Assembly (NCBI GenBank): GCA_950097015.1
Contig: CATNEN010000029.1
Span: 7,254,001 to 7,318,000, forward strand
Reading direction: 5' to 3'
Source of the DNA: Macrostomum hystrix
Lineage: Eukaryota; Animalia; Platyhelminthes
DNA: 64,000 nucleotides
Below the pieces are notes generated by a model. That model saw only the letters and a list, made by a program, of their open reading frames with translations. It searched no databases and was not told where the DNA came from. Below are positions 1-64,000 of the stretch, one piece after another (position 1 is the stretch's first letter; every line of letters starts with the position of its first letter). A program made the translations under genes and the position numbers.

Positions 1-133
1 TTCTTTTCAATGGTAATTACCTTGGCTTATTTTCTTTAGGTCATCCAAATGAGTAATTTTTATCTACTACTGGTATGGTCGATTCCTTGACCATATCTAT
101 GACCGGCTATCAGATTAGTCATTTTCTTATCGA

Positions 134-646
134 TAATCAGTCATCGGACAGTCTTTCCTTATCTATAATCAGTCATCGGACAGTCTTTCCTTATCTATAA
201 TCAGTCATCGGACAGTCTTTCCTTATCTATAATCAGTCATCGGACAGTCTTTCCTTATCTATAATCAGTCATCGGACAGTCTTTCCTTATCTATAATCAG
301 TCATCGGACAGTCTTTCCTTATCTATGATCAGTCATCGGACAGTCTTTCCTTATCTATGATCAGTCATCGGACAGTCTTTCCTTATCTATGATCAGTCAT
401 CGGACAGTCTTTCCTTATCTATGATCAGTCATCGGACAGTCTTTCCTTATCTATGATCAGTCATCGGACAGTCTTTCCTTATCTATGATCAGTCATCGGA
501 CAGTCTTTCCTTATCTATGATCAGTCATCGGACAGTCTTTCCTTATCTATGATCAGTCATCGGACAGTCTTTCCTTATCTATGATCAGTCATCGGACAGT
601 CTTTCCTTATCTATAATCAGTCATCGGACAGTCTTTCCTTATCTAT
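134..646. repeat. Minisatellite, 32-bp unit (TCAGTCATCGGACAGTCTTTCCTTATCTATGA), ~16 copies, intronic
   Basis: Direct tandem repetition; ends ~20 nt before the acceptor at 667-668. Confidence 0.95.
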
Positions 647-668
647 CGGCCTGAAACAAACACCACAG

Positions 669-1133
669 GGCGTGGCCTTCTGCGTGCGCCGGGCCCGGTT
701 GACTCCAGCGGAGTTCGAGGACCACGGCCCCTGCTCAGCCCTGCGCGGCGCTCGCTTCCTGAGCAGCCAGAGCGGCGTTGCCTGCGTGTACGACTCGAGC
801 CAGCCGCACCGCCTGGTGATCGAGCCGTTCTCCTACCGGCTGCCGCAGCCAGGCGGCCTCTCGCTGGACTTTCTCATCAACCTGACAGACGACAAGCTGG
901 TGAAGTGCTTCAGCCCGTGCCCCGGTCAGGAGAGGACCTTGGCCTACGCCAAGCAGCTGCGCGACACCCTGCGCTTCGTGCGCGATCATCGCGTCCCGCT
1001 TGTTGACGTATTCGGCCGTGGCGGCATCGTTGAGACTCTGCGGCCGTGGCAGGGGCCAATGCTGCGGCCAGAGGAGCCGAGTGCCAATGCACTCAAGTGC
1101 GCCACCGCGCTGCCAAAGGAGGCCACTGCCTGA
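669..1133 (+). CDS. NTAN1: Terminal coding exon of protein N-terminal asparagine amidohydrolase (N-end rule pathway)
   Basis: Acceptor caccacAG|GGC. The translation GVAFCVRRARLTPAEFEDHGPCSALRGAR..VYD..LVIEPFSY..DDKLVKCFSPCP..LRDTLRFV is collinear with the NTAN1 C-terminus as I recall it (GIAVNIKTAEIYRASFQDRGPEEQLRAAR..IYD..LRIGPYSW..DDKQILENLSTSP..IRSTLMFL). Upstream exons were not resolved. Confidence 0.8.
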   Translation, partial: GVAFCVRRARLTPAEFEDHGPCSALRGARFLSSQSGVACVYDSSQPHRLVIEPFSYRLPQPGGLSLDFLINLTDDKLVKCFSPCPGQERTLAYAKQLRDTLRFVRDHRVPLVDVFGRGGIVETLRPWQGPMLRPEEPSANALKCATALPKEATA

Positions 1134-1444
1134 TGATTCAATGCTCAACTTGAACAAATATTTACAATGAGCCAAAGCGTTTCTACTGAACATTTCTTAC
1201 GAATTTTAATAATCCTGATTGGTACCAGCACCCGTTTCTAGGGATAAGAAATCCATTTGATTTGTCGACTATTAGACTGTGTTGCAGTGGTTAAATAATC
1301 CGAATAACCCAGCTCGTAATATTGGTAATATTTGAGTGTTTTGTGGAGTCTTCAATCTTCAAGAAGTTAAAATTGGTATAATGTATTTAAAAAATCCCGC
1401 AAATCTTACTTCAATCCGATTTCGGGATTTGTGCTTGAAATAAG

Positions 1445-1728
1445 GAGGTTGCAAAGGTCGGACACACGACTCAAAGGTCAGGGGTTCGATTCCAGGCTCC
1501 ACTGGAACAATTTGCGTACTTTAGCAATACACTTAACTCTGTATTGCTGCATCAAACCTCAGCGTTAAATGGGTACCAGCATTAGCTGGGGTAGTAGAGG
1601 GTGAGTGTGGCGTCTCCCCAGTCCATGGACTGAACAGCCGTACGCAGCCTTTGATATGCCGCGCAATAGCTGCGGCTGTGCTGTCGGCTGCACATCTGGT
1701 CCGATTGGGGTAGGTGTAATCAATCATT
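1445..1728 (+). mobile_element. SINE family A copy (tRNA head + CORE-like domain + structured tail), diverged
   Basis: B-box GGTTCGATTCC, TTAGCAATACACTTAACTCT..AAATGGGTACC, and tail CAGTCCATGGACTG..GTGTAATCAA, all shared with the other copies. Confidence 0.85.
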
Positions 1729-2039
1729 AATTATTGCTAATCTAAACAAGAAAAAAAATGGTTTAGGCAACCAAAATTAAATACGATCGACTGCTGTCAA
1801 AAATGCAGTTTCATAATTGTTAATGGATCTTTGCTCGTACAAACGTCTGACAAATGAAAATGGCTAGTGAAAGGGTCATTTCTTCGTATACAGATACCCA
1901 AAATCTTGATTTGACAAAAAGCGGAGTTTTCTATGCGGAATTAGCGAATTAAAGATTTGATTAATTTATTTTAGGAAAGATTTTCAGCTTGAGATGTAGT
2001 GATTATTCGTCCATGAAAAGGGTTTGAGATGAATTTCGT

Positions 2040-2845
2040 CTGTTTGGGATTTCCTCTGAATGGGATTTCCTCTGAATAGGATTTCGTCTGTACGGGATTT
2101 CCTCTGATTTTGATTTCCTCTAAATGGGATTTCCTCTGATTGGGATTTCCTCTGAATGGAATATCGTCTGTTCGGGATTTCCTCTGAATGGGATTTCCTC
2201 TGATTAAGATTTCCTCTGAATGGGATTTCCTCTGAATGGGATATCCTCTGAATAGGATTTCGTCTGTACGGGATTTCCTCTTAATAGGATTTCCTCAAAA
2301 TGGGATTTTGTCTATTTAGGATTTACTCTAAATGGGATTTTGTCTGCTTTGGATTTCCTCTAAATGGGATTTCCTCTGATTGGGATGTCCTCTAAATGGG
2401 ATTTTGTCTATTTAGGATTTACTCTAAATGGGATTTTGTCTGCTTTGGATTTCCTCTAAATGGGATTTCCTCTGATTGGGATGTCCTCTAAATGGGATTT
2501 TGTCTATTTAGGATTTACTCTAAATGGGATTTTTTCTATTTAGGATTTACTCTAAATGGGATTTTGTCTGCTTTGGATTTCCACTAAATGGGATTTCCTC
2601 TGATTGGGATGTCCTCTAAATGGGATTTTGTCTATTTAGGATTTAATCTAAATGGGATTTTGTCTGCTTAGGATTTCCTCTAAATGGGATCTCCTCTGAT
2701 TGGGAGTTCCTTTGAATGGGATATCGTGTGTTCAGGATTTCCTCTGATTGGGATTTCCTCTGAATGGGAATTTCTACTGTTCAGGATTTCCTCTGATTTG
2801 GATTTCCTCTAAATGGCATTTCCTATGAATGGGATATCGTCTGCT
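2040..2845. repeat. Degenerate ~16-bp minisatellite (GGGATTTCCTCTGAAT)
   Basis: Tandem variants of GGGATTTCCTCT. Confidence 0.9.
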
Positions 2846-3589
2846 AGCTATTTCTTGGAATTTGTTCTTGAATTATTTAAATTGGAATTTCCATAAGCAT
2901 GAATTCACAGACTACTTATACCACCTTAGTAGTCTGTGATGTTTTTGTAGAATCAGGATTTGAAGTACCGTGGATGGCGGGTGGTTTGTCCATATTTCGG
3001 TTAAAATTAGTTTGACAACTTTTCTGCTTTGAATAAGGAAATTTATCAAGGAATATATTAGAAAATTACACGAGTTTATATCGGTCAATATTTTGGCGAT
3101 CTAGGCGACCCTGCAGATGCTTATCGGCAAATTAATCAAAATCGAAATTCCTGAACTCGGTTTTCCATGAACGACAGAAATAGATGAAGCCGAGGAAGGC
3201 AGCCTCATCTGATCGCAGCCTGCTGATCCCAGATCTCAAGCTTTCTATTCCGATAGAATAATTTTCTGATCGAATCGAATCACTGACCGCGCTTCGTCCG
3301 GTCATGCAACAGGGATATTGATCCCCCGTGGGCTCGGGGACTTCCTGGACGGACTCAAATCTAACTCCTAGATTGAGAGAACAGTGCGAGGAGAAAGCAA
3401 AACTACAGTCTGATGCACCTGCTTTAGACCTTTAGGAACTATCTATCCCATGTCTAATCTGTACCCTGTCTCATCTCTTCCCTGTCTCCTGTCTCCCTGT
3501 CTCATTTCTTTTCCTGTCCCATTTCTCCCGTGTCTTACGGCATCTGTTTCCTTTCTAATGTCATCCCTGTCTCACCTCTCTCTTGTCTC

Positions 3590-4285
3590 ATCTCTCCCCG
3601 ACTTATCTCTCCCCCGACTCATCTCTCCCCTGACTCATCTCTCCCCCGACTCATCTCTCCCCGACTTATCTCTCCCCTGACTCATCTCTCCCTGACTCAT
3701 CTCTCCCCGACTTATCTCTCCCTGACTTATCTCTCCCCGACTCATCTCTCCCCTGACTCATCTCTCCCCTGACTCATCTCTCCCCGACTTATCTCTCCCT
3801 GACTTATCTCTCCCCGACTCATCTCTCCCTGACTCATCTCTCCCCTGACTCATCTCTCCCCGACTTATCTCTCCCCTGACTCATCTCTCCCCTGACTTAT
3901 CTCTCCCCCGACTCATCTCTCCCCTGACTCATCTCTCCCCGACTTATCTCTCCCCTGACTCATCTCTCCCCTGACTTATCTCTCCTGACTTATCTCTCCC
4001 CGACTTATCTCTCCCCTGACTCATCTCTCCCCGACTTATCTCTCCCCCGACTCATCTCTCCCCTGACTCATCTCTCCCCTGACTCATCTCTCCCCGACTT
4101 ATCTGTCCCTGACTTATCTCTCCCCGACTCATCTCTCACCTGACTCATCTCTCCCCTGACTCATCTCTCCCCGACTTATCTCTCCCCTGACTCATCTCTC
4201 CCCTGACTTATCTCTCCCCGACTTATCTCTCCCCTGACTCATCTCTCCCCTGACTCATCTCTCCCCGACTTATCTCTCCCCGACT
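3590..4285. repeat. 16-17-bp minisatellite (GACTCATCTCTCCCCT / GACTTATCTCTCCCC)
   Basis: Direct tandem repetition. Confidence 0.95.
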
Positions 4286-5029
4286 TACCTCTCCCTCTCC
4301 TCTATCTCCTCTACTAATTCTCTTTGGCTTCCGTATGTCCCCTTTGGACCATAGACTAACTGTGAATAGTTCATAATTACACATGACTTTATTTCTATTA
4401 TTATATGCATTTTTGCACTTCTATAGCGAACAAACCAAAAAGCGTAATTCATTACTTTTATGACAGATAGAAGTGATGCAGAAAATGCAGAACTAAATAA
4501 TAGACAATGGGTGGTGCTAACAGAACAGGGAGGCATATGCGAGAATTTGCCAAGGCCAGTAGCTTAGCAGACTAATGCGAGAATGCATTTTAAAAAAAAC
4601 TAAAAAAAAAGTGTGCACTACAGAAGCAGACAATCGGGACACGTTTTTTTGGAGGTAAATGCAGGCAAAATAACAAACCGATTGGTTTCTCCTTTGTCAA
4701 ATGGAAATCTCGCATTTTATTTGTTACTACTCTCCTGTACTTCGATTTTAAGAGATTTTACAATAACCAAAATCACTTTCAAGTGTTGCATTCAAGGCTT
4801 ATCACAGAAAACAAATTGACCAATAAAAACGAAGAAGCTCAAACGCTCTGAAATGTTATTTTAAGAGAAATATTATAAAATCTAAGCAAAAAGGATAATA
4901 TGTTGTCAGACAGCAGGGTCATTGCAGCAGTTTAGAAATTGGATGACAGAAAGCTTATTGCTTGTTAGCGGCAAGAAAAAATTCTTGGATGAATAAATGA
5001 ATGCGATGTGACTGCAATAAGAGATCTGT

Positions 5030-5675
5030 AGCTGAGGTGTTGGATCGGTAGCTGAGGTGTGGGATCTGTAGCTGAGGTGTGGGATCTGTAGCTGTGGTGT
5101 GGGATCTGTAGCTCAGTATCTGAGGTGTGGGATCTGTAGCCCAGTATCTGAGGTGTGGGATCTGTAGCTCAGTATCTGAGGTGTGGGATCTGTAGCCCAG
5201 TATCTGAGGTGTGGGATCTGTAGCCCAGTATCTGAGGTGTGGGATCTGTAGCCCAGTATCTGAGGTGTGGGATCTGTAGCTCAGTATCTGAGGTGTGGGA
5301 TCTGTAGCCCAGTATCTGAGGTGTGGGATCTGTAGCCCAGTATCTGAGGTGTGGGATCTGTAACCCAGTATCTGAGGTGTGGGATCTGTAGCCCAGTATC
5401 TGAGGTGTGGGATCTGTAGCTCAGTATCTGAGGTGTGGGATCTGTAGCCCAGTATCTGAGGTGTGGGATCTGTAGCTCAGTATCTGAGGTGTGGGATCTG
5501 TAGCTCAGTATCTGAGGTGTGGGATCTGTAGCTCAGTATCTGAGGTGTGGGATCTGTAGCTCAGTATCTGAGGTGTGGGATCTGTAGCTCAGTATCTGAG
5601 GTGTGGGATCTGTAGCTCAGTATCTGAGGTGTGGGATCTGTAGCTCAGTATCTGAGGTGTGGGATCTGTAGCTGA
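5030..5675. repeat. 28-bp minisatellite (GTAGCTCAGTATCTGAGGTGTGGGATCT)
   Basis: Direct tandem repetition. Confidence 0.95.
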
Positions 5676-5926
5676 TTGGCTAGGATGTGGTGGCTATCGA
5701 TCGGAATCATTAAAAAAGCAATTTCAAGATCTTTACATCTCCCACTTAAAACTAATTTCCACTCTTTACAAAGAAACAGTCACCCAGATGGCTCAGACAG
5801 AGTAGGTGACTGGAGAGAATGGCAAGAGAATAGAAATCAGCGCGTCAATTTGACAGTACAAGATAGCAGTTCTGTTGGGCAGTCAGTGTGGGCAAGTGAC
5901 AGCGGGGCCTTCTGATCTTCGCAGTC

Positions 5927-7529
5927 TCAGTCAGTCCACGCCGATGACTGAGTGCCATTCTCTGACAGTTGAAGCGGCGGCTGCTGCGGCTGCTTCGGTG
6001 GGCCCTTATCTCTGAGCTGTGCTTTTCGAACTGAAAATGCAAATAGTTCGTTAAAAATAAGTCGTTAAAAATAACTCGTTAAAATAGTTCGTTAAAAATA
6101 ATTCGTTAAAAATAATTCGTAAAAATAAGCCGGTAACAACTGATTACTTCAGTTGACGTCATAAAAAATAAAAAAATTGGATTCGGAGGATTTTAGCCGA
6201 GTGGAGGTGTAGCCCTGTGGTCAGAGCGGCGGACTCACGACTTGAAGATCGGGGGTTCGATCCCCAACTCCACTAGAATAATTTGCGTCCTTTAGCAAGA
6301 CACTTAACTCTGCATTGCTTCAGTTCACCCAGCTGTTAAATGGGTACCAACATTAGCTGGGGTAATTGTGGGTGGGTGTGGCGTCCCCCCAGTCCATGGA
6401 CTGAACAGCTGTACGCAGCCTTCAGATGCGCCGCGCATTAGCTGCGGCTGTGCTGTCGGCTGCACATCTGGCCCAATTGGGGCAGGTGTAATCAACTACA
6501 AAAAATTCTAATGTATAGTTAAATCCACAGTACTTCAATTGGCCAATCAAATGGTAAAGATCTTTACTGTACATTCTACATCCCCGTAGGGGCGGTGCAC
6601 TTTTTTTCGCATTCCCGAGCACGTTTTAGCACTATGTTTAGGATTTGATTGACGTGTGCGTGCTCCAATATCTATGGCTATATAATCAGGGTTGGTGGCA
6701 ATTAGTTGCTAAGGACAGTTCGCTCCACTGTTCGCTGGCTTACTTGTTCGAATTGTATCGAGAAAGTTGTTGTCTTTCTTGGCTTAGTTAAATATTCTAG
6801 TGTCTTTGCCTACTTCTCTGTTCACTTAATCAGAGAAGTGTTCAGAGAAATATTTGTGTACTTCTGTCTACTGTGTACATATTTTTCTACTTCTTTTTTC
6901 TACAGAGATCTACTTCTCTGTGTACTTCTCTGTCTACTAATCTGTTTGATTATTCAGATAAGTATTTGTCTCTTTCTGCCTGCTGTCTACATATTTATAT
7001 ACTCCTATCTACTTCTGTCTACTTCTCTGTCTACTTCTTACACTTATTTGTCTACTTCTTTGTCTACTTCTCTGTCTACTTCTTAGCCTAATTCCTCTAC
7101 TAAATATCGTTGGATGTTGGACGCTGGGCCCACTGAAAATGGACAGGCAGCGGACTTACCGAGGTCGTCGATGTGGTCAGACATGGACAGAGTGACACCA
7201 ACCAGAATGACGCACATGGCCAGCAGGACGAAGGCGACGGCCATGACAACTCTGGCGATTCGCTTCTGCTTAGCAGTCGGCGGGCTGTCCTCGGAGTCTA
7301 TGACAACGGTTGGCGGGTCCGGCGCCAGCAGGTCGTCACCCTCGGCGCCGTCCTGACCCTTGCCGCCATTCAGCAGTTCCAGCGGTGAAATCGGCGCCAG
7401 CTCCACGCCGAGGTTCAGGCTAGTCTCTCGGTCCGTGTTGTGCGAGGTCTCGTCGCCATCGCTGCGACCAACTCGCCGGCCTCCTCCGTCGTCATCGAAG
7501 CCGGCTTCGCTGATTCTGCTGGGCTCCAT
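5927..7529 (-). CDS. Uncharacterised single-pass membrane protein, ~157 aa; exons complement(7160..7529, 5927..6030)
   Basis: ATG lies 4 nt after acceptor ccccgcAG. The acidic N-terminus is followed by a basic patch KQKR and the hydrophobic helix IARVVMAVAFVLLAMCVILVGVTLSM. The phase-1 donor G|GTAAGT matches the phase-1 acceptor ttttcAG|TT, giving SDHIDDLVRKAQ...AWTD*. Confidence 0.75.
6203..6497 (+). mobile_element. SINE family A, full length, antisense inside the intron of the membrane-protein gene
   Basis: A-box TAGCCCTGTGG, B-box GGTTCGATCCC, CORE-like segment and shared tail. Confidence 0.9.
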
Positions 7530-8060
7530 TGATCTGCGGGGTGAGTTTTAGTTCCGCCAAGGTGAACTACAGATAAGGCGTCTACAGATAAGAGAGCCGA
7601 GTTGGACTGAATCGCTGCTTAACAAAACCAAGAAAAGCCATGGGGAGTTGTGTAACTCGGGGAGGGTGCTTAAGAAGCAGACGGAGGCATCAGCAGATTG
7701 GCTGGGAGTTCCTAAACTCCCATTATTCCCATCCTCCTGCTCCCCACTCCCACTTGTCTTCCTGCGTCCCACGGTCCAACAGACATGCGCCGGAATGGGT
7801 GCAACTTCTGGGGCGCAACCGCAGGATGGGACGCGACAGTTCTTCAAACTGCTCTGATCAATATCTGCTTTTCAGGCTGACTGGCGTGCGCCCTGCTGTA
7901 TCGTTTCGCTACAGCTAGTGTTTCTGTCAGCCCATCTGGTGTAAGCTCGGATAATAGCCCACGCCTTGTGAAGCTTAAGTTGAGCCCGCAGAACACCTTT
8001 CTATGCAGCAGCACTTACACATACGTAACCAGGGCAATAGTGCATACTGCTATCAGCTGA

Positions 8061-9062
<1,002 letters not shown>

Positions 9063-9599
9063 TAAACTTTGACCCGCGAGGAATATAAGTTTTCTGTATG
9101 AAAGACTTCCACCCATCTTAGCTGCTCTATGACTGCACGCATGAGGTTATGAGGGTCAACGAGCTGCAGCTTCATGAGGATCTGGGATATTTGATTACTG
9201 ATCAAAGTTGCCTCCCTAGAGATTAGGGAATTGAATATGGAAGGATTAAGATTTTGGCTGTAGATATGAGAAGCGAAGCAGTGGGCATTTTATTAAGCCT
9301 AGCAGCAATCAGGTTTGAAGCAGTTTGCGAAACAGAAAATACGAGTAAATGAACACTCATAATTTTCAAAGTGAGCTAGCTCTCTTCCCAGAGGGACGGA
9401 GTGTCAGCTCTGCAGACTCTGTGGCTACTAATGAAAATGGACGGAATACTTGGGCGCGGTGTTGACATGGATTGGAGAAAACGCATATGAAGAAAATGAA
9501 TCTAGAAAAGTAATAAAGGAAACTGAATATCGGAAACGGAGTGCGGGAGATAAGGAGAGGGAGATAAAGAGAGGGAGACAATGAGAGGAAGATATGGAG

Positions 9600-9900
9600 A
9601 GGGAGACAAGGAGAGGGGGATAATGAGGCGGAGATAAGGAGAGGGAGATAAGGAGAGGGAGATAAGGAGAGGGAGATAAGGAGAGGGAGATAAGGAGAGG
9701 GAGATAAGGAGAGGGAGATAAGGAGAGGGAGATAAGGAGAGGGAGATAAGGAGAGGGAGATAAGGAGAGGGAGATAAGGAGAGGGAGATAAGGAGAGGGA
9801 GATAAGGAGAGGGAGATAAGGAGAGGGAGATAAGGAGAGGGAGATAAGTAGAGGGAGATAAGGAGAGGGAGATAAGGAGAGGGAGATAAGGAGAGGGGGA
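9600..9900. repeat. 14-bp minisatellite (GAGATAAGGAGAGG)
   Basis: Tandem repetition. Confidence 0.95.
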
Positions 9901-10669
9901 AAGGAGAGGGGGGAAAGGAAAGGGATATTAAGATAGGGGGATAAGGAGAGGGGTACAAGGGAGAGATCGGAGGTCGAAGGAAAATAAGCGGAGAATCAAA
10001 AGTAGCGAAGGCATGGGTGGATCTACATGACTTATGGTAGAAGCTCCGGTGTGAGAGAAAGTTGCGAATAAGAGGCACAAAATGCTGACTAGGACGGTCA
10101 AAACTAGGATCGCATTCGCTATTCTACTTCCAATCGAGGCTGGAACCGATGCACCGTCCCAGAAGGCAACAGCGAACGAGGAAAATTAGATTGGCAGAGG
10201 ATGGTCTAGCAGCAGCAGCAGCAGCAAGAGCAGCAGAATATGAAAGCATAATTAGCCGCATTGAATGGCATTCACGCTCATCCGACAGTCTCATCCTCTG
10301 CAGCCCCAGGGCGTCCGGAGTCCACTCCGCTTAGTGCCTCACGGTGTCTCATGCCCTTCCTCCTCCTGTCATCCTAGACACTGGGGATCGGCATTTCATT
10401 CTGGCGAAGGGAGAAAAATGCCCAGGGGAAAATTTTGGATAAAAGAGACATCGATGGAGAGTCTGGCTGTGACGGCTGCCGCACTTTGAATCTAGAACTC
10501 GGAAAGTTGGATGAGATGAAAGTTTCACACTCCGCTGGGATATCAGTGTGAATTAGTTCAAACTGTAATTGACAATTTATCTCACCAATCAGTTTGGCAG
10601 TTGACTTAAGAGTGTACAGCCCGTCATGTGGACTTGAACGGCAAGAAAGTTTTGGGGATTGTCACCAGT

Positions 10670-11535
10670 TGGAATGTGTGGGATCATTTTAGATGGGATT
10701 TCCTATTGTTGGAATGTGTGGGATCATTTTAGATGGGATTTCCTACTGTTGGAATGTGCGGGATCATTTTAGATAGGATCTTAAACTGTTGGAATGTGCG
10801 GGATCATTTTAGATAGGATCTTAAACTGATGGAATGTGTGGATCATTTTAGATGGGATTTCCTACTGTTGGAATGTGTGGGATCATTTTAGATAGGATCT
10901 TAAACTGTTGGAATGTGCGGGATCATTTTAGATAGGATCTTAAACTGTTGGAATGTGTGGGATCATTTTAGATGGGATTTCCTACTGTTGGAATGTGCGG
11001 GATCATTTTAGATGGGATTTCCTACTGTTGGAATTTAGGGATCATTTTAGATGGGATTTCCTATTGTTGGAATGTGTGGGATCATTTTAGATGGGATTTC
11101 CTACTGTTGGAATGTGTGGGATCATTTCAGATGGGATTTTCAACTTTTGGAATGTGTGGGATCGTTTCAGATGGGATTTCCTACTGTTGGAATGTGTGGG
11201 ATCATTTCAGATGGGATTTTCAACTTTTGGAATGTGTGGGATCATTTCAGATGGGATTTTCAACTTTTGGAATGTGTGGGATCATTTCAGATGGGATTTT
11301 CTACCGTTGGAATGTGCGGGATCATTTTAGATAGGATCTTAAACTGTTGGAATGTGTGGGATCATTTTAGATGGGATTTCCTACTGTTGGAGTGTGCGGG
11401 ATCATTTTAGATGGGATTTCCTACTGTTGGAATGTGTGGGATCATTTTAGATTGGATTTCCTACTGTTGGAATGTGTGGGATCATTTTAGATGGGATCTT
11501 CAACCGTTGGAATGTGTGGGATCATTTTAGATGCG
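10670..11535. repeat. 40-bp minisatellite (TGTTGGAATGTGTGGGATCATTTTAGATGGGATTTCCTAC)
   Basis: Tandem repetition with variants. Confidence 0.95.
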
Positions 11536-11866
11536 ATTTCCGAATTCAGGAAATTATCTAGAATGCACTGCAGAAGCTATTTAGATACTTAGTATGCTCT
11601 TGGGCATAATGACTATGCCCGAACTTAATTTGAGGCGGCACATTTGTCAAGTTTGAAATTCGGTAAGGTTCATCAAACTTATCTGACTCATTTATTTGAC
11701 GTTTAGATTGAATTTGGACTTCCTGCTCCTGGATTTTAGATGGGCGGCACTGACTTACTACTAAAATACAAAACAAATTTGCATCAGAAAGCAAGCACGG
11801 AGTGATTTTGATAAATGATTTGTATATATTTAGCCCAAAATCTAATTATTTTGTTTTTTTTTAATC

Positions 11867-12205
11867 GCAGTGGTTGTAGCCTTGGTTAGGCTACAGGTTT
11901 TACAGCTACAGGTTTTACAGCTACAGGTTTTACAGCTACAGGTTTTACAGCTACAGGTGGTTAGAGCGTCAGTCTCAAGATTTCTAGTCACTGCTTCGTG
12001 TCCACTGGCACAATTTGTGTCCTTTAGCAAGACACTTAAGCTCTGCGTTGCTTCAGTTCGCACAGTTGTTAAATTGTAATTGAGTGTGGGCGTGCGTGCC
12101 CCCCAGTCCATGGACCGTACGCAGCCTTTCAGATGCGGCGCGCAATAGATGCGGCTGGGCTGTCGGATGCACATCTGACCCAATCAGGGCAAGTGTAATC
12201 AATTA
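11867..12205 (+). mobile_element. SINE family A, degenerate, with a 15-bp tandem insertion in the tRNA head
   Basis: GGTTGTAGCC head, TTTGTGTCCTTTAGCAAGACACTTAA, and tail ending GTGTAATCAATTA; carries the insert (GCTACAGGTTTTACA)x4. Confidence 0.85.
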
Positions 12206-12644
12206 TAACAAATCAATCAATTAATTATAATAAATTATTATCAATTAATTATCAAATAAATTAACGTAATTTTACAATCACTTACTAATCAAGTGTAAGT
12301 GAATAAACGAAAAATAGAATGAAGATCAATTTTATTCATGAATGAAGCTTTCTAAAACTTGCTGAAGCAACATGTTTCGCAATATATATTAAAAGATCTT
12401 CCAATAAAGAGTTATCAACATTTTAATGTGAAAAACATGAAATTTTTCCATCTTGCTAGTGCATTCTTCTGTGAAAGTCAGCCTCTAATTTTTTTTCCAA
12501 GAAACGAAGTGTCCCGGACCCTTCTTATTCTAGTGGTCATTGATAAAAATAGGAATCTAAAACTCCCATATTCTTAGTCTATGGCCGAATCTAAGTGAAA
12601 CTCTAAGAGCCGGAAAAATTCAATAACCATCTGATACTATGTAT

Positions 12645-13064
12645 AATAATATAATAATAATATAATAATATAATAATAATAATATTATTAATATTATTAT
12701 TATATATATATAATAATTGCAGGAGGGCTGCGGGCAGTGGCACATCATTTGGTGACACTAGACCCGCAGCCAGCGAGGGGGCAATTTTGTACATTTCGCT
12801 GACTCCTGAGCACACACGCACACATATACTGTACGCAAGCATACGCTCACACAGGTGTGTACATCTGCCCTGACTTTCTCATCGTCAGGCAGTGTACATT
12901 TAACTGTGCCTTGGAGGTTGGCCCTCAAGGGCGTAAATTGCACGACAAGCCCACAAGCCTTCTCTCCGCGGCTGCGCCCCAAATAAATGTGGCCTCGCCG
13001 TGGAATCGAATATAGGGGCCTTGGTGCGAGAGCCAAACGCGATAACCGCTCTGCCACCGACCCC
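12645..13064 (-). mobile_element. SINE family B, full length, (ATT)n tail
   Basis: The reverse strand begins GGGGTCGGTGGCAGAGCGG (A-box)..ATTCGATTCC (B-box-like). It is near-identical to 31712-32062 and ends in an (ATT)n microsatellite. Confidence 0.85.
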
Positions 13065-13624
13065 TCTGATACTATGTATAGAAATCCTCATAAATACTCG
13101 TACATCTCTTATATCTCTCGTTATATGTAAGTCTCAATTTTTTTCTGTTAGTTTTTCACTCCTAGAAACCACTTTTATTTCTAAGAAACAGAGGGGGTAG
13201 AACTACCGAGGGGGGTTTAGCAATTTTGAAAAAAAATAACGTCCGTCCTAGTATAAAAACGGACGAAAAAATGGCTTGGTAGTCCTACTGCTAAGTATCA
13301 TTTCCCTCAGCGACACGCAGTTTGTCATTTTTAGCTGGCTCTCTGGGATTCTCGGAAAATTTTATTCCACTTTCGATCAGTTGGAAAAAAAGCAAGCAAG
13401 AAAAAACTGCACGGAGCTGCATGCCGGTGGGTTTCGGAATCAATCAGAGAAAATCAAATTCGTGTCACTTCCCAGAGCGGAACGTGTCCTGCAGCTGGAA
13501 ATGCCACACAGCTTGACAGGACGCGCCGTCAAATGCAGTGTGGCCTAAAACACAAATATAATAAATACTGCCGATATTGAGCATTTCGAGTTTCATTTTC
13601 TTGCGATTCGATTTCTTATAACGG

Positions 13625-16600
13625 GGTGAGATTTGAGCAGTCTTACAGAACCGGTGAGATTTGAACAGTCTTACAGAACCGGTGAGATTTGAGCAGTCTT
13701 ACAGAACCGGTGAGATTTGAGCAGTCTTAGAGAACTGGTGAGATTTGAGCAGTCTAAGAGAACTGGTGAGATTTGAGCAGTCTTACAGAACTGGTGAGAT
13801 TTGAGCAGTCTTACAGAACCGGTGAGATTTGAGCAGTCTTACAGAACTGGTGAGATTTGAGCAGTCTTACAGAACTGGTGAGATTTGAGCAGTCTTACAG
13901 AACCGGTGAGATTTGAGCAGTCTTACAGAACCGGTGAGATTTGAGCAGTCTTACAGAACCGGTGAGATTTGAGCAGTCTCAGAGAACTGGTGAGATTTGA
14001 GCAGTCTTACAGAACCGGTGAGATTTGAGCAGTCTTAGAGAACTTGTGAGATTTGAGCACTCTCAGAGAACTGGTGAGATTTGAGCACTCTCAGAGAACT
14101 GGTGAGATTTGAGCAGTCTTACAGAGCCGGTGAGATTTGAGCAGTCTTACAGAACTGGTGAGATTTGAGCAGTCTTACAGAACCGGTGAGATTTGAGCAC
14201 TCTCAGAGAACCGGTGAGATTTGAGCGGTCTTACAGAACCGGTGAGATTTGAGCACTCTCAGAGAACCGGTGAGATTTGAGCAGTCTAAGAGAACTGGTG
14301 AGATTTGAGCACTCTCAGAGAACTGGTGAGATTTGAGCAGTCTTACAGAACCGGTGAGATTTGAGCAGTCTTACAGAACCGGAGAGATTTGAGCAGTCTT
14401 ACAGAACCGGTGAGATTTGAGCAGTCTAAGAGAACTAGTGAGATTTGAGCAGTCTTACAGAACTGGTGAGATTTGAGCAGTCTTACAGAACTGGTGAGAT
14501 TTGAGCAGTCTAAGAGAACTGGTGAGATTTGAGCAGTCTTACAGAACCGGTGAGATTTGAGCAGTCTTAGAGAACTGGTGAGATTTGAGCAGTCTAAGAG
14601 AACTGGTGAGATTTGAGCAGTCTTACAGAACTGGTGAGATTTGAGCAGTCTTACAGAACCGGTGAGATTTGAGCAGTCTTACAGAACTGGTGAGATTTGA
14701 GCAGTCTTACAGAACTGGTGAGATTTGAGCAGTCTTACAGAACCGGTGAGATTTGAGCAGTCTTACAGAACCGGTGAGATTTGAGCAGTCTTACAGAACC
14801 GGTGAGATTTGAGCAGTCTTACAGAACTGGTGAGATTTGAGCAGTCTTACAGAACCGGTGAGATTTGAGCAGTCTTAGAGAACTTGTGAGATTTGAGCAC
14901 TCTCAGAGAACTGGTGAGATTTGAGCACTCTCAGAAAACTGGTGAGATTTGAGCAGTCTTACAGAGCCGGTGAGATTTGAGCAGTCTTACAGAACTGGTG
15001 AGATTTGAGCAGTCTTACAGAACCGGTGAGATTTGAGCAGTCTTAGAGAACTGGTGAGATTTGAGCAGTCTAAGAGAACTGGTGAGATTTGAGCAGTCTT
15101 ACAGAACTGGTGAGATTTGAGCAGTCTTACAGAACCGGTGAGATTTGAGCAGTCTTACAGAACTGGTGAGATTTGAGCAGTCTTACAGAACTGGTGAGAT
15201 TTGAGCAGTCTTACAGAACCGGTGAGATTTGAGCAGTCTTACAGAACCGGTGAGATTTGAGCAGTCTTACAGAGCCGGTGAGATTTGAGCAGTCTTACAG
15301 AACTGGTGAGATTTGAGCAGTCTTACAGAACCGGTGAGATTTGAGCAGTCTTAGAGAACTGGTGAGATTTGAGCAGTCTAAGAGAACTGGTGAGATTTGA
15401 GCAGTCTTACAGAACTGGTGAGATTTGAGCAGTCTTACAGAACCGGTGAGATTTGAGCAGTCTTACAGAACTGGTGAGATTTGAGCAGTCTTACAGAACT
15501 GGTGAGATTTGAGCAGTCTTACAGAACCGGTGAGATTTGAGCAGTCTTACAGAACTGGTGAGATTTGAGCAGTCTTACAGAACCGGTGAGATTTGAGCAG
15601 TCTTACAGAACTGGTGAGATTTGAGCAGTCTTACAGAACCGGTGAGATTTGAGCAGTCTTAGAGAACTTGTGAGATTTGAGCACTCTCAGAGAACTGGTG
15701 AGATTTGAGCACTCTCAGAGAACTGGTGAGATTTGAGCAGTCTTACAGAGCCGGTGAGATTTGAGCAGTCTTACAGAACTGGTGAGATTTGAGCAGTCTT
15801 ACAGAACCGGTGAGATTTGAGCACTCTCAGAGAAACCGGTGAGATTTGAGCGGTCTTACAGAACCGGTGAGATTTGAGCACTCTCAGAGAACCGGTGAGA
15901 TTTGAGCAGTCTAAGAGAACTGGTGAGATTTGAGCACTCTCAGAGAACTGGTGAGATTTGAGCAGTCTTACAGAACCGGTGAGATTTGAGCAGTCTTACA
16001 GAACCGGAGAGATTTGAGCAGTCTTACAGAACCGGTGAGATTTGAGCAGTCTAAGAGAACTAGTGAGATTTGAGCAGTCTTACAGAACTGGTGAGATTTG
16101 AGCAGTCTTACAGAACTGGTGAGATTTGAGCAGTCTAAGAGAACTGGTGAGATTTGAGCAGTCTTACAGAACCGGTGAGATTTGAGCAGTCTTAGAGAAC
16201 TGGTGAGATTTGAGCAGTCTAAGAGAACTGGTGAGATTTGAGCAGTCTTACAGAACTGGTGAGATTTGAGCAGTCTTACAGAACCGGTGAGATTTGAGCA
16301 GTCTTACAGAACTGGTGAGATTTGAGCAGTCTTACAGAACTGGTGAGATTTGAGCAGTCTTACAGAACCGGTGAGATTTGAGCAGTCTTACAGAACCGGT
16401 GAGATTTGAGCAGTCTTACAGAACCGGTGAGATTTGAGCAGTCTTACAGAACTGGTGAGATTTGAGCAGTCTTACAGAACCGGTGAGATTTGAGCAGTCT
16501 TAGAGAACTTGTGAGATTTGAGCACTCTCAGAGAACTGGTGAGATTTGAGCACTCTCAGAGAACTGGTGAGATTTGAGCAGTCTTACAGAGCCGGTGAGA

Positions 16601-19600
16601 TTTGAGCAGTCTTACAGAACTGGTGAGATTTGAGCAGTCTTACAGAACCGGTGAGATTTGAGCACTCTCAGAGAACCGGTGAGATTTGAGCGGTCTTACA
16701 GAACCGGTGAGATTTGAGCACTCTCAGAGAACCGGTGAGATTTGAGCAGTCTAAGAGAACTGGTGAGATTTGAGCACTCTCAGAGAACTGGTGAGATTTG
16801 AGCAGTCTTACAGAACCGGTGAGATTTGAGCAGTCTTACAGAACCGGAGAGATTTGAGCAGTCTTACAGAACCGGTGAGATTTGAGCAGTCTAAGAGAAC
16901 TAGTGAGATTTGAGCAGTCTTACAGAACTGGTGAGATTTGAGCAGTCTTACAGAACTGGTGAGATTTGAGCAGTCTAAGAGAACTGGTGAGATTTGAGCA
17001 GTCTTACAGAACCGGTGAGATTTGAGCAGTCTAAGAGAACTGGTGAGATTTGAGCAGTCTTACAGAACTGGTGAGATTTGAGCAGTCTTACAGAACCGGT
17101 GAGATTTGAGCAGTCTTACAGAACCGGTGAGATTTGAGCAGTCTTACAGAACCGGTGAGATTTGAGCAGTCTAAGAGAACTGGTGAGATTTGAGCAGTCT
17201 TACAGAACCGGTGAGATTTGAGCAGTCTTACAGAACTGGTGAGATTTGAGCAGTCTTACAGAACCTGGTGAGATTTGAGCAGTCTTACAGAACCGGTGAG
17301 ATTTGAGCAGTCTTACAGAACTGGTGAGATTTGAGCAGTCTTACAGAACCGGTGAGATTTGAGCAGTCTTAGAGAACTTGTGAGATTTGAGCACTCTCAG
17401 AGAACTGGTGAGATTTGAGCACTCTTACAGAAACTGGTGAGATTTGAGCAGTCTTACAGAGACCGGTGAGATTTGAGCAGTCTTACAGAACTGGTGAGAT
17501 TTGAGCAGTCTTACAGAACCTGGTGAGATTTGAGCAGTCTTACAGAACTGGTGAGATTTGAGCAGTCTTACAGAACCGGTGAGATTTGAGCAGTCTTACA
17601 GAACCTGGTGAGATTTGAGCAGTCTTACAGAACCTGGATGAGATTTGAGCAGTCTTACAAGAACTGGTGAGATTTGAGCAGTCCTTACAGAACTGGTGAG
17701 ATTTGAGCAGTCTTACAGAACTGGTGAGATTTTGAGCAGTCTTACAGAACCTGGTGAGATTTGAGCAGTCTTACAGAGCCGGTGAGATTTGAGCAGTCTT
17801 ACAGAACTGGTGAGATTTGAGCAGTCTTACAGAACCGGTGAGATTTGAGCAGTCTTAGAGAACTGGTGAGATTTGAGCAGTCTAAGAGAACTGGTGAGAT
17901 TTGAGCAGTCTTACAGAACTGGTGAGATTTGAGCAGTCTTACAGAACCGGTGAGATTTGAGCAGTCTTACAGAACTGGTGAGATTTTGAGCAGTCTTACA
18001 GAACTGGTGAGATTTGAGCAGTCTTACAGAACCGGTGAGATTTGAGCAGTCTTACAGAACCGGTGAGATTTGAGCAGTCTTACAGAACCGGTGAGATTTG
18101 AGCAGTCTTACAGAACTGGTGAGATTTGAGCAGTCTTACAGAACCGGTGAGATTTGAGCAGTCTTAGAGAACTTGTGAGATTTGAGCACTCTCAGAGAAC
18201 TGGTGAGATTTGAGCACTCTCAGAGAACTGGTGAGATTTGAGCAGTCTTACAGAGCCGGTGAGATTTGAGCAGTCTTACAGAACTGGTGAGATTTGAGCA
18301 GTCTTACAGAACCGGTGAGATTTGAGCACTCTCAGAGAACCGGTGAGATTTGAGCGGTCTTACAGAACCGGTGAGATTTGAGCACTCTCAGAGAACCGGT
18401 GAGATTTGAGCAGTCTAAGAGAACTGGTGAGATTTGAGCACTCTCAGAGAACTGGTGAGATTTGAGCAGTCTTACAGAACCGGTGAGATTTGAGCAGTCT
18501 TACAGAACCGGAGAGATTTGAGCAGTCTTACAGAACCGGTGAGATTTGAGCAGTCTAAGAGAACTAGTGAGATTTGAGCAGTCTTACAGAACTGGTGAGA
18601 TTTGAGCAGTCTTACAGAACTGGTGAGATTTGAGCAGTCTAAGAGAACTGGTGAGATTTGAGCAGTCTTACAGAACCGGTGAGATTTGAGCAGTCTTAGA
18701 GAACTGGTGAGATTTGAGCAGTCTAAGAGAACTGGTGAGATTTGAGCAGTCTTACAGAACTGGTGAGATTGAGCAGTCTTACAGAACCGGTGAGATTTGA
18801 GCAGTCTTACAGAACTGGTGAGATTTGAGCAGTCTTACAGAACTGGTGAGATTTGAGCAGTCTTACAGAACCGGTGAGATTTGAGCAGTCTTACAGAACC
18901 GGTGAGATTTGAGCAGTCTTACAGAACCGGTGAGATTTGAGCAGTCTTACAGAACTGGTGAGATTTGAGCAGTCTTACAGAACCGGTGAGATTTGAGCAG
19001 TCTTAGAGAACTTGTGAGATTTGAGCACTCTCAGAGAACTGGTGAGATTTGAGCACTCTCAGAGAACTGGTGAGATTTGAGCAGTCTTACAGAGCCGGTG
19101 AGATTTGAGCAGTCTTACAGAACTGGTGAGATTTGAGCAGTCTTACAGAACCGGTGAGATTTGAGGCACTCTCAGAGAACCGGTGAGATTTGAGCGGTCT
19201 TACAGAACCGGTGAGATTTGAGCACTCTCAGAGAACCGGTGAGATTTGAGCAGTCTAAGAGAACTGGTGAGATTTGAGCACTCTCAGAGAACTGGTGAGA
19301 TTTGAGCAGTCTTACAGAACCGGTGAGATTTGAGCAGTCTTACAGAACCGGAGAGATTTGAGCAGTCTTACAGAACCGGTGAGATTTGAGCAGTCTAAGA
19401 GAACTAGTGAGATTTGAGCAGTCTTACAGAACTGGTGAGATTTGAGCAGTCTTACAGAACTGGTGAGATTTGAGCAGTCTAAGAGAACTGGTGAGATTTG
19501 AGCAGTCTTACAGAACCGGTGAGATTTGAGCAGTCTAAGAGAACTGGTGAGATTTGAGCAGTCTTACAGAACTGGTGAGATTTGAGCAGTCTTACAGAAC

Positions 19601-22386
19601 CGGTGAGATTTGAGCAGTCTTACAGAACCGGTGAGATTTGAGCAGTCTTACAGAACCGGTGAGATTTGAGCAGTCTAAGAGAACTGGTGAGATTTGAGCA
19701 GTCTTACAGAACCGGTGAGATTTGAGCAGTCTTACAGAACTGGTGAGATTTGAGCAGTCTTACAGAACTGGTGAGATTTGAGCAGTCTTACAGAACCGGT
19801 GAGATTTGAGCAGTCTTACAGAACTGGTGAGATTTGAGCAGTCTTACAGAACCGGTGAGATTTGAGCAGTCTTACAGAACCGGTGAGATTTGAGCAGTCT
19901 TACAGAACCGGTGAGATTTGAGCAGTCTTACAGAACCGGTGAGATTTGAGCAGTCTTACAGAACTGGTGAGATTTGAGCAGTCTTACAGAACCGGTGAGA
20001 TTTGAGCAGTCTTAGAGAACTTGTGAGATTTGAGCAGTCTTACAGAACTGGTGAGATTTGAGCAGTCTTACAGAACTGGTGAGATTTGAGCAGTCTTACA
20101 GAACCGGTGAGATTTGAGCAGTCTTACAGAACCGGTGAGATTTGAGCAGTCTTACAGAACCGGTGAGATTTGAGCAGTCTTACAGAACTGGTGAGATTTG
20201 AGCAGTCTTACAGAACCGGTGAGATTTGAGCAGTCTTAGAGAACTTGTGAGATTTGAGCACTCTCAGAGAACTGGTGAGATTTGAGCACTCTCAGAGAAC
20301 TGGTGAGATTTGAGCAGTCTTACAGAGCCGGTGAGATTTGAGCAGTCTTACAGAACTGGTGAGATTTGAGCAGTCTTACAGAACCGGTGAGATTTGAGCA
20401 CTCTCAGAGAACCGGTGAGATTTGAGCGGTCTTACAGAACCGGTGAGATTTGAGCACTCTCAGAGAACCGGTGAGATTTGAGCAGTCTAAGAGAACTGGT
20501 GAGATTTGAGCACTCTCAGAGAACTGGTGAGATTTGAGCAGTCTTACAGAACCGGTGAGATTTGAGCAGTCTTAGAGAACTGGTGAGATTTGAGCAGTCT
20601 AAGAGAACTGGTGAGATTTGAGCAGTCTTACAGAACTGGTGAGATTTGAGCAGTCTTACAGAACCGGTGAGATTTGAGCAGTCTTACAGAACTGGTGAGA
20701 TTTGAGCAGTCTTACAGAACTGGTGAGATTTGAGCAGTCTTACAGAACCGGTGAGATTTGAGCAGTCTTACAGAACCGGTGAGATTTGAGCAGTCTTACA
20801 GAACCGGTGAGATTTGAGCAGTCTTACAGAACTGGTGAGATTTGAGCAGTCTTACAGAACCGGTGAGATTTGAGCAGTCTTAGAGAACTTGTGAGATTTG
20901 AGCACTCTCAGAGAACTGGTGAGATTTGAGCACTCTCAGAGAACTGGTGAGATTTGAGCAGTCTTACAGAGCCGGTGAGATTTGAGCAGTCTTACAGAAC
21001 TGGTGAGATTTGAGCAGTCTTACAGAACCGGTGAGATTTGAGCACTCTCAGAGAACCGGTGAGATTTGAGCGGTCTTACAGAACCGGTGAGATTTGAGCA
21101 CTCTCAGAGAACCGGTGAGATTTGAGCAGTCTAAGAGAACTGGTGAGATTTGAGCACTCTCAGAGAACTGGTGAGATTTGAGCAGTCTTACAGAACCGGT
21201 GAGATTTGAGCAGTCTTACAGAACCGGAGAGATTTGAGCAGTCTTACAGAACCGGTGAGATTTGAGCAGTCTAAGAGAACTAGTGAGATTTGAGCAGTCT
21301 TACAGAACTGGTGAGATTTGAGCAGTCTTACAGAACTGGTGAGATTTGAGCAGTCTAAGAGAACTGGTGAGATTTGAGCAGTCTTACAGAACCGGTGAGA
21401 TTTGAGCAGTCTAAGAGAACTGGTGAGATTTGAGCAGTCTTACAGAACTGGTGAGATTTGAGCAGTCTTACAGAACCGGTGAGATTTGAGCAGTCTTACA
21501 GAACCGGTGAGATTTGAGCAGTCTTACAGAACCGGTGAGATTTGAGCAGTCTAAGAGAACTGGTGAGATTTGAGCAGTCTTACAGAACCGGTGAGATTTG
21601 AGCAGTCTTACAGAACTGGTGAGATTTGAGCAGTCTTACAGAACTGGTGAGATTTGAGCAGTCTTACAGAACTGGTGAGATTTGAGCAGTCTAAGAGAAC
21701 TGGTGAGATTTGAGCAGTCTTACAGAACCGGTGAGATTTGAGCAGTCTAAGAGAACTGGTGAGATTTGAGCAGTCTTACAGAACTGGTGAGATTTGAGCA
21801 GTCTTACAGAACCGGTGAGATTTGAGCAGTCTTACAGAACCGGTGAGATTTGAGCAGTCTTACAGAACCGGTGAGATTTGAGCAGTCTAAGAGAACTGGT
21901 GAGATTTGAGCAGTCTTACAGAACCGGTGAGATTTGAGCAGTCTTACAGAACCGGTGAGATTTGAGCAGTCTTACAGAACCGGTGAGATTTGAGCAGTCT
22001 AAGAGAACTGGTGAGATTTGAGCAGTCTTACAGAACCGGTGAGATTTGAACAGTCTTACAGAACCGGTGAGATTTGAGCAGTCTTACAGAACCGGTGAGA
22101 TTTGAGCAGTCTAAGAGAACTGGTGAGATTTGAGCAGTCTTACAGAACCGGTGAGATTTGAGCAGTCTTACAGAACCGGTGAGATTTGAGCAGTCTTACA
22201 CAGCCGGTGAGATTTGAGCAGTCTTACACAGCCGGTGAGATTTGAGCAGTCTCAGAGAACTGGTGAGATTTGAGCAGTCTTACACAGCCGGTGAGATTTG
22301 AGCAGTCTTACACAGCCGGTGAGATTTGAGCAGTCTCAGAGAACTGGTGAGATTTGAGCAGTCTTACAGAACCGGTGAGATTTGAG
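13625..22386. repeat. Satellite, 28-bp monomer (GGTGAGATTTGAGCAGTCTTACAGAAC[C/T]), ~310 copies, 840-bp higher-order repeat
   Basis: 8.76-kb array; blocks of variant monomers recur at exact 840-bp offsets (15841 vs 16681, 18361 vs 19201). Confidence 0.97.
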
Positions 22387-22924
22387 TTGACAACAGGAAA
22401 AACCGCGGTAGAAGTGCATGTCAAGCGCAGTAGTTAACATCCCGCGAGCAGGCAGGAAATTTGTGCCCTGTCGACTCTCATCACGCATCGTGGGGCTGCC
22501 GCAACGTTTCTGCTTCGCTGCCAACCCACTGGATTAGCTTGTGGGACTTTGAGTCGGTATCTTGGCGAAACCCATGAGGCTCATAAATGTCCCTCGTGGG
22601 CAGCAACTATTCTTAGGGGCCAGTTGTGGCAGCCTCCTTATTTCTCTCTCTTCTTTGCTCTTTCTTCTCCGTCTTATTTTTCATCCCTCGAACAGGCTCT
22701 ACAGACAGCGCCGCTGGTTCTGCTTGCTTGACCTTCTCTTTGGCCACCTCCTATTTCTTTGCCAGTTTTTCTCACTTTATTCCCACTAGGCGGGCTTCAC
22801 CTAATTAATAATTAATGAGCTGAGAAAACAGCATAGCAGTCGGTGTGCCGCTTTCTGGGAATTGAGAATGTTGAACTCTTCTAGAAGATGGGAATAGGAT
22901 AAAGCTCAGTGTGGTTCACCAAAG

Positions 22925-24897
22925 GAGAGGGATTAGACTAGCAATCCATTCTAATCCTTCTATCAACTGGAGTAGATTAGCAATCCAATCTAATCCTTCT
23001 ATCAACTGGAGTAGATTAGCAATCCAATCTAATCCTTCTATCAACTGGAGTAGATTAGCAATCCAATCTAATCCTTCTATCAACTGGAGTAGATTAGCAA
23101 TCCATTTTATTTCTTCTATCAACTGGAGTAGATTAGCAATCCATTTTAATCCTTCTATCAACTGGAGTAGACTAGCAATCCATTCTAGTCATTCTATCAA
23201 CAGGAGTAGATTAGCAATCCATTCAAGTCATTCTATCAACAGGAGTAGATTAGCAATCCATTCAAGTCATTCTATCAACAGGAGTAGATTAGCAATCCAT
23301 TCTAATCCTTCTATCAACTGGAGTAGATTAGCAATCCATTCTATTCCTTCATCCGTGGGATTAGATTAGCAATCCATTCTATTCCTTCATCCGTGGGATT
23401 AGATTAGCAATCCATTCTATTCCTTCATCCGTGGGATTAGATTAGCAATCCATTCTATTCCTTCATCCGTGGGATTAGATTAGCAATCCATTCTATTCCT
23501 TCATCCGTGGGATTAGATTAGCAATCCATTCTATTCCTTCATCCGTGGGATTAGATTAGCAATCCATTCTATTCCTTCATCCGTGGGATTAGATTAGCAA
23601 TCCATTCTATTCCTTCATCCGTGGGATTAGATTAGCAATCCATTCTATTCCTTCATCCGTGGGATTAGATTAGCAATCCATTATATTCCTTCATCCGTGG
23701 GATTAGATTAGCAATCCATTATATTCCTTCATCCGTGGGATTAGATTAGCAATCCATTCTATTCCTTCATCCGTGGGATTAGATTAGCAATCCATTCTAT
23801 TCCTTCATCCGTGGGATTAGATTAGCAATCCATTCTATTCCTTCATCCGTGGGATTAGATTAGCAATCCATTATATTCCTTCATCCGTGGGATTAGATTA
23901 GCAATCCATTATATTCCTTCATCCGTGGGATTAGATTAGCAATCCATTCTATTCCTTCATCCGTGGGATTAGATTAGCAATCCATTCTATTCCTTCATCC
24001 GTGGGATTAGATTAGCAATCCATTCTATTCCTTCATCCATGGGAGTAGATTAGCAATCCATTCTATTCCTTCATCCATGGGAGTAGATTAGCAATCCATT
24101 CTATTCCTTCATCCATGGGATTAGATTAGCAATCCATTCTATTCCTTCATCCGTGGGATTAGATTAGCAATCCATTCTATTCCTTCATCCGTGGGATTAG
24201 ATTAGCAATCCAATCTATTCCTTCATCCATGGGATTAGATTAGCAATCCATTCTATTCCTTCATCCGTGGGATTAGATTAGCAATCCATTCTATTCCTTC
24301 ATCCGTGGGATTAGATTAGCAATCCATTCTATTCCTTCATCCGTGGGATTAGATTAGCAATCCATTCTATTCCTTCATCCGTGGGATTAGATTAGCAATC
24401 CATTCTATTCCTTCATCCGTGGGATTAGATTAGCAATCCATTCTATTCCTTCATCCATGGGAGTAGATTAGCAATCCATTCTATTCCTTCATCCATGGGA
24501 GTAGATTAGCAATCCATTCTATTCCTTCATCCATGGGATTAGATTAGCAATCCATTCTATTCCTTCATCCGTGGGATTAGATTAGCAATCCATTCTATTC
24601 CTTCATCCATGGGAGTAGATTAGCAATCCATTCTATTCCTTCATCCATGGGAGTAGATTAGCAATCCATTCTATTCCTTCATCCATGGGATTAGATTAGC
24701 AATCCATTCTATTCCTTCATCCGTGGGATTAGATTAGCAATCCATTCTATTCCTTCATCCGTGGGATTAGATTAGCAATCCATTCTATTCCTTCATCCGT
24801 GGGATTAGATTAGCAATCCATTCTATTCCTTCATCCGTGGGATTAGATTAGCAATCCATTCTATTCCTTCATCCATGGGAGTAGATTAGCAATCTAT
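22925..24897. repeat. 38/39-bp minisatellite (GATTAGATTAGCAATCCATTCTATTCCTTCATCCGTGG)
   Basis: 39-bp variants on the left switch to 38-bp units at ~23340. Confidence 0.95.
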
Positions 24898-26334
24898 TCT
24901 ATGCCCCTCGTCTGGCAAATGACATGCCAAGAATGCATGCATGCAGCAAAATTTTTGAGAATATTTAACTCACCAGCTGGGGCAATTCCGTCGCAAATTG
25001 TTCTAAAACTGTCTCGCTTCTTTCGCGTCTCCTCGGTAACTATGCAGAAGTCTCCTTGCCTGGCCTGCTGTGGTGAAGTGTATAAAAATTTGGCGTTGAA
25101 GGGCGGAGCCTTGGGAAACGGACTGGCTGCCAACCCGCCGCCTCCTCCTGCTGGTTCTTTGCCTCAGCAGCCTGAGATTCCACCGCCTATTGTTTAATAG
25201 AAACCACCAGGTCGGAAGAGTGAACGGCAGGAAGAGAGACAGCAGACTGCCAATTATTCAGTAGAAACAGGACAATACAATGGAACAAGAATTTGGCTAT
25301 TGTATTTTTTTCTGCCGAATCGCAACAGAAAACAGATCTAGCTGGACCGCATATTTGAAATGATGCTTCTGACACTGACGAGTTAAACAATGACAGAAGC
25401 AGGGGGAGCTAAGACACTAGCTGACTAGACTGATCGCGGCAGCAGATCAGCGATCTCATTGTTGACAAACTCTGACAGTTTAGCGACTATGAGCTATAGA
25501 TTACCAGAGGCGCTGGCACAGTCCTGCAGAGAGAGAGAGGGGGGGAAAGAAGCTGCAGGTACTAACCCCAGTCAGCCAACTCCCGATCCTCATGGCGGAG
25601 GGGGTTGGAACTGGTTGGTATCAGAGAGGATGCGCTCGCGCAGGGACAGAGGAGGCTGGAGAAGGACAAGGCGATGAGGAGCTGGGAAAAGTCAGAGGGT
25701 GCCGCGTTAGCCCTCCCTAGGATGGGGGGGGATGAGCTGATGTAGAGAACGGGAGGATGTACTGTAGGGAGGTCTGCGGAGAGGCTAGGAGAAGGAGGAT
25801 GGGCTGGGTGTCCTTAGCTGAGCTGGATGGCACACTAGAGAGAGACGAAAATACAGGAACACAGTGTGGCTATAAACTGTTGTGAATGATGGAAGCTATA
25901 TATGCTGTTCACGCACTAACACACATGCACTCTCACACAAACACTGACACTGAGAGACAACTTTTTTTAGTGTCGAGCTAACCCAGCTAAATGCGTTTTC
26001 GGGATTTGGATTAGTCTATAGTGAAAGTGGATCAATGGGGTATAGTCGCGGCCGATTCACTCTCAATCGCGCTGCCTATCTGTGAGTGCATATACGAGTA
26101 TATATATAATAGGGGAAAATAGACAGTTGAAATAGAAGATTTCCAAGCCTTTTTAATGGCCTTTTTCTGACAGCTAAGTACTCAGAAGGGTGGGATGGGA
26201 TAGACATGTTCACGCATTACTCTCATCCCAACAACTGATTTGCTCTTCTTAGTTCCCTAAAAGAAGTTAGTAAAAATGTAGGAATAATCCTTCCCTCTGT
26301 TCCCAATGTGCTGGAACTTTCCTCGTCTCCTTGG

Positions 26335-27432
26335 AACTGGAGCAGTCTCACTCCAACTTGAGCAGTCTCACTCCAACTTGAGCAGTCTTACTCCAACTGG
26401 AGCAGTCTTACTCCAACTTGAGCAGTCTCACTCCAACTGGTGCAGTCTCACTCCAACTTGAGCAGTCTCACTCCAACTTGAGCAGTCTCACTCCAACTTG
26501 AGCAGTCTCACTCCAACTGGAGCAGTCTCACTCCAACTTGAGCAGTCTCACTCCAACTTGAGCAGTCTCACTCCAACTTGAGCAGTCTCACTCCAACTTG
26601 AGCAGTCTCACTCCAACTTGAGCAGTCTCACTCCAACTGGAGCAGTCTCACTCCAACTTGAGCAGTCTCACTCCAACTGGAGCAGTCTCACTCCAACTGG
26701 AGCAGTCTCACTCCAACTTGAGCAGTCTCACTCCAACTTGAGCAGTCTCACTCCAACTTGAGCAGTCTCACTCCAACTTGAGCAGTCTCACTCCAACTTG
26801 AGCAGTCTCTCTCCAACTTGAGCAGTCTCACTCCAACTTGAGCAGTCTCACTCCAACTTGAGCAGTCTCACTCCAACTTGAGCAGTCTCACTCCAACTTG
26901 AGCAGTCTCACTCCAACTTGAGCAGTCTCACTCCAACTTGAGCAGTCTCACTCCAACTTGAGCAGTCTCACTCCAACAGGAGCAGTCTCACTCCAACTTG
27001 AGCAGTCTCACTCCAACTTGAGCAGTCTCACTCCAACTGGAGCAGTCTCACTCCAACTTGAGCAGTCTCACTCCAACTTGAGCAGTCTCACTCCAACTTG
27101 AGCAGTCTCACTCCAACTTGAGCAGTCTCACTCCAACTGGAGCAGTCTCACTCCAACTGGAGCAGTCTCACTCCAACTTGAGCAGTCTCACTCCAACTTG
27201 AGCAGTCTCACTCCAACTTGAGCAGTCTCACTCCAACTTGAGCAGTCTCACTCCAACTTGAGCAGTCTCACTCCAACTTGAGCAGTCTCACTCCAACTGG
27301 AGCAGTCTCACTCCAACTTGAGCAGTCTCACTCCAACTTGAGCAGTCTCACTCCAACTTGAGCAGTCTCACTCCAACTTGAGCAGTCTCACTCCAACTTG
27401 AGCAGTCTCACTCCAACTTGAGCAGTCTCACT
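26335..27432. repeat. 20-bp minisatellite (AGCAGTCTCACTCCAACTTG), ~55 copies
   Basis: Near-perfect tandem repetition. Confidence 0.97.
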
Positions 27433-27675
27433 ATTTGATATGATCTAACTTCTCTGCATAAGAATCATTAACGAATAAATGGTTCCTACATTTTATTAGC
27501 CTATCGAATAATGCTCTAATAATGACGAGAAAAAATAATTTTCTATTGTATTGTGCAGTTATACGACTCATACTACTTAAATTCGTGTATAGCGTACTGG
27601 TCAGTGCAATCAAGCTTCATAAGCTGTGTCCGCAATGTTAAGCAGCAATATCAGATTTCCCCAATATGTGTGAGT

Positions 27676-27797
27676 AGTTGAGCAGCTGACGCGTTTGTCT
27701 CTCGCACCAAGGTCCACGACGTCGACTCCGCTTCCTAGGCCGAGGTGTGTGGGTGTGTGGCTGCTGGCTGCGGGTCAGCTGGCACCAAATGATGCGT
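27676..27797 (+). mobile_element. SINE family B, internally deleted degenerate copy
   Basis: CGCGTTTGTCTCTCGCACCAAGG matches the B head and GCTGGCTGCGGGTC..CACCAAATGATG matches the B tail; the middle is missing. Confidence 0.6.
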
Positions 27798-27915
27798 CAG
27801 TGAATTCGGAAACTTCACACGATTCAGAAAATACCAGAGTGCTGATTGTTATTATTAACTATATTTCATGAGACAACACAAAACTGGTTTTGAAATCAGA
27901 GAATCCATTGCTTGC

Positions 27916-28707
27916 TTATCCGGCGCCCGACTGAAGCCTGAGGTCTGCCAGAGAGTCGATGAAGCGGCGAATATTGCCGCCCGCCAGCCTCTCCATCCGG
28001 TCCCGTTCCAGCGCCATCTGTTGGCGCCGCCCGGCCTCTGTCAATCGGCGCGCGCTGTCTGGCGCCGAGAAGCCGCGCCAAACTGGCGTCGCGGCGCCAA
28101 GAAACGGCGCCATCGATGACGGCCTGGCGGCGGCTGGCGCTGCACGATCAGTTGACCAACCGGCTGCGGTCGCTGCTCCACTGACAGGCGGCGGCAACAG
28201 AGGAAGAAAGTCCGGGCCGGTACGCAGCGCACCTGACAGATCGCCGAATTCTTCTTCTTCGCCATTCCGCAGAGATTCCTCGGAGTCGGAGTCCTGCGAC
28301 TGCTGCAGCTCAGCTGGCAAAGTTTTCGTCCGTCGAGCCGTCAGGTAGGCAGGTAGGCGGCCTGGCGAGCGGCCGAGACGGCGCTGCGCTGCCCGAATGA
28401 GGCGTTCAGAATTGAAGCCGGCGCCTGCGCCGACGCTGATGCCGCAGGCGCAGGCGGAGGCCGGCAGCCGAAGGCGTCCGGCTCTGTCCAGGGCGGCGAG
28501 CTCGGCCCGCACGTCAGGACGCAGATGCGAGCGCCGCTGATCCGAGGCGCAGCGCCTGAGCAGTCGCTGCTGATATTGATGCGCCAGCTGCCGGTTAGTG
28601 TCCAGACACCTGGCTGCGTACCTCTTGTCAGCTTCTAGCCGATCAATGGTCCGCTGTAGCAGTCTGCGCTCCTTGGCGTTAGCCCGACTGGCTGACACCT
28701 CCGCCAT
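27916..28707 (-). CDS. Intronless uncharacterised protein with N-terminal coiled coil (~263 aa; alternative ATG at 28749)
   Basis: GC-rich, non-repetitive 277-codon ORF. The N-terminus RANAKERRLLQRTIDRLE loosely resembles CCDC190-type N-termini (weak, from memory). Confidence 0.75.
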   Translation of the reverse strand: MAEVSASRANAKERRLLQRTIDRLEADKRYAARCLDTNRQLAHQYQQRLLRRCASDQRRSHLRPDVRAELAALDRAGRLRLPASACACGISVGAGAGFNSERLIRAAQRRLGRSPGRLPAYLTARRTKTLPAELQQSQDSDSEESLRNGEEEEFGDLSGALRTGPDFLPLLPPPVSGAATAAGWSTDRAAPAAARPSSMAPFLGAATPVWRGFSAPDSARRLTEAGRRQQMALERDRMERLAGGNIRRFIDSLADLRLQSGAG

Positions 28708-28769
28708 TGTGAATCCGCGGCGCAACTGAAGGGAGCTGCCCGCCTGCATGCGAAAGTCCCGATCATCCC

Positions 28770-29125
28770 TAGGTGTGTGGAGTGGGGTGGCTGTGGAGTG
28801 CGGTGGGTGTGGAGTTATAGGCTGTGGAGTGAGGTGGGTGTGGAGTGAGGTGGGTGTGGAGTGAGGTAGGTGTGGAGTGAGGTGGCTGTGGAGTGCGGTG
28901 GGTGTGGAGTTAGAGGCTGTGGAGTGAGGTGGGTGTGGAGTGAGGTGGGTGTGGAGTGAGGTAGGTGTGGAGTGAGGTGGCTGTGGAGTGCGGTGGGTGT
29001 GGAGTTAGAGGCTGTGGAGTGAGGTGGGTGTGGAGTGAGGTGGGTGTGGAGTGAGGTGGGTGTGGAGTGAGTTAGGTGTGGAGTGAGGTGGGTGTGGAGT
29101 GAGGTGGGGTTGAGTGAGGTGGCTT
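28770..29125. repeat. 16-bp minisatellite (GGAGTGAGGTGGGTGT) upstream of the 28707 ORF
   Basis: Tandem repetition. Confidence 0.9.
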
Positions 29126-30495
29126 ATAAATAAGGTTTGGACTGCTTTCTATCGATATCGTTGTATTTGATACGCCTGTGCGTAGTTTTCTTTTAGATAA
29201 AGTTCCCTCTGCCTAGTAAGATTTGATGCTGTACATTTTTATGTACATATACTGCATTTTATTGTGGTCTCTGCAGTTACTATGAAGTTTTAATTGGTGG
29301 CATTGTTTATCGAATGGTTGCCCTACCTTGGATTATAGGCGATCTCTATTTGTTCATATTCATAGTCAATCATGTCTTGCAGTCAGAAGTGCATCGAAGT
29401 TCGAAGTTGTAGGATCTGAGCAGTTCCCTTGGTCGATTCAGTTGTTATCCGTTTAAAAACTTATCTTCAGAGAAAGGTAGTACCACAGACTCAAGAAAGA
29501 GTTATATATACAAGAGAGACGTCACACACACACACACACTTGTCAATCTCCTGTTGAACTACTACAAATTATTGTCAGCCATTGTGGCTTTCGCACATAA
29601 TAATGAAGACACGGCGAAGAGAGGGCAATGCTAAACAAGGCTTAAGTTGTCTCCCAGCTTCATTAGAACGAATTGGCCAAGCAAAAGACCAACTAGCTAA
29701 AAATGAGCTCAACCTGTTTAGTTAATTGTTGGGGGATAGAGACAAGCAATGCCGGCCTCTTTACTGGCTGGAAAACTACTCAGCGTGGACCCATTGGCAG
29801 ACAAGATCATTCAAAATAAGCCCTTTAAATGACGATCATTAAAGATGCCATATTATGCTGTCGTATGCACTTTTTTCGCTCGCCTTCGACAGCTCTATTG
29901 TATTGCGTGGGGAGAGCATAAGAGCCATTGTTGTGAGCCATTGGCGGAGTGTTCCACTGTTTGATGAAGCTTCGAGCATCACCACTTGTAAATGCGCTAG
30001 TTCTAGTGGGCACTTCAAACCTCGTCGCTAGTAATTCTTGTTGCTGGCGGAAAAAAACATTTCACTCACAACTGATCACGCATTTTGGTTGTCATGGGAG
30101 CCGAATTTGAATCGGTGCCTGTAGATGTTTGTTGCATAAAAAAATTAATTAAACCGATTGATTCAGAAATTAATATTCTAAAGACAAAATGCCAGTCAAA
30201 AGGACTGCTACAAAAAGCCTATCTGACGAGTCAGAATTTAGTTTTTCGCAGCAAATTACTGTACATTTATGTCTGCGGCTGATCAAACTGCCTACAAAAT
30301 CAATCGACAGGAAGTCAACAACGATTCTGGCGTTTCAACGGCGTCCAGCGAAGTTGCTACTGCGAGAACGCCTAGTGGAAGGGTAAAAATGCCCAGACTT
30401 CAGCAGCAGCAGCAGCAGTAACAATTTCCTGAAAGGTACGAATGAAATAAGTTAAAACATTATCAGGACTTCTACGCAGGCTCTTTAAAATCCAG

Positions 30496-31448
30496 CAATA
30501 AATACTATTACAACGATTACCACCACATCATCTACTAATACCACCACATCAGCTACTAATACCACCACATCAGCTACTAATACCACCACATCAGCTACTA
30601 ATACCACCACATCACCTACTAATACCACCACATCACCTACTAATACCACCACATCAGCTACTAATACCACCACATCAGCTACTAATACCACCACATCAGC
30701 TACTAATACCACCACATCAGCTACTAATACCACCACATCAGCTACCAATACCACCACATCAGCTACTAATACCACCACATCAGCTACTAATACCACCACA
30801 TCACCTACTAATACCACCACATCAGCTACTAATACCACCACATCAGCTACTAATACCACCACATCACCTACTAATACCACCACATCACCTACTAATACCA
30901 CCACATCAGCTACTAATACCACCACATCACCTACTAATACCACCACATCAGCTACTAATACCACCACATCAGCTACTAATACCACCACATCAGCTACTAA
31001 TACCACCACATCAGCTACTAATACCACCACATCAGCTACTAATACCACCACATCAGCTACTAATACCACCACATCAGCTACTAATACCACCACATCAGCT
31101 ACTAATACCACCACATCACCTACTAATACCACCACATCACCTACTAATACCACCACATCAGCTACTAATACCACCACATCACCTACTAATACCACCACAT
31201 CACCTACTAATACCACCACATCTGCTACTACTTATACCACCACAACAATTTCTACTAATATCAGCTTAACAGCTACTACTACAACCAAACCGCGACAACT
31301 ACCACTACAACAGCTACCATCTACCATCACAACACCTACTACTACCACCACAATAAAGGTTGTAGCCTATGGGTTAGGGCGTCGGACTCACGACTTGAAG
31401 GTCTGGGGTTGGATTCCCGACTCCGCTGAAACAATTTGTGTCCTTTAG
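30496..31448 (+). CDS. Candidate mucin-like Thr/Ser-rich exon, (TNTTTS[A/P])n, reading into SINE A
   Basis: After acceptor atccAG the frame is open for ~317 codons. The 21-bp unit encodes TNTTTSA, and the non-repetitive flanks are also Thr-rich (INTITTITTTSS; TTYTTTTISTNISLTATTTT). It could instead be a non-coding minisatellite. Confidence 0.45.
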
Positions 31449-31660
31449 CAAGACACTTAACTCTGCATTGCTTCAGTTCACCCAGCTATTAAATGGGTAC
31501 CAGCATTAGCTGGGATAATTGAAGGTGGGTGTGGCGTCCCCCCAGTCCATGGACAGAACAGCTGTACGCAGCCTTCAGATGCGCCGAGCATTAGCTGCGG
31601 CTGTGCTGTCGGCTGGACATCTGACCCAATTTGGGCACGTGTAATCAATTATTAGTTATT
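31357..31660 (+). mobile_element. SINE family A, full length
   Basis: Head GGTTGTAGCCTATGGGTTAGGGCGTCGGACTCACGA, CORE-like segment, and tail ending GTGTAATCAATTATT. Confidence 0.9.
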
Positions 31661-31711
31661 ATTATTACCACCCCAACACCTACTGCAAGTACAAATGCCA
31701 CTATAATCACT

Positions 31712-32062
31712 GTTTGCAGGAGGGCTTCAGCAATGGCACATCATTTGGTGACACTAGACCCGCAGCCAGCGAGGAGGCAATTCTGCCCATTTCGCTGACT
31801 CCAGAGCACACGCGCACACAGAAACCGTACGCAGGCATACGCTCACACAGGTGTGTACATCTGCCCTGACTTTCTATTTGTTAGGCAGTGTACACTCTCA
31901 TTGTGCCTTGGAGGTTGGCCCTCAAAGGCGTGAATTGCATGACAAGCCCCCAAGCCTTCTCTCCGCGGCTGCGCCCCAAATAAATGTGGCCTCGCCGCGG
32001 AATCGAGCTTAGGGACATTAGTGCGAGAGGCAAATGAGTTAACCGCTCTGCCAACGACCCCC
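31712..32062 (-). mobile_element. SINE family B, full length
   Basis: High identity to 12718-13064 along its whole length. Confidence 0.85.
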
Positions 32063-32070
32063 TGTGACAG

Positions 32071-32689
32071 GAAAAAGCTGCAGCAAATTACACAGCGACA
32101 GCTGCAGCAGAATCATCAGAATCAGAAGAAGCAGTTAAAACAAAGGAAGCCGTGGCTGTCGACATTCGGCGCGACGACCATCGAGTCCGACTCGGACCGA
32201 CCGGCATGGCGCAACCCCGGTCACGTGGACTATTTGGGCGCGAGTTGGCGCCGCGACCAGCTGGCAACGAACGCACAGCTGCGCGGCAGGCTGGACGCCG
32301 CCTTCAAGAGGTTGGACGAAATCGACAGCCGGCCAGATCTGCGTCGAGATATTCAGGAGCTGCGCAGGCGAACAACTCGAGTCGAAGCCGAGCTGCTGGA
32401 GGTTCCGTCGATGCGGTCGGAGCTAGCCGAGCACAGGAATCGTCTAGCTGAGCATCAGGAGCAACTGTCCGAGCATCGGCGCCAGCTGGCCGACCAGCGG
32501 ATTCGGCTTGACGACGCTTTGGAGCTTCTGGCCAGCCTGGAGGCCCAGACAAAGCGCCTTTCGTGGCTGGTGCTGACGCCCGGTGCACTTCAGCTGGAGC
32601 AACTGAAGGAGACGCAGCGGCGAATTAGGGAAAAGCGGGCCAGGCGCAGCAATAACAATCCCATCGGACAGTCTCAGGAACCAGTCTGA
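32071..32689 (+). CDS. Uncharacterised coiled-coil protein, paralog 1 (5' end unresolved; exon probably starts at acceptor gtgacAG 32070)
   Basis: GC-rich open frame with a heptad-rich segment (LAEHRNRLAEHQEQLSEHRRQLADQ) and a C-terminal motif shared with the next ORF. The ORF-track start at 32021 lies inside SINE B. Confidence 0.7.
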
Positions 32690-33117
32690 CAGCCTGACAT
32701 TCTGACAGCCTGACAGAATAGTAACGTAATTAATACGAGTAAATATTTGACGAAACATTTGCCATCGAAGAGAATTGCTTAATTATGTAAAATCGGAAGC
32801 GTTTCAATAGTACATTTGCCTCCAATCAAATAAATTCTTATGGCCCAACCTCCCAACAATGACTGGCCGTTTCTATGGTGCCCATAGAGGCTGCTACTCC
32901 TCTGTACAGTTTCTGCCTGCAATGAGATAACAACACCCCACTTTGGTTCCACCTGTAGAGGTAGAGCGTTTAAATAGTTGCTGACCGGACTGAACCAGCT
33001 CTATTCCCAAGCCTGTCGTCCCAATGAAAAAGCCGCGCATAGCATAGAATAAATAATTTCAATTTGCTAGCAACTATCGTACAATGCCATTAGTTAGCGC
33101 CAGACCAAACTGACACC

Positions 33118-33166
33118 TACGAGGGGCGATCAAAAAGTTCTGCAAAAAGTTCTGCTACGAGGGGCG
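33118..33166 (+). mobile_element. Mariner-type terminal inverted repeat stub with internal duplications
   Basis: TACGAGGGGCGATCAAAAAGTT resembles typical mariner ends. TACGAGGGGCG and CAAAAAGTTCTG each occur twice. Confidence 0.5.
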
Positions 33167-33183
33167 TACTAGATTTATTGAAA

Positions 33184-33756
33184 ATGGCGTCTGTAAAGGC
33201 CACCGACAATGGACATCAGCGGCAGACGAAGCAGAAGCCGCAGCTGCGGCACCGCAACAGCCACCTAGACGGTGACGCGGCTCAGAAGTTGCCACAGCTA
33301 GTCCTGCCTGCGAATAGTACTAGTGCGAAGGTGACATCTAGGACCGCGGCCGAAGCCGGAGCCGGACAGCCTCCAGCGGAGATCAACAGTCCGTTCATCA
33401 ACCGCCGGCTGGACGCCATCGAGAAGTACCTCGGCGGTATCGGCGGCACAACGGACGCCGTGCGCAACGAGGCGGCGGAAACGTCGAAGCTTTTGGCGCG
33501 GCTGGAAATCTTGGACGTCGAGCTGCGGACAGCTCGGCAGAGACTAGAACTGTTGGTCGGACCCGACAATGACGACGCGCAGTTCGACGCCCGGCTGAGC
33601 GCGGCCGAGTCGGCGAACAGGCAGCTGTCGGAGCGGCTGACGGCGCTGGCCGAGCTGGCCACGTCGCCGGGCAAGCTGGAGATGGAGCAGCAGAATCAGG
33701 TGAGGCAGAGGATTCTGGCTAAGAGAAAAGCCCGAGCGGCAGCTCAGCGAAATTGA
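33184..33756 (+). CDS. Uncharacterised coiled-coil protein, paralog 2, intronless (~190 aa)
   Basis: AAAATGG start, GC-rich ORF, heptad segments, and C-terminus PGKLEMEQ..RQRILAKRKAR. Confidence 0.75.
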   Translation: MASVKATDNGHQRQTKQKPQLRHRNSHLDGDAAQKLPQLVLPANSTSAKVTSRTAAEAGAGQPPAEINSPFINRRLDAIEKYLGGIGGTTDAVRNEAAETSKLLARLEILDVELRTARQRLELLVGPDNDDAQFDARLSAAESANRQLSERLTALAELATSPGKLEMEQQNQVRQRILAKRKARAAAQRN

Positions 33757-33825
33757 CGATCTGCGCGGAAAGGACCAATCAGCCGAGTTTATTTAGAAGT
33801 TGCGTCATTTTTTACCAGCATTCAT

Positions 33826-34548
33826 CCCAGATCCTAGATCCCAGATCCTAGATCCCAGATCCTAGATCCCAGATCCTAGATCCCAGATCCTAGATCCCAG
33901 ATCCTAGATCCCAGATCCTAGATCCCAGATCCTAGATCCCAGATCCTAGATCCCAGATCCTAGATCCCAGATCCTAGATCCCAGATCCTAGATCCCAGAT
34001 CCTAGATCCCAGATCCTAGATCCCAGATCCTAGATCCCAGATCCTAGATCCCAGATCCTAGATCCCAGATCCTAGATCCCAGATCCTAGATCCCAGATCC
34101 TAGATCCCAGATCCTAGATCCCAGATCCTAGATCCCAGATCCTAGATCCCAGATCCTAGATCCCAGATCCTAGATCCCAGATCCTAGATCCCAGATCCTA
34201 GATCCCAGATCCTAGATCCCAGATCCTAGATCCCAGATCCTAGATCCCAGATCCTAGATCCCAGATCCTAGATCCCAGATCCTAGATCCCAGATCCTAGA
34301 TCCCAGATCCTAGATCCCAGATCCTAGATCCCAGATCCTAGATCCCAGATCCTAGATCCCAGATCCTAGATCCCAGATCCTAGATCCCAGATCCTAGATC
34401 CCAGATCCTAGATCCCAGATCCTAGATCCCAGATCCTAGATCCCAGATCCTAGATCCCAGATCCTAGATCCCAGATCCTAGATCCCAGATCCTAGATCCC
34501 AGATCCTAGATCCCAGATCCTAGATCCCAGATCCTAGATTCCAGATCC
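33826..34548. repeat. 14-bp minisatellite (CCAGATCCTAGATC, a dimer of AGATCC[C/T]), ~51 copies
   Basis: Essentially perfect tandem array. Confidence 0.97.
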
Positions 34549-35461
34549 AGAATTGGTGCAGTCAAATAACTGAAGTGTTTCTCCTAGGAGACAGTGTTCC
34601 GCAAATTTTTCGGTGTGTATTGTTGGGTTTAGTACCAGCTCTATATTTCGTTACATCTGGTCATAAGAGTAGGTGGTATGAAATCTGTAGCCTAATATTA
34701 ATATGTAATAAATTATTGAATTCGACTCTGGCTCGGAAATAAAAATTAACCAATGATAAAATACAGTTGAAATAAAACAAATAAACATGGACTGTGTCAC
34801 TATATCTCTAGTTTGTTTCGGGAAATGCTTTATCCTAAATACATGCTGTACCTTTCAAGCAATAAAAAATTAAATAACCAACCTCTAACTCTCGCCCTAA
34901 GCTATTGTGTCTTACAGTACAGTAGAGTTGCACTAAATGGGAGCTAAAGTGCTAGTGTAGGAAAAATGTTAAGAGCCAGTTAGAGCAAAGCCGCGAATCA
35001 AAAAAACGAAAAAAAACAAAATAAACAAAAAAATAACATTGATCAAAATTTAGTGCACGCAAGAAATGACAAATTAAAAAGCAGACGATTGAAAAAGAAA
35101 GTGAACAAAAAGTAACAAGCGATTTGATTTTCAGTTTAACTCAGTATTTTGTGTTCTGAAATCTAATGAAATGAAAATCAAAACCCTGGGACAGGAATTG
35201 AATTGATCCCATTTCCAGTGTTTAGGAAAATAATAGCGAGCAGTGATCAAAAGGGAACTAAAAGTGGATTGAAATGCATCACAAAGCAGAGTTTTAAATG
35301 AAGACAGACTGAATGACCCAAATCAGGCAGAGTATAGCTCGAGCAATTCAAAAACTAAAAGCTGGCCAATGATGCCAGTGGAATCTAAACAAAGAATACC
35401 ATTTTTCGTCGCGAGGCATTGTCTAAAATCTCAGCACAGAGGCAGGTGTATCAGAATATGA

Positions 35462-35771
35462 TCACTGGCACACCTCATTCCAACGCTGGGCACCGAGGAA
35501 CTCCTGTCCGGGAACCGGCGGCGGCTCCGCATGGAAGATGGCCGGGAAGTGAAAGCCTCCTGGAGGCGGGCATGGCACCTGGGCGCCGTAGCCTCCGCTG
35601 ATGCCGCCGATGCCGCCAATTCCTCCGCCACGGGCAGCCGCCGCCGCCGCAGCCGCCGCAGCGGCAGCGTGAAGAGCGTACGGACCCAAGCAGTCCGCAT
35701 TTGCTGGCCCACCAAACATTGGCGGCATAGCTGTATGCGGCATCGGGTAGGCGAATCCGCCGCCTAGCTGC

Positions 35772-35803
<32 letters not shown>

Positions 35804-35916
35804 ATGCTGCTGCTGATGATGGTGATGAAGCGCGTGAGGATGGCCATAGTACGCTGCTGCAGGGTAGTAGATTGGCTGAGGTGCCGGCAGTGGCAGCGGC
35901 TGGTGATGACTCTGCG

Positions 35917-35951
<35 letters not shown>

Positions 35952-36892
35952 GGCTGCTGCTGCGGATTTGGCACGCCGCTCATATTGGCGGCAGCCGCAG
36001 CCGCGGCAGCGGCGGCAGCAGCGGCTGACTGGCCTGCAGCAGCTAGCTTGATGGCGGCGGCAGCGCCAGGAGAGAAAGGCGAGCCGGTGAACTTTTGCTG
36101 CTCCTGCTTGGCTTTCACTTTGGACATCTCTTCCTTGCTGAGCGCCTTTTTGACATCGGCCCTGGAGGAGCCGATGCTGTGGGGCTTGAATAGGATGCAC
36201 TTGTCCACGGGATCGTAGTCGTCAAAGGTGACAAAACCGAAGCCGCGACTCTCTCCGGTCTCTTTCCAAGTCATGACCTCAGCCTCTTCCACGTTGCCAA
36301 ACTGACAAAAATAATCGCGCAGATCGTCCGAGGTCACATCTTTCTTCAGAGCGCCGACGAACAGCTTCTTGACGGTCATGTGCGCTTCCGGCTTGTCAGA
36401 GTCCTCGCGGGGCATGGCCCGCTTGGTCTCCACCTGTTTGCCGCCGAGGACGTGCGGCCGAGCTGCCTGTGCGGCGTCCACCATCTCCGGCTCCCGGTAA
36501 GTGACAAAGCCGAAGCCGCGCGACCGGCCAGTCTTGTTGTCCTTCATCACCACGACGTCCGTGATGTCCCCAAAGTCGGCGAAGAATTCCTTGAGCTGGT
36601 CGTCGCTAACAAACGGCGCCAGACCGCCGACAAAGAGTTTGCGAAGCTGCTCTGAGCGGCGCCTCTCTTCGTCGACCTGTTGAAAGCAGACGTTTGAGAC
36701 GCCAACGGAGGCGCAGATATTAGCACCAGCGGGTCCGGAGACACCGATGCCGCTTGAAGCATTGGCCAATGTACCGCCACTGCTGCTACCGATGCAGCCG
36801 CCGCCGCCGCCGCCGCTCTGACCATCGACGGAGTCGCCGCGAATCTGACTGATGTCACTCAAAGAAGAAGTCGACGCTGGACTGGCGCTCAT
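35462..36892 (-). CDS. HNRNPA1-like: hnRNP A1/A2-family RNA-binding protein, 2 RRMs, intronless, polyA/Q/H tail
   Basis: RRM1 has KLFVGGL..RSRGFGFVTY, the linker is KRAMPREDS..AHMTVKKLFVG, and RRM2 has SRGFGFVTFDDYDPVDK. All are hallmark hnRNP A/B motifs. Confidence 0.92.
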
Positions 36893-37603
36893 TTTTCAGC
36901 CGCGAAAGAGATCTTAATTCTAATTTTTAAGCAAATCGAAGCGTAACGTCAATACTAGCAGAACCTGCCCCTTAATAAGCCTTAGCTCTGGACTGAAGTG
37001 AAAGCTTTGTCGCTTGCGCGCTGCGCTACTAACAAAAGTTTTACTTTGAAGAATCTTCGTCACTCGACTAAAACAGAGCTAGCTTAGGCTTGGTGGAAGG
37101 AACGGATGGGGCTGGCTGCTGCTAACTTATGCTCGGTGGGTCTGAGGGGGTGACTGCGCCCTTCTCTCGCTTCTTCGTGGGCCGCCGACTAATTTGGCCA
37201 TAGACTATCGGCACGACAGGCTGCTAGCGAGTAGTCTAAGGCTGCGTCACTCTATCGATAGAAAGACTGCGTTGTAAAACTTAATGTTTGTACTTTTCGC
37301 TGGCTTGGCTTGGGTGCTTTGAGTTTGTTTGACTTGGCTGGCAAGGAGAAGTCCTTGAATATTACCATAAGTTTCGGAAAACAACAATTGAGATCAGTTT
37401 CAATTGAATCGATTGTTACTAACATATAATTAGCATGAAAGTGTGCATATTTCCATTCGGCTAGTACAAACGCGTAACTATGCAATTCTACCGCCATTAT
37501 ACGAGGGTGATAGAAAGCCTTTACAAAACGCAGAGCACTCGTATTTTCGGTTCGGTTCAAAAGAGTTCACAAGAGTTCGGTTCTTAATGTGGAGACCCTA
37601 AAA

Positions 37604-37746
37604 TCTGCATAGCTTCAGTATTAGCTGAGGGTGGGTGTGTGGCGTCGCCACAGTCCATGGACTGAACAGCAGTACGCAGCATTCAGAAGCACCGCACAAA
37701 AGCTGCGACTGTGCTGAAGGCTGCACATCTGACGCAATCGGGGGCT
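37604..37746 (+). mobile_element. SINE family A, 5'-truncated
   Basis: TCTGCAT.GCTTCAGT..CAGTCCATGGACTGAACAGC..GCACATCTGAC. Confidence 0.8.
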
Positions 37747-37922
37747 ATGACCTATGACTTACAATATCTAGCATCTAGCACACAGTGAGAGTGACTCGGC
37801 AAGAACCAAATTAGAGAAACATTAAAGTATAAAGTAATTGTGATCATGCAGCCCACGAACAGACTAAGTGCATGGCGGGGGCTGTCCAGTAGTATGAATT
37901 TCTTCTGAAAGATATCAGTTCA

Positions 37923-40900
37923 TTACGATTGTTTTCTGGCGCAGGGCGGTGGATTCATTCGGGCGAACACGTTAGTCTCGAATAGCACCGACACGGTGAT
38001 GAAGACAAAGTAGAGCAGCAAGCAGGCCAAGCCCAGCTTCTTGTCTAGCCGCATCCGGTTAGTGTACACGGCAATGAGCAGTAGCAGGACTGTGGACAGT
38101 AGCACAACTGATGAGTAGGTCAGGCCGGCCGAGTTGATGGCCACTGTACTGCCGGGGTCGCGCACCGCGGTGCCAATGAACCAAGGCAGACCAAGACCCA
38201 GCAGGATGTCGAACACATTGCTGCCGACACTGTTGGAGACTGCCATATCGCCGAAACCTGAGCAGCCGAGGGATGCTAGTGTTCAGTATTCAATCTCCAC
38301 TGTCTTCAGTATTCAGTCTCTAGTGTCTTCAGTATTCAGTCTATACTGTCTTCAGTATTCAGTCTATACTGTCTTCAGTATTCAGTCTCTAGTGTCTTCA
38401 GTATTCAGTATTTACTGTCTTCAGTATTCAGTCTCTACTGTATTCAGTATTCAGTCTCTAGTGTCTTCAGTATTCAGTATCTACTGTCTTCAGTATTCAG
38501 TCTCTACTGTCTTCAGTATTCAGTCTCTAGTGTCTTCAGTATTCAGTCTATACTGTCTTCAGTATTCAGTCTCTAGTGTCTTCAGTATTCAGTATCTACT
38601 GTCTTCAGTATTCAGTCTCTACTGTATTCAGTATTCAGTCTCTAGTGTCTTCAGTATTCAGTATCTACTGTCTTCAGTATTCAGTCTCTACTGTCTTCAG
38701 TATTCAGTCTCTACTGTCTTCAGTATTCAGTCTCTACTGTCTTCAGTATTCAGTCTCTACTGTATTCAGTATTCAGTCTCTAGTGTCTTCAGTATTCAGT
38801 ATCTACTGTCTTCAGTATTCAGTCTCTACTGTCTTCAGTATTCAGTCTCTACTGTCTTCAGTATTCAGTCTCTACTGTCTTCAGTATTCAGTCTCTAATG
38901 TCTTCCGCAGCCATGGCTGCACTAGGCCAAAATCCTGATTTACCATCCCTGACGACAAACACACTGGCCAATGCGTCGGGCACGGAGGTGCCAGCTGCAA
39001 GCAGTGTGAGGCCCATGACTGTGTCCGGAATTCCCAGCGTGTCGCCTGAAAAATAATTTGTTGTGATTCAAGTGGCGTGTGACAGGAAGGCTGTCAGCTG
39101 GACACTGCTGTGTCAGCAAGAGATTGCTGTGTCAGTAGGAGATTTCTGTGTCAGCAGGAGATTGCTGTGTCAGCAGGAGGTTGCTGTGTCAGTAGAAGAT
39201 TTGTGTGTCAGCAGGACATTGCTGTGTCAGCAGGAGATTGCTGTGTCAGCAGGACATTGCTGTGTCAGCAGGAGTTTGCTGTGTCAGCAGGACATTGCTG
39301 TGTCAGCAGGAGATTGCTGTGTCAGCAGGACATTGCTGTGTCAGCAGGAGTTTGCTGTGTCAGCAGGACATTGCTGTGCCAGCAGGAGTTTGCTGTGTCA
39401 GCAGGACATTGCTGTGTCAGCAGGAGTTTGCTGTGTCAGCAGGACATTGCTGTGTCAGCAGGAGATTGCTGTGTCAGCAGGACATTGCTGTGTCAGCAGG
39501 AGATTGCTGTGTCAGCAGGACATTGCTGTGTCAGCAGGAGTTTGCTGTGTCAGCAGGACATTGCTGTGCCAGTCAGAAGTGTCTCACCGATTGCGCAGAC
39601 CATCCACACAAGCAAGTAGCTCATTCCGGCAATCCAGAGGATGCTGTTCAGCAGCGTGAAAAAGAACGTCTTGCGCCAACGACCTGGCCTCCGACAGTCG
39701 GGTATCGAAACAAAGAAGGCCAGCGTCCATGGCAGGGTGACGCACCAGTAGGCCCGCTTGTGCCATCCCACTGGAAACAGCAGTGGTGATTCGTAGCCTG
39801 AAATGTTGGGTGGCGAGGGAGACAATGTTGGGTCTTTGAACGCAATGTCAGCAATATTTTGACATCTCCGATTTCACTCCTCAAAAATCTCTTGAAACTC
39901 AGCTCCTCAAGCAATTTTTGTCAATCCTGAGGCTCAAGTAGCTCGCTAAATCCCAATTACTCACCTGAAGACAGCTCGACAGACATTCCATCGCCCGATT
40001 GTTGCAGATCGACCTCGATCATCTGCACCGAAGCTGCTGCGTTTCCTAATAGCGGCTTTAGCTGCTCCGCTCCAACACCACCGACGCCGCCGCCATCGTC
40101 TGCCAGCTCTGAGTCTTCGGCATCATCGGGAAAAGATTCCTCGTCTGTGAAAAGGGGCAAATGTAGATTTCTATAATTTGGAATCTCAAGGTCACTCGAT
40201 GGGTATCTCAAGGTCATTCGATGGGTATCTCAAGGTCACTCGATGGGTATCTCAAGGTCACTCGATGGGTATCTCAAGGTCACTCGATGGGTATCTCAAG
40301 GTCACTCGATGGGTATCTCAAGGTCACTCGATGGGTATCTCAAGGTCACTCGATGGGTATCTCAAGGTCACTCGATGGTTATCTCAATGTCACTCGCGAA
40401 GAGTCTAGTCACTATTCACAAGGCTATGGATATCAACCTTGATTAGCCAACTTCGAGTAGGCCAAGAAAGAGCTCCTGGCGTCGGCTGAGGCGGTCCGGC
40501 TGCTAATGTCCTGCAGGCTGACCAGCCCGGGTCCCAGCGTGGTCCGGTGCGACGACCCGTTGCTGACCGCCGGGGCCGCAGCCGCCTTGACTGCGGATGC
40601 CGAGCCCGTGTCGTGCAGCCGCTGATTGCCGCCTGTTGCCAGGCGCGGCCATCGAGACGATAGCCACTGGTCGATATTCTCGTTGAAGTACATTATGGCA
40701 ATGTAGATAGCGTACAGTATTAGCAGGGCGGCCGATTCGTACCTTGATAAGTTGCGGATTTGGTACTGATTCGCCAAACTATAATATTATCTTAGCAGAA
40801 ATTCAATACTTAAAACTCTACTCACAGTACAATAAAAGACTATCCGCATGACACTACTATCAGTAGAATGAATGTAAATAAATAAACTCTACAAATCATG

Positions 40901-42980
40901 AGAAAGATTTGAAAAATAATAATACTTTTGGTAAGTATTATTAGCTGGCTGACAAAATGCACCTGCCTCGAGGCCGGAAGCAAGGCCAAAGTAGTTAAAT
41001 TTTCCTTGACTATGCGAACAGCATAGCATAGTTTTCACATGAAGAATATAGTTCTAAATTTTAGAGTTTTTTAATTTGTTAACTTCCTAATTCTTTTGGA
41101 TCTGAAATTTCGTGAGCAGTTGGGTGACTCACCAGTGCACTCTCTCGTTGTAGATGACAAGGATTAGGCTGACAACACTGAGGCTGTAGTAGCCGCAGTC
41201 TCGAAATATTGGCCACCAGGACAGGTAGATTGTCTGCCGATATGACAGAGGTTAGCACTTAAATATCAATGTCAATTTCGCTCTTGAAAGCTGTTTATCT
41301 TCGAAAGGGTTTTGTACAATAACTACTATTCGTGACAATTAACTACCTTGAAATTACCCTCAGTGACAATGAACTACCTTGAAATTACCCTCAGTGACAA
41401 TTAGCTACCATGGGTTTAACCAAAAGTTTTACTCTAAAAGAGAACAAAGGAAAAGAAATGAAAATAGATTTCGCACCTGAGCAGCGAGGAGGCCGCATAG
41501 GCTGACAATGAACAGCAGGTTGAATACTGCGCTGCCCACAATGGTACTGACGCCGACGTCGCTCCTGGTGAAGAAGACGCCGATGACAGAGGTGAACAGT
41601 TCCGGAGCCGAGCTGCCTGCCGCCATAAAGGTGGCGCCCGCAACGTCTGGCTTCAGGTGCAGCACTGCATGACGGTCACGGGTGAGCTGATGAATTTGTG
41701 TGGGTCTGCCTAGGTCTGGATGGGTCTAGATTGGTCTAGATGAGTCTAGAATTGGTGTAGATGGGTCTAGAATTGGTGTAGATGGGTGTAGATGGGTCTA
41801 GATGAGTCTAGAATTGGTGTAGATGGGTCTAGATGAGTCTAGAATTGGTGTAGATGGGCCTAGATTGGTCTAGATGGGCCTAGATTGGTCTAGATGGGTC
41901 TAGATTGGTCTAGATGGGTCTAGATTGGTCTAGATGGGTCTAGATTGGTGTAGATGGGTGTAGATGGGTCTAGAATTGGTGTAGATGGGTGTAGATGGGT
42001 CTAGAATTGGTGTAGATGGGTGTAGATGGGTCTAGAATTGGTGTAGATGGGTGTAGATGGGTCTAGAATTGGTGTAGATGGGTGTAGATGGGTCTAGAAT
42101 TGGTGTAGATGGGTGTAGATGGGTCTAGAATTGGTGTAGATGGGTCTAGATGAGTCTAGATGAGTCTAGATGGGTCTAGATGAGTCTAGATGGGTCAAGA
42201 TGAGTCAAGATGAGTCTAGATGGGTCTAAAGTTTGGTCAGGGTGGAGTCTCAGCCGTTGGGGGGCATACCATCGCACAGGACTTCAAGCGAAGCCACAAA
42301 ATAGTCGTCGCACACAATGGCCAGGCCAGCGAACAGCCAGAGCGCCGCCAGGATGTGCAGCGCCACCGCGCCTCGGCGCTTCTCAGCCAGGCTGAACAGA
42401 TCCGGCGGGAAGGTCTCGATGGAGCGGGGCGTGCACGCGTTGCCAGGCGGAAGCTGCGGCAGTGCGAGGAGCCGGCGACTCGCGCTGGAGACTGCGGCCT
42501 GCGGCTGCCATTGGCTGGCGCTATCTGCGGTACGGATGGCGACAGCCTGTACATGCTGGGCTGCAGGTTTAGTGCTTTTACTTTGTGATTTATCTGAGAA
42601 ATCGATTGTCTGATCCTGGGATATTCAGAAATCTAAATTTATTCATTCAATAATTTAGGCATTTTTCTATTTGGTTGATATTTTTACGAGACAATTAGGA
42701 TTATTTTTAAAAGAATAATCTGTCTCTAAGCTGTCACAAGTGTTTCACCAATTCAAATATCCACTGCCAATCACGATAGCTCCCGAATTGAATGACCGAT
42801 TTTCGTGAATGTCGTGAAATTCAAGCGAAGCTCAAACGCCAGCAAAATAAAATGAGTTTTGTAGAAATCTTCTCAAGCGGTTGCTATTCAACAGCTGTAC
42901 TTGTCTAGTGCAGCTAGACCCGCGGTCTAGACCTGCCATGAAACATTTTTTTATCATGGGACCAAGAGAGAGAGAGAGTG

Positions 42981-43014
<34 letters not shown>

Positions 43015-44143
43015 CTTGTAGATAGACGCAAAGTCGAAGTCAAAGACCGACTTTTTTACCAATCGATTCTTTCAGAGGGCGGGTTGAAAGCTTCCTTCCG
43101 TGGTTTTATAGAGATCCCTTCTGACTAGACACTGACGACAATGCCAATACTGGCTGAATTCTGACAGTGACTACATTGGGGATGCACTTTTGTTGTTGCA
43201 CAAGCCTTTCCATATACCAAATATATTCTAGATATTTCAATATCAGACACTTGGTGTAAAGCCATGTGCCGTTGCAGGACAATGAAAAAATGACAATCCC
43301 TTTTCACAAATGGGAAATGCAACTTCCATATAACTATATACAAGTGTATTTGACATCTAAACTGCTTATCTCTTAGCTGCCTTAGAAAAATAAGATTTGA
43401 TCACTAGCTCAACACCCTAGACAATCAGTAGCTATCAGATTACCACCCTAGACAGTCACTAGCTTATCAGCTTACCACCCTAGACAGTCACTAGCTTATC
43501 ATCTCACCACCATAGACAGTCACTAGCTTATCAGCTCACACACCCTAGACAGTCACTATCTTATCATCTCACACACCCTAGACAGTCACTAGCTTATCAG
43601 CTAACCACCCTAGACAGTCACTAGCTTATCAGCTTACCACCCTAGACACTCACTAGCTTATCATCTCACCACCCTAGACAGTCACTAGCTTATCATCTCA
43701 CACACCCTAGACACTCACTAGCTTATCATCTCACACACCCTAGACAGTCACTAGCTTATCATCTCACACACCCTAGACAGTCACTAGCTTATCATCTCAC
43801 CACCCTAGACAGTCACTAGCTTATCATCTCACCCTAGAGTCTAGACAGTCACTAGCTTATCAGCTTACCACCCTAGACAGTCACTAGCTTATCATCTCAC
43901 CACCCTAGACAGTCACTAGCTTATCATCTCACCACCCTAGACAGTTACTAGCTTATCATCTCACCACCCTAGACAGTCGCTATAGTTCTTTAGCTTTCCC
44001 GACTCACCTGATTCTGGAGCGACGCCAACCAAGCAGTCCCAGGCCAGGCAGATTGTCAGCCAGCCAGCGACAACAACGGTGGCCACCGCAGCCACCCCAG
44101 TAGCCGCCGGAGCTCTTCGATGTCGGCGAGGTTTAGTTTCCAT
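37923..44143 (-). CDS. SLC24A: K+-dependent Na+/Ca2+ exchanger (NCKX), 615 aa, 9 exons: complement 44008..44143, 42270..42560, 41477..41664, 41133..41233, 40438..40742, 39965..40144, 39588..39797, 38944..39045, 37923..38257
   Basis: All introns are GT-AG with consistent phases, and the exons sum to 1848 nt. Motifs: [17 protein letters not shown], alpha-1 [15 protein letters not shown], alpha-2 AAGTSVPD, and GSNVFD carrying the Asp linked to K+ dependence. Confidence 0.93.
38275..38900. repeat. 23-bp minisatellite filling NCKX intron 8 (TCTTCAGTATTCAGTCTCTACTG)
   Basis: Tandem repetition. Confidence 0.95.
39100..39570. repeat. 19-bp minisatellite filling NCKX intron 7 (TGCTGTGTCAGCAGGACAT)
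   Basis: Tandem repetition. Confidence 0.95.
40180..40395. repeat. 22-bp minisatellite in NCKX intron 5 (CTCGATGGGTATCTCAAGGTCA)
   Basis: Tandem repetition. Confidence 0.95.
41710..42230. repeat. 10-bp-based minisatellite (GATGGGTCTA) with a 31-bp superunit, NCKX intron 2
   Basis: Tandem repetition. Confidence 0.9.
43420..43978. repeat. ~32-bp minisatellite in NCKX intron 1 (CCCTAGACAGTCACTAGCTTATCATCTCACCA)
   Basis: Tandem repetition. Confidence 0.93.
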
Positions 44144-44829
44144 GGTCTCAGAGCTGATATTGTTCGGCCAAGTACTATATTTAAAGCAATTTTTTTTACA
44201 AAATAATTATCTGCAGTTGACGAATTCTGCTGAACTGAGTTTTTAGAAACAGCTACATTTTTAGCAAATATAAAGCATATATATATATATATTCTGACCC
44301 ATGCAATGATCTGAATTGTTGCCCCACCGATTAACCCACCCAGCTATTCGCTCTTTTCTAAGCTTTAGCCTGTCCCAGAGTTATTGGTTGATTTTATTCG
44401 GCTCCGCTGCAGCTTAGGGGGGAATAGAAAATGGGGATCGGGGAAGGCATTGAACAGCTGCAATAATCCCCAGTTAGGAGTCGGGCCAGAGAGTTTCACC
44501 TCCCTGTCATTTTCTCTCAATTCCCGACACTCCGTGCGCTTTAGTGAGCAAATTATTTGTTGAACTAACACTGAAATCCAGATAATAAGCGAGCTGTTCT
44601 ATTCGAACTGCATGTTGTCATTTTTTAGATTTTTATGATAGAAAAATTAGAAAAGCACAAAGGAACAAAATGATGGAGACCTGGATAAATGAACTAGATA
44701 GTTATACATCAGCATTTTCCTCGCCTTGTACACGCACATATGGACTTAAAGATTACGGGTACGGCCAAACAGAAGGTCTAAAATGATGGGCCACATTGAC
44801 TGAGATGAGACAGAGTAAAAGTTAGACTA

Positions 44830-46880
44830 TGGAGAGATGAGACAGGGGAGAGATGAGGCAGGGGAGAGATGAGGCAGGGGAGAGATGAGGCAGGGGAGAG
44901 ATGAGGCAGGGGAGAGATGAGGCAGGGGAGAGATGAGGCAGGGGAGAGATGAGGCAGGGGAGAGATGAGGCAGGGGAGAGATGAGGCAGGGGAGAGATGA
45001 GGCAGGGGAGAGATGAGACAGGGGAGAGATGAGACAGGTGAGAGATGAGACAGCAGAGAGATGAGACAGCAGAGAGATGAGACAGCAAAGAGATGAGACG
45101 GCAGAGAGATAAGAGTGCAGAGAGATGATACAGGTGAGAGATGAGACAGCAGAGAGATGAGACAGCACAGAGATGAGACGGCAGAGAGATGAGAGTGCAG
45201 AGAGATGATACAGGTGAGAGATGAGACAGGGGAGAGGAGACAGGTGAGAGATGAGACAGGGGAGAGGAGACAAGGGAGAGGAGACAGGGGAGAGGAGACA
45301 GGGGAGAGGAGACAGGGGAGAGATGATACAGCACAGAGATAAGACAGCAGAGAGATGAGACAGCAGAGAGATGAGACAGCAGAGAGATTAGACAGCAGAG
45401 AGATGAGACAGCAGAGAGATGAGACAGCAGAGAGATGAGACAGCATAGAGATGAGACAGCAGAGAGATGAGACAGCAGAGAGATGAGACAGCAGAGAGAT
45501 GAGACAGCAGTGAGATGAGACAGCAGAGAGATGAGACAGCAAAGAGATGAGACTGCAGAGAGATAAGAGTGCAGAGAGATGATACAGGTGAGAGATGAGA
45601 CAGTAGAGAGATGAGACAGCAGAGAGCGATGAGACAGGGGAGAGATGAGACAGGTGAGAGATGAGACAGAAGAGATATGAGACAGCGGAGAGCGATGAGA
45701 CAGGGGAGAGATGAGACAGGTGAGAGATGAGACAGAAGAGATATGAGACAGCAGAGAAATGAGACAGTAGAGAGATGAGACAGTAGAGAGATGAGACAGC
45801 AGAGAAATGAGACAGCAGAGAAATGAGACAGCAGAGAGATGAGACAGCAGAGAGATGAGACAGCAGAGAGATGAGACAGCAGTGAGATGAGACAGCAGAG
45901 AGATGAGACAGCAAAGAGATGAGACTGCAGAGAGATAAGAGTGCAGAGAGATGATACAGGTAAGAGATGAGACAGTAGAGAGATGAGACAGCAGAGAGCG
46001 ATGAGACAGGGGAGAGATGAGACAGGTGAGAGATGAGACAGAAGAGATATGAGACAGCGGAGAGCGATGAGACAGGGGAGAGATGAGACAGGTGAGAGAT
46101 GAGACAGAAGAGATATGAGACAGCAGAGAAATGAGACAGTAGAGAGATGAGACAGTAGAGAGATGAGACAGCAGAGAAATGAGACAGCAGAGAAATGAGA
46201 CAGCAGAGAGATGAGACAGCAGAGAGATGAGACAGCAGAGAAATGAGACAGCAGAGAAATGAGACAGCAGAGAAATGAGACAGCAGAGAGATGAGACAGC
46301 AGAGAGATGAGACAGCAGAGAGATGAGACAGCAGAGAGATGAGACAGCAGAGAGATGAGACAGCAAAGAGATGAGACGGCAGAGAGATGATACAGGTGAG
46401 AGATGAGACAGCAGAGAGATGATACAGGTGAGAGATGAGACAGCAGAGAGATGATACAGCACAGAGATAAGAGTGCAGAGAGATGATACAGGTGAGAGAT
46501 GAGACAGTAGAGAGATGAGACAGCAGAGAGCGATGAGACAGGGGAGAGATGAGACAGGTGAGAGATGAGACAGAAGAGATATGAGACAGCAGAGAGCGAT
46601 GAGACAGGGGAGAGATGAGACAGGTGAGAGATGAGACAGAAGAGATATGAGACAGCAGAGAAATGAGACAGTAGAGAGATGAGACAGTAGAGAGATGAGA
46701 CAGCAGAGAAATGAGACAGGGGAGAAATGAGACAGCAGAGAAATGAGACTGCAGAGAGATGAGACAGTAGAGATATGAGACAGCAGAGAAATGAGACAGC
46801 AGAGAAATGAGACAGCAGAGAAATGAGACAGCAGAGAAATGAGACAGCAGAGAAATGAGACTGCAGAGAGATGAGAAATG
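44830..46880. repeat. 16-17-bp minisatellite (GAGAGATGAGACAGCA and variants)
   Basis: Tandem repetition; accounts for the 701/726-aa S/L/C/H-rich spurious ORFs. Confidence 0.95.
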
Positions 46881-47877
46881 CATAGAGTAGGTCTTGGAAG
46901 TCGCCAGGAGCCGAATGTGTGCCGCATATGCTCTGTGAGCCAGGATTTCTAGAGTCATGCCCTACCTTACTGAAGTTATTTGTTGTTTATTCTGTATTCG
47001 AGTGCTTAAATCGATCTGCTTCTACGTTTCTCTACATGTTCGAGCGTAGCATAAAAAATTCCTACTCACATATCTTACGAGCGCAGTGTAGTGCTTTATT
47101 TCGGTTGTTTTGAATCCTAAAATTTCACGCATACTCTCATTCTGTCGCATGTTGAGTAGTCAAAAAGCTTACCTGAGCCTCCTATAGCTGCTTGTGATAG
47201 TTCGCTAGCAGTGCAGACATACTCGCAGTAAGTTGGAGTGCGAATTAGAACTGGGTCTTTGGGTGGCCGCTAGGAGAACAATTTCTCTGGCACTTTTTGC
47301 CCAAATGTTTCACAATAGGCGCTTCTTTTCAAGTCGCGATACTCACTCAATGAGCACATTTCTTTCGTTAATTCTTTCATCTCTCCGTCTCTCTGAGCCA
47401 ATGGAATTTTACAAGTATATAGAATAAGAATAGTGACGACAAAAAAACGGGTTAGAACCAGTTTATATTGAGGCTCTCGATTAGGGTAACCATTAGGAGT
47501 GCCTGCACCGACTGAACCATACAATATAACTAACTATACTATACTATATAGTAGCAGTACTAGGGCTACATTTCAGTGGATGCTACCAGCAAAGTACAAG
47601 ATAATGCACCGACTATAAATAAATGTACGAGCTATGTGTTTCATGCAATTAGGCTTGTGCTGCACTTAAAAAGCTTCATTTTAAGACTCATTGAGAGACA
47701 AAATTACATAAGCGTCTGTTTCTTTTGTACTTTAATTGGGGCAGAATTTTTTGATACAGACTAAGGCACAGATTCTATATTACCACAGATAATATAGAAT
47801 CTGTGGACTAAGGCACCATCGATCTTATTGTCTATGGAAAATGTTCCCTCTGGCTTTTGAGATAAGGCAGAAATCGA

Positions 47878-48741
47878 GTGGGATTCAAACCACCCTTTTA
47901 TCCAGTATGTAGAAAAGTGAAGCTACCAAGCGCACTGTCTTTTGGTCTTTGTGGAAGCAGCAGAAGAAGCAGGCTGATATTTACCGCGAGCTGCTGCAAA
48001 TCTTTAGCGAGGATGCACCTTCGAAAAAAACTGTGTCAAACTAAACTGCTGACTCCTGTCCAACTGCAAGAGAGGGTCCAGATGTGCCGCCACCTACTCA
48101 ACGCCTATCAAAACGAGCCCGACTTTCTTGGCCGCCTGGTGACTGGTGATGAAACGTGGTTTCACTTCTACGAACCAGAAACGAAACGGCAGAGCAGCGT
48201 CTGGAAGGCTACTCACGAACCCCCTCCGGCCAAGGCCAAGGCGGTGCAGTCAGCAGGTAAGCGCATGGCCACCGTGTTCTGGGACAGAGAAGGCATATTG
48301 CTGATCGAGTGGCTACCTGAAGGCAGAACCATCAATGCCCAGTACTACTGTGAAATATTGGAACGGCTGCGTGAGAAGATCAAGAGTGAGCGCCGGCGAA
48401 GGATCACCAGGGGCATTGTGCTGCAGCAGGACAACGCCAGGCCGCATACCTGCAATGCAACTATGGCTGTCATCAGGAGACTAGGCTTCGAGTTGCTGCC
48501 TCACCCTGCCTATTCTCCTGACCTGGCCCCCAGTGACTACTGATTGTTCCCTAAAATGAAAGAGCCTCTTCGTGGCCATCGCTATGGAAGCCTTTCTGCA
48601 CTCAGCTCGGCCATCAGCCAGTGGGTACGAGGGACCCCCACCGAATTCTTCGCCCAGGGCATCAGCAAGCTGCCAGAGAGATGGCACAAATGTGTGCAGC
48701 TTGGGGGTGACTATGTTGAGAAGTGCAATGTTCACAATTAG
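47878..48741 (+). pseudogene. Inactive mariner (DD34D) transposase
   Basis: Motifs VTGDETW, LQQDNARPH and YSPDLAPSDY, with 34 residues between the last two Asp. A nonsense TGA at 48541 precedes LFPKMKEPLRG. An N-terminal HTH remnant (KQADIYRELLQIFSEDAPSKKTV) lies in another frame, followed by an internal deletion. No intact TIR pair was seen. Confidence 0.92.
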
Positions 48742-49024
48742 CTGTTCTTTGTTTTGTTTCTTTGATATCTGCTGCTGAAAAGCAGTGAAATAACGGCATT
48801 TGTATGTAAACTTTTTCTTGTATAAGGCTACAACAATGCTACTTAAAATCAGTAGATGGCTTAAGTGCGATGGGACAGAAACAACAGGAAAAAAGAAAGT
48901 TGTTTAAATGAGACAGCTGGTTGACGTACAGCTAGTTGATGTACAGGGTGTACAGTTGACAATACAATAGTACAATAGCTAGTTGATGTACAGGGGTGTA
49001 CAGATGACACATGGACATGGACAT

Positions 49025-49772
49025 GGCGATGAACTCTCGCCGTCAGGGTCCTGCAGGGCGGAGAACTCTCGCCGTCAGAGACCTGCAGGGCGGAGAACTC
49101 TCGCCGTCAGAGACCTGCAGGGTGGAAAACTCTCGCCGTCAGAGACCTGCAGGGTGGAGAACTCTCGCCGTCAGAGACCTGCAGGGTGGAGAACTCTCGC
49201 CGTCAGAGACCTGCAGGGTGGAGAACTCTCGCCGTCAGGGACCCAGGGTGAACTCTCGCCGTCAGAGACCTGCAAGGTGGAGAACTCTCGCCGTCAGAGA
49301 CCTGCAGGGTGGAGAACTCTCGCCGTCAGAGACCTGCAAGGTGGAGAACTCTCGCCGTCAGAGACCTGCAGGGTGGAGAACTCTCGCCGTCAGAGACCTG
49401 CAGGGTGGAGAACTCTCGCCGTCAGGGACCTGCAGGGCGGAGAACTCTCGCCGTCAGAGACCTGCAGGGTGGAGAACTCTCGCCGTCAGGGACCCAGGGT
49501 GAACTCTCGCCGTCAGAGACCTGCAAGGTGGTGAACTCTCGCCGTCAGAGACCTGCAAGGTGGAGAACTCTCGCCGTCAGAGACCTGCAAGGTGGAGAAC
49601 TCTCGCCGTCAGGGACCCAGGGTGAACTCTCGCCGTCAGAGACCTGCAGGGTGGAGAACTCTCGCCGTCAGAGACCTGCAGGGTGGAGAACTCTCGCCGT
49701 CAGAGACCTGCAGGGTGGAGAACTCTCGCCGTCAGAGACCTGCAGGGTGGAGAACTCTCGCCGTCAGGGACC
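49025..49772. repeat. 32-bp minisatellite (GAGAACTCTCGCCGTCAGAGACCTGCAGGGTG)
   Basis: Tandem repetition. Confidence 0.95.
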
Positions 49773-50953
49773 AAAGACGATGAATTTTCTCCGTGCGATT
49801 CTGAATTTAGCTTTTGTGTTCGACAAAAAGATCTACTGCTCAAATAAAATATAAAATCTGTATTTTGAACTGCTGTTAAAAAATTGTCGTTAATATGCTT
49901 AGCAGCATACGCAATGAGTCCTTGAGAACTACTGTAGTAGAAAGTTATATTTGGGATCAGCATCAATAGAATATGATAAATGATCTGCTGTTATTCAAAT
50001 GTGATTGAGTTTTGTACAAGGAATTCAGAAATTGTTTATATTGTTGCGCAACATATGGTAGTTGAGAAACAATTTAGGCACTGGAATAACTGGAATCAGT
50101 TAGTAGTTGAAGGCACAGATTTGTTAAAATTTGAGCCATTCGCTAACCAAAGCCTTTATGGGACACTTGCGGCTAGGCTGCAATGTTTACCGTGCAAACG
50201 CTCTTAAAAGTAAATAATAAAATGAATATATTGAGCTCATTAGAGTCCTGGCGAGTTAGAATGTAAAGCAATGCGACTGCATAAATATCAGAGAAGAGAA
50301 CCAATGACAAAAGGCGCTTCGAAACTCTGTTAACAAAAGTAGTGATTTTGTTAAAATACCGAATACTAGTAATCACATATTAACACATGTGCTGTGCATA
50401 GATTTGTCACAAACGAAAGTCGTGGAATTTAATAATAACACATTAGATATGTACATTTTTTAACGCGAAGTTAATAGTATAAGTTTAATGTTAAAAGTGA
50501 AAGTGAAGTAAAAAACAATTGGAAGTTTTATTATTCTTAACAAAAAAGTTATTTTAGTTTTACAGGCGTTTGAAAAAATAACATTAATCAATAATGTTTT
50601 ATAAAGCTTATTAGATAACAAAAACTACAAAGCATTTGTAACACAAAACTTATTTTATTAGAAATTATTGCGATTATATTTTTCGATTAGCTTTTTATCT
50701 TTTCCGTCTGTTTAGGCAGCCTATAAATTTTTGTCCCTATTAAGTGTGACAATATTCTACTTAATAACCTTGTGATGTGAGCAGCGTTTGCATAAGTGAT
50801 ACTTTGCAACAAATGTTATACTCTACTTTAATTTCATGATTTGTCTAAATGAAATAAATTTATTAAGAAAACTGGCAATACGAACTCTTGATGTCTTAGA
50901 AAACTCTGCAAGTTCTTTCGGAAAAAAAACAATGAAGCTCTCTTACTCGTAGT

Positions 50954-53900
50954 TCACAGGCGCTCCAGAGCGTCAACAAAGTCAAACAGTTCTGAGAACA
51001 TACTCAACCGGAGGCTTTTCTGCAGCACCCGATAGAAGGCCTCCGGCGCCTGCGATCGCATTCGCACTAGGAACCGCAAATGGCGACCCTCCAGTTTGTA
51101 GGCCTCCAGATGCGTTGGCAGCCTGTTGTCAAGAAGCCATTTGGCCACCTCCTCCGAGCTCCACTTAGTGTAGGCCGCCTCTGCAGCAGGCGGCTGCGGC
51201 TGCGGCGGCTTTGTCGGAGTAGTCTGAAGCGGCTGCCCCACAGACGGTGTTATTTCCTGCTCATGGGATTGCTGGCCGAGCACAGCCTGTTTGAGATATT
51301 TGAGCAGCTTTTCCAGGCTGTCCTCCTTGTTGCGGCCGAAGTTGTAGTAAAGCTTCGTCCCCATGATGAAACCCAGCCAGCCATCTGCTTTGTACTTGTT
51401 CTCCAACAGCAAAGGCACGAGAGTCTTCTGCTTGCGAACTGCGTACTCAGCTTCTGCAACACGTGCAGCAGGTACTCACAGCTCGATTTCATATTGCATT
51501 ATTTACCAGTTTGTTAAACGATATTTGGCCTTTCCAACACTAATCAGAAACCAAAACTAATCCGCCCGTAGTCCGCCCCTAAAATCAGTTCTCATCCGCC
51601 CCCAGTCCGCCCTAAAATCAGTTCTCATCCGCCCCCAGTCCGCCTTGAAATCAGAACTCATCCGCCCCCAGTCCGCCCTGAAATCAGAACTCATCCGCCC
51701 CCAGTCCGCCTTGAAATCACACTCATCCGCCCCCAGTCCGCCCTGAAATCAGAACTCATCCGCCCCAGTGACTCACCCATGCGGCAGTTGTCGCTTTCCT
51801 TGTAGCCCTTGCAGACGCACATGAGTACAACGGCGGAACCCTCCACTGCCTTAGCCATGCACTCTAACGTTGAGTCCTGCATTTTTTCGTAGTCCACCCA
51901 CACCTGTAAGAGATGGCCGTGCAAGTTGTTTACTTTAGAAATGGTTAAAGCTGACATTAAATAAGATGTCGACACGTAAACAAAGGAAAAAATCATTCAA
52001 TTGACACCTGAAATTTCTGAGCAGTCAGCTGAGGGCAAAGCCAGCGCACGAACTCAGTACTGCTGTGCTGATGATAGCTGATCATCACGTGACCAACTGG
52101 ACTGGCTGACGTAGAGCTGTCACCGAAGAGTTTGCCAACTGCGGAATTCGGCGGAGCAGACTGTGGTGGAGGTGGCGGCGGCGGCATTCTGGTCACATCG
52201 ACATCTGGTCGCATGTTGACAACGCTTGGTTTCTTCACAGAGGAGTTGGAGCACTGTGGCGGATTGCCGAGCTCATCTGTGGAATGTGTAAACTGTTTCT
52301 AAATAAAATATAATGTCCAATTTCATGCTGCACTGGGTATTTCATGCTAAACTGTAGGATTTCATATTAAACTGTAGGTTTTCATCATAAACTGGGTCAT
52401 TCCATAATAAACTGGGTCATTCCATAATAAACTGGGTCATTCCATATTAAACTGGGTCATTTCATATTAAACTGGGTCATTCCATAATAAACTGGGTCAT
52501 TTCATATTAAACTGGGTCATTCCATAATAAACTGGGTCATGACTCATTGGTTAATGCATTAAAAGAATTATATTGAGGAGTCAGAATTCTTCAGTCCATA
52601 CAAAGTCAGTATTGATTTGTCAGCAGTTAGCTGCAGCGCCTCACCAATTTCATCCGGCGCGAAGAAGCCATCGGTGGTGTAGACTTCCTCGATGTTGTAC
52701 TTGATGGCCTGCAGATCTCGGTGAGACTTCCAGAGCTGGTTGGACGCCAGTGTTCGCAGCTCCGGGCCGCAGATCTCTTTGAGGGCCGAAGCGCAGTCCA
52801 GACTAAACGACATGGACAGCAGGATCTTCAAAGCGCTGGCAATTTCGTCGCTTCTATCCGGCGGCGACTGGAGCATGGCGCTGAGGACTGGCAGGATGCC
52901 GCAGTCTATCAGCAGCGGCTTGTTGCCCTCGTTCTTTGTGAATTGGTAGGCGCCTGTGTGCAGTTTTTTTACCGTTTATAGTTCTTTATACTGCATTTTT
53001 CGTCGATGCCTAATATAAGTAGGAGAGTTTGAACCACTACAACTATTTTGGTTATATCAACGTAATTAGGTAAATATTCTGTGACTTAAGGGGATGTGCA
53101 ATGAGGGGATATGGAATGAGGGGATATAGAATGTCGGGATATGTAATGAGGGGATATGGAATGAGGGGATATGGAATGAGGGGATAAGGAATGAGGGGAT
53201 ATAGAATGTCAAGATATGGAATGAGGGGATATGGAATGAGGGGATATGGAATGAGGGGATATGGAATGAGGGGATATGGAATGAGGGGATATGGAATGAG
53301 GGGATATAGAATGAAGGGATATGGAATGAGGGGATATAGAATGTCGGGATATGGGATGAGGGGATATAGAATGTCTGGATATGTAATGAGGGGATATGGA
53401 ATGAGGGGATGAGGTGATTTTCAAAACTAGATGGAATAAGTAGGTATAAAAATAAATTAAGCGAAGTCCGCTCACACTTGGCCAGCTCAATCACGTGATA
53501 GCCATTGGAGCGGCGAGACGCGTGATTGTGGGCCAGTCGGAGATTATTCACCAGATAAGCGGCCAGCGAGTTCTCGTGAATGAGCAGCTTTGTGGCCTCC
53601 TCTTCGTTGCAGCTGAACACGAGCACAAGGAAAGCGGAGAACCTGAATCGCTCGTTGTCAGATTTGAGGAAAGGCCGCGCTGTCTCTACAAACTTGTATT
53701 CGGCCAGGTTAAAGAAGATGTCGCTGTTGCCCTTAAACAGCATGTTGTACACAAGGCTGATGGCCTGGCGCAGCCGCTTGTCAACGTAGTCTGGAAGCTG
53801 GCCGTTCAGGTGGGCATCGGCCCAGTCTCGCTGCATCTCGGCGCTGAGCCGCAGTGCCCAGTCGTTGTGCGATAGCGCCAGTGCGAATGCCTCGCTCTGG

Positions 53901-54400
53901 TCAGTGTAGTTCTGGCACAGTGTCAGCACGTAGGCCAGCAGGTTCAGCTGCTCCTTCTTTGGGGCGCCCTCCGGCCCAATGAAGTAAGTTTGCCGCTCCG
54001 AGTTGAACGCCTCGAAAGCCAGCCGGCAGAGATTGTCAAGTAGGCCGTCAGCTTGGACTATGCTAGCTACTTTCTGCTCTCGCAGCTGAACAATGTCCGG
54101 CTCGGTTAGGCGCGACGATTTTATATAATAATTCTGTGTCAGTTTGAGCACCTGATTGCGAAACTTTGCGGTGCCGGTGTCGCCCTCGTCCAGGTGTCTC
54201 TGAACTCCGCGAATCGCCTCGGCGTTGCGCTCTAGAGTGTGCCGCCTCAGCGTCTCCAAGCTTGCGCGCGGATCTGACTCCGGGTCGGTGCCGGACTCCG
54301 ACCGACTGGGCTGCTCCGGCTTCAGCAGATCCTCGGCATCCGAGTCCGATAAAATGCCATCCGTGGTGCTCTCCACTTTGATTGACTTAGAGATGTTCAT
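50954..54400 (-). CDS. ARM-repeat / TIR (TIR_2-type) / SAM-like protein, 709 aa, 5 exons: complement 53476..54400, 52645..52953, 52008..52276, 51777..51903, 50954..51453
   Basis: Phase-consistent GT-AG splicing, 2130 nt in total. TIR: HVMISY..VWVDYEKMQDSTLECMAKAVEGSAVVLMCVCKGYKESDNCRM-E-AEYA..VPLLLE..DGWLGFIMGTKLYYNF. SAM-like: KWSSEEVAKWL..LEGRHL. ARM-like: NEGNKPLLIDCGILPVLSAML. Confidence 0.88.
51560..51770. repeat. ~33-bp minisatellite in TIR-gene intron 4
   Basis: Tandem CATCCGCCCCCAGTCCGCCCTGAAATCAGAACT. Confidence 0.9.
52340..52540. repeat. 20-bp minisatellite in TIR-gene intron 2
   Basis: Tandem ACTGGGTCATTCCATAATAA. Confidence 0.88.
53095..53410. repeat. 15-bp minisatellite in TIR-gene intron 1
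   Basis: Tandem GGGGATATGGAATGA. Confidence 0.92.
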
Positions 54401-54474
54401 GTCTGCAAGTGGGATATGGGATTTGAGCGGTTAGAGATGTCGTGAGGATGTGAGATTCGAGCGGTTGAAGAGGT

Positions 54475-54870
54475 TCTGAGGATCTGGCATTTATCTTTAG
54501 ACTAATCCTGAGGATCTGGGAAGTGATCTATGGACTCAATCCTGAGGATCTGGGAGGTTATCTATGGTCTCAATCCTGAGGATCTGGCAGGTTATCTATG
54601 GTCTCGATACTGAGGATCTGGGAGGTTATCTATGGACTCAATCCTGAGGATCTGGGAGGTTATCTATGGACTCAATCCTGAGGATCTGGCAGGTTATCTA
54701 TGGACTCAATCCTGAGGATCTGGGAGGTTATCTATGGTCTCGATACTGAGGATCTGGGAGGTTATCTATGGACTCAATCCTGAGGATCTGGGAGGTTATC
54801 GGTGGTCTCAATCCTGAGGATCTGGGAGGTTATCGGTGGTCTCAATTCTGAGGATCTGGGAGGTTTAGCT
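54475..54870. repeat. 34-bp minisatellite upstream of the TIR-gene start exon
   Basis: Tandem CCTGAGGATCTGGGAGGTTATCTATGGACTCAAT. Confidence 0.92.
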
Positions 54871-55609
54871 GTGGAAAGAGTCCACTCGAACAAACACAAG
54901 AGGCAACAGACCATTTTTTACATGTAATTTTTCTTTTTAAGTTTAAATATTTGTGCGTGCATTATAAATAGCAACATTTATTGCATAAATACATTATTGT
55001 ATAAATACGAAAAATACATTGATCTAAAAATACTGCTCAGACAAAAATATGATAAAAATCCAATAATTGCAGTGCATTTGTGCCTTTTTTGGACAAAAAC
55101 TTTAGCAGAAATGTGGATGCTTTAGCCCCTGCTCAGCCTAGTTGAAGCTTGAGCAATACACTTAGTTCCTAAGGTTATAGCTCATGCTTGTAGACAGACA
55201 ATGAGATTATAATAAAATTGTAAAAACTTTTAAGCAATGCTTGGTTAATCTATTGCAAGTGCTTAACAAAAAACTAATACTGATGTATCTATAGAAAACA
55301 ACATTATAGGTATTATTATTATTCGTAGTTTGCCCTTCCTGACTTCTCGTAGAAATTGTCCCTACAGAAAGTTGAGAAAGTATCCGTTTTCTAATATCAA
55401 AATCAGGGTGTGGATGCAAAGCTGCAACTTTGGCTACAAAAAACTAACCAACAAGAAAAATGTAGCAGTTCATTAAACCGGCTGAAATTTATCTACTAGA
55501 CAAAGATAAAACTCAACTAGGCTAAACTATTGAACACCAAATTAAACAAAAGTATATAACAGAAAATTCTGTTCACGACTTTGACAAGAAAATCACAAAC
55601 CGTCACAAT

Positions 55610-56190
55610 GTCAGTCCCACCTGCTCACAACCAGTCAGTCCAGCCCGCCCATCACACTCACAATTTCAGTCCCGCCCGCCCACCACCCCTCTCAGTGTCA
55701 GTGCCGCTCGCCCACCACCCCTCTCAGTGTCAGTGCCGCCCGCCCACCACCCCTCACAATGCCAGTGCCGCCCGCCCACCACCCCTCTCAGTGTCAGTCC
55801 CGCCCGCCCACCACCCCTCTCAGTGTCAGTGCCGCCCGCCCACCACCCCTCACAATGCCAGTGCCGCCCGCCCACCACCCCTCTCAGTGTCAGTCCCGCC
55901 CGCCCACCACCCCTCTCAGTGTCAGTGCCGCCCGCCCACCACCCCTCACAATGCCAGTGCCGCCCGCCCACCACCCCTCTCAGTGTCAGTGCCGCCCGCC
56001 CACCACCCCTCTCAGTGTCAGTGCCGCTCGCCCACCACCCCTCTCAGTGTCAGTGCCGCCCGCCCACCACCCCTCACAATGCCAGTGCCGCCCGCCCACC
56101 ACCCCTCTCAGTGTCAGTGCCGCCCGCCCACCACCCCTCTCAGTGTCAGTGCCGCCCGCCCACCACCCCTCACAATGTCAGTCCCGCCAG
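55610..56190. repeat. 31/32-bp minisatellite just downstream of the MBLAC2 stop
   Basis: Tandem CAGTGTCAGTGCCGCCCGCCCACCACCCCTCT. Confidence 0.93.
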
Positions 56191-56210
56191 CCAACCACCC
56201 CAGCAGGCGG

Positions 56211-57098
56211 TCAGGCTCGCGACTTCTCTAGGCAGGCCCGCACGCAGCCGCAGCAGCAGGCGTATCGCAGGCAGGTGGCGCATCCGTCGTTAGAGTTTCT
56301 GGCCTTCAAATAAGCGCAATAGATGATCCTATTGAGGCAGCTGCACAGCTGGTAGGCTGGCCGGCTTGATCTGGCAAGGTAGGCAGAGAGCAGGTGACGC
56401 AGCTCGTTAGGCCCGAATGGATCAAAATGGCCGGGACAGACCAGGCGGACGCGGGGCGCCAGTTCTAGCAGGCGGCGACAGCTGCGCCTGTACTGGGCCA
56501 CACTGCTGCCAGGCAGGATGTCCAGAAATCTGTCGGACAAGTAGACGGTGTCTCCGCTGAACAATAGGCCGTCACGTTCGCACCAGAGTGCCAGGCTGCC
56601 AGAAGAATGGCCAGGACAGTGCAGAACCCGGATTTGGCGACCGTCGCCAAGATCAAAGACGTGACCGTCCTGCAGTCGCAGCTTGGGCTGGGCCGGCCTG
56701 ACTCGGTATGGCGGCATCGTCGGCGGCAGTTCGCCGCGCGGCACAAAGGTGACACAGGCGTACTGATCGGCAGCGGCCAGTGCGGCGGCTTCACTGGCGT
56801 GCAGGGCGGTCAGCTGGAACTGGTGCATGCCACCGGCGTGATCGAAGTGGGCGTGAGTGGCCACGGCAGTCAGCGGCCGGTCGGGCGTCTGCGGAGCTAG
56901 GCCGGTCGAGCTGAGATGGCCGGGCAGGTCCCAGAGGCCCAGGCCGGTGTCCACCAGCAGGTCGGAGTCGCGGCCGCGGATGAGCCAGATGTTGGCCCGG
57001 TTACTGGAAAGAAACCTGCGCTCTCGGATCAGAAACACCCCCGGCTGCACCTCCGAGTGGAGGAAGTCGGTCGCGTCGTCGTCATCCGCAACTTTCAT
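56211..57098 (-). CDS. MBLAC2: Metallo-beta-lactamase domain-containing protein 2 (acyl-CoA thioesterase type), intronless
   Basis: NRANIWLIRG..DTGLG, HAHFDH metal motif, PGHSSGS, LFSGD and PGHF, collinear with MBLAC2; Cys-rich tail. Confidence 0.9.
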   Translation of the reverse strand: MKVADDDDATDFLHSEVQPGVFLIRERRFLSSNRANIWLIRGRDSDLLVDTGLGLWDLPGHLSSTGLAPQTPDRPLTAVATHAHFDHAGGMHQFQLTALHASEAAALAAADQYACVTFVPRGELPPTMPPYRVRPAQPKLRLQDGHVFDLGDGRQIRVLHCPGHSSGSLALWCERDGLLFSGDTVYLSDRFLDILPGSSVAQYRRSCRRLLELAPRVRLVCPGHFDPFGPNELRHLLSAYLARSSRPAYQLCSCLNRIIYCAYLKARNSNDGCATCLRYACCCGCVRACLEKSRA

Positions 57099-60000
57099 AT
57101 CTTGGTCGACATCGCGTCGATAGTCGTCAGCTGCATCGGCAGCCAGCGGCGATGTTGGCAGCCGCTGCTGAAAATAGTGAATGTCAATCGGTTATTAATT
57201 TCGACTGACCCAGTCTTACCCCACAGTCCCAGGTAGAGTCAATGCCATCCATCTACAATCCCAGACACCGTCAATCCACAATCATAAAGTCATAAAAGAT
57301 AGTAATTACTAATATGCAATGTACCTGCTAGTGACTTTATTGCGTAGGATGCAAGATTTTCTTTAGCTATGTTCAGAAAAAAATCTGGTCGCGCAGCTGT
57401 GCCTAAAGCTATACTTTGAGAACTGTGCTGCAGCCAGAGGTGCGATAGCTATATGATTCTGCGAATAATTAGGCTTTGCTGGCTGAATGACCCAACAGTT
57501 GAAAAGGGAATTTCATAGACAGGACAGTGAGGATGTCGTGAGAGACAGGGGAGAGATCAATGTGCAAAGTCTCTGAGCCTGCTGCTAGCAAGCAAGAGCG
57601 TGTACTTTTAAATCAAAGTCCCTCACTGGGGACTCACTGGAGACACAGCTCACTGGGACAAGCTCAATGATTGAGATGAGCGAAATCCATTTTATTTAAC
57701 CTATCTCGTCTTTCTCTTTGCCCTAGCTTCACTTCACTGTTGCTTCAAGCTGTTATCGAGAGAGCAGCTATGCAGAGAAAACCCGAACAAAATATCAAGT
57801 TTTTTGCCTCGAAAGTATTTGCTTTAATGTGATCTTCGGTTTTTCAGAGCTTTTCATAGTTTTATGGGAAGCAGGTGCTGATCCACTGAATAACATTTTC
57901 TAAGAAATAAAAAGTCAAAACCACACGACAATACTGGTAACATAAATAGAAACTTCTGCAAAAAGTAAAACCAAAGTATTTTCACTGTGTTTTGTGTCGA
58001 TGCACGATTCCGACATAAGGAAACAAAAAGAAACCCAATCAGCTTTAGAATTCAATTTCTAACTCTATGCAACAAAGAAAGAATACCTACATTTAAAATT
58101 ACAATACAGATTTTTTTAGTTAGTAAAAGGTAAAACAGACACATGCCAGTATATATACCGCAAAAAGATTGTTGAGAACTTTAACATATTTTAACATAAA
58201 AATGTGGGTGCAATCAAGCTATCAGTTAAAATATATATAGATAGGCATCTGCTTACCATTACCAGATGTTCCATAAGCACATTTTATTAAATTTGATTTC
58301 TAGGATCAGAACAGGGATTTGTGACCGATTGATTTAGGACTTAGGATGCGATTAGTGAGTTATGGTTAACAAAAAAGCCAATTAAAAATGTCTGGCTTTA
58401 TCCTAAACTGAATAATAATTGAATACATAATGATACACATGTTAATTGCCATACAAAAAGTGGTTTAGATAATTTGCTTTATTTTCTCAGTACTTTTATT
58501 AAAAATAATACACAAATTAAAAGCTACTAAAAACTAAGAAAACTGTGCCTGGTGTAAAATAAACTACTGCGCGTCAGTCCGCTGCGAACGCGTATAATAT
58601 CGAAATTAACACTGCATCTCGCGCAAGTTAAAAGATGGGGTACCTTCGCAACAACAATTATATACAGGCCTCCTGTAAAGTGAAACAGAAAAACAAATAT
58701 AAGCTCCCACATAATTGAAATAAATACTTTACGCATAGAAATCTTTCCGAGATACTTAATAAAAACATTCATTTTGGTTTATATCAGAAATGCATATACG
58801 GATATGTAAGTGTGAATACACACAAATTGCGAGATTTCAAGGAAATGCATTGAATAACGGCGAGGTTCCGAAACTTTTGAAACTATATGCTATTAGCTAA
58901 TGTGCTTTTTCCTTTTATATATCTATATACTGAAAACATATATATCAGACTAGCTCGTTTCATGCGTATATTTTTTATGTTCACATACAGTTCTGTTGTT
59001 CTGTATGTGTATGTGTTAAATATCTAGCTTTGTGGCTTAAATTGGTAATTAGTTTAGGTTTTGCATTCGATAGTTTAATTCACATTATTAATTCTTAAGA
59101 TTTTTTAAATAGATAGTGTCTTAAAGCTAAAGAAATTACTGCACTAATATAAATACATGTAATGGTAGCCTAGTGTATCATTATAAAAGGATAAATGCTT
59201 ATTTGTCATTTATCTAATGTTACATAAAAACTTTTTTGTTTTTGCTAGTTTAAGATTGAATCTGAAAAATGAATTGTATTTTTTTATAAAATAATGTGTA
59301 ACTTATGACTGTCTGTTTTAGTATTATTAATATTATTTATTTATATGATATAGTTTCTAATTTATTATTACTAGTCATTTATGATTTCTGACTCTTATAA
59401 CCTGTTAAGGAGTTCAAACAGATCTCACGAAAGTAACTATTTGAATAACAAAAGCAAATAATTTTTTTGCATTGTGCTCTGTGTGGATCGTTTCATCCAT
59501 ATTCAAGTTTATAATAGTTTTGAATATATATGTATCAAATATAATGTAATACAAGTGTGCAGAGAACTTATGAAATAATCTTTCATTTTACTTTAGTGAT
59601 AGTAAATGCACACTAATGTAGAGGTTCATATTTTAGCAAATATCTTTGAACTGCTTTTTATGAAAATATGACATTCATAAGTAATTTTTTGTACAGTTGG
59701 CACCTCATCAGTTAAGCAACTTTATTAGCTTAACATAATTATAATATATTTTAGATAAAATATATATACAATTGTATTTATTGTTCTATGATCTAAAAAG
59801 TCCAAGACTTTCACTTACCACTCTTACTAATTCCCCAGTAAATTTTTATAACCCTTTCTACCATATATAGTAGCTATATTATGAACTTTGAGCAAGTAGT
59901 ATTACTAAAAAATGTCTTAAGTCTTCTAAATGAGTATGATTAAACTCCAATCGATCCCACTGCCTCTGATCATGAAAAAATTTCCTTGTAACTCGAACTA

Positions 60001-60186
60001 ATAATTTATTAATAAAACTTAGCAAATTTTAAATTTCAGATAAATATTTGTTTAACTCGTGTGTTGTGTTTCAGATTCATCTAATCTTCACCTACCAAGT
60101 TATTTTAGAATCAGTCTAAAAGTGCTCTAAAATTATTAAAAGTCCACAAAGACCACAATTTCCGCGTGGAACAGCCGCAGGCAGCC

Positions 60187-63100
60187 ATGATTCCAGCATT
60201 CGAAGTGGCCCAGTTTGTCAGCGACGAGCAGGCTTGGCGCGAGCTGGCCGACCCGAGAAAGTTTCCCCTGCCGCCAGACCTGGAGCCCGAGTGCGAGCTG
60301 GACGCCAGGTGGTATTTTTTAACTCTTATTTTGATGCAAGAATCCCCATTGTCACGTGATTAGGTTCTTATCCGATAGCTGGCTAGTTATTCCAAACCCC
60401 ATCACAACCGAGTGTTTGTGTGTGCTCAGGGGTCAATGGGTTGGTCAGAATTGTCTCCTCGCTAGCTGCGGGTCTAGTGTCACCAAAAGAGGTGCCGTTC
60501 TGCAATCATTGTTATTATTATTATTATTAATATCATATCCTATATCCTATATCACACAACAAGGTCCTGTGATCGAGTTCCAGAGCCCACGCTCATTTTG
60601 GTTGAATTCGACCAGATTGTTGGCCAGAACATCCTGCTGACTCAGCCGACCCTGGCCACCTCCGCTGTTGATCGGCTGAACGAATCGCTGCAGGTGGTTT
60701 TCGGAGTCAACTATCAGGAGGCCGCTGCGGCTGCCCAATTCAGCATTGTGCCCGAGAGCACTTCAGTGTTTCCTGATATCGAATTTCCTACCTATGTGAG
60801 TTAGCTTGCGGTAGCTAGCTTGGTTCTGGTGATAGTTGGCTTGATTCTTGTGATAGTTAGCTTGATTCTGGTGATATTCAGCTTGATTCTTGTGATAGTT
60901 GGCTTGATTATTGTGATAGTCAGCTTGATTCTTGTGATATTAGCTTGGTTCTGGTGATAGTTAGCTTGGTTCTGGTGATAGTCAGCTTGGTTCTGTTGAT
61001 AGTTAGCTTGGTTCTGGTGATAGTCAGCTTGGTTCTGTTGATAGTTAGCTTGGTTCTTGTGATAGTTGGCTTGATTCTGGTGATAGTCAGCTTGATTCTG
61101 GTGATAGTTGGCTTGATTCTTGTGATAGTCAGCTTGATTATTGTGATATTAGCTTGGTTCTTGTGAAGCCCAAGACTTGTAAGTCTTCATCCTCACTCCA
61201 TACCGCAGGCTCGCTACTTCACAGTGTACGATGTGGAAGGCCGGGGCCTTGTTCGCAACTGCTGCCTGTGCTTCCTGGCTGACTCAGCCGAGTAAGGAAG
61301 CTTCTATGATAAAAACTTTTTTGGCTATTTTTAATTTAACAACATATTAAACATAGTAACATAATATTTTTTTTCAAAATTTGTCTACCAATGCTTGTGT
61401 GTTTCCGCCTGTAGAATGCGAACGAAATACTTAAGTACTCTTTAGAATAAAGAGTTTCTAGAGAGGTTGTAGCCTAGTGGTTAGGGCGTCGGACTCACGA
61501 CTTGAAGGTCGGGGGTTCGATTCCCGACTCCCCTGAACAATTTGTGTCCTTTAGCAAGACACTTAACTCTGCATTGCTTCAGTTCACCCAGCTGTTAAAT
61601 GGGTACCAGCATCAGCTGGGATAATTGAAGGTGGGTGTGGCGTCCCCCCAGTCCATGGACTGAACAGCTGTACGCAGCCTTCAGATGCGCCGCGCATTAA
61701 CTGCGGCTGTGCTGTCGGCTGCACATCTGACCCAATTAGGGCACGTGTAATCAATTATTATTGTTAGAATAAAAATTTTACTATTATACGAGCTAATTTT
61801 GCAGCCAACTCTACAAATACCTGGACTGCATTGAGGCCCAGCTAAATAGACTTTTAAGCCGGTTCACTGCTCAAAATTTGAACAACTTTTGGCGCGCTTT
61901 GCACGACCGGCTTCGAAATTTGGAGTACACTAAAGGTAGGCAACTGTTGGGTTTATTGGGGGGAGGGCAGGTTGTGACCGAATTGGGGACACTGATTAGG
62001 GTGATATTGTGACCGAATTAGGAACACTGATTAGGCCTAGGGTGACATTGTGACCTTATTGAGGACACTGATTGGAGCGACATTTTGACAAACTCTGGGA
62101 CACTGGTTGGAATGACATTATGACAGAATCAAGAACACTGATTGGAGCGACATTGTGACCAAATTGGGGACACTGATTGGAGTGACAATTTGACAAACTC
62201 TGGGACACTAATTGGAGTGACATTTTGAAAAACTCTGGGACACTGATTGGAGTGACATTTTGACAAACTCTGGGACACTGATTGGAGTGACATTTTGACA
62301 AACTCTGGGACACTAATTGGAGTGACATTTTGACCATATTGACCAGATTTAGGTTTTTCTTTTGCCAATGGAGAAAGTAAACTGTCTACCTTGCCGACCC
62401 TTCGCAGACCAGCTGGCAATCTACCAGGCCTCTCCAGAAAGCCTGACCGGTCGTTTAACCTCGGACGAGGTTCGAACCCTGGCGCTGACTGACCAGGCCG
62501 GCTTAGACAGCAGCGTAGGCGGTGTGCGGACTGCCATTCGAGTGGTTCGCGAGTTCGCCGACGCCGCCGCCAATTCATCGTCGACAACTTTGGACTTGCC
62601 TCAAGAGAATGAGGCGCCAGTGTCTGTGCGTGTTTTACATTTTTGAAAGTAAAAATACAGCTCTTCTGCTTCAATATAACTGGCCTCACAGGAGACAAAA
62701 CACTAATTTCACTTCAGCAGTCTCCGACTCTGGTTAAGATTATGAGCATTCACGCGTCGGATGCCAAACGCGAAATGAAACCAATCTGGCAGTTGCTGGG
62801 CGAGGACAGGGGCGCCCTGATTGGCCTCATGGCCGATGCTGTCAAGGTGAAACTTCTATTATCACGAATTAAGGAAGGTATCGGACTGAAGGAGTGGAGG
62901 ATTCAGTGGCTGTATCGGGCTGAAGGAGTGGAGGATTCAGTGGCTGTATCGGGCTGAAGGAGTGGAGGATTCAGTGGCTGTATCGGGCTGAAGGAGTGGA
63001 GGATTCAGTGGCTGTATCGGGCTGAAGGAGTGGAGGATTCAGTGGCTGGTATCATTCTAATTTGAGTCAGCGAGTCTCTTTATTGGCTCTCTTTAATTAT

Positions 63101-64000
63101 ACTGAGCAGCAGGCTGTGAAAGCCAGCGATGACGATCAGTGGGCCTGGTGCCTTCCCAGCCTGCTCGGCGAAGTTCTAGAGCAGCTCGTGCTCAGTCGGA
63201 GCGGTGTTCGATGCGGAGCCGCTGACGGCGGCAGCGGCGGTGGCAGCATCAGGAGCAGCGTCAGGGCAGCTGCCAGCAGCGGTGGTGGCGGCAGCAGCAG
63301 CGGCGAATGCACCGATCGCGGAGGACTGTTTATGACCTTCCGGTCGCGCGGAGGCAGCATGGCGGTGTGTTTGAGTTTTTTCTTCAGTGTATTCCAGCCC
63401 TTATTTCAGTGTTTTCCAGCCCTTATTTCAGTGTATTCCAGCCCTTATCTCAGTGTATTCCAGCCTTATCTCAGTCTATTCCAGCCTTATCTCAGTGTAT
63501 TCCAGCCTTATCTCAGTGTATTCCAGCCTTATCTCAGTGTATTCCAGCCTTATCTCAGTGTATTCCAGCACTTATCCCAGTGTATTCCAGCCCTTATCCC
63601 AGTGTATTCCAGCCCTTATCCCAGTGTATTCCAGCCTTATCTCAGTGTATTCCAGCCTTATCTCAGTGTATTCCAGCCTTATCTCAGTGTATTCCAGCAC
63701 TTATCCCAGTGTATTCCAGCCCTTATCCCATTGTATTCCAGCCCTTATCCCAGTGTATTCCAGCCCTTATCCCATTGTATTCCAGCCCTTATCCCAGTGT
63801 ATTCCAGCCCTTATCTCAGTGTATTCCAGCCCTTATGTGAGTGCATTACAGCCCCTATCGGCTAACTCCGTGCATTCCGGCTATATATCAAATGTGTACA
63901 ATCTCCTGTATTCAAGTCTGGACCTGTCTTTTGTCTGTCAGTCCACAGTCGACAGCTTCAAATCGACGGCTTCGTGTCGCGATGACGGCGCCGGTGCCGG
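60187..64000 (+). CDS. SMCR8: SMCR8-like longin/DENN protein, 5' part; exons 60187..60308, 60564..60795, 61209..61291, 61805..61935, 62408..62625, 62718..62846, 63110..~63364, ~63949.. (continues past the window)
   Basis: N-terminus MIPAFEVAQFVSDE (cf. MISAPDVVAFTKEE), LILVEFDQIVG (cf. LISEFSEQVG), FTVYDVEGRGLVRNCCLCF (cf. LTLYDLEARGFVRPFCMAY) and LRNLEYT. Splice phases are consistent through exon 7; the boundaries of exons 5-8 are less certain. Confidence 0.82.
60416..60530 (+). mobile_element. SINE family B, 3' half, in SMCR8 intron 1
   Basis: GTGTGTGCTCAGG..CTCGCTAGCTGCGGGTCTAGTGTCACCAAA..CTGCAATCATT followed by an (ATT)n tail. Confidence 0.75.
60815..61165. repeat. 21-bp minisatellite filling SMCR8 intron 2 (TTAGCTTGGTTCTGGTGATAG)
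   Basis: Tandem repetition starting ~20 nt after the donor. Confidence 0.92.
61463..61762 (+). mobile_element. SINE family A, best-preserved copy, in SMCR8 intron 3, probable target-site duplication
   Basis: A-box TAGCCTAGTGG and B-box GGTTCGATTCC; TTAGAATAAA occurs on both flanks (61442-61451 and 61764-61773). Confidence 0.93.
61965..62340. repeat. 35-bp minisatellite in SMCR8 intron 4
   Basis: Tandem GACACTGATTGGAGTGACATTTTGACAAACTCTGG. Confidence 0.9.
62880..63050. repeat. 34-bp minisatellite in SMCR8 intron 6
   Basis: Tandem GTATCGGGCTGAAGGAGTGGAGGATTCAGTGGCT. Confidence 0.92.
63385..63835. repeat. 21/22-bp minisatellite in SMCR8 intron 7
   Basis: Tandem CAGTGTATTCCAGCCTTATCT. Confidence 0.93.

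Follow-up and report, generated by a model that had tools for sequence, protein, structure and literature searches.

A transcribed ARM-TIR-SAM gene of the flatworm Macrostomum hystrix belongs to a widespread family that retains a catalytic-position glutamate

Introduction

SARM1, a drug target, is better known than any other animal TIR enzyme; TIR-1 of C. elegans is its orthologue. Beyond animals, the CRISPR-associated TIR NADase Cat1 of prokaryotes is fused to a CARF sensor, the plant protein RPS4 is an NLR, and plant TIRs have been reported to act on nucleic acids as 2',3'-cNMP synthetase/nuclease. Catalytic TIRs self-associate to build a composite active site, into whose pocket the Glu of helix alphaC protrudes. 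SARM1 carries its domains in the order ARM-SAM-SAM-TIR, and an allosteric NMN/NAD+ pocket in its ARM region locks the TIR. The flatworm protein described here combines the same three domain types as SARM1, dSarm and TIR-1, and its TIR is likewise of the TIR_2 type with a Glu in helix alphaC, but the order is ARM-TIR-SAM and there is only one SAM domain. Proteins named 'ARM-TIR' form a class in the oyster immune-gene catalogue (PMC4346834).

The gene is located in a 64-kb stretch of Macrostomum hystrix DNA, hereafter termed the window. An original prediction, made from these letters, had proposed a five-exon gene for a protein with an ARM-like region, a Pro-rich linker, a TIR domain with a Glu in the alphaC position and a C-terminal SAM-like domain. 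Here, we report on the gene, its transcripts and its relatives, and discuss what the protein may do.

Results

The gene resides on the minus strand and comprises five coding exons (Table 1) that add up to 2130 nt, i.e., 709 amino acids plus the stop codon. All introns are of the GT..AG type, the reading frame is unbroken through all five exons, and the codons split by introns are TGC, GAT and GAA, the third of which encodes the Glu. The predicted five-exon splicing to 709 residues was thus recovered exactly, and the split of the Glu codon (G|AA) by intron 4 within SDNCRM-E-AEYA is present as claimed. No second copy of the gene was found within the 64-kb window.

Table 1 Features of the ARM-TIR-SAM locus (positions in the window)
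Feature	Position	Strand	Content
AG acceptor for spliced-leader trans-splicing	54403..54404	-	2 nt upstream of the ATG
Coding exon 1	53476..54400	-	ATG at 54400-54398; 308 codons plus 1 base; GT donor; disordered N-terminal stretch, then most of the armadillo-repeat solenoid
Coding exon 2	52645..52953	-	Last armadillo repeats; Pfam Arm
Coding exon 3	52008..52276	-	Pro-rich linker (PPPPPPP), then start of the TIR
TIR start within exon 3	from ~52094	-	GHVMISY, strand betaA, helix alphaA
Coding exon 4	51777..51903	-	TIR betaB, BB loop, betaC, start of alphaC
End of exon 4	G at 51777	-	...SDNCRM plus first base of the Glu codon
Coding exon 5	50954..51453	-	Begins with AA of the Glu codon (51453-51452); remainder of the TIR (to ~51287), Pro/Gln-rich linker, SAM (~51172-50957), stop (50956-50954)
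AATAAA, candidate poly(A) signal	50859..50864	-	~90 nt past the stop; assigned by motif position
MBL-fold gene, upstream	56214..57098	-	

Transcript evidence came from Logan contigs. Those from runs X3 and X4 match the window with 0 mismatches, and each of these runs yielded one contig of 2.1-2.3 kb with exactly the four joints 52953|53476, 52276|52645, 51903|52008 and 51453|51777, and the contigs from X1 and X2 contain single joints. The X4 contig covers exon 5 and the 3'UTR, reaching position 50812. At the other end, the match of the X3, X4 and X1 contigs to the window stops at 54403 and is followed by 22-23 extra letters which, when reverse complemented, are identical to the 3'-terminal portion of the 35-nt Macrostomum spliced leader (PMC8629364). 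RNA-seq had been proposed as the check on splicing, and a lack of transcripts that connect the ARM exons with the TIR/SAM exons as evidence against the model. The transcripts do connect them, and all four joints are found in contigs 100% identical to the window.

The nearest relative is an M. lignano protein, likewise 709 aa long (BOX15_Mlig009876g2, P0001), which is collinear with all five window exons and agrees with them in the residues at the junctions. Identity amounts to 67-83% in the domain exons (67% for exon 1 against residues 1-305, 71% for exon 2, 83% for exon 4), and the linker between the domains has diverged while the domain exons are conserved. Both genes are divided into five exons in the same way, down to the intron that interrupts the Glu codon. 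P0001 served as a proxy in full-length searches and structure modelling, whereas the window sequence was analysed exon by exon. A literature search on Mlig009876 returned no paper. The upstream MBL-fold gene also adjoins the M. lignano orthologue on the same strand. It was considered as a functional partner and rejected: the protein is a generic MBL hydrolase, and neither the locus of an M. lignano paralogue nor that of the Lottia member has the gene. The arrangement is therefore treated as synteny rather than as a system.

In the N-terminal part of the protein, the Pfam Arm model matches window exon 2 with 20.6 bits, which is at the cut-off. The model of the N-terminal part of P0001 is an armadillo solenoid (pTM 0.84), and its best 50 Foldseek matches are all armadillo proteins. 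The ARM region of SARM1 is not among these 50. There is thus no special likeness to it, and ARM autoinhibition is an analogy only. The region was matched in 100 of the best 150 relatives.

The TIR domain is split between two exons, and the Pfam matches follow the split: TIR_2 profile positions 1-25 fall in exon 3 and positions 28-69 in exon 4 (E=7.8e-4), in collinear order. P0001 matches TIR_2 over the full profile length with 74 bits. In the AF2 model of P0001 (pLDDT 88.7) the Glu is model residue 81, located in a helix (76-87) that follows a strand (61-68). The best Foldseek match of this TIR model is the SARM1 TIR (6o0u), and in the VIA comparison SARM1 scored Z 17.0 with an rmsd of 2.0 over 124 residues; note that scaffold TIRs score alike (Hydra TRR-2 Z 18.1, MyD88 Z 16.8). 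At the sequence level, the family TIR profile found Cat1 (7e-9, the best match among solved structures), TIR-1 (7e-7), SARM1 (1e-4) and RPS4 (1.5e-4); chains of MyD88 or TLRs were not among its matches at E<=0.01. The profile pairs the flatworm Glu with TIR-1 HK-E-L and Cat1 WD-E-L, and a single-sequence search pairs it with the catalytic Glu of RPS4, VR-E-L. The P0001 model and these alignments agree in placing the Glu at the alphaC position, as had been predicted.

This Glu is retained in 75/76 family representatives, from coral to lungfish, and sits in a motif, S-x-x-C-R-x-E-A-E-Y, that is strongly conserved across very distant phyla. Further motifs of the family TIR are GHVMISY, VWxD, KYKxSxxCRxEAEY (which includes the Glu) and PDGWLG, and the window exons contain all eight invariant columns of alignment A2 plus the Glu. 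The surroundings of the Glu differ from those in SARM1. The profile alignment to TIR-1 and the column counts show Trp replaced by Asn at Glu-4 and the BB-loop Gly by Asp, and the loop preceding the Glu is ~8 residues shorter in the flatworm protein. Asn at Glu-4 is found in the window protein and in most representatives with the C-x-x-E motif, none of which has Trp there, although Trp occupies this position in SARM1, plant TIRs, AbTir, Cat1 and TLR4 (bioRxiv 10.64898/2026.04.20.719644, Table S4). The Asp is a feature of the Macrostomum orthologue pair, where the family as well as TIR-1 and SARM1 have Gly, and in the same pair Gln replaces the family-specific AA-loop Trp.

Downstream of the TIR, Pfam SAM models match a minority of the family (14 SAM_3, 11 SAM_2, 7 SAM_1), and window exon 5 alone yields a weak SAM match, to SMS1. 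The tail profile A4, in which window exon 5 is included, matches SAM chains only (5e-9 to 8e-3), among them the polymer-forming SAMs of TEL/ETV6 and Shank and those of SARM1. The tail of the P0001 model consists of five helices (residues 168-239, pLDDT >90), and the tail was matched in 111 of the best 150 relatives. By profile comparison, the ~100-residue tail of the family is a SAM domain; the domain table of the preprint gives only a TPR-clan domain. Family profiles, orthologue models and the tail profile together bear out the reading as ARM region, Pro-rich linker, TIR and SAM.

The architecture is not unique. Among the top 150 cluster representatives, at least 79 have ARM, TIR and SAM in this order, the bearers including coral, molluscs, annelids, lancelet, tunicate, lungfish and other groups, and TIR_2 was matched in 76/76 scanned family representatives. 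The whole-protein matches of P0001 comprise P0002/P0151 (A0A1I8GCB8, 8e-80), P0003 (A0A1I8H3D3, 1.7e-65), P0005 (Lottia V4B087, 7e-61) and P0084 (Phallusia A0A6F9DHT8, 3e-39). A0A1I8H3D3, A0A1I8GCB8, V4B087 and A0A6F9DHT8 all appear as members of cluster A0A0B7AZE4_1 in the portion of Table S2 covered here, in which P0001 itself was not found (bioRxiv 10.64898/2026.04.20.719644). The protein thus belongs to the 'ARM-TIR' catalogue class, which Hurieva et al. 2026 list as TIR cluster A0A0B7AZE4_1, and shares with it the N-terminal ARM/TPR-clan solenoid, the Glu-bearing TIR and the ~100-residue tail. Within the family, the Macrostomum pair is a diverged branch that is 29-46% identical to other ARM-TIR representatives and differs in the replaced AA-loop Trp and BB-loop Gly. 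Green algae are represented by Chlamydomonas A0A2K3E7X5 with E531 (bioRxiv 10.64898/2026.04.20.719644). A 3'cADPR-producing Chlamydomonas TIR was considered as a further member and rejected, since its Glu is E264 and the two are therefore different proteins. The original prediction had described such proteins as catalogued with little functional work. The first part holds; the second has to be amended, as the family is large, old and now partly tested (2026 preprint). The window protein is a new member of a large animal and algal family that is already catalogued.

Among known TIR systems, likeness to SARM1 and TIR-1 extends from structure, where their TIR is among the best matches, to family profiles that reach the SARM1/TIR-1 TIR and the SARM1 SAM. 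Cat1 and RPS4 resemble the flatworm protein in the aligned Glu; in contrast to it, neither contains ARM or SAM, and both retain Trp at Glu-4. Oyster A0A8W8J0Z4 is similar in size and in TIR position (residues 369-497 of 639) and, by eye, in the pattern GHVMISY..VWMD..S..C.RE..YA..IPLL..GWL, but it belongs to another 40%-identity cluster (K1QUY0_1) and is not among the best 150 relatives.

Data on the activity of related TIRs are available from an E. coli LC-MS screen (bioRxiv 10.64898/2026.04.20.719644). Four isolated TIRs of cluster A0A0B7AZE4_1, from Chlamydomonas, Branchiostoma, gar and Phallusia, have a blank 'Active' column (Table S4 rows 149-152), and nothing is entered for them in the NAD+-depletion column either. 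The Phallusia protein, A0A6F9DHT8, is identical with P0084 among the relatives found here. The 'Active' column is also blank for the known enzymes RUN1, RPP1 and RPS4, the constructs were TIR-only with the SAM cut off, and the LC-MS protocol targeted three cADPR isomers. The four negatives, though correlated, are weak because the screen missed known enzymes and removed the SAM. TIRs of this subtype from more distant relatives, among them the oyster protein A0A8W8J0Z4 (639 aa), a herring and a rotifer protein, did yield cADPR in E. coli, and this depended on the Glu (same preprint, Table S4).

Discussion

We state with confidence that the locus is a transcribed, spliced-leader trans-spliced five-exon Macrostomum gene, orthologous to BOX15_Mlig009876g2, for a cytosolic-looking 709-aa protein in which an ARM solenoid is followed by a Pro-rich linker, a TIR_2-type TIR and one C-terminal SAM, and that the ARM-TIR-SAM family to which it belongs is eukaryotic and old. 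A mis-assembled model, a pseudogene or chance ORFs would hardly produce all joints and the spliced leader in transcripts from several runs without a mismatch, an intact five-exon frame, an M. lignano orthologue with matching structure and synteny, and domain exons that are conserved alongside a diverged linker; we regard any such origin as extremely improbable.

As to function, our tentative preference is for a regulated, assembly-dependent TIR enzyme, with putative NADase activity as a plausible form of it. By analogy with SARM1, the ARM region may bind a partner or ligand and keep the TIR off. Self-association of the SAM would then draw the TIR domains together, and the alphaC Glu in S-x-x-C-R-x-E-A-E-Y may cleave NAD+ or a closely related molecule, yielding products of the ADPR or cADPR type. 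This would result in signalling or in loss of NAD+, in defence or cell death. A requirement for SAM assembly, if true, would explain the negative TIR-only constructs, and the identity of the tail suggests that TIR-only assays may have used the wrong construct.

Two other explanations have to be weighed. The protein could be a non-catalytic adaptor or scaffold whose TIR is an assembly surface as in MyD88/TIRAP, with a polymerising SAM, an ARM region that binds cargo and a Glu motif kept for binding or folding. Structural scores speak for this, as those of TRR-2 and MyD88 match that of SARM1, whereas the sequence profile finds enzymatic TIRs and no MyD88/TLR chains. The Trp missing at Glu-4 and the inactivity of 4/4 screened cluster TIRs point in the scaffold direction, but known enzymes failed in the same E. 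coli screen. Likewise, a conserved TIR Glu is not always paired with reported activity (PMC7075850), yet here it persists in 75/76 representatives, and the motif around it is strongly conserved even between very distant phyla. On balance, a scaffold is a possibility to be taken seriously, if with some doubt. Alternatively, the TIR may be an enzyme with another chemistry or substrate, such as NADP+, base exchange, linear ADPR only or a 2',3'-cNMP synthetase/nuclease reaction. The Glu motif is conserved in a pocket unlike that of classical NADase TIRs, with Asn at Glu-4 and the family-specific AA-loop Trp, and chemistry outside the cADPR isomers would be missed by screens for these isomers, so that the negatives would stem from the choice of the three targets. 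The NAD+-depletion column, which is also empty for rows 149-152, argues against this explanation, and we consider it rather improbable.

Taken by itself, the locus is an ordinary instance of the family; what it adds is a gene model fully supported by transcripts and the SAM identity of the conserved tail. The broader significance lies in a widespread, sister-like architecture that combines the three types of domain known from SARM1 with a catalytic-position Glu that is almost invariant. One speculative and, in our view, somewhat unlikely interpretation is that ARM-TIR-SAM proteins are a second SARM1-like NAD+-consuming switch, which arose or was rewired apart from SARM1, was kept from cnidarians (and green algae, according to the preprint) to lungfish and gar, is active only when assembled through the SAM, and in the flatworm acts in wound, infection or cell-death decisions. 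Macrostomum is a regenerating flatworm in which RNAi, transgenesis and regeneration assays are possible. If the family does prove to be an assembly-gated NADase or signal generator, the enzymology of animal TIR domains would reach beyond SARM1 and the TLRs.

Gene structure and transcript evidence

The five-exon gene with a 709-aa product, which had been spliced by hand in the original prediction, was confirmed by a script run on the window and by transcript contigs. The summed coding exons amount to 2130 nt, i.e. 709 codons plus a stop, every intron is bounded by GT..AG, and three codons (TGC, GAT and GAA) are split across exon joints. The codon for the predicted catalytic Glu is divided, with exon 4 ending in SDNCRM plus G and exon 5 beginning with AA followed by AEYA, and the SDNCRM-E-AEYA motif is therefore real. 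When the exons were scanned individually against Pfam, exon 2 matched Arm with 20.6 bits, exactly the cut-off, while TIR_2 profile positions 1-25 and 28-69 were found in the correct order in exons 3 and 4, respectively. Exon 5 weakly matched the SAM domain of sphingomyelin synthase 1. No further copy of the gene was found within the 64-kb window.

Features of the window around the ARM-TIR-SAM gene
Feature	Position	Strand	Remarks
Coding exons 1-5 of the ARM-TIR-SAM gene	54400-53476, 52953-52645, 52276-52008, 51903-51777, 51453-50954	minus	script on window
AATAAA	50864-50859	minus	motif position
Minisatellite arrays	51547-51766, 52320-52540, 53089-53410, 54476-54865, 55634-56000		
MBL-fold gene	56214-57098	minus	single exon, 295 aa; counterpart at the M. 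lignano locus L001: 2125-3051
Transposase_1/DDE_3 ORF piece, mariner-type	47878-48540	plus	Pfam match; probable transposon remnant, located 3' of the ARM-TIR-SAM gene
Uninterrupted ORF, 726 aa	44781-46958	minus	no Pfam family over cut-off; GIPC GH1 sub-threshold only
ORF, 476 aa	35465-36892	minus	two RRM domains (RRM_1, 118 bits); ordinary RNA-binding protein gene

In a search of public sequencing runs, four runs from one organism contained a fraction of 0.60 of the words sampled; the exonic share of the stretch is 62%. Contigs from runs X1-X4, for which the library type is unrecorded, were aligned to window positions 50700-54450. X3 and X4 each provided one contig (2122 or 2297 nt) that matched the window with zero mismatches and left out exactly 51454-51776, 51904-52007, 52277-52644 and 52954-53475, all four gaps reading CT..AC on the plus strand. 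X1 and X2, which carry other organism labels, each covered one of the four joints. The contig match ends at 54403 and is followed by 22-23 further letters. Reverse-complemented, these equal the 3' end of the M. lignano spliced leader (SL; 35 nt) as printed in PMC8629364; high conservation of Macrostomum leaders between species has been reported (PMC10468722). Trans-splicing of the mRNA to the SL thus takes place at the AG in positions 54404-54403, which leaves 2 nt between acceptor and ATG. As the contigs lack introns and carry the leader, RNA is their only possible source. The 3'UTR comprises at least 142 nt.

The leader itself ends in AUG, such that the mRNA reads AUG-ACA-UGA (window 54398-54403); this creates an upstream frame of two codons, and its stop codon overlaps the true start. 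Each intron except intron 3 (104 nt), where none is present, contains a minisatellite of its own (33-bp x6.7, 20-bp x8 and 15-bp x21.5). Two further arrays (34-bp x11.5 and 32-bp x11.5) lie upstream of the SL acceptor, and all arrays differ in sequence. The 15-bp array keeps the frame open and lengthens the exon-1 ORF to 444 aa.

Orthologue in M. lignano and family distribution

In a word-index protein search, exon 1 retrieved a sole relative, the 709-aa Macrostomum lignano protein BOX15_Mlig009876g2 (P0001, 67% identity), annotated as 'hypothetical protein'. The five window exons all align collinearly with P0001, and the junction residues AK-C-AYQ, K-VWVD and CRM-E-AEY agree; identity is 67-83% in the domain exons and only about 30% in the linker. 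At the genomic locus its coding sequence is split into five blocks at the same protein positions, and in both species the upstream neighbour in the same orientation is a gene with a Lactamase_B (metallo-beta-lactamase, MBL) fold. Collinearity, matching breaks and the common upstream gene establish the two genes as orthologues and assign the window to a Macrostomum species distinct from M. lignano. P0001 served as proxy for the window protein in full-length analyses. The MBL-fold gene was also considered as a functional partner; since it resides neither beside a paralogue nor beside the Lottia member, the arrangement is read as synteny only. SL trans-splicing of the TIR gene would allow for an operon of the two. 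A long gap of ~1.8 kb separates them, and those other loci lack the pairing.

With P0001 as query, an exhaustive search yielded 3728 proteins at E<=1e-3, of which 178 reached E<=1e-30. Among the best 150 cluster representatives, the ARM part was present in 100, the TIR in all 150 and the tail in 111, and 79 had all three in that order. Named members stem from limpets, abalone, scallops, mussels, annelids, a nemertean, a hemichordate, lancelets, the tunicate Phallusia, a coral, a lungfish and a picozoan, in addition to M. lignano paralogues. In Table S2 of a recent preprint (Hurieva et al., bioRxiv 10.64898/2026.04.20.719644), A0A1I8GCB8, A0A1I8H3D3, V4B087 and A0A6F9DHT8 fall into one TIR cluster, A0A0B7AZE4_1, an identifier that occurs there 595 times; green algae, a haptophyte, a trematode, rotifers and gar are represented in it as well. 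Its rows list 'TPR' plus a TIR with GLU, and a tail annotated as SAM does not appear among the rows examined. An 'ARM-TIR' class is present in an oyster immune catalogue (PMC4346834). Given the 79 complete representatives, the wide range of phyla and these prior catalogues, the architecture is old, common and catalogued.

Domain architecture and fold

P0001 matched the entire TIR_2 profile (74 bits, residues 481-600), and Arm and SAM_1 stayed below threshold. An AlphaFold2 model of residues 1-420 (69 relatives; pLDDT 87.5, pTM 0.84) consists of about 20 helices, and its best 50 Foldseek PDB matches were all armadillo-repeat proteins; SARM1 was not among these 50. The model of residues 470-709 (76 relatives; pLDDT 88.7) shows a TIR fold, a disordered linker and five helices (model residues 168-239). 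SAM Pfam models match a minority of individual family members. A tail-only profile that included window exon 5 retrieved, among solved structures, nothing but SAM domains (liprin-beta1, 5e-9; ETV6/TEL, 5e-8; SMS1, 9e-6; SARM1 SAM, 5e-4; also Shank and neurabin). Together with TIR_2 and the armadillo model, this bears out the proposed order of ARM, linker, TIR and SAM.

Human SARM1 TIR (6o0u) was the top Foldseek match of the TIR model, and an exhaustive structure aligner gave Hydra TRR-2 (Z 18.1), SARM1 (Z 17.0, rmsd 2.0 over 124 residues) and MyD88 (Z 16.8). The predicted fold is that of a standard TIR; as enzyme and scaffold TIRs both match it, fold alone would not tell one from the other.

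The catalytic-position Glu and possible functions

In the AlphaFold2 model the Glu is residue 81 (P0001 E550), located in helix 76-87 after strand 61-68. The original prediction equated it with SARM1 E642 and proposed superposition as a check, which the Glu passes only by way of sequence alignments: the family profile places it opposite the Glu in HK-E-L of TIR-1, which corresponds to SARM1 E642, and opposite that in WD-E-L of Cat1, a CRISPR NADase, and P0001 alone pairs it with RPS4 VR-E-L. Four residues ahead of the Glu (Glu-4), a Trp is present in the active TIRs shown in Table S4 of the preprint and in the family-profile alignment. In the ARM-TIR-SAM family this position is Asn in most representatives with a C-x-x-E motif and never Trp. 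The Macrostomum pair furthermore carries Gln for the family's AA-loop Trp and Asp for the BB-loop Gly, which aligns with the TIR-1 Gly. These replacements and the missing Trp call for caution regarding catalysis.

That the TIR is purely a scaffold seems to us somewhat less likely than an NAD+-processing role. The missing Trp would fit such a role, whereas the Glu is kept in 75 of 76 family representatives and the family profile reaches, by sequence, Cat1, TIR-1, SARM1 and RPS4 but neither MyD88 nor TLR chains at E<=0.01. According to other work, the TIRs of RUN1, RPP1 and RPS4 need assembly. When 154 isolated TIR domains were screened in E. coli for cADPR isomers (bioRxiv 10.64898/2026.04.20.719644), the 'Active' column was blank for four TIRs of cluster A0A0B7AZE4_1 (Table S4 rows 149-152: Chlamydomonas A0A2K3E7X5, Branchiostoma A0A8J9W3M3, gar W5N735 and Phallusia A0A6F9DHT8), again in favour of a scaffold; RUN1, RPP1 and RPS4 were equally blank, so that constructs lacking the SAM may have scored falsely negative throughout the family. 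More distant TIRs of the same general subtype from oyster (A0A8W8J0Z4), rotifer and herring formed cADPR, and one from coelacanth depleted NAD+, all Glu-dependently (same preprint). A TIR enzyme of different chemistry seems improbable.

The original interpretation, which extended to a putative function as a SAM-oligomerised NAD+ hydrolase or cADPR-type signal generator, is supported in part. The gene belongs to a known family, and we tentatively consider that its product may be a regulated, assembly-dependent NAD+-processing enzyme.
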